Source: an uncultured Actinomycetota bacterium
GTDB taxonomy: Bacteria > Actinomycetota > Actinomycetes > Propionibacteriales > Nocardioidaceae
Length of the DNA: 64,000 nucleotides
Assembly: GCA_963759965.1 (NCBI GenBank)
Contig: CAVXBM010000016.1
Location: 65,033-129,032, forward strand
Direction: 5' to 3'
The translations under genes were made by a program, and so were the position numbers. Of the stretch, positions 1 through 64,000 are shown one piece after another (position 1 is the first letter of the stretch; each line of letters begins with the position of its first letter). The notes under the pieces are model-generated. The model was not told where the DNA came from. It worked only from the letters and a program-made list of their open reading frames with translations, and searched no databases.

Positions 1-588
1 CGCGAAGGCCATCGCGTCCCACGGCCTGCCGCGGTGCGCCCCGGCGAGGAAGTACGCCGCCAGCAGCGCCAGCGGTGCCAGGAGCACCGCCGTGACGAGG
101 AAGTACGCGCGGCGCTCCTTCTCCACCTGCGGGTCCTGGCCGAGCGAGGAGACCGGGACCGTGCTCCGGGCAGCGACGTCCTTCGCGCCGGTGACCAGCT
201 GGTCGACCACGGCGGCGCCGTACGCGACGTACCCGATCAGGACGGGGTACTCCAGGTCCGGGTAGCGGCCCCCCGAGTCGGTGAACGGCAGGTGCCGCTC
301 GGCGAACCCCCGGCTGACGTAGAGGTAGGGCAGGTCCGTGTAGCACAGCTGGGCGTAGCGGCTGTTCGCCCCGCCCCACTTGTCGGCGCCGCACGGCGAC
401 TTCTGCACCATCGCGAGGCACCAGGCCACGCACGCGACCGCGAGCACGACGCGCACGGGGGTCCACCAGCGGTGGGGACGCGCGTGGCTGCCGACGGGCC
501 CGCCGACGACCTCGCTCGCGTTGCGGACCACGGGGTCCTCGTGCGAGGGCCAGGCTGGGTGCGCGGCCGTGGGGGGCGGGCTGCTCAC
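1..588 (-). CDS. Integral-membrane glycosyltransferase-like protein (GT87/DUF2029 type, Rv0051-like); 3' end runs off the window
   Basis: Absent from the ORF track because it has no stop in the window. Manual minus-strand translation from GTG 588 stays open to position 1: VSSPPPTAAH..RWWTPVRVVLAVACVAWCLAMVQKSPCGADKWGG..CYTDLPYLYVSRGFAERHLPFTDSGGRYPDLEYPVLIGY. GC3 is high. It lies directly downstream of the PBP1A gene, as in mycobacterial ponA1-Rv0051. Confidence 0.55.
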   Translation of the reverse strand, partial: MSSPPPTAAHPAWPSHEDPVVRNASEVVGGPVGSHARPHRWWTPVRVVLAVACVAWCLAMVQKSPCGADKWGGANSRYAQLCYTDLPYLYVSRGFAERHLPFTDSGGRYPDLEYPVLIGYVAYGAAVVDQLVTGAKDVAARSTVPVSSLGQDPQVEKERRAYFLVTAVLLAPLALLAAYFLAGAHRGRPWDAMAFA

Positions 589-598
589 CCGCTGAACG

Positions 599-2892
599 CT
601 ACTCGCGGGCCGGTTCCAGGTGACGTCGACCGGCCGGTGGCCCGTCGCCGGTGTCCCCCGTGCCGCCGTTGTCCCCGGCGCCGCCGGCACCTCCGGCGCC
701 ACCACCCCCGCCGCCACCGCCCCCGGGCTGGTCCGGCGTCCCGGTGTCGGTCGGGGTGATCGACGGAGTCTGCGTCGGGGTGTTGGACGGGGTGTTGGAC
801 GGGGTGTTGGACGAGGTGTCGCTCGGCGTGGGGGTGTTCGAGGGCTTCGGGGTGTTGGACTGCGTCGGGCTCGGCGTGAACGTCGGCGTCGGCGAGGCCG
901 AGTGGCCCTCGGCGGTCTGCTCGAGGTTGGCCGCCGGCGGGAACTCGAGGATGTCGTCGCCCTCGAGGGCCATCTCCATGACGTTGGCCCAGGTGCGGGC
1001 CGGGTGCTCGCCTCCGTAGAACGTGTCGAGGTAGCCGTCCAAGGGCTCGTTGCCGTTGCCCCGGCTGTACATCACCGCGGTGACCAGCTGCGGGGTGTAG
1101 CCGACGAACCAGGACGACCGGACGTGGCCGGCGTCCGTCGTGGCGGTGCCGGTCTTGCCCGCGATCGGTCGGCCGATGACGTTGGCGTTCGTGCCGGTGC
1201 CGATCCGCGCCGTCTCCTGCAGCGCGAAGGAGGTGTCCGCCGCGACGTCCTCGGAGATCGCCTGCGAGGTCTCCACCTTGTGCTTGTAGTCCTTGCCGCC
1301 CTGGGTCGACTTCACCGACTCGACCACGAAGACGTCCTTCGCCAGCCCGCCGTCGTCGATGGTGCCGTAGGCGTTGGCCATGTCGATCGGGCTCACCGTG
1401 GCCGAGCCGAGCACGATGCTGAGGCTCGGGTCGAGGCCGGGACTGTTGCGCGGGATGCCCATGCCCACCGCGGTGTCGATGAGCTGGTCCACGCCGTCCG
1501 GGATCGAGTCGACGAGGTTGACGTAGGCGGTGTTCACCGAGTCCTCGGTGGCCGTGAGCAGGCTGATGTCGCCGAAGCTCTCACCGCCGGCCTCGCCCTG
1601 GTTGCTGAACTCCGTCCCGGCGATCTCCTGCGGCGAGCTCCCGTCGAAGATCGACTTGAGGGAGTAGCCGTAGGTGAGGCCGGTGGCCAGCGAGAAGGGC
1701 TTGAAGGTCGAGCCCGGCGCACCTCCGGCCACGGCCCAGTTGATCTGGCTCTTGAGGTAGTCCTGCCCGGCGTACATCCCGCGGAGGGCACCGGTCTGCG
1801 GGTCGACGGACGCGACCGCGACGTGCAGCTCCTTGAGGTCCGGCCGCTCGGCGGCGACACCCTTCTCCGCGGCGAGCATCGCCTTGCGGGTGAAGGTCGT
1901 CGTGACCCGGAGGCCACCGCCGTCGATCTCGGAGTCGCTGTAGCCGATCTCCTTCAGCTCGGCGCGGACCATGCGCATCACGTGGCCGGTCTGCCCGCCG
2001 TTGACGCTGGTCTGGGCGATCTCGGGGAACACCGGCAGCCGGTAGAGCCTCGACGACGACGCGAGCTTCGCCGGGAGCGTGCCCATGTCGTTCATCGAGT
2101 CGATGACGTACTTGTAGCGGCTGTGCAGCGCCGCGCTTGGAGGCCTTGCCGTTGGCCGGGTCGTAGTTGTTCGGCGAGTTGATCAGCGCCGCGAGCGCCG
2201 CGCCCTCCTGCACCGTGAGCCCGCCGGCCGACTTCTGGAAGTACGCGCGGGCGGCGGCCTCGATGCCGTAGGCGCCGCGGCCGAAGTAGATGGTGTTGAG
2301 GTAGCCCTGGAGGATCTCCTCCTTGGACTGCTGCCGCTGGATCTTCAGCGACAGGATCGCCTCCTTGAGCTTGCGGCTCCAGGTGCGCTCCTGGGACAGG
2401 TAGAAGACCTTGACGTACTGCTGGGTGATCGTCGACGCGCCCTGGGTGTCCCCGCCGCGGGCGTTGTTGAAGGCGGCCCGGAGGATGCCGCGCGGGTCGA
2501 TGCCCTTGTTCGTGTAGAAGCTGCGGTCCTCCGCGGCGATCACGGCGTCCTGCACGTGGTCCGGGACGTCGGACAGGTCGATGCTCGTCCGGTTCTGGTC
2601 GGCGAACTTCCCGAGCACCGTCTTGCCGTCGGCGTAGTAGACGAAGCTGGTCTGGGTCTCGAAGCCCTCGTTGGGGTCCGGGATGTCGGTCTTGGCGTAG
2701 GCGATGGCGAACGCCACCAGCCCGAGAGCGAAGAACGCGAACCCGATCGCCGCCAGCCACTTCACGACCCGGCGCCAGCCCGAGGACCACTTGCCCTTCG
2801 GCTTGGCACCCGGCTTCGTGCCCGGCTTGTTGCTGGTCGGCCGGGTCCCCGACGACTTCTTCGCCGGGGGCCTGCCGCTGCGATCGGTCACG
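599..2892 (-). pseudogene. ponA: Class A penicillin-binding protein (PonA1-like transglycosylase/transpeptidase), reading frame broken near 2123-2138
   Basis: The 1581..3173 frame carries the TM anchor and transglycosylase motifs (EDRSFYTNKGID, GASTITQQ, RKLKE). The 599..2095 frame carries the transpeptidase motifs (STFKP, KTGTAT) and an S/T/P-rich tail. The frames meet at ..DPANGKASK | AALHSRYKYVIDSMND... GTG 2892 is preceded by GGAAAGAG. Confidence 0.8.
777..812 (-). repeat. 3 x 12-nt tandem repeat encoding (SNTP)3 in the PBP C-terminal low-complexity tail
   Basis: GGGGTGTTGGAC is repeated three times on the plus strand. It is in frame with the PBP tail ..SNTPSNTPSNTP... Confidence 0.8.
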
Positions 2893-3054
2893 AAGGTTGC
2901 TCTTTCCGGAGGGCCCCGCGTGTCGGGGAGCTCGTGGGTGCGGATCCGTCCCAGGATGCCCGAAGCGCGGTCACCGCACACGCACACGGGCCGATGTGCG
3001 GGGGTGAGTTCGCTCGCACCTCGAGACACACCGACCCCCCGTGAAGATCCCGAT

Positions 3055-3064
3055 CGATATATCG
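3055..3064. promoter_or_regulatory. AT-rich palindrome CGATATATCG in the ponA/padR divergent spacer; candidate PadR operator or -10 region
   Basis: Perfect 10-nt palindrome inside the locally AT-rich stretch GATCGATATATCGGTACGATACG, about 48 nt upstream of the PadR GTG. Confidence 0.3.
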
Positions 3065-3111
3065 GTACGATACGTCTGTTCGATGTAGCCAGACGACACA
3101 AGGTGGATCGC

Positions 3112-3720
3112 GTGACCAGGCGCGGGGAGACTCTCGAGCTCGCAGTGCTCGGACTGCTGCACGAGTCCCCCATGCACGGCTACGAGCTGCGCAAGCGGCT
3201 CAACATCGTCCTCGGCTGGGGCCGGGTGCTGTCCTACGGCAGCCTCTACCCCGCGCTGAAGAAGATGCTGCGGTCCGGCTGGATCAGCGAGTACGTCGCC
3301 ACGCCCGACCCGGTGACGGCGAAGGCGGCCGGCGTGAGCCGGCGTCAGCGGATCGTCTACGAGCTGACTCCCGAGGGGAACGAACGGTTCGCCGGGCTGA
3401 TGTCCGACGCCGGCCCGTCCTCCTGGGAGGACGGCGACTTCGACGTCCGCTTCGCCTTCTTCGGGCGTACCGACCGCGAGATCCGCCTGCGGATCCTCGA
3501 GGGCCGGCGCACCCGGCTCGAGGAGCGGCTGGCACGCGTCGAGCAGCAGATGGCCCGCCTGCGGGCCGACGACACCTACGCCGCGGAGCTCCAGCGCCAC
3601 GGCCTGGAGTCGGTGCAGCGGGAGGTCAGCTGGCTCTCGGACATGATCGCCGCCGAGCGCAACGACGCGAGCGGCGACCAGCGTCCCCAGCGGCGCGCCA
3701 GACCGACCGAGACAACCTGA
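3112..3720 (+). CDS. PadR-family transcriptional regulator
   Basis: In-frame GTG within ORF 2704..3720. Shows the winged-helix signature [33 protein letters not shown]. It sits between ponA and ino1 like mycobacterial Rv0047c. Confidence 0.85.
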
Positions 3721-3746
3721 CAACGACAAGCACTAAGGAGAGCCCG

Positions 3747-4838
3747 ATGGGTTCCGTACGCGTAGCCATCGTGGGCGTGGGCAACTGCGCCACATCCCTC
3801 GTCCAAGGGGTCGAGTACTACAAGGACGCCGACCCGGACAGCACCGTCCCGGGCCTGATGCACGTCTCGTTCGGCGACTACCACGTCTCCGACATCGAGT
3901 TCGTCGCCGCCTTCGACGTCGACGCCAAGAAGGTCGGCTTCGACCTGGCCGAGGCGATCGGCAACTCGGAGAACAACACGATCCGCATCTGCGACGTCGC
4001 GCCGACCGGCGTGACGGTGCAGCGCGGACCGACGTACGACGGTCTCGGGAAGTACTACCTCGAGACCATCGACGAGTCGGACGAGAAGCCCGTGGACGTC
4101 GTCCAGGCGCTCAAGGACTCCCGCGCCGACGTGCTCGTGTCCTACCTCCCGGTGGGCTCCGAGGTGGCCGACAAGTTCTACGCCCAGTGCGCGCTCGACG
4201 CCGGTGTCGGCTTCGTCAACGCGCTGCCCGTGTTCATCGCCTCCGACCCCGAGTGGGCCAAGAAGTTCGAGGACGCGGGCGTCCCGATCGTCGGCGACGA
4301 CATCAAGTCCCAGGTCGGCGCGACGATCACGCACCGCGTGATGGCCAAGCTCTTCGAGGACCGCGGCGTCGCGCTGGACCGCACCTACCAGCTCAACGTC
4401 GGCGGCAACATGGACTTCAAGAACATGCTCGAGCGCGAGCGCCTCCAGTCCAAGAAGGTGTCGAAGACCCAGTCGGTGACCTCGAACCTCAAGGGCTCGC
4501 TGGCCGGCAAGATCGAGGACAAGAACGTCCACATCGGCCCCTCCGACTACGTCGCGTGGCTCGACGACCGCAAGTGGGCCTACGTCCGGCTCGAGGGCCG
4601 CGCGTTCGGCGACGTCCCGATCAACCTGGAGTACAAGCTCGAGGTCTGGGACTCCCCCAACAGCGCCGGCATCATCATCGACGCGCTGCGCGCCTGCAAG
4701 ATCGCCAAGGACCGCGGCATCGGCGGCCCGATCCTGTCGGCGTCGACGTACCTCATGAAGTCGCCGCCCGTGCAGATGCCGGACGACGAGGGCCGCGTGC
4801 AGCTCGAGGCGTTCATCCGCGGGGACGTGGAGCGCTGA
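3747..4838 (+). CDS. ino1: myo-inositol-1-phosphate synthase
   Basis: 363 aa beginning [27 protein letters not shown].. The length and N-terminal Rossmann motif are typical of actinobacterial Ino1. Confidence 0.9.
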
Positions 4839-4913
4839 CCGCTCCCCGAAAGGGGATCAGACCGCTGAGTTTCGGTCCGTTGCCGGGCGGGGCATCGTCG
4901 CTACTGTTCGCAC

Positions 4914-5792
4914 ATGAGCGACTACCCGCCTCCGCCCGGCAACCCGCCGAACGACCCTCCCGAGCAGTCCTCCGCACCCCCGCCGCCTCCTCCGCCCCCA
5001 CCGGGCGCGAGCTATCCCCCGCCGGGTGGTGACGCGCCTCCGCCGCCGCCTCCGGGCGACGGGTGGGGAAGCCCCCCGCCTCCGCCCCCTCCGGGCGCCC
5101 CGGGCGGCTACGCCGCTCCCGGCGGCGTGCCCGGCGGTCCCTACAGCGTCAGCAACGCCTTCAGCTACGCCTGGAACAAGTTCAAGGACAACTGGGGCCC
5201 GCTGGTCGTCATCACGGTGCTCATCGTCATCGCGATGGGCATCATCCAGTTCATCGGCCGGCAGATCGTCTCGAGCGCGTTCGACGCGACCCAGGGGACC
5301 TCGCTCTTCGGCGGAGCCGCCATCGTGGGGTTCGCGTTCAACGCCATCGGCCTGATCGTCCAGCTGATCGTCCAGTCGGGCATCATCAAGGGCTCGCTGA
5401 TGCTGACCCGCGGCCAGAAGATCGACGTCGGCCAGGCCTTCAACGGCATCAACTGGGGCCAGGTCATCCTCGCCTCGATCATCACCGGTGTGATGACGTT
5501 CATCGGCCTGATCCTCTGCATCCTGCCCGGCCTCGCCGTGCTGTTCTTCACGTCGTACACGCTGTACTTCGTGATCGACCGCGACCTGTCGGCGGTGGAC
5601 GCGATCAAGGCCAGCTTCAACATGGTCAAGGCGAACGTCGGCACGCTGCTGCTGTTCTGGCTCGCGACGGTGGCCGCCCAGATCGTCGGCCTCTGCGCCT
5701 GCCTCGTCGGGCTGCTCGTCGCGATCCCGGTCGTCGTGATCGCCCAGGCCTACACGTTCCGGACCCTCAACGGGGACCCCGTCACCGCCTGA
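4914..5792 (+). CDS. Proline-rich N-terminus, multi-pass membrane protein (uncharacterised)
   Basis: About 75 aa of P/G-rich sequence are followed by 5-6 hydrophobic segments. GC3 is high. A strong terminator follows. Confidence 0.7.
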   Translation: MSDYPPPPGNPPNDPPEQSSAPPPPPPPPPGASYPPPGGDAPPPPPPGDGWGSPPPPPPPGAPGGYAAPGGVPGGPYSVSNAFSYAWNKFKDNWGPLVVITVLIVIAMGIIQFIGRQIVSSAFDATQGTSLFGGAAIVGFAFNAIGLIVQLIVQSGIIKGSLMLTRGQKIDVGQAFNGINWGQVILASIITGVMTFIGLILCILPGLAVLFFTSYTLYFVIDRDLSAVDAIKASFNMVKANVGTLLLFWLATVAAQIVGLCACLVGLLVAIPVVVIAQAYTFRTLNGDPVTA

Positions 5793-5817
5793 GCCACCTG
5801 CCGGACGAGAGGCGCAC

Positions 5818-5851
5818 GAGAGCCGCCGGGCCGCTTGGCCCGGCGGCTCTC
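5818..5851 (+). terminator. Intrinsic terminator-like hairpin
   Basis: GAGAGCCGCCGGGCC-GCTT-GGCCCGGCGGCTCTC forms a perfect 15-bp stem, followed by CGCTTTCC. Confidence 0.7.
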
Positions 5852-5873
5852 CGCTTTCCGGCACCATGACCCC

Positions 5874-7187
5874 ATGTCCTCGGCCTGGCACCACCTGGCG
5901 CAGCTCCTGCGCGGACGGTGGTTCCGGCGGCTCTTCGTGGTGCGGCTCTCCAGCCAGCTCAGCGACGGCGTCTTCCAGGTCGCGCTGGCGTCGTACGCCC
6001 TCTTCGCCTCCGAGAAGCAGCCCTCACCGGCTGCCATCGCCGCGGCGCTGGCCGTGGTGCTGCTGCCCTTCTCTGTGCTGGGCCCGTTCGCGGGCGTGCT
6101 GCTCGACCGCTGGTCGCGGCGGCAGGTCCTGGCCTGGGCGAACTTCGTGCGGGTCGGGATCGCGGCGGTCGTCGCGGCCGTGGTGGCCGCCGACCTCCCG
6201 GACCCGGTCTTCTACGGCGTCGTGCTGCTGTGCCTCTCGGTCAACCGCTTCCTGCTCGCCGGGCTCTCGGCCGCGCTGCCGCACACGGTGGCACGCGAGG
6301 ACCTCGTCACCGCGAACGCGCTGACGCCGACTGCGGGCACGCTCGCCTTCGTCGTCGGGCTGGCTGCCGGCGGCGGTGTCCGGGCAGTCGCCCGCGACAG
6401 CGGGCTGGACGGGGACGTGACGGTCCTGCTGGCAGCTGCCGTGCTGTACGGCGTCGCCGGCAGCCTTGCTCTCCGCATCCCCCGCGCCCTGTTGGGACCG
6501 GACCTGGCCGACGCGCCACCGCCGGTGCGCGAGGCGGTCCGGTCGGTGGTCGCCGGCCTCGTGGACGGCCTGCGCCACCTCCGCTCCCGGCCGTCGGCCG
6601 CGTCCGCCCTCGGGGTGATCGGCGCCCAGCGGTACCTCGTCGGGATCGTGACCGTCGCCCTGGTCCTCGTCTTCCGCAACGACATGCACCCGGACGACGA
6701 GGACGCGGCCTTCGCCGAGCTCGCACTCGCCACCTTGGTCAGCGGCGCCGGATTCCTCCTCGCCGCGGTGGTCACCCCGGCCGTCGTGGAGCGCACCGGC
6801 CCGCGGACCTGGATCCTGTCCCTGCTCGTCCTCTGCGGCCTGACGCAGCTGCTCCCGGTGGCGCTCGTGACCCAGGGCTCGTTGCTGGTCACCGCGTTCG
6901 TGCTCGGCCTGTGCTCCCAGGGCATCAAGATCTGCGTCGACACGCTCGTCCAGACCGGCGTCGACGACGCGTTCCGGGGCCGGGTGTTCTCGCTCTACGA
7001 CGTGCTGTTCAACGTCGCGTTCGTGGCCGCGGCCGGGACGGGAGCGCTCGTGCTCCCCGACGACGGCCTCTCCACCGTCCTGCTCCTCACGCTCGCCGTC
7101 GGCTACGCGGTCGTCGCCGCGGCGTACGCGCGCGTCCCCATTGGTCCCCACTTCCCACGAAGAGCTGGCGCTTCCCACGAGCCGTGA
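5874..7187 (+). CDS. MFS transporter
   Basis: About 12 predicted hydrophobic segments. The ATG at 5874 was chosen because the upstream part of ORF 5835.. overlaps the terminator hairpin. Confidence 0.8.
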   Translation: MSSAWHHLAQLLRGRWFRRLFVVRLSSQLSDGVFQVALASYALFASEKQPSPAAIAAALAVVLLPFSVLGPFAGVLLDRWSRRQVLAWANFVRVGIAAVVAAVVAADLPDPVFYGVVLLCLSVNRFLLAGLSAALPHTVAREDLVTANALTPTAGTLAFVVGLAAGGGVRAVARDSGLDGDVTVLLAAAVLYGVAGSLALRIPRALLGPDLADAPPPVREAVRSVVAGLVDGLRHLRSRPSAASALGVIGAQRYLVGIVTVALVLVFRNDMHPDDEDAAFAELALATLVSGAGFLLAAVVTPAVVERTGPRTWILSLLVLCGLTQLLPVALVTQGSLLVTAFVLGLCSQGIKICVDTLVQTGVDDAFRGRVFSLYDVLFNVAFVAAAGTGALVLPDDGLSTVLLLTLAVGYAVVAAAYARVPIGPHFPRRAGASHEP

Positions 7188-7202
7188 CCCGTGGGAAGCG
7201 CC
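7167..7202. terminator. Hairpin between convergent MFS and SRPBCC genes
   Basis: GGCGCTTCCCACG ... CGTGGGAAGCGCC forms a perfect 13-bp stem that overlaps the MFS stop codon. Confidence 0.5.
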
Positions 7203-7243
7203 AGAACCTCTGCATACCTTGGGGAACCTCGGACGGGTGCCGC

Positions 7244-7699
7244 TTAGTCCCGTGTGCCGGCGACCTTCTCGACCTGCTCCTTGAGCTGCGCGCTGGAGTG
7301 CGCGACGGCCCGCTTGACGAACGGCTCGATGACCTTCCCCATCGCCTTCCCGGCGGGGCCGAAGGGCAGGGAGTAGCTGACCTCGGCGGTGATCAGCGTG
7401 CTGGTGTCGCCGGTGCGCTCGAAGTTCCACCGCGAGCTGTTCTTGAAGCCCTTGATCGAGTCGAAGCCGATCAGCCGGCTGTCGACCCAGGCATTGACCT
7501 CGATGCGGCTCTTCAGCGTCATCCCGAGGTGCATCGCCGCGTCGAAGACCGCTCCGAGCCCGTGGTCGACATCACCCACGGGCTCGAAGGTCTCCACGCC
7601 GAACAGCCAGTCGGGCACGTTGCGGTAGTCGGCGACGTAGTCGAAGACGACGTCCAGCGGGGCCTCGCACGCGGTGGTCTTGACGATCTCGATCGACAT
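7244..7699 (-). CDS. SRPBCC (polyketide cyclase/START-like) family protein
   Basis: 151 aa beginning MSIEIVKTTACEAPLDVVFDYVADYRNVPDWL.., a typical SRPBCC N-terminus. Confidence 0.75.
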   Translation of the reverse strand: MSIEIVKTTACEAPLDVVFDYVADYRNVPDWLFGVETFEPVGDVDHGLGAVFDAAMHLGMTLKSRIEVNAWVDSRLIGFDSIKGFKNSSRWNFERTGDTSTLITAEVSYSLPFGPAGKAMGKVIEPFVKRAVAHSSAQLKEQVEKVAGTRD

Positions 7700-7709
7700 G
7701 GCCTCGAGG

Positions 7710-8345
7710 CTAGGCGTACTTGAACGCAGCCCTCGTCCGGCGCTCGTAGCGCGGGACGAACAGCCTGGAGAGCAGCCGGTACGCCGGGCCCGCCATCGCG
7801 AACATCCGCTCCCTGCCCTCCTCGGGAAGCTCGTCGAGCACCCACGGGACCAGCGTGGGGACCATCCTCAACGGGTACGCGCGCTGCGCCGCCTCCTCGG
7901 TCGCGGCGAACTCCTCGTCGGACATCGTCCGCTGGATCATCGGCAGCGCCTCGGTCTCCTCGTGCTGCATGTGGGCGAGGAGACCCTCGCGCAGTGCGGT
8001 GAGCCGGATGTCGAGAGCGTTGCGGTGGTCCTCGTCGCCGTCGGCGAGCACCTGGGCGAACGCCGTGCGGACCCCGGCGAGTCCCGGGTCGATGGTGGCG
8101 TGCTCGGCCTCCATGTCCTCGAGGGTCTGCAGGTCGGCCTCGTGGCCGGTGGTCCGCGCGTGCTCGAGCAGGGTGGGCCAGATCGAGGAGTCCTCGACGG
8201 CGTGGTGGTGGTGCAGCGTCTCGTCGACGAACGACCACCGTTCGTGCAGCGCCCGCCACACGTCGCGGTCGCCCAGGGGCGTCTTCCGCACGGCGCCCAC
8301 GAGACGGTCGAGGTCGCGCCGGAAGGCGTGGTGCATGACGTACAT
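7710..8345 (-). CDS. Hemerythrin (HHE cation-binding) domain protein; the true start is probably upstream (see findings)
   Basis: Contains MHHAFRRDL, ..HHHHAVED.., ..EAEH.., and ..LLAHMQHEE.. His/Glu-rich helices. Confidence 0.8.
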   Translation of the reverse strand: MYVMHHAFRRDLDRLVGAVRKTPLGDRDVWRALHERWSFVDETLHHHHAVEDSSIWPTLLEHARTTGHEADLQTLEDMEAEHATIDPGLAGVRTAFAQVLADGDEDHRNALDIRLTALREGLLAHMQHEETEALPMIQRTMSDEEFAATEEAAQRAYPLRMVPTLVPWVLDELPEEGRERMFAMAGPAYRLLSRLFVPRYERRTRAAFKYA

Positions 8346-8543
8346 GCCGGTCTGGTCGTGCGGACCTTCCGCGGTGTGGGTCTGGCGCGGGAGCGTGAGC
8401 TGGCCAGGGCGTACGGCGGGCGCGGGTGCTGGTCATCGGTTCCTCCGGGGTGGTCTCGATCGGTGTGGGACCACCGTCGCGGGACGACCTTGGGTGCGGG
8501 TTGGACCCTCCTTGGGAGCCGGGCTGGCCCTAGGCTCTCCCGC

Positions 8544-11500
8544 GTGCGAGTGCGCGTGCTCGGGCCGAGCCGGCTGGAGGCCGCGGGGGGCGACCAGGTC
8601 GACCTCGGGGCCCGTCGGCCGCGCTCGATCCTGGCGGCGCTGGCGCTGAGGCGCGGCACCGAGGTTGCCGCGGAGTCCCTCGTCGACCTCGTGTGGGGGG
8701 ACACGGCCCCGCCCGGCGCGCACGGCACGCTGCACTCCTACATCTCGGGGCTGCGCCGTTCCCTCGAGCCCGAGCTGAAGCCGCGGGAGAAGCCGACGGC
8801 GCTCGTCACCACGGACCGCGGCTACCGCCTCGCCCTGCCCGTGGAGGCCGTGGACAGCGCCGCCTTCGCCGACGCGGTCCGGGCACGGCACCGGGACCTG
8901 GCACCCCTCACCGGCCTGCTCACCGGGGAGGGCGCCGAGGCGTGGCCCGACCGGTCCTCGGTGTCCGGGTGGGTCGACGAGCTCGAGGGGCTCCTCGGCT
9001 GGTGGACCGGTGAGGCGTACGCCGACCTGCCCGACCATCCCGAGGTCGACGCAGCACGGGCCGGCCTGGAGCAGCTGCGGCTGCAGGCCGAGGACGACCG
9101 GGACCTGGGGCTGCTGGCGCTCGGCGACCACGCGACCGTGGTGGCTGCGACCGAGCAGAACACCGCCCGCAACCCGCTGCGGGAGTCGACCTGGGCCCTG
9201 CACGCCCTGGCGCTGACCCGCTCGGGCCGGCAGGCGGACGCGTTGGAGGCGCTCCGGCAGGTGCGCTCGGTGCTCGCCGAGGAGCTCGGCATCGACCCCG
9301 GCCAGGAGCTGCGCGACCTCGAGCAGAAGGTGCTGGAGCAGGATCCGCTCCTGCTCCGCCGCCTCCCGGACACGGTGGCCGTGCCGGACGTCGCGCCTGC
9401 CGTGACCAGCGCACCGCTGGCCCCGGCGCGGAGGGCGGGCGGAAGCCCCTGGACCACGGTGGGGCGCGCCAAGGAGGAGCTCGCGCTGCGCGAGGTGCTC
9501 GACCTCGCCGACGCCGGCACTCCCGCGTGCGCACTGCTCGTCGGCGAGGCGGGCATCGGCAAGACCCGCCTGGTGGAGGATCTGGCCGCGGAGGCGATCG
9601 CCCGCGGCTTCGCCGTCGGCGTCGGGAGGTGCTCCTCCGACGAGGGGGCCCCGCCCCTGTGGCCCTGGGTCGGTCTCCTGCAGGACCTGGCGTCGCACGA
9701 GGGGACCGCGCTCACCGCTAGCGTGCGCGAGGTCCTCGCCGGCGTGGAGAGCGGCTCGGACGACCCGTCGGCCGACCCGACGGAAGACGCGTTCCGCACC
9801 TGGGAGGCGCTGGGCCGCGAGGTCACCGACCGGTCGCTGCACCGTCCGGTGCTCGTCGTGCTCGACGACCTGCACTGGGCCGACGCGACCAGCCTGCGCG
9901 TGCTCGCCCACCTGCTGAACGCGTTGAGCACCCGGCAGCGGCTCGCCGTCGTGGCGACCCGGCGCGCGTGGCCGGGTGCCTCCCTCGCCGGGCCGGAGGT
10001 CGACGAGTCGTTCGCGCGCCGCCACGTCGCGCGGCTCGACCTCACGGGGCTCGCGGAGGACGACACCCTCGCGCTGGTGTCAGCCGTCAGAGGGACCGAC
10101 GTGCCCACCGAGACGGCCGAAGCGTGGCGGACCCGCGCCGCGGGCAACCCGTTCTTCCTCGTCGAGCTGGCCCGGGCCTCGGGCTCGGATGCCGACGGCG
10201 CGCTGCCGACGACCGTGCGGGACGTGGTGCTGCGCCGGGTCGGCGCTCTTCCCGAGCAGACCCGGGACCTCCTGCTCGACGCCGCCGTCCTGGGCCGTCG
10301 CTTCTCCGTGGAGGTGCTCGCCCGGGTGGTCGAGCGGGACGTCGGCGCGGTCGACACGGACCTGCAGCCGGCGCGAGACGCAGGTCTCGTGATCGACGTC
10401 GACGAGCAGACCGTGACCTTCTCTCACGCCCTGACCCGTGACGCGGTGGCCGGCTCCACCTCGGCACTGCGCCTGGCCCGGCGGCACGCGCGCGTGGCGC
10501 ACGTGCTCGAGCACGACGAGGAGGTCCTCGCCCTCCTCCAGCCCGAGGAGCGCACCGCGGAGCTCGCCCGGCACTGGCTGGCCGCAGGCCCGACGCACGT
10601 GGGCCGGGCCTGGCGGGCCGCCGCCGAGGCCGCGGCGCAGGCGCGACGCTCGTTCTCCCACGAGGAGGCGGCGGCGCTGCTCGGCGGCGCCGTCGAGGCG
10701 CACCGTCGGGACCCCCAGGGCACCCCCGAGGAGCACTTCGACCTGCTCCTCGCCAAGGCGCGCGACCACCAGAGCTACGCCGACTGGGCGAGCGTCGTCG
10801 CCTGCGCCTTCGAGGCGGTCGCGCTCGCGCGGCACGAAGGCGATCCCGTGCGCATGGCGCGGGCTGCGGCCGCGTTGACCGACCGGACGATGTGGCTCGC
10901 CCACGGGTGGAACCAGGTGCACGAGGACGCGATCGACGACCTGCGGTGGGGGATGCGTGAGCTGGCCGCCCACGACTCCCCCGAACGTTGTCAGCTGATG
11001 CTCGCGCTGGCCGTCGAGCTCTACTACGACCCGACCGCGACCGCGGAGCGCGCGGCCCTCGTGGACGAGGGGCTCGCGATCGCGCACCGGATCGACGACG
11101 ACCGGCTGACCGTCTGGGCCTCCCGCACCGCGTGGCTCGCTCTCTGGAACCCCTGGCAGCTGACCGAGCGCACCGCCCTGTCGACGGCTGCGTTGGACGC
11201 GGCTCGACGCGCCGGCGACCCGGACCTCGTCGCCGTGAGCCTCGCCAACGCCGCCGCGGACGCGATGGAGGCGGGTGACCGTGCCGGGTTCGAGCGGCTG
11301 GCGGGGGAGGCGACACGGCAGGCCCGTCGGCGGCGGCTGCTGTACGTCAACCTGGCTCTCGGCTGGGTGGAGCTGCACCTGGCGTCGCTCCGGGACGACG
11401 AGGACTGGCTCGAGGGCTGCGTGGCGGCGCTCCGCCCCCTGATCGCGAGCACCACGGTGATCGACGTGGACGTGCAGCTCGCGGCGCTCGAGGTGGTCCC

Positions 11501-11972
11501 GTTCGTGTGGCGCGAGCAGAGGCTGGTCCCGATCCTCGACATGCTCGTCGCCGTGGTGTCCGAGACGCCCGAGGAGATGGCCCTCGACCTGCTCCACACG
11601 ATCCTTCCGCGGCTCGACCGGATGGACGACGCCCGGCGTGTGCTCGACGCCTGGGTCCCGCACCGGGTGCCCAACTGGACGTCGGCCTCGACGCTCGCCT
11701 CGCTCGCGGAGTCCGCGCACGCGCTCGGCGACCGCGCCAAGGCGCAGCTGGTCCGCGACGGGCTGCTCCCCCTGAGCGGCCGGATGGCCCTCGCCGGGAT
11801 CTCCGCCGTGCAGGGTCCGGTCGACGGCTACCTCGCACTCGCCGAGGCGACCCTCGGCGAGCTCACGGCGGCCCGCGGGCACGCCGACCAGGCTCTCGTG
11901 GACGCGGAGAAGTGGGAGCTGCCGCGCTACGCCCGGTGGCTCACCGAGCTGCGCACCCGCGGCGGCTTCTGA
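8544..11972 (+). CDS. SARP/AfsR-type regulator: OmpR-like winged helix + BTAD + P-loop NTPase + helical-repeat C-terminus
   Basis: In-frame GTG within ORF 7674..11972. The N-terminus is VRVRVLGPSRLEAAGGDQVDLGARRPRSILAALAL. Walker A is GEAGIGKTRL and Walker B is VLVVLDDLHWAD. Confidence 0.8.
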   Translation: MRVRVLGPSRLEAAGGDQVDLGARRPRSILAALALRRGTEVAAESLVDLVWGDTAPPGAHGTLHSYISGLRRSLEPELKPREKPTALVTTDRGYRLALPVEAVDSAAFADAVRARHRDLAPLTGLLTGEGAEAWPDRSSVSGWVDELEGLLGWWTGEAYADLPDHPEVDAARAGLEQLRLQAEDDRDLGLLALGDHATVVAATEQNTARNPLRESTWALHALALTRSGRQADALEALRQVRSVLAEELGIDPGQELRDLEQKVLEQDPLLLRRLPDTVAVPDVAPAVTSAPLAPARRAGGSPWTTVGRAKEELALREVLDLADAGTPACALLVGEAGIGKTRLVEDLAAEAIARGFAVGVGRCSSDEGAPPLWPWVGLLQDLASHEGTALTASVREVLAGVESGSDDPSADPTEDAFRTWEALGREVTDRSLHRPVLVVLDDLHWADATSLRVLAHLLNALSTRQRLAVVATRRAWPGASLAGPEVDESFARRHVARLDLTGLAEDDTLALVSAVRGTDVPTETAEAWRTRAAGNPFFLVELARASGSDADGALPTTVRDVVLRRVGALPEQTRDLLLDAAVLGRRFSVEVLARVVERDVGAVDTDLQPARDAGLVIDVDEQTVTFSHALTRDAVAGSTSALRLARRHARVAHVLEHDEEVLALLQPEERTAELARHWLAAGPTHVGRAWRAAAEAAAQARRSFSHEEAAALLGGAVEAHRRDPQGTPEEHFDLLLAKARDHQSYADWASVVACAFEAVALARHEGDPVRMARAAAALTDRTMWLAHGWNQVHEDAIDDLRWGMRELAAHDSPERCQLMLALAVELYYDPTATAERAALVDEGLAIAHRIDDDRLTVWASRTAWLALWNPWQLTERTALSTAALDAARRAGDPDLVAVSLANAAADAMEAGDRAGFERLAGEATRQARRRRLLYVNLALGWVELHLASLRDDEDWLEGCVAALRPLIASTTVIDVDVQLAALEVVPFVWREQRLVPILDMLVAVVSETPEEMALDLLHTILPRLDRMDDARRVLDAWVPHRVPNWTSASTLASLAESAHALGDRAKAQLVRDGLLPLSGRMALAGISAVQGPVDGYLALAEATLGELTAARGHADQALVDAEKWELPRYARWLTELRTRGGF

Positions 11973-11987
11973 CCGCCCTGACCGCCG

Positions 11988-12704
11988 TCAGCCGTTGAGC
12001 AGGTTGCCCATCAGACCGCCGCCACCGCCGCCGCTCCCGCCGCCGGCGGGGTCGCCTGCCCACTCCGAGGGCTGGACGACGACGAACCCCGGGCCGTGGA
12101 AGGCGTACTGGAACGCCTCGCCGCTGCCGCCCCGGAGCATCGACTTCATGTTCATGCTGTTGACGACCTGCGGCACCAGGCCGGCCGACCAGGCGACGGC
12201 CGCCTGCACGTCGACGTACGTCGGCTGCTGCGTGCAGTCGAGGACCACGGGGTGACCCACGGTGCACAGCGCCACGGACCCGGTCCCGGTGACCGTGGTG
12301 TTGAACAGGCCGCCGGCCATCATCCCGGCGCCCTTCACCCGGTTGATGTCCCAGGTCATCGCGGCGTCGAAGGCCAGCAGGTTGCGTCCGTTGACGCTGA
12401 GGCCGTCGCCGTCGAGCTCCAGCAGGTAGACGTAGCCGGCGGAGTTGGCGAAGAAGACCTCGCCCTGGCCGCTGACCCGCATCAGCGGGATGTCCTCGGA
12501 GGTGAGCACCTTCTTCAACAGCTTGCCCATGCTGCCCGAGCCCTCGTGGTCGAAGCGGACCTGGCCCTGGAAGGCCACCATCGCTCCCTTGACCGCGAGC
12601 ACGTCCGGGCCGAGGGAGACCCGGAGGAGCTGGGAGTTCTGCAGCGCGAACCGCTGCTGCGTCTCGTTCTCGAGGTTGCCCTGGGCGAACAGCTCACTCT
12701 TCAT
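11988..12704 (-). CDS. AIM24 family protein
   Basis: 238 aa with the pattern ..LRVSLGPDVLAVKGAMVAFQGQV..FFANSAGYVYLLELDGD.., typical of AIM24/DUF124. Confidence 0.75.
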   Translation of the reverse strand: MKSELFAQGNLENETQQRFALQNSQLLRVSLGPDVLAVKGAMVAFQGQVRFDHEGSGSMGKLLKKVLTSEDIPLMRVSGQGEVFFANSAGYVYLLELDGDGLSVNGRNLLAFDAAMTWDINRVKGAGMMAGGLFNTTVTGTGSVALCTVGHPVVLDCTQQPTYVDVQAAVAWSAGLVPQVVNSMNMKSMLRGGSGEAFQYAFHGPGFVVVQPSEWAGDPAGGGSGGGGGGLMGNLLNG

Positions 12705-12728
12705 GGCTCCACCCTAGGAGACGGCGGA

Positions 12729-12754
12729 GGGCCGGTCGCCTGGGCGACCGGCCC
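12729..12754 (-). terminator. Hairpin downstream of the protease-like gene
   Basis: GGGCCGGTCGCC-TG-GGCGACCGGCCC is a 12-bp inverted repeat. Confidence 0.5.
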
Positions 12755-12783
12755 TCGTGGCTGCGCGACTGTCGTCGCTCAGG

Positions 12784-14595
12784 TCACTTCTTGACGACCA
12801 GGCGGAACGACTTCGAGCCGCCGATCACGTCACCCTGCGGCGCACTGACCGTCGGGTCCGAGGCCTGGCCGGTCTCGAAGCTGAACAGCGTCGCGGAGAC
12901 CTGGTCGTTGCGCGGAGCGTCCTGGATCGAGTCGATCAGCGAGTCGAACGACCCGGCCCGACGTGCCTGGGCCTTGGCCGCGCTGCGAGCAGCGCCCTTG
13001 AAGAAGAACTCGCCGAAGTCGCCGCTGCCGACGACGACCTCGCCGACCTCGCCCTGGCCCCAGGTCACCGGGACGTTGAGCGGGACGACCTTCTCGGGCA
13101 GCTCGTCGCGGAACGAGCCCAGGGTGGCCCGCAGCTTGAGCACCTGGCCCGGGTGCGCGACGACCTTGGTGCGCCGGGTCACGCGGGTCCAGGAGCTGCC
13201 CTGCTTCACCTCGACGTAGCTGATCGTGTAGCGGCTGTAGTCGGGTGACAGCTCGCCGTCGAAGGTGACGCTGTCGATGTCCACGGCCGTGTACTTGTTG
13301 CTCTGCAGGCGGTAGAGCACGTCGTACAGCTCGTAGGGCGCCATGTAGGCGATGTCCCAGCTGTCGGCCATGACGTTGTCGCGCTGCACCGTGAAGGGGT
13401 CGCCGGCCTTGGTGGTGCCGGTGATCGTGAAGCCGTAGTCCGCCGTGCCGTCGGTCACCGCGTCGAGGACCTTGGCGCCGTTGGCGACGACGCCGAGAGC
13501 GGCGAGGTCGGGCAGGAAGTCCGGCATCGACACGTAGGTGTGGCCGGTGCGGCTGCCGCCCTCGGTGCTCTCGATCGTCGAGGTCACGTCGGTCGTGTCG
13601 GGGATCTCGCCGCCGAAGCCGGCGATGCCGACCTGCCGGTCCTGGTCGATGGTGCCGACCGGGCCCGTCGGGTTGGACACCTTGTACGGCGCGCCCAGGG
13701 AGTCCTCCTGGATGTACAGCGCGTCCGCGTCGTGCAGCGTGAGCGAGGTCTTGCCCTTCCAGTCGAACGGATGGCCGAACCCGACGACGTCGTCGCCGCA
13801 GACCATCGTGACGGTGCCCGTGCCGACGGCGGAGAAGTCGCCGTACGACAGGGAGGCGGCGAGGTTGCCACCCGGGACGAGTCCCCCGGCGGCGGCCGCG
13901 CGCTGCGCGGGTGCGGCGCCGGAGCGGTAGACCTTCACGTTCTTGAGCCCGAGCCGCTTCGTGGCCTTGTTGAGCCGCTTCGTCGTGCTCATCCCGGAGA
14001 CGGCGAGCGGGGTGGCGAGCTGCTTCATGCCGCCGTCGGCCTCGGCCCGGGTCAGCGTGCCGCGGGCGACCAGCCGGTCTGCGGTGCGCTTCGGGATCGC
14101 GACCTTCTGCGCGGCCTGCCGCGCCGGCGCCTCGAGGTCGAGCAGCTTCTGCATGTCCTCGGCGGGCGTGATGCCGGCGACCGGCGACGGGCCGTAGGAC
14201 AGGCCGTACGCCACGGCGCCGATGAGCGTGCCGTCCTCGGCGTAGACCGGCGAGCCGGACATGCCGGCCCAGATGCCCCCGACGCGGTCGATCTCGTCCG
14301 AGGTCAGCCGCATCATGATCATGTCGACGTCGGGTGCGATGCCGTCCTGCAGGACACCGATCACCTTTCCGGTGAACGGCTCGGGCGTGGCGCCCTCGCT
14401 CACGGTGAGCCCGTCGACCGGTTGGTCACGGACCAGGTCGGCAGAGGGGAACGCCTCGGGGCAGGTGTCGAGCGGAGCCGAGGTGGCGGAGCCGCCGGGG
14501 GCCGAGGTCATGGCCGCGGTCACCGCCAGCGTGGCGAGGGACGCGACCAGCGCGGAGCGCTTGGTGCGTGCGGGGGGCAAGGACGGTCGGAACAT
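12784..14595 (-). CDS. Secreted serine-protease-like protein (GMSGSP motif; S1/S55-like N-domain plus a large C-terminal region)
   Basis: ATG 14595 is preceded by GGAGGGG. Signal-like MFRPSLPPARTKRSALVASLATLAVTAAM. Contains GIWAGMSGSPVYAEDGTLIGAVAYG. Confidence 0.65.
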   Translation of the reverse strand: MFRPSLPPARTKRSALVASLATLAVTAAMTSAPGGSATSAPLDTCPEAFPSADLVRDQPVDGLTVSEGATPEPFTGKVIGVLQDGIAPDVDMIMMRLTSDEIDRVGGIWAGMSGSPVYAEDGTLIGAVAYGLSYGPSPVAGITPAEDMQKLLDLEAPARQAAQKVAIPKRTADRLVARGTLTRAEADGGMKQLATPLAVSGMSTTKRLNKATKRLGLKNVKVYRSGAAPAQRAAAAGGLVPGGNLAASLSYGDFSAVGTGTVTMVCGDDVVGFGHPFDWKGKTSLTLHDADALYIQEDSLGAPYKVSNPTGPVGTIDQDRQVGIAGFGGEIPDTTDVTSTIESTEGGSRTGHTYVSMPDFLPDLAALGVVANGAKVLDAVTDGTADYGFTITGTTKAGDPFTVQRDNVMADSWDIAYMAPYELYDVLYRLQSNKYTAVDIDSVTFDGELSPDYSRYTISYVEVKQGSSWTRVTRRTKVVAHPGQVLKLRATLGSFRDELPEKVVPLNVPVTWGQGEVGEVVVGSGDFGEFFFKGAARSAAKAQARRAGSFDSLIDSIQDAPRNDQVSATLFSFETGQASDPTVSAPQGDVIGGSKSFRLVVKK

Positions 14596-14665
14596 GGGGT
14601 GTTCCCCTCCGGAACGGGGCCGAGATGGCCGGCTGCGAGCCGTCACGAGCGTGACTCTCGCACCT

Positions 14666-14686
14666 CTGACGCTCGGGGCGCGTCAG
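14666..14686 (-). terminator. Hairpin downstream of cca
   Basis: CTGACGC-TCGGGGC-GCGTCAG forms a 7-bp stem. Confidence 0.4.
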
Positions 14687-14699
14687 TGGTTGCCTGACT

Positions 14700-16181
14700 C
14701 TAGGAGGGGTTTTCCTCGGCCGCGGGGATTTGGCCCTCACGCGCGGACCACCAGGTGCGCAGCTCGGCCTCGGCCTCCTCCGGGGCGAGGGGACCGCGCT
14801 CCATCCTCAGCTCGAGCAGGAACGCGTAGGCCTGCCCGACGACCCGTCCGGGGCCGACGCCGAGGACCTCCATGATCCGGTTGCCGTCGAGGTCGGGCCG
14901 GATCGCGTCGAGCTCCTCCTGCTCGGCCAGCCGGCTGATGCGCACCTCGAGGTCGTCGTAGGTGCGGCGCAGCCGGTCGGCCTTGCGCTTGTTGCGCGTC
15001 GTGCAGTCGGCCCGCGTCAGCACGTGCAGGCGGGCCAGCTGGTCCCCGGCGTCGCGCACGTAGCGGCGGACCGCGGCGTCGGTCCACTCCCCCGAGCCGT
15101 AGCCGTGGAACCGAAGGTGCAGCTCGACCAGCTTGGCCACCGCCTCGGTGACCTCGTTGGAGAAGCGCAGGGCCTTCATCCGCTTGCGGGTGAGCTTCGC
15201 CCCGACCACGTCGTGGTGGTGGAAGGTGACCGTGCCGTCGTCCTGGAACCGTCGGGTGCGCGGCTTGCCCACGTCGTGCATCAGCGAGGCGAAGCGCGTC
15301 ACGAAGTCGGGGCCGTCCCCACCGAGGCGGCCCTCCATGTCGATGGCCTGCTCGAGCACGGTCAGGGTGTGCTCGTAGACGTCCTTGTGCCGGTGGTGCT
15401 CGTCGCGCTCCAGGGAGAGCGCGGGCAGCTCGGGGAGGACGCGCTCGGCCAGCCCGGTCTCGACCAGCAGGGTCAGGCCGCGACGGGGTCGGGGCGCGCA
15501 GACCAGCTTCACCAGCTCGTCACGGACCCGCTCCGCGGACACGATGCCGATCCGGTCCGCCATGCCCGTCATCGCCTCGACGACCTCGGGAGCCACGGTG
15601 AAACCGAGCTGGGCCGCGAACCGGGCGGCACGCATCATCCGCAGCGGGTCGTCGGAGAACGAGTCCTCCGGCCGTCCCGGCGTGCGGAGCACCTGGTGCG
15701 CGAGGTCGACCACACCGCCGTACGGGTCGACGAAGGTGCGGTCGGGAAGCGCCACGGCCATCGCGTTGACGGTGAAGTCGCGGCGGCCCAGGTCGACCTC
15801 GAGCGAGTCGCCGTAGACCACGGCAGGCTTGCGGGAGCCCGGGTCGTAGTGCTCCGAGCGGTACGTCGTGATCTCGACCGTCCAGGGCCCCTTGCGACAT
15901 CCGATGGTCCCGAAGTCACGCCCCATGTCCCAGGTGGCGTCGGCCCAGCCGTCGACGAGCCGCTCGGTCTCGTCGGGCGTCGCGGACGTCGTCAGGTCGA
16001 GGTCCTGGTGGGCACGTCCGAGCATCGCGTCGCGGACCGGGCCCCCGACGAGCGCCAGCTCGTGCCCGGCACCGGTGAAGATCGCTCCCAGCTCGTCGAG
16101 CACCGGGCCCAGCCGGTCGAGCTCGGCGGCGACACGCGCCTGCACCTCCACCATGGAGAGGGAAGACGAGGGTCCGGGCAC
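14700..16181 (-). CDS. cca: CCA tRNA nucleotidyltransferase / poly(A) polymerase family, HD domain
   Basis: 493 aa with LALVGGPVRD, DLDLTT and HD motif HRHKDVYEHT. Its position matches mycobacterial pcnA. Confidence 0.9.
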   Translation of the reverse strand: MPGPSSSLSMVEVQARVAAELDRLGPVLDELGAIFTGAGHELALVGGPVRDAMLGRAHQDLDLTTSATPDETERLVDGWADATWDMGRDFGTIGCRKGPWTVEITTYRSEHYDPGSRKPAVVYGDSLEVDLGRRDFTVNAMAVALPDRTFVDPYGGVVDLAHQVLRTPGRPEDSFSDDPLRMMRAARFAAQLGFTVAPEVVEAMTGMADRIGIVSAERVRDELVKLVCAPRPRRGLTLLVETGLAERVLPELPALSLERDEHHRHKDVYEHTLTVLEQAIDMEGRLGGDGPDFVTRFASLMHDVGKPRTRRFQDDGTVTFHHHDVVGAKLTRKRMKALRFSNEVTEAVAKLVELHLRFHGYGSGEWTDAAVRRYVRDAGDQLARLHVLTRADCTTRNKRKADRLRRTYDDLEVRISRLAEQEELDAIRPDLDGNRIMEVLGVGPGRVVGQAYAFLLELRMERGPLAPEEAEAELRTWWSAREGQIPAAEENPS

Positions 16182-16233
16182 GGGACACCACTGTAGAGAC
16201 CGAGGCGGAGGACGTCCGCATCGCTAGCCTGAC

Positions 16234-18444
16234 GTGGTGAACCCGCCAGCGACCCGACGTCTCGTCGTGGCCACGCTGGTGGCGCTGCTGATGGGGCTGG
16301 TCCTCGCGGTCCTGCCCGTGGCCGGCACGCAGGCGGCCGTGGCGCCCGGGACCGCGACGAACGGCCGCACCCGGGCCGAGGCGGCTGCGCGGGTCGTCGA
16401 CGAGAGCGATCCGCTCGAGGTCGTCATCCGTCGGCTCACGCCCAGCACGATCCCCGACCGCGGCAAGGACGAGATCACCGTCTCAGGACGGATAGTCAAC
16501 CGGTCCGACTCCACCTGGAGCGGGCTCAGCGTCTACCTGCTCACCTCGTTCGCGCCGATCACCACCCCGACCGACCTCCTGGCCGCGCAGCAGTCCGACC
16601 CACGCCTCGAGCTCGGCGGCGACCGGCTGATCACGCCCGGTCTGTACGAGGAGGTCCCCGACCTCGCGCCGGGCGACTCGACGAGGTTCACGATCACGGT
16701 CACCCGCGACGACCTCGAGATCTCGGGCGACTCCGGGGTCTACTGGCTCAGCGTCCAGGTGCTCGGCTCCGGTGACGAGGGGCGCCTCGAGGGTGCCGAC
16801 GGACGCGCTCGTACGTTCATCCCGCTGGTGCCCGAGGACACGCCGACGACGTCGCTCGCGCTCGGCCTGCAGTTCCGCAACCACGTGGTGCGCGCCCCCA
16901 CCGGCGAGCTGCAGTTCCTGCCGACGTGGCAGCAGACCTTCACCAAGGACGGCCGGTTCGGGCGGCTGGTCCGGATGAGCCGGACGTCCGGGGAGTTCCC
17001 CCTGACCTGGGTCGTGGACCCGGCGGTGCTCCAGGCAGCGGAGTCGGTCGCGCAGGGCAACCCGGCGACCACGCTCACCGCCGACCCGGGCCAGACCGCC
17101 GAGGAGAAGGCCTCCGCCGCGGGTGACGACGCGCCGACCGACGAGGCCGACCTCCCCGCCGAGGCTCGCATCGCGGCGAGGTGGCTGCAGGACTTCGACC
17201 GCGACGCGAACGGGCACACGGTGCTCGGTCTCCCCTTCGCGGACCTCGACGTGAGCGCCGCCGATCGCGCCGGCGCCGACGCCCTCGTCTCGCGGTCGCT
17301 GCAGCAGAGCACCGACGTGCTCGACGCCCGCGGCATCTCGTCGCGGCCCGTCGTCTCCCCGCTCAGCGGCTACCTGTCCCCCCAGGCCGCCACCGACCTC
17401 GACCCACGCGTGCCGGCGCTGTTGTCGACCAGCGCCGCCCCGGACGTCGCGGCGACCGGGGCGCCCGTCGCGGAGCGCACGACCGGCGGCCGGGTGGTCG
17501 TGGTCCCGAGCAGGACCTCGCTGTTCCAGCCGCAGCCCTCCGACGAGACCTCGGCCCTCGGGGTCCGGCAGAGCCTCCTCGCGCAGGTCGCGCTCCATGC
17601 CCTCTCACCCGTGGCCGCCGAGCAGCCGATGGCCGTGCTGCTGCCCCCGAGCTGGGACCCGGGGAGCGCGTGGCGAGAGGCGAAGTTCTTCCGGGGCCTC
17701 GACCTGCCGTGGATCCAGCCGGGCTCGCTCACCGGCCTGCTCGACCGCGAGACCGGCGACGTGCAGGTCGACCCGGAGCGGCTGGTCATCCCCGACTCGG
17801 AGGTCGAGAGGGAGCTCCCGGCGTACCTCGTGGCCTCCGTGCAACGGGTGCTGTCCGCCACGGTGACCCTGCAGGAGCTCCTCACCGAGGAGTCCACCAT
17901 CGGCGACCGTCTCGACGAGATGGCCCTGCTCGGCACCTCGTCCTGGAGCCGGCGCTTCCCCGGGGTCGCCGCAGAACGCGCCCGTGCCGTCCGCGGGCAG
18001 ATCCGCTCATGGCTCGGTCAGGTCCAGGTGCGGGGGCCGTCCTTCGTCACCATGTCGAGCGAGACGGGACGGTTCCCGATCACCATCGTCAACGGTCTCG
18101 ACCAACCGGTCACCGTGGGCCTGCGGACGTCGGTCTCCGGCGGCTCGCTCGAGGTCGTGACCCCCGGCCCCGTCGAGCTCGCACCGGGCGGACGCCAGGC
18201 GCTGCGCATCGAGGCCACGTCGTCGGACATCGGCATCCACCAGGTGCGGATCCAGCCGGTCACCAGCAGCGGGAAGGTGCTCGGCCAGGGCACGACCCTC
18301 AGCGTCCGCAGCAGCAGGGTCGGGCTCATCGTCTGGGTCATCATGGCCGTCGGCGCCGGCTTCCTCTTCATCGCGATCGCGATCCGGCTGACCCGGCGGA
18401 TCAGCCGGCACCTGCGACGGCAGCGCTCCGGAGCAGCGGCGTGA
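16234..18444 (+). CDS. DUF6049-like secreted/anchored protein (Rv3909-like)
   Basis: 736 aa with an N-terminal signal/TM and a C-terminal TM (VGLIVWVIMAVGAGFLFIAIAI). Lies upstream of murJ with a GTGA overlap. Confidence 0.75.
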   Translation: MVNPPATRRLVVATLVALLMGLVLAVLPVAGTQAAVAPGTATNGRTRAEAAARVVDESDPLEVVIRRLTPSTIPDRGKDEITVSGRIVNRSDSTWSGLSVYLLTSFAPITTPTDLLAAQQSDPRLELGGDRLITPGLYEEVPDLAPGDSTRFTITVTRDDLEISGDSGVYWLSVQVLGSGDEGRLEGADGRARTFIPLVPEDTPTTSLALGLQFRNHVVRAPTGELQFLPTWQQTFTKDGRFGRLVRMSRTSGEFPLTWVVDPAVLQAAESVAQGNPATTLTADPGQTAEEKASAAGDDAPTDEADLPAEARIAARWLQDFDRDANGHTVLGLPFADLDVSAADRAGADALVSRSLQQSTDVLDARGISSRPVVSPLSGYLSPQAATDLDPRVPALLSTSAAPDVAATGAPVAERTTGGRVVVVPSRTSLFQPQPSDETSALGVRQSLLAQVALHALSPVAAEQPMAVLLPPSWDPGSAWREAKFFRGLDLPWIQPGSLTGLLDRETGDVQVDPERLVIPDSEVERELPAYLVASVQRVLSATVTLQELLTEESTIGDRLDEMALLGTSSWSRRFPGVAAERARAVRGQIRSWLGQVQVRGPSFVTMSSETGRFPITIVNGLDQPVTVGLRTSVSGGSLEVVTPGPVELAPGGRQALRIEATSSDIGIHQVRIQPVTSSGKVLGQGTTLSVRSSRVGLIVWVIMAVGAGFLFIAIAIRLTRRISRHLRRQRSGAAA

Positions 18445-20165
18445 GCGAGCCGGGTGCAGGGAGCTCCGGGACGGGCAGCTCCGTCCTCTCGTCGAGCGCG
18501 GTGATGGCGGCCGGCACCGCGGTGTCCCGGGTCAGTGGCTACGCGCGCTCGCTGCTGCTCGCCGCGGCGCTCGGCACCCAGCTGCACGCCGACGTGTTCA
18601 CCATCGCGAACACCGTGCCGAACATGCTCTACATCCTGCTCGCCGGCGGGGTGTTCAACGCCGTCCTCGTGCCGCAGCTGGTCCGGGCGATGAAGACCGA
18701 CGCGGACGGCGGGGAGGCCTACACCAACCGCATCGTCACGCTCGCGGGCCTCTTCCTGGCCGGCACCACGGCCGTCCTGGTCATCGCGGCGCCTGTGCTG
18801 ATGCGGCTCTACCTCGACGACGCCTTCTTCGGTCCCGGCCTCGCTGCGCAGCGCGACTCCGTCATCGACTTCGCACGGTTCTGCCTTCCGCAGATCTTCT
18901 TCTACGGGATGTTCGTGCTGGTCGGCCAGGTGCTCAACGCCCGCAACAGGTTCGGGCCGATGATGTGGGCGCCGATCGCCAACAACGTCATCTCCGTGGC
19001 GGTGCTGCTCGTCTACCTCGTCAGCTACGGCGCCGCCAGCGGCGACGAGCTCTGCGGCGGCTACGCCCCCGGCCAGGAGTGGCTGCTCGGTCTGGGCTCG
19101 ACCATCGGCATCGTCGCGCAGTTCTGCGTGCTGCTTCCGTACCTGCGGGCGGCCGGCTTCCACTACCGTCCGCGGTTCGACTTCCGCGGCACCGGCCTCG
19201 GGCACACGCTGCAGCTGGGGATCTGGACCCTCGGCTTCGTCATCGTCAACCAGGTCGCGTACACGGTGGTGGTGCGGCTGGCCTCCAGCGGCACGGCGCT
19301 CGCAGTGGCCGGGTGCGGGACGGGGTCCTCCGGGGACGCCGGCACGGGCTACACGATCTACTCCGGCGCCTTCCTGCTGGTGATGGCACCGCACTCGATC
19401 GCGACGGTCTCGCTGGCGACCGCGACCCTGCCGTTGCTGTCCCGGCACGCCGCCGACGGCGACACCGACGGCGTGGCCCGCCAGGTCGCGGCGACGACCC
19501 GCACCGCGCTCGCCCTCATCCTCCCGTTCGCCGCCGTCCTGCCGCTGATCGCGCTGCCCCTGTCCAACATCGTGTGGGGCTACGCCGCCGCCTCGGAGAC
19601 CTACCGCGACTTCGCGGTCTCGCTCGCCCTCTTCGCACCCGGGCTGTTGTTCTTCACCGTCCACTACCTCATGCTCCGCGGCTTCTACTCCCTCGAGCGG
19701 ACCCGGACGGTCTTCTACGTCCAGTGCGTCATCGCGGCCACGAACATCGCGCTCGCGATCGCCGTCACCTCGGCGACCGACCCGCAGGACACCGCCCCGG
19801 GGCTCGTGCTCGCCTACGACGGGTCGTACGCCGTGGGCGCGCTGCTGTCCTACCTGGTGCTCCGCCGGGTCCTGGGCGGCCTCGACACCTCGGTGACGTT
19901 GCGCTTCCTGGTGCGGATGATGATCGCCTCCGCGGTCGCCGCCGGCGTGGCCTGGGCGTTCCGGGCCGGGCTCCTGTCGGTGTGGGAGCTCGGCGACGGC
20001 AAGCTGCAGGCCGTCGTGCTCCTGGTCGGCATCGGGGCGGTCGACCTGGTCGCGCTCCTGCTCCTCGCCCGGGCGATGCGCATCCGTGAGGTCAACGACG
20101 TGGTGAGCCTGGTCACCAGCAGGCTGCCCGGGAGGGCTGCGGGCAGGCGCACCGGCCGCGACTGA
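18441..20165 (+). CDS. murJ: Lipid II flippase MurJ/MviN
   Basis: In-frame GTG within ORF 17181..20165. Contains ..VSRVSGYARSLLLAAALG..ANTVPNMLYILLAGGVFNAVLVPQL.. Multi-pass membrane protein. Confidence 0.9.
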   Translation: MSEPGAGSSGTGSSVLSSSAVMAAGTAVSRVSGYARSLLLAAALGTQLHADVFTIANTVPNMLYILLAGGVFNAVLVPQLVRAMKTDADGGEAYTNRIVTLAGLFLAGTTAVLVIAAPVLMRLYLDDAFFGPGLAAQRDSVIDFARFCLPQIFFYGMFVLVGQVLNARNRFGPMMWAPIANNVISVAVLLVYLVSYGAASGDELCGGYAPGQEWLLGLGSTIGIVAQFCVLLPYLRAAGFHYRPRFDFRGTGLGHTLQLGIWTLGFVIVNQVAYTVVVRLASSGTALAVAGCGTGSSGDAGTGYTIYSGAFLLVMAPHSIATVSLATATLPLLSRHAADGDTDGVARQVAATTRTALALILPFAAVLPLIALPLSNIVWGYAAASETYRDFAVSLALFAPGLLFFTVHYLMLRGFYSLERTRTVFYVQCVIAATNIALAIAVTSATDPQDTAPGLVLAYDGSYAVGALLSYLVLRRVLGGLDTSVTLRFLVRMMIASAVAAGVAWAFRAGLLSVWELGDGKLQAVVLLVGIGAVDLVALLLLARAMRIREVNDVVSLVTSRLPGRAAGRRTGRD

Positions 20166-20254
20166 GTTCGTCGTACTCTCGCGCCCGACCTCGGGGGAGC
20201 CCTTGCTGCACCTACGATGGAGGGCGACCGAGCCGAGTCTGCGACGGGAGCCGT

Positions 20255-22150
20255 GTGGCACACCAGGCCATCGGGCCAGGGAGCGTGGTCGCTTCCCGGT
20301 TCCGTCTTGAGGACCTGCTGGACGAGCACTCCGGTGCCAGGTTCTGGCGTGCTACCGACCTCACGCTCGCGCGCAACGTGGCCATCCACATCGTCTCCGT
20401 CGACGACCCGCGGGCCGCAGCCCTGCTCACCGCCGCGAGGACCTCGGCGACCGTGGCCGACGCGCACCTGCTGCGCGTCCTCGACGCCGTGGAGGAGGGC
20501 GACCTCGTGCACGTGGTGCACGAATGGGGCTCGGGCGTCTCGCTGGACCGGATGCTGTCCGAGGAGACCCTCGACCCGCGTCGCGCCGCCTGGCTGGTCC
20601 GCGAGGTCGCCGAGGCGCTCACCGTCGCGCACCGCCACGGCATCGCCCACGGGCGGCTGCTCCCCGAGAACGTGATGGTCACCGACGCCGGCGCCGTGAA
20701 GCTCATCGGCTTCGTGGTCGACGCCGTGCTGCACGGCCGTCAGCACCGGCCCACCGACACGCTCCCTGCTCCCACCGAGCACGAGTCCGACGTGCTCAAC
20801 CTCGGCGCGCTGCTCTACGCCGCCCTCACCGGCAAGTGGGCGGGCTTCCCGGAGTCGGTCCTCCCCGACGCCCCCTTCGACCACACCCACGTCTACCGCC
20901 CCCGCCGGGTCCGGGCAGGCATCCCGAAGGCCCTCGACGCGCTGTGCGACGAGATCCTCAACGGCGACCCGCACGCCCACGGCCCCCTCGAGAGCGCGGC
21001 CGGGATCGCTGCGGCCCTCGGGGAGTTCCTCGGCGAGGGGCCCGGTCCCGCGTTCGCGCTGACCTCACCCGACGCGTTCCTCGACCTCGACGCCGTCGAG
21101 CGCCCGACGGCTCCCGGCACCCTCGGCTCGTTCGACGGCATCCCCGACCCGGAGGCCACCCAGGCGGGCGTGCCGATGTGGACCGACCACGGCACCGGTC
21201 GTGCGGTGACCGACGACGCCTCGGATGACGACAGCGAGGACACCGCCGACCACAGCGACCTCCAGGCCACCCAGGCCGCGCCGGTGGTGGCTCGGGCCAC
21301 TCCCCGCGACGACGCCGACGTCGAGACGACGCGGCGCAGCCCCGTGGTCGCCCCGGTGTCTCCCGAGTCCGGCACTGACCCCGACCCGGCCCCCGAGTCC
21401 GGCACCGACACGGACCGGCACCGGGTGCTGGGCACGGGCATGGGCGGCGGTGTGGTGCCGCCGTACTGGGGGCCGGACTCGCCGGAGGACTCGGGCACCT
21501 GGCCGGCGCAGGACCAGCACACGGACGCACCTGGCTCGACGTGGTTGCGCCTGGGCGTGCTGGTGGGCGCGATCGTGCTGGTCGTGCTCGCCGCGATCGT
21601 CGCGCTCAGCCTGGCCGGGCGCGACATCGTCCCGGGGACCGGTGGTGACTCCGACGAGCCGACGACCAGCCCCTCCCCCGCACCCACACCCGTGCAGGCG
21701 ACGGTGAGCGACTTCGACCCGTCCGACCAGTCCGGGTCGGGCCCGTCGGAGAACCCCGAGCTCGTCCCGCTGGCCACCGACGGCGACAAGTCCACGGCCT
21801 GGACGACGTCGCAGTACTTCGACGGGCCGAAGCTCGCGCCGTACAAGCCCGGGGTGGGTCTCCTCCTCGACCTCGGCGACGACGTGGCCGTCACCGACGT
21901 GGTCACCGATCTCGTCGGGCAGGGGTACTCCGTGCAGCTGCTTGCGGCACCGGAAGGCACCACCGCGGCGCCGACGTCCACCGAGGGCCTCACCACGGTC
22001 ACGAGCCGCCAGGGCGTCGGGGGCCGCGTCGTCCTCGCCGGCGACGAGCCGGTGACCACCCGCTACCTCGTGCTGTGGCTGACCGCCCTCCCGGAGACGT
22101 CCAGCGGACGCTTCCAGGGCTCCGTGGCCGAGGTCGCCGCCCGGTCGTGA
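20255..22150 (+). CDS. Membrane pseudokinase with an extracellular discoidin-like domain (equivalent to the C-terminal part of mycobacterial MviN/Rv3910)
   Basis: Kinase-like fold with degenerate catalytic motifs (HRHGIAHGRLLPEN instead of HRD..N; LIGFVVD instead of DFG). One TM segment (LRLGVLVGAIVLVVLAAIVAL). C-terminus contains ..ATDGDKSTAWTTSQYF... Confidence 0.8.
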   Translation: MAHQAIGPGSVVASRFRLEDLLDEHSGARFWRATDLTLARNVAIHIVSVDDPRAAALLTAARTSATVADAHLLRVLDAVEEGDLVHVVHEWGSGVSLDRMLSEETLDPRRAAWLVREVAEALTVAHRHGIAHGRLLPENVMVTDAGAVKLIGFVVDAVLHGRQHRPTDTLPAPTEHESDVLNLGALLYAALTGKWAGFPESVLPDAPFDHTHVYRPRRVRAGIPKALDALCDEILNGDPHAHGPLESAAGIAAALGEFLGEGPGPAFALTSPDAFLDLDAVERPTAPGTLGSFDGIPDPEATQAGVPMWTDHGTGRAVTDDASDDDSEDTADHSDLQATQAAPVVARATPRDDADVETTRRSPVVAPVSPESGTDPDPAPESGTDTDRHRVLGTGMGGGVVPPYWGPDSPEDSGTWPAQDQHTDAPGSTWLRLGVLVGAIVLVVLAAIVALSLAGRDIVPGTGGDSDEPTTSPSPAPTPVQATVSDFDPSDQSGSGPSENPELVPLATDGDKSTAWTTSQYFDGPKLAPYKPGVGLLLDLGDDVAVTDVVTDLVGQGYSVQLLAAPEGTTAAPTSTEGLTTVTSRQGVGGRVVLAGDEPVTTRYLVLWLTALPETSSGRFQGSVAEVAARS

Positions 22151-22842
22151 GCGCTCCCGACGGCGACGACCGCGACGACCGCGCCCTGCTCCGCGCGCAC
22201 GTCGACGGCGACGCAGCGGCGTTCGGGATCCTCTTCGGCCGGCACCGCGACCGGCTGTGGGCCGTCGCCCTGCGCACGTGCGGCGACCCGGAGGACGCGG
22301 CCGACGCGCTCCAGGAGGGCATGATCGCCGCCTTCCGTCGCGCCGGCTCGTTCCGCGGCGACGCAGCCGTCACCACCTGGCTGCACCGCGTCGTCGTCAA
22401 CGCCTCGCTCGACCGGCTCCGTCGCAAGAAGGTCCGTGCAGCGGACGCGCTCCCCGACGACCTCGACGACCACGCCAGCCGTGGGTCCACCCTGACCAGC
22501 AGCAGCGACGACGAGGACCCGGTGCTGCGCAGCGAGCGGGCGGAGGTTCAGCAGCAGGTGCTCGCGGCGCTGCGCGAGCTCCCCGAGGAGCAGCGGGCCG
22601 CCCTCGTGCTGGTCGACATGGAGGGCTACTCCGTCGAGGACACCGCCGCGATCCTCGGCGTCGCCGTCGGGACGGTGAAGAGCCGGTGCTCGCGAGGACG
22701 GGCGCGCCTCGCGCCGCTGCTGTCGGCGTTGCGTACGTCACGTGCGAGCCCGCCCGGGAACGCTGACGGCGCTGCGCGCGTCCCACCTGAGCACCCCGAC
22801 GACCCCGCGAGCCCCGACCCCGGAGGAGGTGAGCACCCATGA
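22147..22842 (+). CDS. sigM: ECF RNA polymerase sigma factor (SigM-like)
   Basis: The GTG overlaps the upstream stop (GTGA). Region 2 is DAADALQEGMIAAFR..WLHRVVVNASLD. Region 4 is EEQRAALVLVDMEGYSVEDTAAILGVAVGTVKSRCSRGRARL. Confidence 0.85.
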   Translation: MSAPDGDDRDDRALLRAHVDGDAAAFGILFGRHRDRLWAVALRTCGDPEDAADALQEGMIAAFRRAGSFRGDAAVTTWLHRVVVNASLDRLRRKKVRAADALPDDLDDHASRGSTLTSSSDDEDPVLRSERAEVQQQVLAALRELPEEQRAALVLVDMEGYSVEDTAAILGVAVGTVKSRCSRGRARLAPLLSALRTSRASPPGNADGAARVPPEHPDDPASPDPGGGEHP

Positions 22843-23612
22843 CCGACGACCACGACGAGACCCCGCAGCCCCAGGACCTCTCCCCCGAGGAGGAGGCCGA
22901 GGTGCGCCGCCTCCTGACCGAGGCGGGCGGCCCGCTGACGACCCCCGCCGACGTCGTCGCCCGGCTCGACGAGACACTCGCCGGGCTCGTCGCCGAGCGC
23001 GTCCAGGAGGCCGACGGTGACGGGCCGCCCGCGACCGTGACCCACCTCGCCACCCGTCGGCGGCGCTGGCCGACCGCACTCCTGGCGGCCGCAGCCGTCG
23101 TCGTGGTCGGCTACGGCCTCGGCAACGTGGTGAACGGCGACATGGCGGGCAGCGACGCGGGGTCCGCCGGCGGCGGGTCCGCCGACAGTGCGGAGTCCGA
23201 ACCCGAGGCGGCCGCCGACGACGCCGGTGGCGGCGACAACCTCGCCGCCCTCCCCCGCGACGGTGAGCTGACCTACAGCAGCACCCCGAGGCTCCGCCTC
23301 TCGTCCGACGACTTCGACGCCGGGGTACGGAGGGCCGTCGGCAACGCTGACGACGTGAGCCTGACGGACGACACCTCAGGGCAGGCCGCGAGCCAGAACG
23401 CACGCAAGCAGGAGCTCCGGAAGCTGCGGTCGGCCCTCGGCCGCTGCGCCGAGCCGCCGTCCGAGCGCCGGGACCGGTGGTTCGTGGTCCGTTACGACGG
23501 CAAGGTGGCCACGCTCGTCGTCGGGCCGCGCCGCCAGGGCGCCGTCGACGCGCGCGTGTACAGCTGTGACGGCACCACGCTCCTCCGCGCCAGCACCGTC
23601 GACCTCGACTGA
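22839..23612 (+). CDS. Anti-sigma factor (single-pass membrane protein)
   Basis: ATGA overlap with the sigma gene. One TM segment (WPTALLAAAAVVVVGYGLGNVV). Position matches Rv3912. Confidence 0.7.
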   Translation: MTDDHDETPQPQDLSPEEEAEVRRLLTEAGGPLTTPADVVARLDETLAGLVAERVQEADGDGPPATVTHLATRRRRWPTALLAAAAVVVVGYGLGNVVNGDMAGSDAGSAGGGSADSAESEPEAAADDAGGGDNLAALPRDGELTYSSTPRLRLSSDDFDAGVRRAVGNADDVSLTDDTSGQAASQNARKQELRKLRSALGRCAEPPSERRDRWFVVRYDGKVATLVVGPRRQGAVDARVYSCDGTTLLRASTVDLD

Positions 23613-23637
23613 CGGGTCCCGGCGCGCACGTGGCCCG

Positions 23638-23664
23638 GGAATGCGGGGGCACCTAGGATCTGTT
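23638..23664 (+). promoter_or_regulatory. Candidate SigR/SigH-type promoter (GGAAT-N19-GTT) upstream of trxB-trxA
   Basis: GGAAT at 23638-42 and GTT at 23662-64, about 95 nt upstream of the trxB ATG. Confidence 0.45.
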
Positions 23665-23759
23665 GACCAGACAGTGGTTCAGCGGCCCTGGCCGCCCCGA
23701 GCGCACCGCGTGTCCCGGGAGCCACACCAGTTCCACCCATCGTCGTGAGAAGGGTTTCC

Positions 23760-24767
23760 ATGGCCACCGACGTCCGTCAGGTCATCATCATCGGCTCGGG
23801 TCCGGCCGGCTACACCGCCGCCGTCTACGCCGCCCGCGCCAGCCTCCACCCGCTGCAGTTCGAGGGTGCCGTCACCGCCGGTGGCGCGCTCATGAACACC
23901 ACGGAGGTCGAGAACTTCCCCGGTTTCCGCGACGGGATCATGGGTCCCCAGCTCATGGACGAGATGCGCGCCCAGGCCGAGCGCTTCGGCGCCGAGATCG
24001 TCACCGACGACGTCACGGAGGTCGACCTGACCGGTGACGTCAAGCGGGTGGTCGACGGCGACGGCAACGAGCACTTCGCGCACACCGTCATCCTGGCCAC
24101 CGGCTCGGGCTACAAGAAGCTCGACATCCCCGACGAGGACCGGCTGTCCGGTCACGGCGTCTCGTGGTGCGCCACCTGTGACGGGTTCTTCTTCCGCGAG
24201 CAGGAGATCGCCGTGGTCGGCGGAGGCGACTCCGCCGTCGAGGAGGCCACCTTCCTCACGCGCTTCGCGAAGAAGGTGTACCTCATCCACCGCCGCGACG
24301 AGCTGCGCGCCTCGAAGATCATGCAGGAGCGCGCGTTCGCCGACGAGAAGCTCGAGATGGTCTGGAACAGCACCGTCTCCGCGCTGCAGGGCGACGAGAA
24401 GCTGAGCTCGGTCACGCTGACCGACACGGTGAACGGCGCGACCCGGCAGCTTCCGGTGACCGGCCTCTTCATCGCGATCGGCCACGACCCGCGCTCGGAG
24501 CTGCTGACCGGCCAGGTCGACCTCGACGACGACGGCTACGTCCTCGTGGACCACCCGTCGACGAAGACCAACCTCAAGGGGGTCTTCGCGGCCGGCGACC
24601 TCGTCGACCACCACTACCGCCAGGCCATCACCGCGGCAGGCACCGGCTGCGCCGCCGCGCTGGACGCCGAGAAGTACCTCGCGATGCTGCACCACGCCGG
24701 CATCGTCGAGCACGACCCGGCGCACAGCGGCGCGAACGCGTCGCAGACCGAGCCCGCCGCGGTCTGA
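23760..24767 (+). CDS. trxB: Thioredoxin-disulfide reductase
   Basis: [21 protein letters not shown].. with the redox centre CATCDG. GAGAAGGG lies upstream of ATG 23760. Confidence 0.92.
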
Positions 24768-24867
24768 CCACCGGGACGACCGGGCGGCAGGAACAAACTG
24801 TCCGTCCCCTGGTGTTCACTGGACAGACGCCGACCCCCCTCCACCCTGCAACCGAACGGAGCTCCCT

Positions 24868-25194
24868 GTGGGCGACATGAAGGCCGTGACCGACGCCGAC
24901 TTCGAGACCGAGGTGCTCAAGTCAGACAAGCCCGTCCTCGTGGACTTCTGGGCCGAGTGGTGCGGACCGTGCCGCCAGGTCGCGCCGATCCTCCAGGAGC
25001 TCGACAAGGAGCACGGCGACAAGATCACGTTCGTGAAGATGAACGTCGACGAGAACCCCGTGGTGCCCTCGACGTACCGCGTGGCCGGCATCCCGACGAT
25101 CAACGTCTACCACAACGGCGAGGTCGTGAAGCAGATCGTCGGCGCCCGCCCGAAGTCGGCGATCCTCAAGGAGATCGCCGAGTTCATCGACTGA
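24868..25194 (+). CDS. trxA: Thioredoxin
   Basis: 108 aa with the WCGPC active site. Confidence 0.92.
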   Translation: MGDMKAVTDADFETEVLKSDKPVLVDFWAEWCGPCRQVAPILQELDKEHGDKITFVKMNVDENPVVPSTYRVAGIPTINVYHNGEVVKQIVGARPKSAILKEIAEFID

Positions 25195-25248
25195 TCCGAC
25201 ACAGGTCGGCAGCCCGACGCAACCTGCGGGCGCCCTGTGACGTCTCAC

Positions 25249-25282
25249 CATCGGGACCAACCCAGAGGGGTCGGTCCCGATG
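25249..25282 (+). terminator. Intrinsic terminator-like hairpin after trxA
   Basis: CATCGGGACC ... GGTCCCGATG forms a perfect 10-bp stem, followed by GCGCTTTCC. Confidence 0.6.
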
Positions 25283-25379
25283 GCGCTTTCCGGCCCCGTC
25301 CGGGGCTTGAGGTGCTGGGCCGACCCGGGCACGATGCAAGGACTCGGACCACCCCCGCGCACGAGCCAGGAGGACGTCG

Positions 25380-26537
25380 ATGCCCGACCCCGCCACCGCT
25401 CCCGCTGCCTTCCGGCTCGGTGACCGCGGCGAGGTGGTCGCCGACATCCGGGAGCGGCTCGGCCGGCTCGAGCTCCTCGAGGACGCGCTCGGCTCCGACG
25501 AGTACGACGCGGCCGTGGAGCGCGCAGTGCGCGCCTTCCAGCAGCAGCGGGGGCTCACCGCCGACGGGATCGTGGGCCGGGCCACCTGGCGCGCGCTCGA
25601 CGAGGCCAGCTGGCGCCTCGGCGACCGGGTGCTGGTGCACCTCCCGGGCACCTGGCAGACCGGTGACGACGTGATCTCGCTGCAGCGACGTCTGCTCGAC
25701 CTCGGCTTCAAGACCGGCCGCGTCGACGGCCGCTTCGGTCCGGTGACCGAGGGTGCCGTCCAGGAGTTCCAGCGCAACATCGGCATCCCGCCCGACGGCA
25801 CCTGCGGCCCGGCCACCCTGAAGGCCCTGAGCCGGCTCGCCCCCATGGTCAAGGGCGGCAGCCCCAACGCGATGCGGGCCGAGGAGCGGATCCGCCGCGA
25901 GGGCCCCCACCTCACGGGCAAGATCGTCGTGATCGATGCGTCCGCCCCGACCGTGGAAGACCCCTCGCTGCGCGAGCTGGCCGACAGCGTCACCACCGAC
26001 CTGGCCCGCCGGGTCGAGGGCCGCCTGGTGGCCACCGGGGTCCAGGCCTACCTCACCCGCGCCAGGCCCGCCGACACCGACGACACCACCCAGGTGGCCG
26101 ACTTCGCCAACCGCGCCGGCGCGCACCTGTGCATCTCCCTCCAGGTCGACGCCTCCGAGCGCCCCACCACCCGCGGCGTCTCGACGTACTACTACGGCAT
26201 CGAGGCCCACGGCGTCCGCTCCTGGGTCGGCGAGCGCTTCGCCGGCCTCGTCCAGCGCGAGATCGTGGCCCGCACCGACCTCCCCGACCTCCGCAGCCAC
26301 GCCCGCTCCTGGGAGCTCCTCCGCCTCACCCAGATGCCCGCCGTCTGCGTCGAGGTCGGCTACGTCACCAACCCCGACGACGCCGCCCGCCTCGCCGACC
26401 CCGCCTTCCGCGACGTCGTCGCCGAGGCCATCGTCATCGCCGTCCAGCGCCTCTACCTCGCCCCCGAGTCCGACCCCCACACCGGCGTCCTCCGCATCGA
26501 CCAGATCCGCGCCCTCCGCCACCTCCCCCAGCCCTAG
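25380..26537 (+). CDS. cwlM: N-acetylmuramoyl-L-alanine amidase-like regulator CwlM (two PG-binding repeats + Amidase_3)
   Basis: LGDRGEVVADIRERLGRL and TGDDVISLQRRLLDLGF repeats precede the amidase_3 domain. Position matches Rv3915. Confidence 0.85.
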   Translation: MPDPATAPAAFRLGDRGEVVADIRERLGRLELLEDALGSDEYDAAVERAVRAFQQQRGLTADGIVGRATWRALDEASWRLGDRVLVHLPGTWQTGDDVISLQRRLLDLGFKTGRVDGRFGPVTEGAVQEFQRNIGIPPDGTCGPATLKALSRLAPMVKGGSPNAMRAEERIRREGPHLTGKIVVIDASAPTVEDPSLRELADSVTTDLARRVEGRLVATGVQAYLTRARPADTDDTTQVADFANRAGAHLCISLQVDASERPTTRGVSTYYYGIEAHGVRSWVGERFAGLVQREIVARTDLPDLRSHARSWELLRLTQMPAVCVEVGYVTNPDDAARLADPAFRDVVAEAIVIAVQRLYLAPESDPHTGVLRIDQIRALRHLPQP

Positions 26538-26610
26538 AGCGCCGAGGAGCGCCCGCCGAGTCCGATCGGTGGCGACCTGAGCGCAAAGGTGCGGCGCCGG
26601 ACGGGGCCTG

Positions 26611-26700
26611 CCCGGGCAGGCTAAAAGAGGCGTGGACGGCGTAGCGAGACGCAAGCAGGCAGAGAGCGACCGGCCGACACGGCGACATGTCCTGCCCGGG
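26611..26700 (+). repeat. Structured intergenic repeat, copy 1 (candidate ncRNA/REP-like element)
   Basis: Stem CCCGGGCAGG/CCTGCCCGGG encloses invariant blocks CTAAAAGAGGCGTGGACGGCGT and ACCGGCCGACACGGCGACATGT. See findings. Confidence 0.8.
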
Positions 26701-26774
26701 TAGGTCACGGCAGGTGCCGCGCCGTGGTGACCACGGCGACCGGGCGTGGTCTCGACGGGCGTTCCTCGGCTAGC

Positions 26775-26826
26775 GCCTCGTCACTGCTCGACCAACGTGG
26801 GCGGCCTCGTCACTGCTCGACCAACG
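26775..26826. repeat. Two direct 23-nt repeats (period 29 nt) just downstream of the GNAT stop
   Basis: GCCTCGTCACTGCTCGACCAACG occurs at 26775-26797 and 26804-26826. Confidence 0.85.
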
Positions 26827-26830
26827 ACAC

Positions 26831-27478
26831 CTACTGCAACGACCAACGGGCTTGGCGTTGAGCGGCCGGCGCGGTCCGACCCGGCCGGACGACTCCGAGC
26901 AGCCGCTCCAACGCCGACTCGACCTCTTCCCTCCACGTCAGCACCGACCGCAGCTCCAACCGCATCCGCGGATGCCGCGCATGCCCGCGCACGGTCCGGA
27001 ACCCCACCCGCTGCAGGAACTCCACCGGCAACGGACACCCCTCGGTCGGCCCACCCACGACCCCCACGCACTCCACGGCCTTGATCCCACCCCGCTGCAG
27101 GAGGTCCTTGACCATCACCTGCATCAGCACCCGTCCGAGACCCGCACCCTGGAACCCCTCGAAGACCTGTGCGGTCGCCAGCTGCACGGCGTCCTCGCCG
27201 AGGGGCGCGGAGGGGTACGACGCGGTGCCGGCGAAGAAGGAGACGGGGCCGTAGAGCACGAACCCGGCAGCCTCGTCGTCGACGTACGCCACCCTCCCGC
27301 ACGAGCCCCACTCGAGGAGCGTGTGCGAGAGCCAGGCCTCCTTCTCGGCGACCGAGGCGCCGGCACGCTCGACACGAGCCCGCTCGACGGGGTCGAGCTC
27401 CCAGTGGAGGCAGCTTCTGACGTCGTCGGGCAGGTCCGCCAGGGTGTCCACCGTGAGTCGGGACAGGCGTCGAGCCAT
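26831..27478 (-). CDS. GNAT family N-acetyltransferase (Rv3916c-position)
   Basis: ATG 27478 (MARRLSRLTVDTL..). Acetyl-CoA motif FQGAGLGRVLMQ. Confidence 0.75.
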   Translation of the reverse strand: MARRLSRLTVDTLADLPDDVRSCLHWELDPVERARVERAGASVAEKEAWLSHTLLEWGSCGRVAYVDDEAAGFVLYGPVSFFAGTASYPSAPLGEDAVQLATAQVFEGFQGAGLGRVLMQVMVKDLLQRGGIKAVECVGVVGGPTEGCPLPVEFLQRVGFRTVRGHARHPRMRLELRSVLTWREEVESALERLLGVVRPGRTAPAAQRQARWSLQ

Positions 27479-27515
27479 ACCATGAGGGTAATCACCCACC
27501 AGGAGCGCAAGCCAC

Positions 27516-28853
27516 ATGTCCGAGGTCCCCGACAGCAGCCTGCCCGCGGCCCGCGGCCGGAGCAGCACCCGGCTCGACCACTACGTCGACCGCTATGCCG
27601 CACGCACCAAGGGGATGACGGCCTCGGAGATTCGCGCACTGTTCTCGGTGGCGAGCCGGCCCGAGGTGGTCAGCCTCGCCGGGGGCATGCCGAACATCTC
27701 AGGCCTCCCCCTCGACGTCGTCGGCACCGCGATCAGCGACCTGGTGGCGACGAACGGCGCGGTGGCGATGCAGTACGGCTCCGGGCAGGGCGACCCGACG
27801 CTGCGCGAGCAGATCTGCGACGTGATGCGGTTCGAGGGCATCGAGGCACACCCCGACGACGTGGTGGTGACGGTCGGGTCGCAGCAGGCGGTCGACCTGG
27901 TGACCCGCATCTTCTGCGACCCGGGTGACGTGGTGATCTGCGAGGCCCCGTCGTACGTCGGTGCGCTCGGTGTCTTCCGCGCCTACGAGGTCGACGTGGT
28001 GCACGTCGAGATGGACGCGCACGGGCTGGTGCCGTCGGCGCTGCGCGAGGCGATCGCGTCGGTGCAGGCGAGCGGCCGGACCATCAAGTTCGTCTACACG
28101 ATCCCGAACTTCCACAACCCCGCCGGCGTGACGCTGAGCGAGGAGCGCCGCCCGGAGATCCTGGAGATCTGCCGCGAGGCCGACGTGCTGGTGCTCGAGG
28201 ACAACCCGTACGGCCTGCTGGGCTTCGAGGGTGAGCCGATGCGGGCGCTGCGGGCGGACGAGCCGGACGGCGTGATCTACCTCGGGTCGTTCTCGAAGAC
28301 GTTCGCGCCGGGCTTCCGGGTGGGCTGGGCGCTGGCACCGCACGCGGTCCGCGAGAAGCTCGTGCTGGCCCAGGAGTCCGCGACGCTGTGCCCGCCGGCG
28401 TTCAGCCAGATGGCCGTCTCGGCGTACCTCTCCACCCACGACTGGCAGGGGCAGGTGAAGCAGTTCCGCGAGATGTACCGCGAGCGGCGCGACGCCATGG
28501 TCGAGGCGCTGGCGGACCTGATGCCGGCGACGGCGCGGTGGAACGTCCCCGACGGCGGGTTCTACGTGTGGCTGACGCTGCCGGAAGGACTCGACGCGAA
28601 GGCGATGCTGCCGCGGGCGGTGACCGCGCGGGTGGCGTACGTCCCCGGGACGGCGTTCTTCGCCGACGGCTTCGGCTCGCGGTCGATGCGCCTGTCCTAC
28701 TGCTACCCGACCCCCGAGCGCATCCGCGAGGGCGTCCGGCGCCTGACCGGCGTCATCGAGGACGAGCTGGAGCTGCGCACGACGTTCGGCGCCGCCGGCG
28801 GCGCGGCGCTGCTGGAGCGCGGCTACGAGGCACCGAACACCGACCTGACCTGA
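27516..28853 (+). CDS. PLP-dependent aminotransferase (class I/II, LysN/2-aminoadipate-type)
   Basis: 445 aa with the PLP-lysine motif GSFSKTFAPGFRVGW. Confidence 0.85.
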   Translation: MSEVPDSSLPAARGRSSTRLDHYVDRYAARTKGMTASEIRALFSVASRPEVVSLAGGMPNISGLPLDVVGTAISDLVATNGAVAMQYGSGQGDPTLREQICDVMRFEGIEAHPDDVVVTVGSQQAVDLVTRIFCDPGDVVICEAPSYVGALGVFRAYEVDVVHVEMDAHGLVPSALREAIASVQASGRTIKFVYTIPNFHNPAGVTLSEERRPEILEICREADVLVLEDNPYGLLGFEGEPMRALRADEPDGVIYLGSFSKTFAPGFRVGWALAPHAVREKLVLAQESATLCPPAFSQMAVSAYLSTHDWQGQVKQFREMYRERRDAMVEALADLMPATARWNVPDGGFYVWLTLPEGLDAKAMLPRAVTARVAYVPGTAFFADGFGSRSMRLSYCYPTPERIREGVRRLTGVIEDELELRTTFGAAGGAALLERGYEAPNTDLT

Positions 28854-28881
28854 CACACCCGAGATCGACCCGAGGAGAGCT

Positions 28882-29823
28882 GTGACCGGACGCGTGCTGG
28901 TGCTCGCCGGCGGACTGTCCCACGAGCGGGACGTGTCGCTGCGCTCCGGTCGTCGGATCTCCGAGGCGCTCCGCGACGTGGGATACGACGTCGAGGAGAG
29001 CGACGTCGGCGCCTCGCTGCTGGCCCGGCTCGCCGACGACCCACCGTCGTGCGTGCTCCCCGTGCTGCACGGTGAGTCCGGCGAGGACGGCGCGATCCGG
29101 GAGGTGCTCGAGCTGCTCGGCGTCCCGTACGTCGGGTCGCGGCCCGCGGCGTGCCGGATGGCCTTCGACAAGCCGGTCGCGAAGACCGTCGTCGGTCGTG
29201 CGGGGGTGCGCTCCCCCGAGGGTGTCTCGCTCCCGGCGGAGACCTTCCGCGAGCTCGGTGCGGCCGCGGTCATGGAGGGCATGGTGGCCGGGCTCGGCCT
29301 GCCGCTCATCGTGAAGCCGACCCGCGGCGGCTCGGCCCTCGGCTGCACGGTGGTCCGCGACGCCGCAGAGCTGCCTGGCGCGATGGTCGGCGCGTTCGCG
29401 TACGGCGACACCGCACTGGCCGAGCGCTTCGTCACCGGCCTCGAGGTCGTCGTGCCGGTCGTCGACACCGGCGACGGGCCGCGTGCGCTGCCGGTGGTGT
29501 CCATCGAGCCGGACGGAGGGGTCTACGACTACACCGCCCGCTACACCGCCGGGTCCACCGAGTTCATGGTCCCCGCGAAGCTCGACGACGACGTCGCCGC
29601 GGCCTGCGCCCAGGTCGCCCTCGACGTCCACGAGGCCCTCGGCCTCCGCGACTACTCGCGCTCCGACCTGATCGTCGGCGACGACGGCGAGGTGTGGTTC
29701 CTCGAGGTCAACGTGGCACCCGGGCTCACCGAGACCTCCACGGTGCCACTGTCCGTCGGGGCGGCGGGCCTGGAGCTCGGCCGCCTCATGGCCGACCTCG
29801 TCGAGGCGGCGGTGGCCCGATGA
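28882..29823 (+). CDS. ddl: D-alanine--D-alanine ligase
   Basis: 313 aa: VLVLAGGLSHERDVSLRSG.., ..LHGESGEDGAIREVLELLGVPYVGS.., ATP-grasp C-terminus ..FLEVNVAPGLTE... Confidence 0.85.
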   Translation: MTGRVLVLAGGLSHERDVSLRSGRRISEALRDVGYDVEESDVGASLLARLADDPPSCVLPVLHGESGEDGAIREVLELLGVPYVGSRPAACRMAFDKPVAKTVVGRAGVRSPEGVSLPAETFRELGAAAVMEGMVAGLGLPLIVKPTRGGSALGCTVVRDAAELPGAMVGAFAYGDTALAERFVTGLEVVVPVVDTGDGPRALPVVSIEPDGGVYDYTARYTAGSTEFMVPAKLDDDVAAACAQVALDVHEALGLRDYSRSDLIVGDDGEVWFLEVNVAPGLTETSTVPLSVGAAGLELGRLMADLVEAAVAR

Positions 29824-30593
29824 CCGACATCACCTACTACTCGATCATCGGCGCGGCCCACGGCTGGTTCAAGGCCATGGACTTCCGCTTCCACGTCACC
29901 GGCCAGGAGAACATCCCCCACGACGGCGGAGCCGTCATCGCGGTCAACCACATCTCCTACGTGGACTTCATCATGGCCGGCTACGGCGCCCGCTGGTCCA
30001 AGCGCCTGATCCGGTTCATGGCCAAGCGCGAGACCTTCGACCACAAGGTCACCGGTCCGATCATGCGCAACTGCAAGCACATCAGCGTCGACCGGTCCGA
30101 CGGGCTCGCGTCCTACGACGAGGCCGTGCGCCGTCTCCGGGCCGGCGACATCGTCGGGGTCTTCCCCGAGGCCACGATCTCGCGCAGCTTCCTCATCAAG
30201 GACCTCAAGACGGGTGCGGTCCGCATGGCGGCCGACGCCGACGTCCCCCTGGTGCCGATGGTCCTCTGGGGCACGCAGCGCCTCATGACCAAGGACCACC
30301 CGCGCGACCTCTCGCGGCACAAGACCATCACCGTGACCATCGGCGAGCCGATCGACCCCCAGGGCGCCACCGCGGCCGACAAGACCAAGGACCTCCACCG
30401 CGCGATGTCCTCGATGCTCGACAAGGCCATCTCCGAGTACCCCGCCGACGAGCAGCCCCCCGGGTCCTGGTGGTTGCCGGCGTCGTACGGCGGCTCGGCT
30501 CCCACGCCCGAGGAGGCCACCGCGATGGATCGCGAGGAGATGCGGTTGCGCGCCGAGAAGCGGCGGGCGGCGAAGAAGGCCGAGTCGGAGTGA
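29820..30593 (+). CDS. plsC: 1-acyl-sn-glycerol-3-phosphate acyltransferase family
   Basis: ATGA overlap with ddl. HX4D motif NHISYVD and FPEAT motif. Confidence 0.85.
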   Translation: MTDITYYSIIGAAHGWFKAMDFRFHVTGQENIPHDGGAVIAVNHISYVDFIMAGYGARWSKRLIRFMAKRETFDHKVTGPIMRNCKHISVDRSDGLASYDEAVRRLRAGDIVGVFPEATISRSFLIKDLKTGAVRMAADADVPLVPMVLWGTQRLMTKDHPRDLSRHKTITVTIGEPIDPQGATAADKTKDLHRAMSSMLDKAISEYPADEQPPGSWWLPASYGGSAPTPEEATAMDREEMRLRAEKRRAAKKAESE

Positions 30594-30640
30594 CCCGTCG
30601 CCCGTAGGTCACGGCGCCGGTGACGCCGTCCCGCCCACTA

Positions 30641-30732
30641 CCCCGGCGAGGACATGTCGCCGTGTCGGCCGGTGGCCACGTGCCTGGTTGCGTCCAGCGA
30701 CGCCGTCCACGCCTCTTTTAGCCTCGCCGGGG
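30641..30732 (-). repeat. Structured intergenic repeat, copy 2 (inverted orientation)
   Basis: The reverse complement reads CCCCGGCGAGG-CTAAAAGAGGCGTGGACGGCGT-..-ACCGGCCGACACGGCGACATGT-CCTCGCCGGGG. Confidence 0.8.
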
Positions 30733-30779
30733 CAGCGTTCGGGCCGACACCCCCGTCACCGCGCGGTGCGTCCGACGGG

Positions 30780-31649
30780 TCACTCCGGCTTGGCGTGAGG
30801 TGGGGCTTGGTCGAGCTCTTCATGGGAGAGGTGGAGGCCGAGGCCGTCGCGGCAGAAGTCCTCGCCGAAGGGGGTGAGGTGGATGGACCTGCGGACCACC
30901 TTGGAGCGGCGCACGGAGTGGCGCGCCTCGGTGACGTCGGGCTGGGCCTCGAGGACCTGGTACTCCATGGGGTCGCGCAGGGTCTCGCGGGAGAACCAGA
31001 TGAGGCCGAGACGTTCGAGGTTGTGGAGGTACGACGGGACGCGGTCGACGTAGCGGCAGCCGGCGAGGGCGCCGATCATGTTGAGGTTCGCCTGGACGAG
31101 GTTCGAGGACACGCTGCCCACGAGGCCGCCGGTGCGGACGTCGACGGTCGCCTGGGGGCCCTTGCGCAGCAGCAGCAGGAGGATGCGGCCCTCGTCGGGC
31201 GCGAGCTCGCCGATGATGCGGGCGTAGGCGGGGTGACTGGTCTCGTCGGACCAGACGTCGCGGGAGCGGCGCAGCAGGTCGCGGCCCGCGGCGTGCAAGG
31301 GGTTCTCCGGCTCGTCGTCGACCTGGGAGGGCGAGACGGTCTCGATCGTCTCGGCCATGACCCGGATCACGGGGTTGTGCGACGCCGCGGCGCGCATGCC
31401 GTCGACCTGGTCGCCGAGGAGCGCCCGGGAGATCGCGCCGGCCGCGAAGCGGAGGTCCTCGGCGAGCTCGCCGGCGTGCTCGGGATGGATCGCGACGTCG
31501 AGGACGCGGCGGCCCGCGTTGACGCCGGTGGCGGCTGCCCAGGCCCCGATCCTCAACGAGGACAGGGCTGCGACCTTCGCGAGGCCGGTGAGGTCGCCGC
31601 TGCTGAGGGGCCTGGATCCGTTCACCGGGCGGGGCTCGAGCTCGCTCAC
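30780..31649 (-). CDS. Hypothetical protein, translationally coupled to the DUF445 gene (possibly Abi-alpha/DUF4393-like; unverified)
   Basis: GTG 31649 overlaps the upstream stop (GTGA). 289 aa, VSELEPRPVNG...HPAYARIIGELAPDEGRILLLLL... GC3 is high. The N-terminal 423 aa of track ORF 30780..32918 are an alternative-frame artefact. Confidence 0.65.
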   Translation of the reverse strand: MSELEPRPVNGSRPLSSGDLTGLAKVAALSSLRIGAWAAATGVNAGRRVLDVAIHPEHAGELAEDLRFAAGAISRALLGDQVDGMRAAASHNPVIRVMAETIETVSPSQVDDEPENPLHAAGRDLLRRSRDVWSDETSHPAYARIIGELAPDEGRILLLLLRKGPQATVDVRTGGLVGSVSSNLVQANLNMIGALAGCRYVDRVPSYLHNLERLGLIWFSRETLRDPMEYQVLEAQPDVTEARHSVRRSKVVRRSIHLTPFGEDFCRDGLGLHLSHEELDQAPPHAKPE

Positions 31650-32941
31650 CGGGCACCCCCGCTGCCGAAGATCAGGACGTGCGCGACCCCGCCCGCGAAG
31701 CCCATGACCGCGCCGTGGGCGTAGAGCATCCACTCGTCTTCCTTGATCGCAGCGCGGAGCATCTCGACGAAGTCGCGCGACGGGAGGTCGCGGATGCGGT
31801 CGGTGAAGAGGATGCGGATCTTGTCGCTCTGCTTCGCGGAGAAGCCCGGGTCGCGAAACGGTGTGATGGTGTGGCGTGCGGACTCGTGGGCGACCTGGTC
31901 GCGGATCGCGTCGAACTCGCGAGTGCCGACCGCGACGCGCAGTGCGGCGCGCGCCGGTCCGGCCGCTCGGTCGATGGCCGGGCCCATCGCGTCCTCGAGC
32001 ATCTGCCGGGTGCGGTCCCCTCGTGGCCCGTAGAGCAGGAAGTCGCCGATGTTCTCCAGCGTGATGACGTCGTCGGCGATGATCCGGGCGTAGACGTCGG
32101 CCACCTCGTCCTGGCGGCGCAGGAAGAGCCCGTGCAGCTTCACGCCGAGGACCCGTCGCTCGTCGACGGGCTCGAAGATCAGTGCCATGCCGAGGAGGTT
32201 GGTCACCCAGCCGACGATGACACCCATGAACGGCAGCAGCCACCAGAGGCCGACGACGTGGTCGACCACAGCCACCGGGATGCCGAGGACGAAGCCGAAC
32301 ACGAAGCCGAAGTTGACCATCAGCTTCAGCTCGCGGCTGCCGATGTCGTAGAAGATCCGGTTCACGAGTGCCGGGTTGCTGCGGAAGTGCTCGATGACCA
32401 TGATCTTCGGGTCGAGGAGCTGGTCGATGTGCTCGCCGATCTCGGTGGTGATCCCCTCGATGATCTCGGGCAGCTGGAGGGTGACCCGCTCGAAGACCGC
32501 GTCCTTGATGCGCGGCGGCAGGTTCGCCCAGAGGGTCGGGTGCTGGCGCTCCATCACCTCTCCGACGATCTCGGGCACCTTCGGCCCCATGATCGAGACG
32601 ATGTGCTCGGCGATGGCCGGCGGGTCGAGCTGCTCGTAGAACTCCTTGGGCGTGCCGATCTTGGCGATCACCTTGTCGACGGCGATCGAACCCATCTTGG
32701 CGGCCCTGCCCGGGACGATGCCCTGCCAGCCGATGACGCCGTGCAGCAGGCCGGGGATCTCCTGGACCTTGTGCGGGGCGAGGCGCGCGAGCTCGGCGAG
32801 ACCGGAGACGCGCTTGCCGTGCAGGCGCACCGGGTTGAAGAGCATGATCACGCCGGTCCAGTTGATCAGGTAGCCGACGACAGCCGTGAAGATCGGGATG
32901 GTCCAGAAGACCACCCACTCGTTCTGGAAGAACTCACTCAC
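31646..32941 (-). CDS. DUF445 family membrane protein (YheB/YjiN-like)
   Basis: 431 aa. N-terminus IPIFTAVVGYLINWTGVIMLFNPV...GWQGIVPGRAAKMG resembles the DUF445 signature. TM segments at both ends. Confidence 0.75.
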   Translation of the reverse strand: MSEFFQNEWVVFWTIPIFTAVVGYLINWTGVIMLFNPVRLHGKRVSGLAELARLAPHKVQEIPGLLHGVIGWQGIVPGRAAKMGSIAVDKVIAKIGTPKEFYEQLDPPAIAEHIVSIMGPKVPEIVGEVMERQHPTLWANLPPRIKDAVFERVTLQLPEIIEGITTEIGEHIDQLLDPKIMVIEHFRSNPALVNRIFYDIGSRELKLMVNFGFVFGFVLGIPVAVVDHVVGLWWLLPFMGVIVGWVTNLLGMALIFEPVDERRVLGVKLHGLFLRRQDEVADVYARIIADDVITLENIGDFLLYGPRGDRTRQMLEDAMGPAIDRAAGPARAALRVAVGTREFDAIRDQVAHESARHTITPFRDPGFSAKQSDKIRILFTDRIRDLPSRDFVEMLRAAIKEDEWMLYAHGAVMGFAGGVAHVLIFGSGGAR

Positions 32942-33020
32942 GGGACGGGGGTTCCCCTCGGTCGACGCAGCTCCGGGGCGGCGTACTGAGGGTATCCGGA
33001 TTGCCCGATTCGCGGACCGG

Positions 33021-33035
33021 GATCACCGTGTGATC
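33021..33035. promoter_or_regulatory. Inverted repeat GATCAC-CGT-GTGATC upstream of the DUF445 operon
   Basis: Perfect 6-bp arms, about 80 nt upstream of the DUF445 start. Confidence 0.3.
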
Positions 33036-33089
33036 TCGGGCTCCCCCGGGCTCGAAGTCGACGTGTCGGCGAGTGGTTTAAGCGACTTC

Positions 33090-33109
33090 TCGCTTTGTCG
33101 ACAAATCGA
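33090..33109. promoter_or_regulatory. 20-bp near-perfect palindrome TCGCTTTGTCGACAAATCGA (candidate dimeric-regulator site)
   Basis: Only one symmetric position deviates. It sits in an AT-rich spacer rich in TCGA/ATCGAT. Half-sites recur inside dnaA at 39371-39384 and 39404-39416. Confidence 0.45.
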
Positions 33110-33133
33110 TGAATCGCTACATCGATGTGTCGA

Positions 33134-34183
33134 TCAATCGTTGTGGCGACTTTCGGCGTGCCGGGCGGTGTACGACGGGTCCATGGCGGCCACGATCCGC
33201 TCCAGGTCGCCCAGCGAGGCGAATTCGATGGTGATCTTGCCCTTGGCCCGGCCCAGGTCGACCTTGACCCGGGTGTCGTAGAGGTCGGAGAGGCGCTCCG
33301 CGAGCTCCACGGCCGCCGGCGCCACCGGCTTCGCGCGTCGACGACGCTCCGGCCGGCCGTCCTCGACGTCACCGACGGCGACGATCTCCTCGAGTCCCCG
33401 TACCGAGATGCCCTCGGCGACGACGCGGGCCGCCAGTCGGTCCTGCGCCGGCTCGCCCTCGACTCCGAGCAACGCGCGGGCGTGCCCGGCGGACAGCACG
33501 CCGGCGGCGACCCGGCGCTGGACCGGCGGCGAGAGCCGCAGCAGCCGCAGGGTGTTGCTGATCTGGGGTCGGCTGCGTCCGATCCGACCCGCCAGCTCCT
33601 CGTGGGTGCACCCGAAGTCGTCGAGCAGCTGCTGGTAGGCGGCTGCCTCCTCCAGCGGGTTGAGCTGGGAGCGGTGCAGGTTCTCCAGGAGGGCGTCACG
33701 CAGCAGCGCGTCGTCCTCGGTGGCGCGCACGATCGCCGGGATGGCCTCCAGGCCGGCCTGCTGCGACGCGCGCCAGCGGCGCTCGCCCATGACCAGCTCG
33801 TACTGACCGTCCTCGACGGGGCGCACGACGACGGGCTGGAGCAGCCCGACCTCGCGGATCGAGTGGACGAGCTCGGCCATCGCCTCCTCGTCGAAGACCT
33901 GCCGCGGCTGGCGCGGGTTGGGCCGCACGGACCCGATCGGCACCTCCGCGAAGAACGCTCCCTCGACCGCGACCAGCCCCTCGACCTCGTCCGGGCCGGC
34001 GTCGGCAGGGTCCCCCGGGGAGGAGGGTGCGGGGATGCGGCCGATCCAGTCCGCCGTCACAGGCGTCGCGGTGACCGTCGCGACGGACCCGTGCTCCTCG
34101 GCGGTCTCCGTGGCCGGGGCGGTCGGGATGAGCGAGCCGAGCCCGCGGCCCAGTCCGCGTCGGGGGAGGGGCTTCTCGCTCAT
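33134..34183 (-). CDS. parB: Chromosome partitioning protein ParB
   Basis: [11 protein letters not shown], ParB box [41 protein letters not shown]. Confidence 0.92.
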
Positions 34184-35088
34184 GCGGGCACGTCCTTCGT
34201 CGACATCTCGCGCGCGGCCTCGAGGTAGCTCAGCGCGCCGGGGCTGGTCGGGTCGTAGGTGACGACGCTCTGGCCGTAGCTGGGCGCCTCGGAAACACGG
34301 ACAGACCGGGGGATAGCGGTGCGAAGCACCCGGTCTCCGAAGTGCTCGCGGACCTCGTCGGCCACGGCGGAGGACAGCCGGGTGCGGGCGTCGTACATGG
34401 TGAGGAGGACGGTGCTGATCCGCAGATCGGGGTTGAGGTTGGCCCGGACGAGCTCGACGGTCTCCAGGAGCTGGCCCACCCCCTCGAGCGCGTAGTACTC
34501 CGACTGGATCGGCAGCAGCAGCTCGTCGGCGGCCACCAGGGCGTTGAGCGTCAGCAGGCCGAGCGACGGGGGACAGTCGACCAGGACGTAGTCGAAGCGG
34601 TCGTCGGAGTCGCCGTAGACGAGGTCGTAGCCGCGCAAGGCCTTGCGGAGCCGGTTCTCACGAGCGACCACGCTGACCAGCTCGATCTCCGCCCCGGCAA
34701 GGTCGATGGTCGCCGGCACCACCATGAGCCCTGGCGCCTCGCCGCTCTCCTGGGCGATCTCGGCGAAGGGTGTGCCGTCGACCAGCGCTTCGTACGTCGA
34801 CGGGGTGCCGCGTCCGTGCTCGACCGCGAGCGCCGTGGAGGCGTTGCCCTGCGGGTCCAGGTCGACGACCAGCACCCGGAGACCGCCCTGGGCCAGCGCC
34901 ACGGCGATGTTGACCGCGGTCGTGGTCTTGCCGACACCGCCCTTCTGGTTCGCCACCACCATGACGCGCGTGTGAGCGGGACGCGGCAACGGCTCACGGC
35001 GGAGGAGCCCGGCGCGGAGGAGCAGCGACTGCTCCACCGCATGCGCGAGCGGGGTGTCGTCCGAGGCGGGCGGCTCGGCCGTCAGCAC
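34180..35088 (-). CDS. parA: Chromosome partitioning ATPase ParA (start uncertain; the ORF is open to 35310)
   Basis: Deviant Walker [19 protein letters not shown]3 collapses upstream of GTG 35088, and that upstream stretch contains a parS site and three DnaA boxes, so the short form is preferred. Confidence 0.8.
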
Positions 35089-35091
35089 GGC

Positions 35092-35107
35092 CGTTTCACG
35101 TGAAACA
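35092..35107. promoter_or_regulatory. parS site
   Basis: CGTTTCACGTGAAACA matches the conserved parS core GTTTCACGTGAAAC exactly. Confidence 0.85.
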
Positions 35108-35144
35108 GGACCTGGTGCCTGGTCTAGGTGGGCCGTTTCCCTCC

Positions 35145-35185
35145 TGTGGGGAAAAGCCTGTGGATAACTCGCCGCTTGTGGGGAA
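35145..35185 (+). promoter_or_regulatory. Three same-orientation DnaA boxes in the rsmG-parA spacer
   Basis: TGTGGGGAA 35145-53, TGTGGATAA 35159-67 (perfect complement of TTATCCACA), TGTGGGGAA 35177-85. Confidence 0.6.
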
Positions 35186-35320
35186 ACCGCAGGTGAGGAC
35201 CCCTGAGGCCCGGGCCAGCCCAGCCGGTCCAGAGGGCTCGTGCGGGCGACGAAGGGCCACCCGAGGCCGCCCGAGACCCTGTCAGGATCCTGAGACCAAC
35301 GACCCGACAAGACGGGCTCC

Positions 35321-36010
35321 TTAACGACGTGACCGGCGCGGACGCTGCGACCTTAACGTCGGGTCAGCGCCCGCCTCCACTCGCACCACCGTGGTCGGGA
35401 AAGTCAGTGAACTCGATCCGATGTGGACCACTTCCGGCGCGCGGCCGCCCAGCCTGGCGACCGTCGACCGGACGGACTCGAGCTCGTCCGAGGCTGAGCT
35501 GCCCTTCATCGCCAGCACCACTCCACCGCTGCGCGCCAGGGGGAGCGACCACGGCAGCAGACGCTCGAGGGGGGCCACCGCCCGCGAGGTCACGACGTCG
35601 AAGGCGCGGGTGCCGGCCACCTCCTCGGCCCGGCCGCGGAGGACCTCGACCTGGTCCTCGAGGCCGAGGATGCTCACCGCCTCCTCGAGGAAGCGGGTAC
35701 GACGGAGCAGCGGCTCGAGCAGTGTCACGGTCAGGTCGGGACGACGTACCGCGAGCACCAGACCGGGCAGTCCGGCCCCGCTGCCCACGTCGACGACCGA
35801 GGCGCCCTCGGGCACCAGGTCCGCCACGACCGCGCAGTTGAGGAGGTGACGGTCCCAGAGCCGGGGCACCTCACGCGGACCGAGCAGCCCTCGTTCCGTC
35901 CCCGGTCCGGCGAGCAGCTCGGCGTAGCGGACCGCGAGGGGGAGCCGAGCAGCGAAAACCCCCGCTGCCTCGGGAGGCGGCGGGGGTGTTTCACGTGAAA
36001 CGTCGCTCAT
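35321..36010 (-). CDS. rsmG: 16S rRNA (guanine527-N7)-methyltransferase RsmG/GidB
   Basis: 229 aa with the SAM motif DVGSGAGLPGLVLA. Confidence 0.9.
   Translation of the reverse strand: MSDVSRETPPPPPEAAGVFAARLPLAVRYAELLAGPGTERGLLGPREVPRLWDRHLLNCAVVADLVPEGASVVDVGSGAGLPGLVLAVRRPDLTVTLLEPLLRRTRFLEEAVSILGLEDQVEVLRGRAEEVAGTRAFDVVTSRAVAPLERLLPWSLPLARSGGVVLAMKGSSASDELESVRSTVARLGGRAPEVVHIGSSSLTFPTTVVRVEAGADPTLRSQRPRRSRR
35987..36002. promoter_or_regulatory. parS site inside the first codons of rsmG
   Basis: TGTTTCACGTGAAACG encodes ..DVSRET.. of RsmG. Confidence 0.85.
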
Positions 36011-36017
36011 CGGAGCG

Positions 36018-36650
36018 TCACGAAGGCCGGACCACCACGAACCGACGGGGCTCGACGCCCTCGGAGTCCGAGACGAGGCCGGCGCCGGCGACGACGTCGT
36101 GGACGACCTTGCGCTCGAACGGCGTCATCGGCTTCATCGACACGGGCTCGCCGGACGACGTGGCCTCCTGCACCGCGTCGCGGGCCAGGCCCTCGAGCAC
36201 CTTGCGGCGCTCGGCGCGGTGCCCGCCGATGTCCAGCATCAGGCGGGAACGCTCCCCGGTCTCCCGGAGCACGGCCAGCCTGGTCAGCTCCTGCAGCGCG
36301 TCGAGCACCTCGCCGTTGCGGCCCACGAGCCGGTCCAGGTCACCGCCGACGATGGACACCGAGGCGCGGTCGCCCTCGACGTCCATGTCCAGGTCGCCGT
36401 CCAGGTCCGCGATGTCGAGGAGCTCCTCGAGGTAGTCCGCGGCGATGTCGCCCTCGCGCTCGAGGATCCCGACGTGCTCGCCGTCGTCCTCCTCGTCCGC
36501 CTCGTCCTCCTGGTCCTGGTCCTCCTGGTCCTCGTCCTCGGCGGGCGCGGGCTCCTCGGCGGCTTCCTCGAGCGTCGCCTCCGGGGCCTCCGCCGGGGCG
36601 CTCTCCGGCGCCTCCGGGGTCTCGGTCACGTCGTCGGTGGTCTCGGTCAC
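36018..36650 (-). CDS. jag: Jag/KhpB-type KH + R3H RNA-binding protein
   Basis: Acidic N-terminus, KH-like ..VSIVGGDLDRLVGRNGEVLDALQELT.., and R3H C-terminus ..FERKVVHDVV... Confidence 0.88.
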   Translation of the reverse strand: MTETTDDVTETPEAPESAPAEAPEATLEEAAEEPAPAEDEDQEDQDQEDEADEEDDGEHVGILEREGDIAADYLEELLDIADLDGDLDMDVEGDRASVSIVGGDLDRLVGRNGEVLDALQELTRLAVLRETGERSRLMLDIGGHRAERRKVLEGLARDAVQEATSSGEPVSMKPMTPFERKVVHDVVAGAGLVSDSEGVEPRRFVVVRPS

Positions 36651-36692
36651 GGGTGTCTCCTGCTTCCTCGGTGTCTCAGGTCGGGGGTGGGC

Positions 36693-37709
36693 TCAGCCGC
36701 CGGCGGCGGCGGGACCGCCGCTCTCGTCCGGCTTCGGCTTGCCCTGGGGTGGGCGGCCCTGGCCCTTCTTGCGCTGCTCGCGGGACTGCTTCTTGGGCTG
36801 CTGGCGTCGCGCCGCCGGGGGCGGGGTGTCGACGGCCGTGGTCGTGGTGCCCGTCTCGGCCTGCGGCTCGGGCTCGCCGCGGCGGACGCGGCGGTCCTTG
36901 TCGCGCTGCTCCTTCGCCTTGAACGCCGGGGTGCCCGGCGCCGGGTTGCGTCGGATCACGTAGAACTGCTGGCCCATGGTCCACAGGTTCGAGGTGGTCC
37001 AGTAGAGGAGCACGCCGATCGGGAAGGCGATGCCGCCGATCGCGAAGACCACGGGCAGGATGTACAGCAACATCTTCTGCTGCTGGGCGTACTGACCAGT
37101 CATCGCGTCCGCAGGCATGTTCTTCGTCATCAGCTGGCGCTGTGTGAGGAAGGTCGTCGCGGTCATCGCGATCACCAGGGTGGCCGCCAGGATCTGCACG
37201 TTGGTGCTGGTCGCGCCGGTGAACGTGTCCGCGATCCGCGCCCCGAAGATCCGCGCGCTGGACAGCTGGTCGACCTGGGTCTGGGTCAGGACGCCTCGGG
37301 TGTTGCCGTTCGCCGCCTGGTCGATGAGGCGGAACAGCGCGATGAAGATCGGCATCTGCAGCAGCAGCGGCATGCACGAGGCCAGCGGGTTGGTGCCCGA
37401 GTCCTTGAAGAGCTTCATCTGCTCCTGGGCGAAGCGCTCCCGGTCGTGGCCGTACTTCTCGCGCAGCTCCTTGAGCTTGGGCTGCAGCAGCTGCATGTTG
37501 CGGCTGGACTTGATCTGCTTCACGAACAGCGGGATGAGCGCGGCCCGGATGGTGGCCGTGAGGCCGATGATCGAGAGCGCCCAGGAGGCCCCGGACTTGG
37601 GCCCGAACACCGAGCCGAAGACCATGTGGAAGCCGGACAGGATGACGGAGGTCACGAAGTACAGCGGCGTCATGATGATGCCGCCGAGATCTCCGAGGAA
37701 GGAAAACAC
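36693..37709 (-). CDS. yidC: Membrane protein insertase YidC
   Basis: 338 aa, multi-pass: ..LIPLFVKQIKSSRNMQLLQPKLKELREKYG..NPLASCMPLLLQMPIFIALF... Confidence 0.92.
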   Translation of the reverse strand: MFSFLGDLGGIIMTPLYFVTSVILSGFHMVFGSVFGPKSGASWALSIIGLTATIRAALIPLFVKQIKSSRNMQLLQPKLKELREKYGHDRERFAQEQMKLFKDSGTNPLASCMPLLLQMPIFIALFRLIDQAANGNTRGVLTQTQVDQLSSARIFGARIADTFTGATSTNVQILAATLVIAMTATTFLTQRQLMTKNMPADAMTGQYAQQQKMLLYILPVVFAIGGIAFPIGVLLYWTTSNLWTMGQQFYVIRRNPAPGTPAFKAKEQRDKDRRVRRGEPEPQAETGTTTTAVDTPPPAARRQQPKKQSREQRKKGQGRPPQGKPKPDESGGPAAAGG

Positions 37710-37994
37710 TCAGGCTCCTTGGGTCCGGGTCACACGGTCGGCCGACCGCGGCTGGAGTCGGGTGCGCCACCACGGACGCGTGGCGGGCGGGACCGGGTCG
37801 ACGCCGCCCTCGGCCCACGGGTGGCAACGGCCGAGCCGGCGCACCGCCAGCCAGCTGCCCTTGACGGCGCCGTGCGTGCTCACCGCCTCGAGCGCGTAGG
37901 CCGAGCAGGACGGGTAGTAGCGGCACACGTCGCCGTACAACGGGCTGATGGCGAACCGGTACACCTTGAGCAGCCCGATCAGGACGTACTTCAC
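37710..37994 (-). CDS. yidD: Membrane protein insertion efficiency factor YidD
   Basis: [39 protein letters not shown]. Confidence 0.9.
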
Positions 37995-38368
37995 CGATGA
38001 CCCCCTCGCGCGGCCAGCCTACGCACCGATCGGGCGAGTGCCCGGTCGAGCTCCTCGCCGAGCACGGCGGACGAGGCGCCCGCGGCAGGCGGCAGGGCCC
38101 TGATCACGAGCACACTGCCGTCCGGGACGGAGCTGAGTCTGTCCCGGACGAGGTGGCGCAATCGTCTCTTCACCTGGTTGCGGATGACGGCATTGCCCAC
38201 GGCGCGTCCCACCACGAGCCCGACCCGCACCGGCGACGGCTCCCCGGGTGACTCCGGCTCCGCGGAGCCGAGGTGCACCACCAGGGTCGTCGACCCGGTG
38301 CGGACCCCACCCCGCAGCGCGGTGGTGAAGTCCTGGGACCGGGTCAGCCGGTGCGACCGGTCGAGCAT
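37991..38368 (-). CDS. rnpA: Ribonuclease P protein component
   Basis: 125 aa, basic, beginning [14 protein letters not shown]... 4-nt overlap with yidD. Confidence 0.88.
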
Positions 38369-38413
38369 GTCCGGACCGGATCGGTCAGGAGAGGCGAGCG
38401 ACCGTGGACACCG

Positions 38414-38551
38414 TCAGACGGCGAGACGCTTGCGGCCCTTGGTGCGGCGCGAGGAGAGGATGGAACGGCCGGCGCGGGTGCGCATACGCAGGCGGAAGCC
38501 GTGCGTCTTGGCGCGGCGGCGGTTGTTCGGCTGGTACGTACGCTTGCTCAC
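38414..38551 (-). CDS. rpmH: 50S ribosomal protein L34
   Basis: GTG 38551 is preceded by GGAGAAG. The 45-aa product is [45 protein letters not shown]. Confidence 0.95.
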
Positions 38552-38798
38552 GAGCTTCTCCGGAGGTCGGTGATGGGGAGTCGGTGGCGACCAGGGGGTG
38601 CTCAGCACTCCGAATGTGGAGGTCCGGACAGGCGGCACCGGCCGACCCGGTCGACCTCCCTACGGTACGGGAGCGGTCTGAGCAGGGTCAAACCGGACCG
38701 ATCCGGACCTGCAGCCGTGTGTCGGACCCCCTCGTCGGCGTGCCGCCCCGCCGGCCCGGACACATGGGGGAAATAGGGCTTTCAGGACCCTTCTAGCC

Positions 38799-38956
38799 TG
38801 TGGAGAACTCCTTGATCCACAGGCTGGAGGCTTGTTAGCGTCAGCCTCTCCCGAGGTTCCCCCACGGTTTTCCCCACGTCCACGACACCGTGCTTCGGGC
38901 GGTCCTTTACCAGACGTCCCACACCGTGCACAACCTGTGGATAAAGGTGTGGAGGA
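38799..38956. promoter_or_regulatory. DnaA-box cluster upstream of dnaA (autoregulatory/origin-flanking)
   Basis: TGTGGAGAA 38799-807, TGATCCACA 38813-821, TGTGGATAA 38936-944 (perfect), TGTGGAGGA 38948-956. Confidence 0.65.
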
Positions 38957-38990
38957 CCACCATCTCTGGCCCTGGGCCACGGGATCGACC

Positions 38991-40514
38991 ATGCATGCGA
39001 CGGGGCCGGCGACGGCCCAGACAGGACACCTGGTGACCTTCGGAGGAGATGCGGCCGCGGCACGACCTCGCGACCCGGACGACCTGCCCACGCTCTGGCG
39101 TCAGCTCCTCGACGACCTGCCTCCTGCCCAGCGCGCCTGGCTCGAGGCCAGCGTCCCGCGGGGGGTCCACGAGAGCACGGTCCTGGTGGCCGTCGGCGAC
39201 GAGTTCACCCGCTCGAGGATCGACGGCCGGGTTCGCACCCGGCTCGAGGACGCCCTCAGCACCGCGTTCGGCACCTCGCTGCGCCTCACGTTCACCGTGG
39301 AGCCGGGGCTGCCGGTCCGCACCGCCGAGGAGGTCGAGGGGTTCACCGCCGAGTCGTCGTACACCCCGGATGTCGACAAATCGACAGATACCTTTCCCGA
39401 CTCGTCGACAAAGCGACTTGTGCAGGGATCCCCGACCGCGCCGACGTTCGGCGCCCGGCCCACCTCGAGCGCCGTCGAGACCCGGCTGAACCCGAAGTAC
39501 GTCTTCGAGACCTTCGTCATCGGCTCGTCCAACCGCTTCGCGCACGCGGCGGCCGTCGCCGCGGCCGAGGCACCGGGCAAGGCCTACAACCCGCTGCTCA
39601 TCTACGGCGACAGCGGGCTGGGCAAGACCCACCTGCTGCACGCGATCGGCCACTACGTCCGCAGCCTGGTGCCGGGCGCCCGGGTCCGCTACGTCTCCAG
39701 CGAGGAGTTCACGAACGAGTTCATCAACTCGATCCGTGACGACAAGACCTCGACGTTCCACCGCCGCTACCGCGAGGTCGACGTCCTGCTGATCGACGAC
39801 ATCCAGTTCCTGGAAGGCAAGATCCAGACGCAGGAGGAGTTCTTCCACACGTTCAACACGCTCCACAACGCGAGCAAGCAGATCGTGATCACCTCCGACC
39901 GCCCGCCCAAGCGGCTCGAGGCGCTCGAGGACCGGCTCCGCAACCGGTTCGAGTGGGGCCTGATCACCGACGTGCAGCCGCCGGACCTCGAGACCCGCAT
40001 CGCGATCCTGCGCAAGAAGGCCGCCCTGGAGCGGCTGACCGCGCCGCCGGACGTGCTGGAGTTCATCGCCTCGAAGATCCAGACGAACATCCGCGAGCTC
40101 GAGGGCGCCCTCATCCGGGTCACCGCCTTCGCCAGCCTCAACGACCAGCCGGTCGACCTCACGCTCACCGAGATCGTGCTCAAGGACCTCATCCCCGAGG
40201 GCACCGAGCCCGAGATCACCGCGAGCCTGATCATCGCCCAGACCTCGTCGTACTTCGGGCTCTCGATCGACGACCTCTGCGGCCCGAGCCGGTCGCGCAA
40301 CCTCGTGGCCGGTCGCCAGATCGCGATGTACCTGTGCCGTGAGCTGACCGACCTCTCCCTGCCCAAGATCGGACAGCAGTTCGGCGGCCGCGACCACACC
40401 ACGGTCATGTACGCCAACAACCGCATCCGGGCCGAGCTCGCCGAGCGTCGCAGCACCTTCAACCAGGTCACCGAGCTGACGAACCGGATCAAGCAGCAGG
40501 CCCGTCAGGGATGA
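38991..40514 (+). CDS. dnaA: Chromosomal replication initiator DnaA
   Basis: Walker [21 protein letters not shown], and C-terminal DNA-binding [11 protein letters not shown]. The start is uncertain (ATG 38991 or GTG ~39033). The ORF is open from 38832, but that part holds the DnaA boxes. Confidence 0.93.
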
Positions 40515-40914
40515 CGAATTCCTGGGGAGCACGCTGTGCACGAACCGGCTCCACCTCGGGACGGGCTGTGGAGAACTACAGCAACCCGGTCGGAACGTGT
40601 CGTTCGCTCCCCAGGTCCGCCGTCACGACGGGGCGGTCGTCCACACCCCCGGTGGACACGAATTCGGGGGCTGACCTGGGCGGACACCGGTTGTCCACAG
40701 TTTCCACCGTTGCTACGACTACGACGAGAATTCAACTCTCCGGATCACTCGTGAATTCGTCCTGGGCGCCCTTCCTGGGGACAACGCCTCGAGCACAGGC
40801 GTGCGCTCTCCCGATTGTCCGGGCCTCGTGGCAGGATTCAGGTCCGCACGCGCGTGCGGCGTTCGTCCCATCACCGGGTGTCCGCGTGCCCCGGTCGAGC
40901 AGGAGGCACCTCCC
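40515..40914. promoter_or_regulatory. oriC: oriC candidate (dnaA-dnaN spacer)
   Basis: Perfect TTGTCCACA 40691-699, TGTGGAGAA 40567-575, TCGTCCACA 40637-645, GTGGACAC 40652-659. Lowest-GC patch at ~40725-40762. Four GAATTC sites. Confidence 0.7.
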
Positions 40915-42063
40915 GTGAAGTTCCGCGTCGAGCGCGACGTCCTCACCGACGCCGTGGCCTGGGCTGCCCGCAGCCTCCCGGTCCGTCCGAGCGTCCCCGT
41001 GCTGGCCGGCCTCATGATCGAGACGGCTGACAGCGGCGACGGGCTGGTGCTGTCCACGTTCGACTACGAGACCTCCGCGCGTGCCTCGATCCCGGCCTCC
41101 GTCCAGGACGAGGGGCGGGCCCTGGTCTCCGGCCGGCTGCTCGCCGACATCTGCCGCAGCCTGCCCGCCAAGCCCGTGGACATGGCGATCGACGGCTCCA
41201 AGGTGGTGCTGACCTGCGGGTCTGCCAAGTTCACCCTCCAGACGATGCCCGTCGACGAGTACCCCACCCTCCCGGCGATGCCGGAGGCGACGGGGTCGGT
41301 GAGCAGCGACGCCTTCGCCCAGGCGGTCGCCCAGGCGGTGACCGCTGCGGGCCGCGACGACATGCTCCCCGTGCTGACCGGTGTGCGCATCGAGATCCAG
41401 GGCAGCGACCTGTCGCTGCTCGCCACCGACCGGTTCCGGCTCTCCCTGCGCGAGCTGGTCTGGGACCCGCAGCCGACCGACGTCGAGGCCAACGCGCTCG
41501 TGCCGGCCCGGGTGCTCGCCGACACGGCGAAGGCACTCACGGCGGGCTCGCGCGTCACCATCGCGCTGGCCGGCTCGGGCGCGGGTGACGGGATCATCGG
41601 CTTCGAGGGCGAGGTGGCCGGCGGCTACCGCCGTACGACCACACGACTGCTCGACGGCGAGTTCCCCCGCGTGCGGACCCTCTTCCCGGCGGAGCACGCG
41701 ACCACGGCCCGGCTCAACCGCACCGAGCTCGTCGAGGCGGTCAAGCGCGTCTCGCTGGTCGCCGAGCGCAACACCGCGGTCCAGCTGAAGTTCGACGACA
41801 ACGGTCTCACCCTCGACGCCGGCCACGGCGACGAGGCGCTGGCGACCGAGCTGATCGACGCCCAGGTCAAGGGCGAGGGCATCACGACGGGTTTCAACCC
41901 GCAGTTCCTGCTCGACGGCCTGACCGCGATCGAGGCGCCGGTGGTCGAGCTGGCCTTCACGCAGGCGTCGAAGCCTGCCGTCATCACCGGCGTGCCGGAC
42001 CTCGACGGGGAGAAGGACACGGACTTCCAGTACCTCCTCATGCCGCGCCGCCTGCTCAGCTGA
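40915..42063 (+). CDS. dnaN: DNA polymerase III beta sliding clamp
   Basis: GTG 40915 is preceded by AGGAGG. Begins VKFRVERDVLTDAVAWAARSLPVRPSVPVLAGL... Confidence 0.93.
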   Translation: MKFRVERDVLTDAVAWAARSLPVRPSVPVLAGLMIETADSGDGLVLSTFDYETSARASIPASVQDEGRALVSGRLLADICRSLPAKPVDMAIDGSKVVLTCGSAKFTLQTMPVDEYPTLPAMPEATGSVSSDAFAQAVAQAVTAAGRDDMLPVLTGVRIEIQGSDLSLLATDRFRLSLRELVWDPQPTDVEANALVPARVLADTAKALTAGSRVTIALAGSGAGDGIIGFEGEVAGGYRRTTTRLLDGEFPRVRTLFPAEHATTARLNRTELVEAVKRVSLVAERNTAVQLKFDDNGLTLDAGHGDEALATELIDAQVKGEGITTGFNPQFLLDGLTAIEAPVVELAFTQASKPAVITGVPDLDGEKDTDFQYLLMPRRLLS

Positions 42064-42104
42064 CCTGAGCAGCTCCAGGCTCCACACCCTCAGAAGGGCA
42101 GCAC

Positions 42105-43031
42105 ATGGACATCGGGCTCGTCGGTCTCGGCAAGATGGGCGGCAACATGCGGGAGCGCATCCGCCGCGGTGGTCACACGGTGCTGGGCTTCGACCGCAAC
42201 CCCGACCTGCGTGACGTCGAGTCGCTCGAGGCGATGGTCGAGCAGCTGCCGAGCCCCAAGGTCGTCTGGGTGATGGTCCCGGCCGGTGGCCCGACCCACG
42301 AGACCATCGCGACGCTCGGTGACCTGCTCGGCGAGGGTGACGTCGTCATCGACGGCGGCAACTCGCGCTGGACCGACGACGAGGCGCACGCGGCCCACCT
42401 GAAGGAGAAGGGCATCGGCTTCGTCGACTGCGGCGTCTCCGGCGGCGTGTGGGGCCTCGACAACGGCTACGCGCTCATGGCCGGCGGCTCCGAGGAGGAC
42501 ATCGCCAAGGTCCAGCCCGTCTTCGACGCGCTCCGCCCCGAGGGCGACTTCGGGTGGGTGCACGCCGGCCCGGTCGGCGCCGGCCACTTCTCCAAGATGG
42601 TGCACAACGGCATCGAGTACGCCGTGATGCAGGCCTACGCCGAGGGCTACGAGCTGCTCCAGGCCGTGGACAACGTCGAGAACGTCACCGAGGTCTTCCG
42701 CTCGTGGCGCCAGGGCACCGTGATCCGCTCCTGGCTGCTCGACCTGCTCGTCAACGCGCTCGACGAGGACGAGGGTCTCGAGAAGATCCGCGGCTACGCC
42801 GAGGACTCCGGCGAGGGCCGGTGGACCGTCGAGGCCGCGATCGACCACGCCGTCCCCGCGCCGGCGATCGCCTCGTCGCTGTTCGCGCGCTTCGCCTCCC
42901 GCCAGGACGACAGCCCGGCGATGAAGGCGGTCGCCGCGATGCGCAACCAGTTCGGTGGCCACGCGGTCCACGCCGACGCCCGCGGAGGCGAGGAGAAGGC
43001 CGCGAAGCCGATGGACGACCACCACGACTGA
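42105..43031 (+). CDS. gnd: 6-phosphogluconate dehydrogenase (decarboxylating), short form
   Basis: MDIGLVGLGKMGGNM.. Rossmann fold and ..HFSKMVHNGIEYAVMQAYAEG... Confidence 0.88.
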   Translation: MDIGLVGLGKMGGNMRERIRRGGHTVLGFDRNPDLRDVESLEAMVEQLPSPKVVWVMVPAGGPTHETIATLGDLLGEGDVVIDGGNSRWTDDEAHAAHLKEKGIGFVDCGVSGGVWGLDNGYALMAGGSEEDIAKVQPVFDALRPEGDFGWVHAGPVGAGHFSKMVHNGIEYAVMQAYAEGYELLQAVDNVENVTEVFRSWRQGTVIRSWLLDLLVNALDEDEGLEKIRGYAEDSGEGRWTVEAAIDHAVPAPAIASSLFARFASRQDDSPAMKAVAAMRNQFGGHAVHADARGGEEKAAKPMDDHHD

Positions 43032-43047
43032 GCAGTCCTCGACCGCG

Positions 43048-44190
43048 GTGTACGTCTCCCACCTGACCCTGCACTCCTTCCGCTCCTACGACAGCCTGGA
43101 CGTGCCGCTCGGCCCCGGGGTCACCGCGTTCCTGGGCAGCAACGGCCAGGGGAAGACCAACATCGTCGAGGCCGTCGACTACCTCGCCCGCCTCACCTCG
43201 CACCGGGTGGCCTCCGACGCGCCGCTGGTCAAGCAGGGTGCGGCGCAGGCGGTGGTCAGGGCAGCAGTCGTCAAGGACGGCCGCACCGCGGTCCTCGAGG
43301 TCGAGATCAACCCGGGCCGGTCCAACCGGGCGCGGGTGAACAAGGCGCAGCTCCCCCGGGCGCGGGAGCTGGTCGGCCTGGTGCGCACGGTGCTGTTCTC
43401 GCCCGAGGACCTCGCCCTGGTCAAGGGCGACCCGTCGGAGCGGCGACGGTTCCTCGACGACCTCATGGTGCTGCGCACGCCCCGGCTGGCCGGGGTGAAG
43501 GCGGACTACGAGCGGGTGCTCAAGCAGCGCAACGCCCTGCTCAAGAACGCGTCCGGGCCCGACCGCCGCCGCGCCCCTGACGAGCACTTCGCCGCCACGC
43601 TGGCGGTGTGGGACGACCAGCTGGTCCGCCTGGGCAGCGAGATCGTCCGGGTCCGCGCCGGTCTCACCGAGGAGATCGGCCCGCTGCTGGCCGATGCCTA
43701 CGCCGCGGTGGCCAAGGACGCCGCCAACACCGAGGCGACGATCCGCTACCAGCCGTCGGTCCCGCTGGGTGACGACGAGCCGGTCGGCGTGCCCGACCAG
43801 GAGACCGTCGAGGGGGCCTTCCGCGCCGAGCTCGAGCGGCGCCGGCGCGAGGAGACCCAGCGCGGCCTCACGCTCGTCGGGCCGCACCGTGACGAGCTGG
43901 CCCTGGCCGTCGGCACGCTGCCGGTCAAGGGCTACGCGTCCCACGGGGAGTCGTGGTCGTTCGCCCTCGCCCTGCGACTCGCGTCCTACGACCTCCTGCG
44001 TCGTGACGGCGACGACCCGATCCTCATCCTCGACGACGTCTTCGCCGAGCTCGACGCGGACCGGCGCGAGCGGCTCGCCGAGATGGTGGCCGACGCCGAG
44101 CAGGTGCTCGTCACCGCCGCGGTCGCCGCCGACGTCCCGTCCGTGCTCCACGGGGCGCGCATCGACGTACGACGGGAGCCGGAGGCATGA
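43048..44190 (+). CDS. recF: DNA replication/repair protein RecF
   Basis: In-frame GTG. VYVSHLTLHSFRSY.. with Walker A GSNGQGKTNIVEA. Confidence 0.92.
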   Translation: MYVSHLTLHSFRSYDSLDVPLGPGVTAFLGSNGQGKTNIVEAVDYLARLTSHRVASDAPLVKQGAAQAVVRAAVVKDGRTAVLEVEINPGRSNRARVNKAQLPRARELVGLVRTVLFSPEDLALVKGDPSERRRFLDDLMVLRTPRLAGVKADYERVLKQRNALLKNASGPDRRRAPDEHFAATLAVWDDQLVRLGSEIVRVRAGLTEEIGPLLADAYAAVAKDAANTEATIRYQPSVPLGDDEPVGVPDQETVEGAFRAELERRRREETQRGLTLVGPHRDELALAVGTLPVKGYASHGESWSFALALRLASYDLLRRDGDDPILILDDVFAELDADRRERLAEMVADAEQVLVTAAVAADVPSVLHGARIDVRREPEA

Positions 44191-44771
44191 GCGACGAGGC
44201 ACCCGAGGACCGCCCGCCCGAGACGCCGGGGCCGGAGGAGCAACCGCACGAGGAGACCGGGCTCGACCTGGCCCGGAGCATCGCCCGCTCGATGGCCGGT
44301 CGCGGCCCGGCCGCCCGCAAGCGCGCTGCCGCCCGCCGCAAGCGGGCCGAGCCTCGGGCGACCGGTGCCCACCCCGACGACCGCGACCCGCAGACCCTCG
44401 ACGCCACGATCGGACGCCTGGTCAGCGAGCAGGGCTGGAACCGCGACCTGCGCATGCACGCCGTGTTCTCCCGCTGGGAGCTGATCGTCGGGCGCGAGGT
44501 GGCCCAGCACGCGACCCCGGTGTCGTTCGTGCCGGGGGAACAGGAGGCCGGGTCGGAGGGCGAGGGCGGTCACGTCGTCGTGCAGACCGACTCGACCGCG
44601 TGGGCGACCCAGATGCGGCTGCTCGCGGCGACGGTCGTGCGGCGGCTGAACGAGGAGCTCGGTCACGGCACCGTCGCCCGGATCGAGGTGCGTGGCCCGG
44701 CCGCGCCGAGCTGGAGCAAGGGCCGCCGTTCGGTCCGGGACGGGCGCGGTCCCCGGGACACCTACGGCTGA
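44187..44771 (+). CDS. DUF721 (DciA-like, Rv0004-position) protein
   Basis: ATGA overlap with recF. Contains ..LDATIGRLVSEQGWNRDLRMHAVFSRWELIVG... Confidence 0.8.
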   Translation: MSDEAPEDRPPETPGPEEQPHEETGLDLARSIARSMAGRGPAARKRAAARRKRAEPRATGAHPDDRDPQTLDATIGRLVSEQGWNRDLRMHAVFSRWELIVGREVAQHATPVSFVPGEQEAGSEGEGGHVVVQTDSTAWATQMRLLAATVVRRLNEELGHGTVARIEVRGPAAPSWSKGRRSVRDGRGPRDTYG

Positions 44772-44799
44772 CCCCTGGGCAGGCGCCTACGCTCCTCCC

Positions 44800-45144
44800 G
44801 TGAACGGATCGGTCACCACCGCAGTCGTCGTGTACGTCGGTGTGGTCGCCCTCCTGGCCCTGGCGGCCGCACTGGGCGCCCCGGTGGAGGCGGCCGCCCG
44901 GTCGGGCTTCGTCATCGCCCAGCTGGGTGTCGCGCTGCTCGTGATCGTCGACCTGGCCACCCTGGTCGGGGGTCACCGCCCCGAGGAGATGGTCACGCAC
45001 ATCGGCTACGCGCTGGCCGCTCCCGCGGTGCCGCTCGTCGTGGTGGGCCCACGCCGGGACGAGCCCACACCGCTCCCCCTCGTGGCCCTGGCGATGCTCG
45101 TGGTCGGCGTGGTCGTCGTCCGACTGGGACAGACATGGGGCTGA
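44800..45144 (+). CDS. Small membrane protein (uncharacterised)
   Basis: In-frame GTG. 114 aa with 3-4 hydrophobic segments and high GC3. Confidence 0.55.
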   Translation: MNGSVTTAVVVYVGVVALLALAAALGAPVEAAARSGFVIAQLGVALLVIVDLATLVGGHRPEEMVTHIGYALAAPAVPLVVVGPRRDEPTPLPLVALAMLVVGVVVVRLGQTWG

Positions 45145-45551
45145 GCACGGGCGGTCGCGTCCTGGTCGCGATGTACGCCGTCTTCGCGCTGGCGGCGGGT
45201 GCCCGGTCGCTCGTGCAGCTCACCACGAAGCTCGACGAGGCACCGGTCGCCTACCTGCTGTCGTTCCTCGCCGCGGTCGTCTACCTGGTCGCCACCCTGG
45301 CCCTCCGTCGGTCGAGCCCTCGGGCCCACCGGGTCGCCGTCACCGCGTGCACCGTGGAGCTCGTCGGGGTGGTGGTCGTCGGCACCCTCTCGCTGGTCGA
45401 CACCGACCTGTTCCCCGACCAGACCGTGTGGTCGGACTTCGGGATCGGGTACGGCTTCGTGCCCCTCGTGCTCCCGGTGGTCGGCCTGCTGTGGCTGTCT
45501 CGTCACCGGCCCGCGGAAGCCCGGGGCGAGGCGCCGCAGGAGCCGTTCTGA
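45135..45551 (+). CDS. Small membrane protein (uncharacterised)
   Basis: 138 aa with 4 hydrophobic segments. 10-nt overlap with the preceding ORF. Confidence 0.6.
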   Translation: MGLSTGGRVLVAMYAVFALAAGARSLVQLTTKLDEAPVAYLLSFLAAVVYLVATLALRRSSPRAHRVAVTACTVELVGVVVVGTLSLVDTDLFPDQTVWSDFGIGYGFVPLVLPVVGLLWLSRHRPAEARGEAPQEPF

Positions 45552-45611
45552 GGGCCGTTCCCCGGTACAGGGACTAGGACGACCCCCTGCGCGTGCCCCT
45601 GAACGGCCCTC
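45550..45611 (+). terminator. 11-bp inverted repeat (GAGGGCCGTTC ... GAACGGCCCTC) with a 40-nt loop
   Basis: Perfect arms starting at the stop codon of the preceding gene. The terminator role is speculative. Confidence 0.35.
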
Positions 45612-45731
45612 ACGGGCCGGGAATCGGGCACATTCGGGCCCTCCTCGGGCTTTTCCCAGGCCCCGGAACTCCGTTTCGCGGCCCTGAGCCGGTACCATGG
45701 ACACTGAGGTCGTTCCCCGTCAGAGACCTGA

Positions 45732-47900
<2,169 letters not shown>

Positions 47901-47942
47901 GGACCCACCCCGTCGTACCGACGAGAGAGATGACTTTCTTCC

Positions 47943-50641
<2,699 letters not shown>

Positions 50642-50642
<1 letters not shown>

Positions 50643-51244
50643 TGGCCGACCGACGTTCCGACGAGTCGCCTGTGGTCCCGCCCCGCTCGCTCAAGCGGGC
50701 CGGGACGTCGACAGACGACCGCGACGCCACTCAGAGCAGCATGCCGATCCTTCCCCCGCCTCCGGCGACGGAGGAGAAGCCGAAGTCGAAGGGCGCCGAG
50801 CGCATCGCCGCCATCGTCTCGGCGTCGAAGACGGGCGACACCTCGAAGTCGCAGGCGGGGCGGGTCCCTCGCCGCGTCCGCCGCGCACGGCTCCGGCTGA
50901 CCCACATCGACCCCTGGTCGGTGATGAAGACGTCGTTCCTGCTGTCCATCGCCGTCGGCATCGTGACCGTCGTCGCGGTGGCCATCGTCTGGACCGTGCT
51001 GGGCGCCGCCGGCGTGTGGAGCTCGATCGACTCGACGGTCACCGACGTGGTCGGCGACAACGGCTCGACGTTCTCGATCGAGGACTACCTCGGGATGAGC
51101 CGGGTGATGGGCTTCACGATGATCATCGCGGTCATCGACGTCGTGCTCGTGACCGTCATCGCGACCCTCGGCGCCTTCCTCTACAACCTCTCCGCAGCCC
51201 TCCTCGGAGGCATCGAGGTGGTCCTCGCGGAGGAGGAGCGCTGA
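50642..51244 (+). CDS. DUF3566 transmembrane protein (Rv0007-position)
   Basis: 200 aa with a basic N-terminus, ..RRARLRLTHIDPWSVMKTSFLLSIAVGIV.. and two TM segments. Confidence 0.8.
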
Positions 51245-51344
51245 GCCTGCGGCTGGGCCCGTTCCGGTTTGGGAGGGGCTCCGGCGGTGCGGTAACCTTC
51301 CTCCTCGGCCAGGCTTGCACGTCGAGCCCGGCCGTGCTTCATGA

Positions 51345-51421
51345 GGGCCTATAGCTCAGACGGTTAGAGCGCTTCCCTGATAAGGAAGAGGTCACAGGTT
51401 CAAGTCCTGTTAGGCCCACCA
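51345..51421 (+). tRNA. tRNA-Ile (GAT), CCA encoded
   Basis: Cloverleaf read by eye: acceptor GGGCCTA/TAGGCCC, anticodon arm CTTCC-CTGATAA-GGAAG, T arm ACAGG-TTCAAGT-CCTGT. Confidence 0.95.
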
Positions 51422-51449
51422 GCCGCCCTCCACCGGAAGGATCACCGCC

Positions 51450-51575
51450 ATGAAGAAGATCGTTCTCCTCGCGGTCGCAGCAGCCGGCGGAGTCCTCGCC
51501 GCGAGGAAGGCCAAGGCCGCCCAGCACGAGCAGGCGCTCTGGGCCGAGGCCACCGACAAGGTCAAGCGCAGCTGA
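51450..51575 (+). CDS. DLW-39-like micro-protein (41 aa)
   Basis: Below the ORF-track cutoff. GGAAGGA lies 7 nt upstream of the ATG. Product [41 protein letters not shown]. Lies between tRNA-Ile and tRNA-Ala. Confidence 0.6.
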
Positions 51576-51601
51576 CCACCCGGCCGCACGCGCGGCCACC
51601 A

Positions 51602-51677
51602 GGGGCCATGGCGCAATTGGTAGCGCACCTGCTTTGCAAGCAGGGGGTTAGGGGTTCGAGTCCCCTTGGCTCCACCA
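51602..51677 (+). tRNA. tRNA-Ala (TGC), CCA encoded
   Basis: Acceptor GGGGCCA/TGGCTCC includes the G3:U70 pair. Anticodon arm CCTGC-TTTGCAA-GCAGG. Confidence 0.95.
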
Positions 51678-51685
51678 CACACCGT

Positions 51686-51708
51686 GCCGACTCGGCGGTC
51701 GGCTGTTT
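51686..51708 (+). terminator. Terminator after the tRNA pair
   Basis: GCCGAC-TCGGCG-GTCGGC followed by TGTTT. Confidence 0.55.
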
Positions 51709-51738
51709 CCGTGAGCCGGGGTGGGAGAGGCTGAGCAC

Positions 51739-52824
51739 ATGCGCGTGCTGGTGACCGGGGCCGGGGGGTACGTCGGGGGACGGCTCGTCCCGGTCCTGCT
51801 CGACCGTGGGCACGAGGTCGTGGCGACCTACTCCCGCGCCGTCCCGGAGGCTCAGGAGCGGGGCAAGGCACGGACCGGGCAGTGGTGGCTCGACCGGGTG
51901 GAGACCCGGGTCATGGACGTGCTCGACCGGGCGCAGGTCGAGAAGGCGTTGTCCGACGTCGACGCGGTGTTCTACCTCGTCCACGGGATGGGCGGCCCGG
52001 AGTTCCGGGCCCGCGACGCCGAGGGTGCCCGCCACGTGGCGGAGGCCGCGGCGGCCGTCGGCGTCGATCGCATCGTCTACCTGTCGGGCATCATCCCCGA
52101 CATCCCCGAGGACCGGCTCAGCGAGCACTTGTCGTCCCGGCTCGAGGTCGAGCGGCTGCTCGGGTCGACCGGCGTCCCCACCATCACGCTGCGTGCCGCC
52201 GTCGTCCTCGGCAGCGGCTCCACCTCGTTCGAGGTGATCCGGCAGGTCTCCGAGCGGTTGCCCGTCCAGACGCTGCCGCAGTGGATGACCTCGCTCGTCC
52301 AGCCCATCGCCGTCGTCGACGTGCTCGAGGCCCTGGCCGGTGCCCTCGACCTCCCCGCTGAGACGCGGTGGTTCGACGTCGGGGGCCCCGAGCAGCTGAA
52401 GTACTCGGCCATGCTGCGCCGCTACGCCGCGGTGGCACGCCTGGTGCGCCCGCAGCTGCCGTTGCTCACCGCGCCGCGCCACCTCGTCGGCAGGATGGCC
52501 GGGCTGCTCACCGGGGCACCCAGCTCGACGGTCGCGGCCCTCGTCGAGAGCCTGCCGCACGACATGGTGTGCCACGACGACAGCTTCCGCGCGGCGCTGC
52601 TGCCCGACGGCTACGAGCTCCTCGGGGTCCGCGACTCGATCGCCCGCGCGCTGGTCCGGCCTCGCGCCGGCATCCGTCCCGAGGACCGCGACCCGATGGG
52701 TCCGCTGCCGGGCGACCCCAGCTGGGCCGGCGGTGAGGTGTACCTCTTCGACGGCCAGGCGCGACGTCGTCCGCGCTCGAAGCTCGCCGGACTGCTGCTC
52801 GGTGTGCCGCGGCCCGGTCGATAG
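51739..52824 (+). CDS. NAD(P)H-binding SDR/NmrA-like protein
   Basis: MRVLVTGAGGYVGGRLV.. Rossmann motif. Confidence 0.8.
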   Translation: MRVLVTGAGGYVGGRLVPVLLDRGHEVVATYSRAVPEAQERGKARTGQWWLDRVETRVMDVLDRAQVEKALSDVDAVFYLVHGMGGPEFRARDAEGARHVAEAAAAVGVDRIVYLSGIIPDIPEDRLSEHLSSRLEVERLLGSTGVPTITLRAAVVLGSGSTSFEVIRQVSERLPVQTLPQWMTSLVQPIAVVDVLEALAGALDLPAETRWFDVGGPEQLKYSAMLRRYAAVARLVRPQLPLLTAPRHLVGRMAGLLTGAPSSTVAALVESLPHDMVCHDDSFRAALLPDGYELLGVRDSIARALVRPRAGIRPEDRDPMGPLPGDPSWAGGEVYLFDGQARRRPRSKLAGLLLGVPRPGR

Positions 52825-52826
52825 CC

Positions 52827-52874
52827 GGACGTCATTCTCAGCGGTCGCTCGAGCGACCCCTCGGTATGACGTCC
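52827..52874. terminator. Nested bidirectional hairpin between convergent genes
   Basis: Outer stem GGACGTCAT/ATGACGTCC encloses the palindrome GGTCGCTCGAGCGACC. Confidence 0.55.
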
Positions 52875-52878
52875 CCGG

Positions 52879-53526
52879 CTAGACCGCGTCGCGCTCCGGG
52901 TGGATGCGCACGCGGTCGGGGGAGAAGCCGCGCTCGAGTCCCCAGAGCACCGCGTTGGTGCGGCTGGTGACGCCCATCTTGCGGTAGCTGGTGCGGATGT
53001 AGGACTTCACCGAGTTGATCGACAGCGACGCCCGGTCGGCGATCTCGTTGTTGCTCAGCCCCTGGGTGATCAGCGCGATCACCTCGGCCTCACGCGCGGT
53101 GAGCCCCTCGGAGCGGCCCGGCCAGTCCCCGCCGACCAGCGGTGCGCCGCCCGGGTCGGGTGAGATCACGCGCTCGCCGGCGTGCACGGCTCGCAGGGCG
53201 ATGAACAGGTCCTCGCCGGACAGCGTCTTCGAGAGGTACGCCGAGGCGCCACGCGCGAGCGTGCCCTCGATGAGTCGCGCCTGGATGTTCCACGTGTAGA
53301 CCACCACCCGGCGGACCAGCGGGTTGTGGATGAGGTCCTCGACGTCGGGGCTGTCGCCCTGGGTCTGGGCGAAGGTGTCGTAGAGCGCGATGTCGACCGG
53401 CACCGACACGGGCACCTGGCTGTCGAGCTCGACGATCTCGAGCTCCCCGGTGTACGGCGACAGCATGTCCGCCAGGCCACGGACGACGACCTCGTAGTCG
53501 TTCACGATCGCGAGGCGGAGGGTCAT
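52879..53526 (-). CDS. LuxR/NarL-family response regulator (no adjacent histidine kinase)
   Basis: REC domain (..DIALYD.., ..VVVYTW.., ..AYLSK..) plus HTH LTAREAEVIALITQGLSNNEIADRASLSINSVKSYI. Confidence 0.85.
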   Translation of the reverse strand: MTLRLAIVNDYEVVVRGLADMLSPYTGELEIVELDSQVPVSVPVDIALYDTFAQTQGDSPDVEDLIHNPLVRRVVVYTWNIQARLIEGTLARGASAYLSKTLSGEDLFIALRAVHAGERVISPDPGGAPLVGGDWPGRSEGLTAREAEVIALITQGLSNNEIADRASLSINSVKSYIRTSYRKMGVTSRTNAVLWGLERGFSPDRVRIHPERDAV

Positions 53527-53619
53527 GCGCCCACCCTAGGCAGCGGATCGCCCGCCGACGGCCCGGAAGACCGAGAACGGACCTGCAGCACCCCTGTTCG
53601 GTCCGATCGTCCCGAGTCG

Positions 53620-54456
53620 TCAGACCAGGGGGCGGCCCAGGCGGCGCCGGGTGCGGAAGTCGAGGAGCATCGCGTTGAACGGGAAGTTGCGCACCGTGCG
53701 CGGCATCCTCCGGTTGCGCCGACCGACCTTGGCGCAGTGCGTCTCGAACTTCGCCTGGTCCGCCGGTGTCCAGGTCAGGCCGAGCGCGTCGCGGAACTCC
53801 GGGGGAAGGAAGCCGGTGTTGATCCACCGGTGGAAGCCGGCCAACCGCTTGCGCTGGTGCTCGGGGAGCTGCTTGAGGTCCAGCAGGTCGTGCAGGTAGC
53901 GGGTCAGCGTCTCGTCGTACGACACCCGGGTCAGGCCCGACGCCCAGTAGTCGTCGAAGTCGGCGAGCGTCGCCGGCCAGGCGTCCTCCGGCACCTGCAG
54001 TGTCGTGCCCAGCCGCGAGGTCTGCCGGTAGAGCCACTCGGCGACCTCCGGGTCGTCGTGCGGGCCGTGCAGGCGCTCGTAGAAGTCCCGCGCGCCGAAC
54101 GCCAGGCACGCCGCGACCCACAGCTGGAGGTCGCGGTCGAAGGCGTTGTAGCGCACCGGGCTCCGCTCGTCGGAGCGCACCTGCACGTGCTGCTTGTCCA
54201 CCGCGCGGCGGAAGGCGAGGCGTTCGTCGTCGCTGCCCAGGAGGGCCACGGCGAGGTAGGTGATCGTCGTGCGCGCCCGCTTGCGCGGCACCAGGCGTAC
54301 GTCGCCGCTGGGGACCCGGCTCTCGTAGACGCCGTAGCCGACCTCGGGCCGGCCGAGCTGCATGATCACGTTCGCGGTGCCGGCGTAGAAGGGTGCCTGC
54401 CCGTCGATGTAGTCGCGCACGTCGAGGCCGGTGAGCTCGCCGCGGGTCTCGGTCAC
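53620..54456 (-). CDS. Oxygenase MpaB/DUF2236 family protein
   Basis: ..FYAGTANVIMQLGRPEVGYGV..RARTTITYLAVALLG..LQLWVAACL... GTG 54456 is preceded by AGGAAGG. The ORF is open to 54501. Confidence 0.75.
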   Translation of the reverse strand: MTETRGELTGLDVRDYIDGQAPFYAGTANVIMQLGRPEVGYGVYESRVPSGDVRLVPRKRARTTITYLAVALLGSDDERLAFRRAVDKQHVQVRSDERSPVRYNAFDRDLQLWVAACLAFGARDFYERLHGPHDDPEVAEWLYRQTSRLGTTLQVPEDAWPATLADFDDYWASGLTRVSYDETLTRYLHDLLDLKQLPEHQRKRLAGFHRWINTGFLPPEFRDALGLTWTPADQAKFETHCAKVGRRNRRMPRTVRNFPFNAMLLDFRTRRRLGRPLV

Positions 54457-54560
54457 GGGCACCTTCCTGGCATGCACTGCCCCCACAGGTGATGATGGCA
54501 CCGGGGGTGTCCTGCAGAATAGGGACTGACAACAACTGTAGTCAATCTGAGGGAGAGCCC

Positions 54561-55181
54561 GTGACCACCACGGAGCCGACGGCCGAGGGGGCCAGGATCT
54601 GGGGAGGGACCACGCTCGACGAGCGTCGCGCCGCGCGCCGACGACAGCTCGTCGAGACCGGCCTCGACCTGCTCGGGGGTGACACGACCGGGGCCGTCTC
54701 GGTCCGGGCCGCCTGCCGGGGGGCCAAGCTCACCGAGAGGTACTTCTACGAGAGCTTCGCCGACCGCGACGCGCTCGTGCTCGCGGTCTACGAGGACGTC
54801 GCCGACGAGGCCCGTTCCGCGCTCGAGGCGGCCACCCGCACGGCGAAGGACCCGGTCGACGTCGCCCGGCGCTCGGTCGAGGCGATGGTGAGCCTCATGG
54901 TCGACGACCCCCGCAAGGGCCGGGTGCTGCTCGTCGCCCCGATCACGGAGACCGTCCTGGCCAGCCGCACCATGGAGCTCGCCCCCGTCGTCACCGCGAT
55001 GATCCGGTCCCAGCTGCCTCCCGGGACCTCCGAGCGCACCCGCACGCTCATCGCCACCGGCCTGCTGGGCGCGCTGATGAGCCTCTTCTCCTCCTACCTC
55101 CAGGGCACCCTCGCGGTCAGCCGGGAGGCCTTCGTGGAGCACTGCGTCTCGTGGCTGCTCAACGTCGACAAGCTGCGCTGA
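54561..55181 (+). CDS. TetR-family transcriptional regulator (divergent from the MpaB gene)
   Basis: GTG is preceded by GAGGGAGAG. HTH VSVRAACRGAKLTERYFYESFADRD. Confidence 0.85.
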   Translation: MTTTEPTAEGARIWGGTTLDERRAARRRQLVETGLDLLGGDTTGAVSVRAACRGAKLTERYFYESFADRDALVLAVYEDVADEARSALEAATRTAKDPVDVARRSVEAMVSLMVDDPRKGRVLLVAPITETVLASRTMELAPVVTAMIRSQLPPGTSERTRTLIATGLLGALMSLFSSYLQGTLAVSREAFVEHCVSWLLNVDKLR

Positions 55182-55213
55182 GCGAGCCGGCCCGGACCCG
55201 TACGCTCGACGGC

Positions 55214-56039
55214 ATGACCGGCTCGCCTGCGCACCCCTCGGTGCTGCGCGTGCTCACCCGGTCGCACATGCTCCTGCTGCACGCCGCCGCGGTGGCCGCG
55301 GTGGCCGCGGCGTACCTCCTCGGCTGGTGGCAGGTCGACGCCTGGAAGGAGCACCGCGCGGACACCGGCAACCGCCTCGCCCACGAGGCGCCGCAGCCGC
55401 TCGACTCCGTCATCGGTCCCGACGACGCCTTCCCGAAGGACGACGTGGGCCGCCCCGTCGAGCTCGACGGCACCTGGCTTCCCGACCGCAGCGTGTACGT
55501 CGACGGGCGGCTGCGAGGGGGGCCGCACCGGCTTCTGGCTGGTCACCCCCGTCGCCGTGTGCACCGCCGGTGAGGACTGTGACGCCGCCTCGGCCGTGCC
55601 TGTCGTCGTCGGCTGGACGCCCGAGGCGGACTCGACCCCACCCTCAGGACGGGTGGACCTCATCGGCTGGCTGCAGCCCCCCGAGCAGGCCGACGGCGTC
55701 GACGAGGACCCCGGCGACGACGTCCTCCCGCAGCTGCGGATCGCCGACCTCCTCGACCGGGTCGACCACGACCTCTACAGCGGCTACGTCATCCTCGACA
55801 CCCCCGCCTCCGCCCGCGCAGGCATCTCCGCGGTCACCCCCGACTCGCTGCCCAAGGCGCCGGCGTCGACCGCGCTGCGCAACCTGCTCTACGGCATCCA
55901 GTGGTGGATCTTCGGCGGCTTCGCCGCCTTCATCTGGTGGCGCTGGTGCCGCGACGAGATCCTCGAGTCACGGGGCCTCCGCAGCAGCCGGAGCGCCGCC
56001 CACGATGTAGGGGAGCCTCGGCTACCGTCGGGCGCGTGA
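55214..56039 (+). pseudogene. SURF1-family protein, frame broken at a G6 run (55517-55522)
   Basis: The N-terminal part (..LLGWWQVDAWKEHR..) is in the frame of ORF 55151... The C-terminal part (..GRTGFWLVTPVAV...NLLYGIQWWIFGGFAAF..) is in the +1 frame (ORF ..56039). Removing one G joins them. Confidence 0.8.
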
Positions 56040-56395
56040 GAGCCCACCTGACCGCCTACCGCACGATGGCCACCGTGGTCGGGGTGCTCCTCATCGTCCT
56101 CTGCCTCGTCGGCCTCCCGCTCAACGAGGCCCACCTCGTCGACCCGGCCTGGTTCCCGGTCGGCAGCGACGCCCAGCAGCTCGGCGACGACATCTCGAAG
56201 TACCTCGGCGTGGCCCATGGCTGGCTCTACATGATCTTCCTGGTGGTCGCCTTCACGCTCTCCCGTCGCGCCGGCTGGGACCTCCGCTTCACGATCACCA
56301 CGCTTCTCAGCGGGACGATCCCCATCCTGAGCTTCTGGGCGGAGCGGCGAGCCACCCGTCGCGTCCAGTCCGAGCACGCCGCCGCCCTGACCTAG
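56036..56395 (+). CDS. DUF3817-like integral membrane protein
   Basis: GTGA overlap with SURF1. Contains ..YRTMATVVGVLLIVLCLVGLP..GVAHGWLYMIFLVVAF..LLSGTIPILSFWAER... Confidence 0.75.
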   Translation: MRAHLTAYRTMATVVGVLLIVLCLVGLPLNEAHLVDPAWFPVGSDAQQLGDDISKYLGVAHGWLYMIFLVVAFTLSRRAGWDLRFTITTLLSGTIPILSFWAERRATRRVQSEHAAALT

Positions 56396-56462
56396 CCAAG
56401 AGCGAAGGCGGGGTGCGGTCTTGTCCGGCTCAGCGTCAGACGCGGCGTCGACCGGAGGCGCG

Positions 56463-56554
56463 CCCCGACGAGGCTAAAAGAGGCGTGGACGGCGTCGCCG
56501 GACGCGACCACGCAGTGAGCCACCGGCCGACACGGCGACATGTCCTCGTCGGGG
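56463..56554 (+). repeat. Structured intergenic repeat, copy 3
   Basis: CCCCGACGAGG-CTAAAAGAGGCGTGGACGGCGT-..-ACCGGCCGACACGGCGACATGT-CCTCGTCGGGG. Confidence 0.8.
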
Positions 56555-56644
56555 TGTGCAGCCGGGCGGCGCCGGGGCGGAGGCAACCACGGGACATGAA
56601 GGTGCCCCGACCGGAGCAACGCTCCGACCGGGGCAACCGAGACC

Positions 56645-57307
56645 TCAGTCCTTGTTGGTGAGATCCACCTTCTCGGCGGGGTCGTCGGGCGTCGTCGGCT
56701 CGTGGGCGGTCTCGACCTCGTCCGCGGCGGCCTCGTCGGGGCCGCTGCCGCCGGCGTCGTCGGGCTGCGGGGCAGCCGGGGTGACGGGGGTGGAAGCGGC
56801 GGGTGCTGCGGCCGGAGCCGCGGCGGGGGCCGGACGCGGCGGGGTGGCGCTCTGCCAGGTCGGCTCGCTCTTCCCACGGACCCTCTTGGCGACCGCGGCG
56901 GCCACGGCGCCGAGGCCCAGGACCACGAGGAGCTTCTTGAGCTTGCCGCCGCCGTTGGAGGAGCGCTCCTTGACGAGCGCCGGCGTCTTGTCGTCCGGCA
57001 GCGCGTCGTCGAGCTTGGTGGCGACGGTCTCGGTCAGGTCCGCGAGACGGCTCTTGGCGTCGTCGACGACCGGGCCGAGCCGGTCGGCGGCGTCGGAAGC
57101 GGCGTCGGCGGCACGGTCGCGGGCCTCCCCGAGCGCCGGACCGAGCTTCTCGGCGGCGTCGGAGGCACGCTCCTTCGCGGCGTCGGCGAGCGGACCCAGG
57201 CGGTCCCTGGCGTCCTCGACGGCGGGCCCGATGCGCTCGCCGATGTCCGCGGCCTGCGCCTTCACCTCGTCCAGCGCGGTGGCCAGCTTGGACTTGCTCG
57301 ACCTCAT
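56645..57307 (-). CDS. Helical-repeat protein with a C-terminal TM segment and P/A-rich tail (DUF5324-like?)
   Basis: ATG 57307 is preceded by AGAGGGA. Four (R/K)(L/I)GP-containing repeats (ERIGPAVEDARDRLGPLADAAKE..KLGPALGEARD..RLGPVVDDAKS). TM segment LLVVLGLGAVAAAVA. Confidence 0.65.
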   Translation of the reverse strand: MRSSKSKLATALDEVKAQAADIGERIGPAVEDARDRLGPLADAAKERASDAAEKLGPALGEARDRAADAASDAADRLGPVVDDAKSRLADLTETVATKLDDALPDDKTPALVKERSSNGGGKLKKLLVVLGLGAVAAAVAKRVRGKSEPTWQSATPPRPAPAAAPAAAPAASTPVTPAAPQPDDAGGSGPDEAAADEVETAHEPTTPDDPAEKVDLTNKD

Positions 57308-57473
57308 CAGGTGTTCCCTCTTTCGGCTTCGGTGTGCCCGAGCGGCACCTGCCACTCGGGGCGTACATGCCCATCCTTCCCCGACCCGCGCGTGGAGAAA
57401 ACCCTGGTCCGGCGCGGTTTCGGTGGCATGGGAGGATCGTGCGGACGATTCACGAACGGAAAGGCGGCCCCCC

Positions 57474-57995
57474 GTGGGCGACACCTACGCAACCCTGAAG
57501 ACCAACCGCGGCGACATCGCGATCCAGCTGTTCCCCGACCACGCTCCGGCGACGGTGGACAACTTCGTGGGTCTCGCGACCGGGAAGAAGGAGTTCGTCG
57601 ACGCCACCAGCGGTGAGACGAAGACCGGCAACTTCTACGACGGCCTGACCTTCCACCGGGTGATCCAGGGCTTCATGATCCAGGGTGGCTGCCCCCGCGG
57701 CGACGGGCGTGGTGGCCCGGGCTTCCAGTTCAAGGACGAGTTCCACCCCGAGCTGCAGTTCGACCGCCCGTACCTCCTCGCGATGGCCAACGCCGGACCG
57801 GGCACCAACGGGTCGCAGTTCTTCATCACGGTGGGCCCGACCCCGCACCTGAACCGCAAGCACACGATCTTCGGCGAGGTCAAGGACGCGACGTCGCAGC
57901 AGGTCGTGGACGCGATCGCGACGACGCAGGTCGGGCCGATGGACCAGCCGGCCGAGCCGGTGGTCATCGAGTCGGTCACCGTCGAGGAGCGCTGA
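57474..57995 (+). CDS. ppiA: Peptidyl-prolyl cis-trans isomerase (cyclophilin)
   Basis: In-frame GTG preceded by GGAAAGG. FHRVIQGFMIQGGCP, ..GTNGSQFFIT... Confidence 0.92.
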   Translation: MGDTYATLKTNRGDIAIQLFPDHAPATVDNFVGLATGKKEFVDATSGETKTGNFYDGLTFHRVIQGFMIQGGCPRGDGRGGPGFQFKDEFHPELQFDRPYLLAMANAGPGTNGSQFFITVGPTPHLNRKHTIFGEVKDATSQQVVDAIATTQVGPMDQPAEPVVIESVTVEER

Positions 57996-58026
57996 CCCTC
58001 CCGGTGCCGGGTCGGCCGGACGTGCG

Positions 58027-58920
58027 ATGAGCGAGGAGCCCACCGAGGTCCGCGCGGACCCGGCCGTGCCGATGTGCTACCGGCACCCCGACCGGGAGAC
58101 GCACATCCGCTGCCAGCGGTGCGACCGCCCGATCTGCCCCGACTGCATGAGCTCGGCGTCGGTGGGCTTCCAGTGCCCGGAGTGCGTCAAGGAAGGTGCC
58201 AAGACCACCCGCCAGGGACGCACGGCGTACGGCGGTCGCCGACCGACCGGGGCCACGGCCACGCTGGCGCTCATCGGCATCAACGTCGTGGTCTACCTGC
58301 TCGTCGTCGGCACCGGGGGCGGGAGCGGCAGCGTGCTCTCGAAGCTCGCCCTGATCCCGGAGACCACGCCGTACCTCATCAACGGCCGGCCCGAGCTGGT
58401 CGAGGGTGTCGCCGACGGGGCGTACTGGCAGCTGGTCACGGTGATGTTCACCCACGTCGAGCTGTGGCACATCGGCTTCAACATGCTCGCCCTCTACATC
58501 CTCGGGCCGCAGCTCGAGCTCATGCTCGGCCGCGTCCGGTTCCTCGCGCTCTACCTGCTCTCCGGGCTGGTCGGCAGCGCCGCCGTCTTCTGGCTGTCCG
58601 ACCCCGGCTCGGTCACGGTGGGTGCCTCGGGCTCCCTGTTCGGGCTGATGGCCGCGCTGCTCGTCGTCGCGGTGAAGGTCCGTGGCGACGTGCAGGGCCT
58701 GCTCGGCCTGATCGCGGTCAACGTGGTCATCACGGTGATCGGGGCCGGCTACATCTCGTGGCAGGGCCACCTCGGCGGCTTCGTCGGAGGCCTGGTGATC
58801 GGCGCGATCCTGGTCTACGCGCCTCGGGAGCGCCGGACGCTGTGGCAGGTCGCGGGTCTCGGCCTGGTCGCGCTGGCGACGCTCGCGGTCGTCGCGGCCC
58901 GCGTCGCCGCACTCTCCTGA
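58027..58920 (+). CDS. Rhomboid-family intramembrane serine protease with an N-terminal zinc ribbon
   Basis: CYRHPDRETHIRCQRCDRPICPDC; catalytic GASGSLFGLM and ..WQGHLGGFVGG... Confidence 0.88.
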   Translation: MSEEPTEVRADPAVPMCYRHPDRETHIRCQRCDRPICPDCMSSASVGFQCPECVKEGAKTTRQGRTAYGGRRPTGATATLALIGINVVVYLLVVGTGGGSGSVLSKLALIPETTPYLINGRPELVEGVADGAYWQLVTVMFTHVELWHIGFNMLALYILGPQLELMLGRVRFLALYLLSGLVGSAAVFWLSDPGSVTVGASGSLFGLMAALLVVAVKVRGDVQGLLGLIAVNVVITVIGAGYISWQGHLGGFVGGLVIGAILVYAPRERRTLWQVAGLGLVALATLAVVAARVAALS

Positions 58921-58943
58921 GGTCCCTCCGCCCGGACGAAGCG

Positions 58944-58994
58944 ATGGCGGTCCCGACCCTTCCGGAGGGGCACCGGGAGGGACAGGACCGCCAT
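58944..58994 (+). terminator. Long interrupted hairpin after the rhomboid gene
   Basis: The outer 10-bp stem ATGGCGGTCC/GGACCGCCAT and inner 9-bp stem CCCTTCCGG/CCGGGAGGG are separated by a 3x3 internal loop. There is no U-tract. Confidence 0.5.
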
Positions 58995-59021
58995 GCATGG
59001 TCACCGAGCAGGGTCACCTGA

Positions 59022-59146
59022 TGTGGAGTGCTTCACCGTCGCCGTGGCCTTGTCCGGTCCCGGGGGAGTTTCCACATTGGGGATAACTCCTGGGGATAAC
59101 TACAGCGGTGTGATTTACCCACAGAGCACTCCACAGGTGTGGACTG
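59022..59146. promoter_or_regulatory. DnaA-box-like cluster in the rhomboid/crgA convergent spacer
   Basis: TGTGGAGTG 59022-30, GTTTCCACA 59068-76, TGGGGATAA 59078-86 and 59091-99, TTACCCACA 59115-23, TGTGGACTG 59138-46. Confidence 0.5.
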
Positions 59147-59271
59147 CGTGACCTGGTTCTGCCCAGGCTCGGAAGGGTCGAAACTCCACCGGGTGTCTGG
59201 ACCAGACCAGCGCACGTTCGTGCCGACTCGGCGGGAGTGGGTGCACGTTCCTGCCGACTCGGCAGCGGGGG

Positions 59272-59712
59272 CTACTCCCAGTGGGTGGCGTAGACGAAGC
59301 CCACGGCCATGAAGCCGATGCCGACCAGGAGGTTGTTGTTGCCGAGGTCCTGGATGACCGGGATGTTCGCGCTCTGGCTGGTCATGTAGTAGACGACGAT
59401 CCAGACCAGGCCGACGAGGAACGAGCCGAGCATGCCGACCACGACCCCGCGGCCCTGGCCGAGCGGGGTGCCGGGGTTCGCGGCGAGGATCAGGCCGAGG
59501 AAGATCGCGCCGAAGCCGATCAGGAAGTTCCAGTCGCCGAGGTCGCCGAGCAGCTTCGGGGTGCCGTCGTCCATCACGGCCGACAGGTAGTAGGCGACGT
59601 ACGCGATCCCGACGACGGCCAGGACCAGGCACAGCGCGGTCCGCGGGACGGAGAGCCGTCCTCCGTGGGCCTCGGCCTGCTGCCGGGTGGCGGCGCTGCG
59701 GGGCTTGCTCAC
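59272..59712 (-). CDS. crgA: Cell division protein CrgA, internally duplicated (4 TM, 146 aa)
   Basis: GTG start. The second half ..LVGLVWIVVYYMTSQSANIPVIQDLGNNNLLVGIGFMAVGFVYATHWE has the canonical CrgA shape. The first half repeats the pattern. Confidence 0.8.
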   Translation of the reverse strand: MSKPRSAATRQQAEAHGGRLSVPRTALCLVLAVVGIAYVAYYLSAVMDDGTPKLLGDLGDWNFLIGFGAIFLGLILAANPGTPLGQGRGVVVGMLGSFLVGLVWIVVYYMTSQSANIPVIQDLGNNNLLVGIGFMAVGFVYATHWE

Positions 59713-59804
59713 GACGTGCTCCTCGGGGACTTCGACGGGGACCGTTCGGCCGACTTTCGTCGGCTAGCGTAGTCGGGACCCTCTGATTCTCAGGCAGGAG
59801 CACC

Positions 59805-60641
59805 GTGGGCGACACGACCGACGACGGTCACGAGCCGACCTCGCACCGGCTGCCACGACCAGCCTGGTGGCGACGCGTGGTCCGCGCGGAGGAGCGCCGC
59901 GCCGGTCAGCGGGGACTGCGGTCGTGGACCTGGCGCGTCGCGACGCCGGTGGCGTTCATCGCCGCCGGGGCTCTGCTGGTCGCCAGCCAGATCAACGCCG
60001 GGGGCACCGACCTCCGGCCCGGGCGGTACGACGACCTGGCGGACCTGGCCAAGGAGCAGAGCGCCCGGCTCCAGGGGCTCCGCACGGAGGTCGCCGGGCT
60101 CAACCACGAGATCGAGGGCCTCACCGCCGGTCTCGGCAACACCGGGCTCGCCAACGCGCAGGCCCGCATCGACCGGCTCAAGGGCCCGGCGGGACTGACG
60201 GCGGTCAACGGGCCGGGACTGACGGTCACCCTCGACGACGCACCGAAGTCCATCCGCGCGTCGGTCAGCGAGGAGGACCAGCGTGAGGTGATCGTCCACC
60301 AGCAGGACATCCAGGCCGTCGCCAACGCCCTGTGGGCCGGCGGAGCCGAGGCGATGACCATCCAGGGCCAGCGGATGGTCTCCACGACCGGGATCAAGTG
60401 CGTCGGCAACACCGTGATCCTGCACGGCATCCCCTACTCCCCGCCGTACGTCATCTCGGCGATCGGCGACCAGGACTCCCTGGGCCGCAGCCTCGACGCC
60501 AGCGGCTACGTGCAGGCCTACCTCCAGGACGTCGACGCCTACCAGCTCGGCTGGGAGGTCGACAGCGAGGACGACCTGGCCATGCCGGCCTACGAGGGCA
60601 GCATGGAGATGCGCTACGCCCGCCCCGCCACGGGGTCCTAG
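59805..60641 (+). CDS. DUF881 membrane protein (Rv0012-position)
   Basis: ..GPGLTVTLDDAP..VHQQDIQAVANALWAGGAEAMTIQGQR..YSPPYVISAIGD... Confidence 0.85.
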   Translation: MGDTTDDGHEPTSHRLPRPAWWRRVVRAEERRAGQRGLRSWTWRVATPVAFIAAGALLVASQINAGGTDLRPGRYDDLADLAKEQSARLQGLRTEVAGLNHEIEGLTAGLGNTGLANAQARIDRLKGPAGLTAVNGPGLTVTLDDAPKSIRASVSEEDQREVIVHQQDIQAVANALWAGGAEAMTIQGQRMVSTTGIKCVGNTVILHGIPYSPPYVISAIGDQDSLGRSLDASGYVQAYLQDVDAYQLGWEVDSEDDLAMPAYEGSMEMRYARPATGS

Positions 60642-60657
60642 AGCGGTCGGTCGCCGG

Positions 60658-62438
60658 TCAGCCCTCGTCCGGACCGACGGTGCCGCCGATCCCGTCGGGT
60701 GACTCCGTCGGTGTGCCGGTCGGTGTCTCCGTCGGCGTCTCGGTCGGTGTCTCCGTCGGGGTCTCCGACGGCTCCTCGTAGCTCGACACCGTGATCGTCA
60801 CCGTCGAGCCGCGGGGTGCCTCGGTGAGGCCCTCGGGATCCTGCTCGAGGACCGTCCCGCTCTCGGACGGTGTCTGGTCGTCGAACTCCACCGCGACCTC
60901 GAAGCCTGCTCTCCGGAGCTTCGCCTCGGCCTCGTCCTGCTGGAGGCCGACGACATTGGGCACCTCGACCGGCCCGTTCGAGAGGAGACGGTCACCGACG
61001 ACCCGGTGGCCACCGAGCTCGCCGGCGACGGGGTTCTGAGTCGATCGCGGTCCCGCGCGGCTCGTCGGAGTCGACGTTGCGGAACTCGGCGACGAGGCCC
61101 GCGTCGTCGAGCTTCTGCGGACGCCTCGGCCCGCGTGGACCCGACGACGTAGGGCACCACCGACTGCTTCGAGCCCGCGGAGACCTCGACGTCGACGGTC
61201 GAGTCGACGGCCACCGTCTCGCCCGGCTTCGGTGACTGGGACACGATGCGTCCGGTCGGGACGGTGTCGGAGTTGACGCGGTCGACCTCTCCGATCTTGA
61301 GGTTCTCCTGCTCGAGGCGGTCCGTGGCGGCTCGCAAGGTCATGTTCGTGACCTGCGGGACCTGCGTCTCCTTCTCGCCACCGAACAGCTGCAGGCCCAC
61401 GGCGATCGCCGCAGCGAGGAGGGCCAGGATCACGAGCACGAGGACGACGAGCGGCCAGCGTCGACGCCGCTCCTCCTCGGGCTCGTCCTCCGTGTCCGTC
61501 GTCGACCGGAAGATCGAGGTCTGCGGCTCCTCGGCCGCGACGACAGGGGCGGCCACGACGGTGGGGGCGTCCAGAGGCTGCCCGTCGAGGTAGCGCTGGA
61601 TGTCGGTCCGCATCTCCGCGGCGCTCTGGTAGCGGTCGTCGACCTTCTTGGCGAGCGCCTTCATCACGATCGCGTCGAGCTCGACGGGGAGCTCCGGGTT
61701 GTGCGTGCGCGGGGGGTCGGCCTGCTCGCGGACGTGCTGGTAGGCCACCGAGAACGGGCTGTCACCGACGAACGGCGGGCGCCCGGTGAGCAGCTCGTAG
61801 AGCAGGCAGCCGGTGGAGTAGACGTCGCTGCGGGAGTCGACGGTCTCGCCACGCGCCTGCTCGGGGGAGAGGTACTGCGCGGTGCCGACCACGGCGGAGG
61901 TCTGGGTCATCGTCGAGGTGCCGTCGGCGATCGCGCGGGCGATGCCGAAGTCCATGACCTTGACCTCGCCGCTCGGGGTGAGCATCACGTTGGCGGGCTT
62001 GATGTCGCGGTGGATGATCCCGGCGCGGTGGCTGTAGTCGAGGGCGGCGAGCACGCCGCTGGTGATCTCCAGGGCCCGCTCCGGGAGGAGCTTGCGTCCG
62101 TCGTTGAGCACGTCTCGCAGGGTCCGCCCCGCGACGTACTCCATGACGATGTAGGGCTGGACGTGCGTGCCGTCCGGCGCCATCTCCTCGCCCGTGTCGT
62201 AGACCGAGACGATGTTCGGGTGGTTGAGCCCGGCAGCTGCCTGGGCCTCGCGGCGGAAGCGCGCCTGGAAGGTCGGGTCGGTCGCGAGGTCGGTCCGCAG
62301 CCGCTTGATCGCGACGGTCCGGCCGAGCCGGATGTCGGTGCCGCGCCTGACCTCGGCCATGCCGCCGCGACCGAGGAGGTCGGCGATCTCGTAGCGTCCG
62401 CCGACGCGCGGCTTGCCGCTGTTGGTCGTGTCGTCCAT
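60658..62438 (-). pseudogene. pknB: Ser/Thr protein kinase PknB (kinase-TM-3 PASTA), frame broken 2-3 times in PASTA-2
   Basis: Kinase motifs GRGGMAEV, VAIKRL, HRDIKPANVM, DFGIARA, SPEQARG. PASTA-1 is in the frame of ORF ..63224. PASTA-3 and the tail are in the frame of ORF 60658..60963. The middle part QKLDDAGLVAEFRNVDSDEPRGTAID is in the third frame. Confidence 0.85.
60705..60770 (-). repeat. 12/24-nt tandem repeats encoding (TPTE)n in the PknB tail
   Basis: GGTGTCTCCGTCGGCGTCTCGGTC / GGTGTCTCCGTCGGGGTCTCCGAC encodes ETPTETPTETPTETPTGTPTE. Confidence 0.8.
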
Positions 62439-62449
62439 GCTCCCAGCCC

Positions 62450-63862
62450 CTACCCTCGACCGCGCTTGTCGTGGCCCTTGCCGTCCTTGCCGGGACCCTT
62501 GCCCGGCTTCTCCTCCTTGGGCGCCTTGCCCCACACCTCGACGGTGACGTCCGAGCCACGCTCGACCTCGCCCGTCGGGCTCACCGCCGCGACGGTGCCG
62601 TCCTTCTCGTCGCCCGGGTTCTCCCGCTCGGTGAGCACGGGGTTCAGCCCCGCCTCCCGCAGCTGCTTCTCCGCTTCGGGCGCCTTGAGCCCGACGTACG
62701 TCGCCGGGTCGACCGTCACGGTGTCGGCCGCCGGCGACTCCTCGTCCGACGTGTTCGAGGCGGCGCCGGTCGTGGTCGTGCTGGACGCACCGGCCGACGG
62801 CCCTGAGGTCGGTCCCGCCGACGGCCCGGCGCTGGTGTCGTCGTCGTTGCCCGACAGCAGCTGTCCGGCTGCGAACGCGACCACGACGAGCGCGAGCACG
62901 GCGAGCCCGCCGAGCAGGACGCCTCGCGGCACGGGCTGCCGGGGTGTCGTCGTCGCCGGTCCGATGGTCGTGGGCGGGCCGTCGACGGCCGTCGTCGCGG
63001 GCATGACCGTGGTGCGCACGTCGGCGGCCTCGCCGCGCAGGGCGGCCGCCATCTCGGCGGCGCTCGCGAAGCGCTGGTCCGGGTCCTTCTCGGTGGCCCG
63101 CGCCGCGATGTCGCGCAAGTGCTGGGGGACGTCGTCGGGGATCGGCGGGAGCGGGTCGCGGACCTGCATGAGCGCGGTGGCGACCGGGGACTCCCCGACG
63201 AACGGCTTGTGGCCGGTGAGGCACTCGAAGAGCACGATGCCGAGGGAGTAGACGTCGCTCGCCGGGATCGAGCCCTTGCCCTCCGCCTGCTCAGGGGCGA
63301 GGTAGTGCGGGGTGCCGACGAGGTGACCGGTGACGGTGAGCGGCAACGCGTCGGCGGCGCGGGCGATGCCGAAGTCGGTGACCTTGACCCGGCCCTCGGG
63401 CGTCACCAGGAGGTTGCCGGGCTTGACGTCGCGGTGCACGATCCCGAGCACGTGGGCAGCCTCGATGCCCTCGGCCGCCTGGGCGATGAGGTCGGCCGCG
63501 ACCTGCGGCTCGAGCGGTCGCTGGTCGACGAGCAGCGCGGACAGCGGCTGACCGTGCACCCGCTCCATCACCAGGTACGGCTGCGGAGACCCGTCCTCCT
63601 CGTCGCGGCGGGGGAGCTCGCCGTAGTCGAGGACGGCGGCGACGTGCGGGTGGCTGAGGGCCGCGGCGTGGCGCGCCTCGGCGGCGAATCGGGCGCGGAA
63701 CACCGGGTCGTCGGCGTGCTCGCGCTTGAGCACCTTCACCGCGACCTCGCGCTCCAGCACCGTGTCCGTGGCCGACCACACCTCACCCATGCCGCCGACC
63801 GCGATGAGGCTGTCCAGCTGGTAGCGGGGGTGCTGGAGCGGTGCGGTGCCGCCGGGGCTCAT
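62450..63862 (-). CDS. pknA: Ser/Thr protein kinase at the PknA position, with TM and one C-terminal PASTA-like domain
   Basis: [39 protein letters not shown] segment [20 protein letters not shown]-terminus [51 protein letters not shown]. Confidence 0.88.
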
Positions 63863-64000
63863 GGGTTGATCACGGCTTCCATCACCCGCTTGGCGATCGG
63901 TGCGGCGAGGCCGCTGCCGGAGATCGCGTCGCGGTCGACGCCCGCGTCCTGGACGAGGACCGCCACCGCGACCTGCGGGTCGTCGGCGGGTGCGAAGGAC
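63859..64000 (-). CDS. pbpA: Penicillin-binding protein A (transpeptidase), C-terminal fragment; 5' end outside the window
   Basis: The minus-strand translation ends ..[45 protein letters not shown]. Its stop overlaps the pknA ATG (ATGA). Confidence 0.75.
   Translation of the reverse strand, partial: SFAPADDPQVAVAVLVQDAGVDRDAISGSGLAAPIAKRVMEAVINP

Follow-up and report, generated by a model that had tools for sequence, protein, structure and literature searches.

The 64-kb stretch of DNA analysed here (the window) contains three copies of a structured, unevenly constrained and strand-asymmetric unit, one of which lies within an intergenic structure that was gained recently. Most likely, the unit represents a new family of small palindromic intergenic repeats rather than a new kind of RNA gene and, as the evidence stands, there is no call for a new class of RNA or mobile element. 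As our best explanation, to which we give an even chance, we propose a dispersed stem-loop repeat of the REP/MITE/SPRITE/bcr1 kind that is non-autonomous, restricted to one lineage and co-transcribed as a 3'-end hairpin.

The repeated unit and its covarying closing stem

Direct reading of the three loci showed that the copies have in common a 70-nt core (CTAAAAG...ACATGT) that includes two 22-nt blocks and is enclosed by a stem:

26606-26705, plus strand: copy 1 unit; 15-bp stem 26606-26620/26691-26705; core 26621-26690; blocks 26621-26642 and 26669-26690; 122.5 bits
30637-30736, minus strand: copy 2 unit; 15-bp stem; core 30652-30721; blocks 30700-30721 and 30652-30673; 124.5 bits
56459-56558, plus strand: copy 3 unit; 15-bp stem; core 56474-56543; blocks 56474-56495 and 56522-56543; 122.5 bits

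An earlier note on this DNA had reported three copies that share two identical blocks, and this is borne out: both blocks occur exactly three times in the 64-kb window, with 0 mismatches. No further match to either block was found elsewhere in the window at ≤3 mismatches (shuffle expectation 0.00), and no degenerate copy was found in the window with a covariance model (R1) that was built on the three copies and run with filters off; across the window and eight loci of relatives, R1 returned the three known copies as well as ordinary hairpins and nothing more. The constraint on the unit is uneven, i.e. the blocks contain no variable columns (0 of 44) while the rest of the unit contains 27 in 56 (Fisher p=5e-9), and the 11 variable core positions all lie within the central 26 nt. 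In total, we conclude that the repeat is real and non-random.

The closing stems are CCCGGGCAGG/CCTGCCCGGG in copy 1, CCCCGGCGAGG/CCTCGCCGGGG in copy 2 and CCCCGACGAGG/CCTCGTCGGGG in copy 3. They differ in sequence and stay complementary, as previously described; they are longer than had been noted and reach 15 bp in every copy if G.U pairs are counted on the core-sense strand. Accordingly, the terminal inverted repeats are perfect over 11 bp in all copies and extend over 15 bp with G.T pairs. In an ungapped 100-nt alignment of the three paralogous copies, 45 of 45 stem cells are paired, and both sides have changed at 8 of 15 stem pairs, a count that comes from three paralogous copies only. 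This covariation was matched by 0 of 500 shuffles, and slid registers pair at 39-53%. A one-base register shift in copy 1 accounts for several of the eight both-side changes; the cleanest independent events are a G-C to A-U change between copies 2 and 3 and a CG/GC swap in copy 1. Only one base pair distinguishes the 11-bp stem of copy 2 from that of copy 3, the stem of copy 1 has 7 of 10 positions in common with these two and a length that is equal within 1 nt, and the junction between stem and core is without leftover loop nucleotides. In our reading, the stem covaries because it needs pairing while its sequence is free.

Inside the core, the RNAalifold consensus pairs the invariant blocks with each other (CGUG/CACG and CGGC/GCCG). 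All of these predicted inner pairs are invariant and, therefore, the inner fold is neither supported nor rejected; no covarying pairs are present inside the core in this consensus of three copies, and all 11 variable core positions fall in its loops or bulges. An inner hairpin, GCGT(C)..(G)ACGC, which had been thought to be kept in all copies, did not hold up, having an A.G mismatch in copy 1 and no covariation.

The compensatory changes themselves are observed; the earlier statement that such changes are not expected of drifting MITE ends is too strong, because bcr1, which is transcribed, keeps its fold via compensatory changes (PMC3184786). With this precedent, compensatory change is expected in this class of repeats and is not by itself a sign of a host RNA gene. 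Moreover, the arms of a palindrome can stay complementary via templated self-correction. Given this self-correction and three paralogous copies, compensatory change does not separate RNA function from single-strand DNA mobilisation.

Gene ends, locus-specific palindromes and strand asymmetry

Genes were called from codon-position GC and Pfam. All three copies lie between convergent genes, in agreement with the earlier note, and the three pairs of stops were located:

Copy 1: amidase gene (plus strand), stop TAG 26535-37; GNAT-like gene (minus strand), stop CTA 26831-33
Copy 2: plsC-like acyltransferase gene (plus strand), stop TGA 30591-93; Abi_alpha gene (minus strand), stop TCA 30780-82
Copy 3: DUF3817 gene (plus strand), stop TAG 56393-95; gene for a 279-aa protein (minus strand), stop TCA 56645-47

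Each copy is 43-68 nt downstream of the stop of the co-oriented gene; this co-orientation weighs little because either orientation between convergent genes is downstream of a gene. Around copies 1 and 2, the analysis gave neither a promoter-like nor a terminator-like site, and in all three copies no T-run follows the stem. Since actinobacterial terminators often lack a U-tract, a terminator role is possible.

The window covers the origin region, with trxB, trxA, the amidase gene, ddl, the plsC-like gene, parB and parA, and on to rnpA, rpmH and dnaA. The flanking genes examined are housekeeping genes of this region and one Abi_alpha gene, and no RAYT or transposase is present among the window genes examined. 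The Abi_alpha (PF14337) gene (30780-~31640, minus strand) matches the PADLOC candidate defence family PDC-S47 (4.6e-12), and its homologues on plasmids are distant ones only; it is an accessory gene, possibly for anti-phage defence, that was inserted directly downstream of parB. Elsewhere in the window, 12-nt-period repeats (GTGTTGGACGGG-like, seven overlapping copies) at 736-878 lie inside the minus-strand ORF 599-2182 and probably encode a four-residue repeat in a protein. The stretches 61726-62022 and 63156-63446, which are 1.4 kb apart and have 72-80% identity, we interpret as a pair of neighbouring paralogues.

Each unit forms the apex of an imperfect palindrome that is far longer and locus-specific:

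26541-26770, plus strand: long palindrome of copy 1; arms 26541-26620/26691-26770, 80 nt, 70% complementary
30579-30794, minus strand: long palindrome of copy 2; arms 30579-30651/30722-30794, 73 nt, 73% complementary
56433-56584, plus strand: shorter palindrome of copy 3; arms 56433-56473/56544-56584, 41 nt, 76% complementary
26700-26733, plus strand: local hairpin GTAGGTCACGGC..GCCGTGGTGACC, an alternative fold of the copy 1 right arm
26775-26797 and 26804-26826, plus strand: two direct repeats of 23 nt without mismatch, GCCTCGTCACTGCTCGACCAACG, at a spacing of 29 nt

Beyond the stem, the outer arms are self-complementary with z ~7.5 in copies 1 and 2, and weakly so, with z 2.1, in copy 3. 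Comparison of the outer arms between copies gave no significant homology. Thus, the repeated unit is ~92-100 nt and the arms are locus-specific; a conserved element of 140-230 nt was considered and dropped on the same grounds. No family was seen for the outer-arm motifs TAGCCGRGGA and GGAGTGACCCGTCG.

At two of the loci, the stop codons of the neighbouring genes abut the palindrome or lie within it. The left arm of copy 1 begins directly past the TAG of the amidase gene, and a mirrored CTA (26771-26773) closes the right arm. In copy 2, the outer 23 nt of the arms hold the final ~14 nt of coding sequence and the TGA of both neighbours, GCCGAGTCGGAGTGACCCGTCG and GCCAAGCCGGAGTGACCCGTCG; the two segments, 30579-30601 and 30772-30794, match in inverted orientation at 20 of 23 positions, with 15 nt in the centre that match perfectly, so that the plsC-like gene and the Abi_alpha gene, which are unrelated and on opposite strands, end alike in A-E-S-E* and A-K-P-E*, respectively. 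Next to copy 1, both 23-nt direct repeats are near-identical to the 3' end of the minus-strand GNAT-like gene (stop 26831-26833) and fall inside the ~293-nt intergenic stretch that was gained relative to relatives (see below); judged from these sequences, the repeats look like a local duplication of the gene end adjoining copy 1.

Beside the stop of the minus-strand gene at copy 3, a second hairpin, CCCCGACCGGAGC..GCTCCGACCGGGG, is present at 56601-56641; its sequence is a 71% direct copy of the copy 3 left arm (56449-56482). Between another convergent pair, an imperfect palindrome of 86 nt without a core (52808-52893) covers both stops (TAG 52822-24 and CTA 52879-81).

Taken together, the outer arms, the gene-end inversions at copy 2, the 23-nt repeats and the 71% copy of the copy 3 arm suggest that local duplication by fold-back or template-switch synthesis may have occurred at a strong hairpin. 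Flanking direct repeats indicative of a target-site duplication are absent at copies 2 and 3; the flanking direct repeat at copy 1 arises because the copy 1 stem is itself palindromic.

The GTAG-headed hairpin that had been described next to copy 1 is the local hairpin at 26700-26733, and it is really part of the right arm of the longer palindrome. Its 12-mer, GTAGGTCACGGC, was correctly placed at 26700 and in copy 2, and the proposed likeness to REP elements is weak: the 12-mer occurs at two sites only in the window, 26700 and 30604-30615 (plus strand), the latter of which sits in the copy 2 right arm in an orientation to the core opposite to that in copy 1, and the position after the stem is occupied by GTAG in copies 1 and 2 and by GTGT in copy 3.

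The two strands of the palindromes are not equivalent. On the core-sense strand, mismatches in arms and stem are G.T in 17 cases versus A.C in 5 (p=0.017), and this strand is predicted to fold 10-21 kcal/mol better than its complement:

Copy 1, long palindrome: sense -147.0, antisense -125.6 kcal/mol
Copy 2, long palindrome: sense -138.6, antisense -128.5 kcal/mol
Copy 3, long palindrome: sense -95.5, antisense -78.9 kcal/mol
Coreless palindrome 52806-52895 (control): -54.6 and -55.5 kcal/mol, symmetric

From this asymmetry, the element seems to function in single-stranded form and in one polarity only, either as RNA transcribed from the gene upstream or as one DNA strand. Part of the G.T excess could result from C>T mutation that is biased to one strand.

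Distribution and recent gain

Among 185,579 species-representative genomes, the block-1 17-mer was not found in an element context; its 59 matches in these genomes are chance matches, with one per unrelated genome and none accompanied by block 2. A metagenome scan with the block-2 17-mer, which is a G+C-rich pattern, gave at least 120 matches, and those listed are chance matches in coding DNA. Similarly, 15 of 15 matches in viral contigs were by chance, most of them in one conserved stretch of ~10 contigs that we read as coding sequence. In plasmid and phage collections, no blastn match to the element was found, and the concatenated six-frame peptides of the element had no match among 5.8 billion predicted proteins. 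Finally, two tRNAs were the sole matches in the window to Rfam 15 at the gathering threshold, and E-value scans of all three loci gave chance matches (E ≥0.85) with scores far below gathering. The earlier note, in which the element was not recognised as a known RNA family, was thus borne out for the window and the loci.

Of the named relatives, Marmoricola and Nocardioides are closest. The gap between the amidase gene and the GNAT-like gene is 14, 13 and 8 nt in relatives whose amidases are 82%, 79% and 76% identical, respectively; in the window, it is 293 nt. The gap between the acyltransferase (plsC-like) gene and parB is 36 nt in the relative at 76% (L202), and the corresponding interval in the window holds copy 2 and the Abi_alpha gene. 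In relatives with 92%, 91% and 84% amidase identity, the short-read metagenome contigs stop 47-76 nt past the amidase stop, i.e. inside the left arm (L060 end, 11156-11202; L061 end, 2079-2135; and the contig of P0004). As far as sequence is visible in these close relatives, they have retained the inner arm, and their outer arm is divergent and contains indels. Because three contigs of close relatives end at this locus, we suggest that G+C-rich hairpins probably break short-read assemblies.

From these comparisons, the structure at the copy 1 locus is absent at 76-82% amidase identity and appears to be present at 84-92%. With a gap of 8-14 nt at the copy 1 site in relatives, the whole structure there is a recent gain and, as judged from the genomes compared, it arose within a narrow Nocardioidaceae clade.

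Origin of the element and comparison with known systems

The element occupies three unrelated intergenic sites, is missing at the sites of relatives and is not known from elsewhere; it is, therefore, a dispersed repeat and something must have copied it. We propose that a unit with a G+C-rich closing stem of 11-15 bp and an apical region of 70 nt, in which the two invariant 22-nt blocks lie, would have spread into gaps between convergent genes within a narrow Nocardioidaceae clade, and that it would work in single-stranded form and in one polarity only. Most likely, it would be transcribed together with the co-oriented gene upstream, as the 3' UTR of that gene; there, it would form the tip of a very stable hairpin that could terminate or protect the mRNAs from both convergent genes. 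Recognition by the copying enzyme, i.e. a trans-acting transposase or recombinase, or by a binding protein would take place at the surface formed by the invariant blocks. Against this reading stand the number of copies, which is three and all ≤30 kb from oriC, and the lack of a target-site duplication, of a U-tract behind the stem and, among the window genes examined, of a transposase or RAYT. Finally, the outer arms would be secondary inverted duplications seeded by the stem of the unit via fold-back or template-switch synthesis.

We also considered a structured RNA that is selected by the host, either as a cis-acting 3'-UTR element or as a processed small RNA, in which the 70-nt apex would be functional, the stem would be a platform for processing or stability, and the spread would be incidental. 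Such an RNA, which we regard as rather unlikely, would account for blocks that are invariant next to positions that vary, for the covarying closing stem, for the G.U excess and folding advantage on the sense strand, and for the placement of all variable core positions in predicted loops or bulges. However, no pair covaries within the core and the inner predicted pairs are all invariant; no promoter-like site accompanies copies 1 and 2; three paralogous copies have no statistical power; and the copy 1 and copy 2 sites are empty even at 76-82% amidase identity, which is unusual for a host RNA. Moreover, the lack of the block-1 17-mer in an element context among representative genomes and the lack of an Rfam relative both count against it.

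In a further, unlikely reading, the unit itself creates gene ends. The unit would insert between convergent genes, and fold-back or template-switch copying of one flank would follow, in inverted orientation and seeded by the stem, giving rise to a long, locus-specific bidirectional terminator; both neighbours may thereby get new terminal codons and stops, as at copy 2, and the apex would be an undescribed protein-bound module of RNA or single-stranded DNA.

Alternatively, the repeated unit could be the bare 70-nt core (plus AGG/CCT), inserted into the loops of pre-existing terminator hairpins; each stem would then be a terminator in its own right, which would make the covariation trivial. Each copy is located exactly at the apex of a locus-specific palindrome with non-homologous outer arms, a long palindrome without a core is present at another convergent pair, and ordinary hairpins with CCCCGNCG..CGNCGGGG stems are present in the relative L202 (18393-18426 and 19162-19200), all as expected for such insertions. 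By contrast, the stems are too similar for independent terminators (copies 2 and 3 are one pair apart, and copy 1 is alike at 7 of 10 positions), loop nucleotides between stem and core are completely lacking, and the 8-14-nt gap of relatives at the copy 1 site is without a hairpin to insert into. We consider insertion of a bare core distinctly unlikely.

The window is centred on the chromosomal origin and all three copies lie ≤30 kb from oriC, a clustering that would be explained if the element were a double-stranded DNA site for an origin-proximal nucleoid, partition or replication factor. Two near-consensus parS-like sites (35092-35107 and 35987-36002) and two clusters of DnaA-box-like 9-mers (38799-38944 and 40567-40784) are found in this region, the blocks are invariant, and block 1 as read contains GTCCAC, the core of the DnaA box. 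Nevertheless, a duplex site is very unlikely, with a covarying 15-bp stem and a strand-asymmetric G.T pattern that would be needless, and with absence of the element from related genera that have the same origin region. The canonical parS sites and DnaA boxes are present elsewhere and are unlike the blocks; accordingly, identity of the blocks with parS or DnaA boxes was rejected.

Finally, it is scarcely credible that the element encodes a small protein from a reverse-strand ORF that begins with ATG (MSPCRPVA.C..AS..AVHASFSL.G): all three copies keep this frame open, 3 of 8 variable core codons are synonymous and codon position 2 holds 1 of 11 variable sites, but this periodicity on 11 sites is not significant, the ORFs (84, 356 and 49 aa) continue into non-homologous flanks, GAGGA is just 1 nt ahead of the ATG and thus in poor geometry for ribosome binding, and the six-frame peptides lacked matches among predicted proteins.

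If the preferred reading of a dispersed stem-loop repeat is true, the small palindromic intergenic repeats gain a family from a high-GC actinobacterium, with an unusual layout that combines an invariant interior with a covarying stem and locus-specific outer arms. The element would also provide a dated example of the conversion of an 8-14-nt gap between convergent genes into a hairpin region of ~290 nt with remodelling of gene 3' ends. What stands out most is the invariant apex, together with the way in which the palindromes, each specific to its locus, grow and take in gene ends. If hairpins of this type break short-read assemblies, the family will be under-represented in metagenome-assembled genomes.

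Several known systems share part of this layout. Integron attC sites are imperfect palindromes at gene 3' ends that are recognised as folded single strands and in which structure is more conserved than sequence, and copy 2 resembles an attC site in adjoining an inserted accessory gene (Abi_alpha). However, attC sites have conserved outer core sites (RYYYAAC/GTTRRRY) and a variable centre, i.e. a layout opposite to that of the present element; these motifs are absent at the element ends, no integrase or recombinase is present among the neighbouring genes examined, and copies 1 and 3 carry no cargo.

Correia elements of Neisseria and the enterobacterial ERIC/IRU elements are imperfect palindromes of 100-170 bp that are co-transcribed with adjacent genes, form long hairpins and affect mRNA processing or stability. 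These elements are conserved over their full length including the terminal inverted repeats, and Correia elements duplicate TA; by contrast, the present element has ends that vary, interior blocks that are invariant and outer arms that are locus-specific. As in MITEs, terminal inverted repeats are present; a target-site duplication of fixed length is not. REP/BIME elements, which the Y1 HUH transposase RAYT mobilises, and the present element are both G+C-rich extragenic palindromes that favour convergent intergenic regions, and they would be alike in that a structure on one DNA strand is recognised. REPs are 20-40 nt long with small loops, and occur in hundreds of copies that are often clustered, whereas the present unit is 92-100 nt with a conserved interior of 70 nt; the conserved GTAG-type head that defines these 20-40-nt palindromes is replaced by GTGT in copy 3.

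The terminator-like SPRITE repeats (~105 nt) and the REPs of Pseudomonas occur preferentially at convergent 3' ends (PMC3184786). The likeness to SPRITE-type repeats lies in the position between convergent stops, which all three copies occupy, and there is no sequence relation; moreover, the present element differs from the SPRITE type in having no U-tract after the stem, a conserved 70-nt apex in place of a small loop, and an actinobacterial host of high GC content. Lastly, 5-bp direct repeats flank the MITE-like bcr1 (~155 bp) of the Bacillus cereus group, whereas the present element has no target duplication and no sequence similarity to bcr1; nevertheless, both are dispersed and intergenic, and the distribution of both is non-conserved among relatives.
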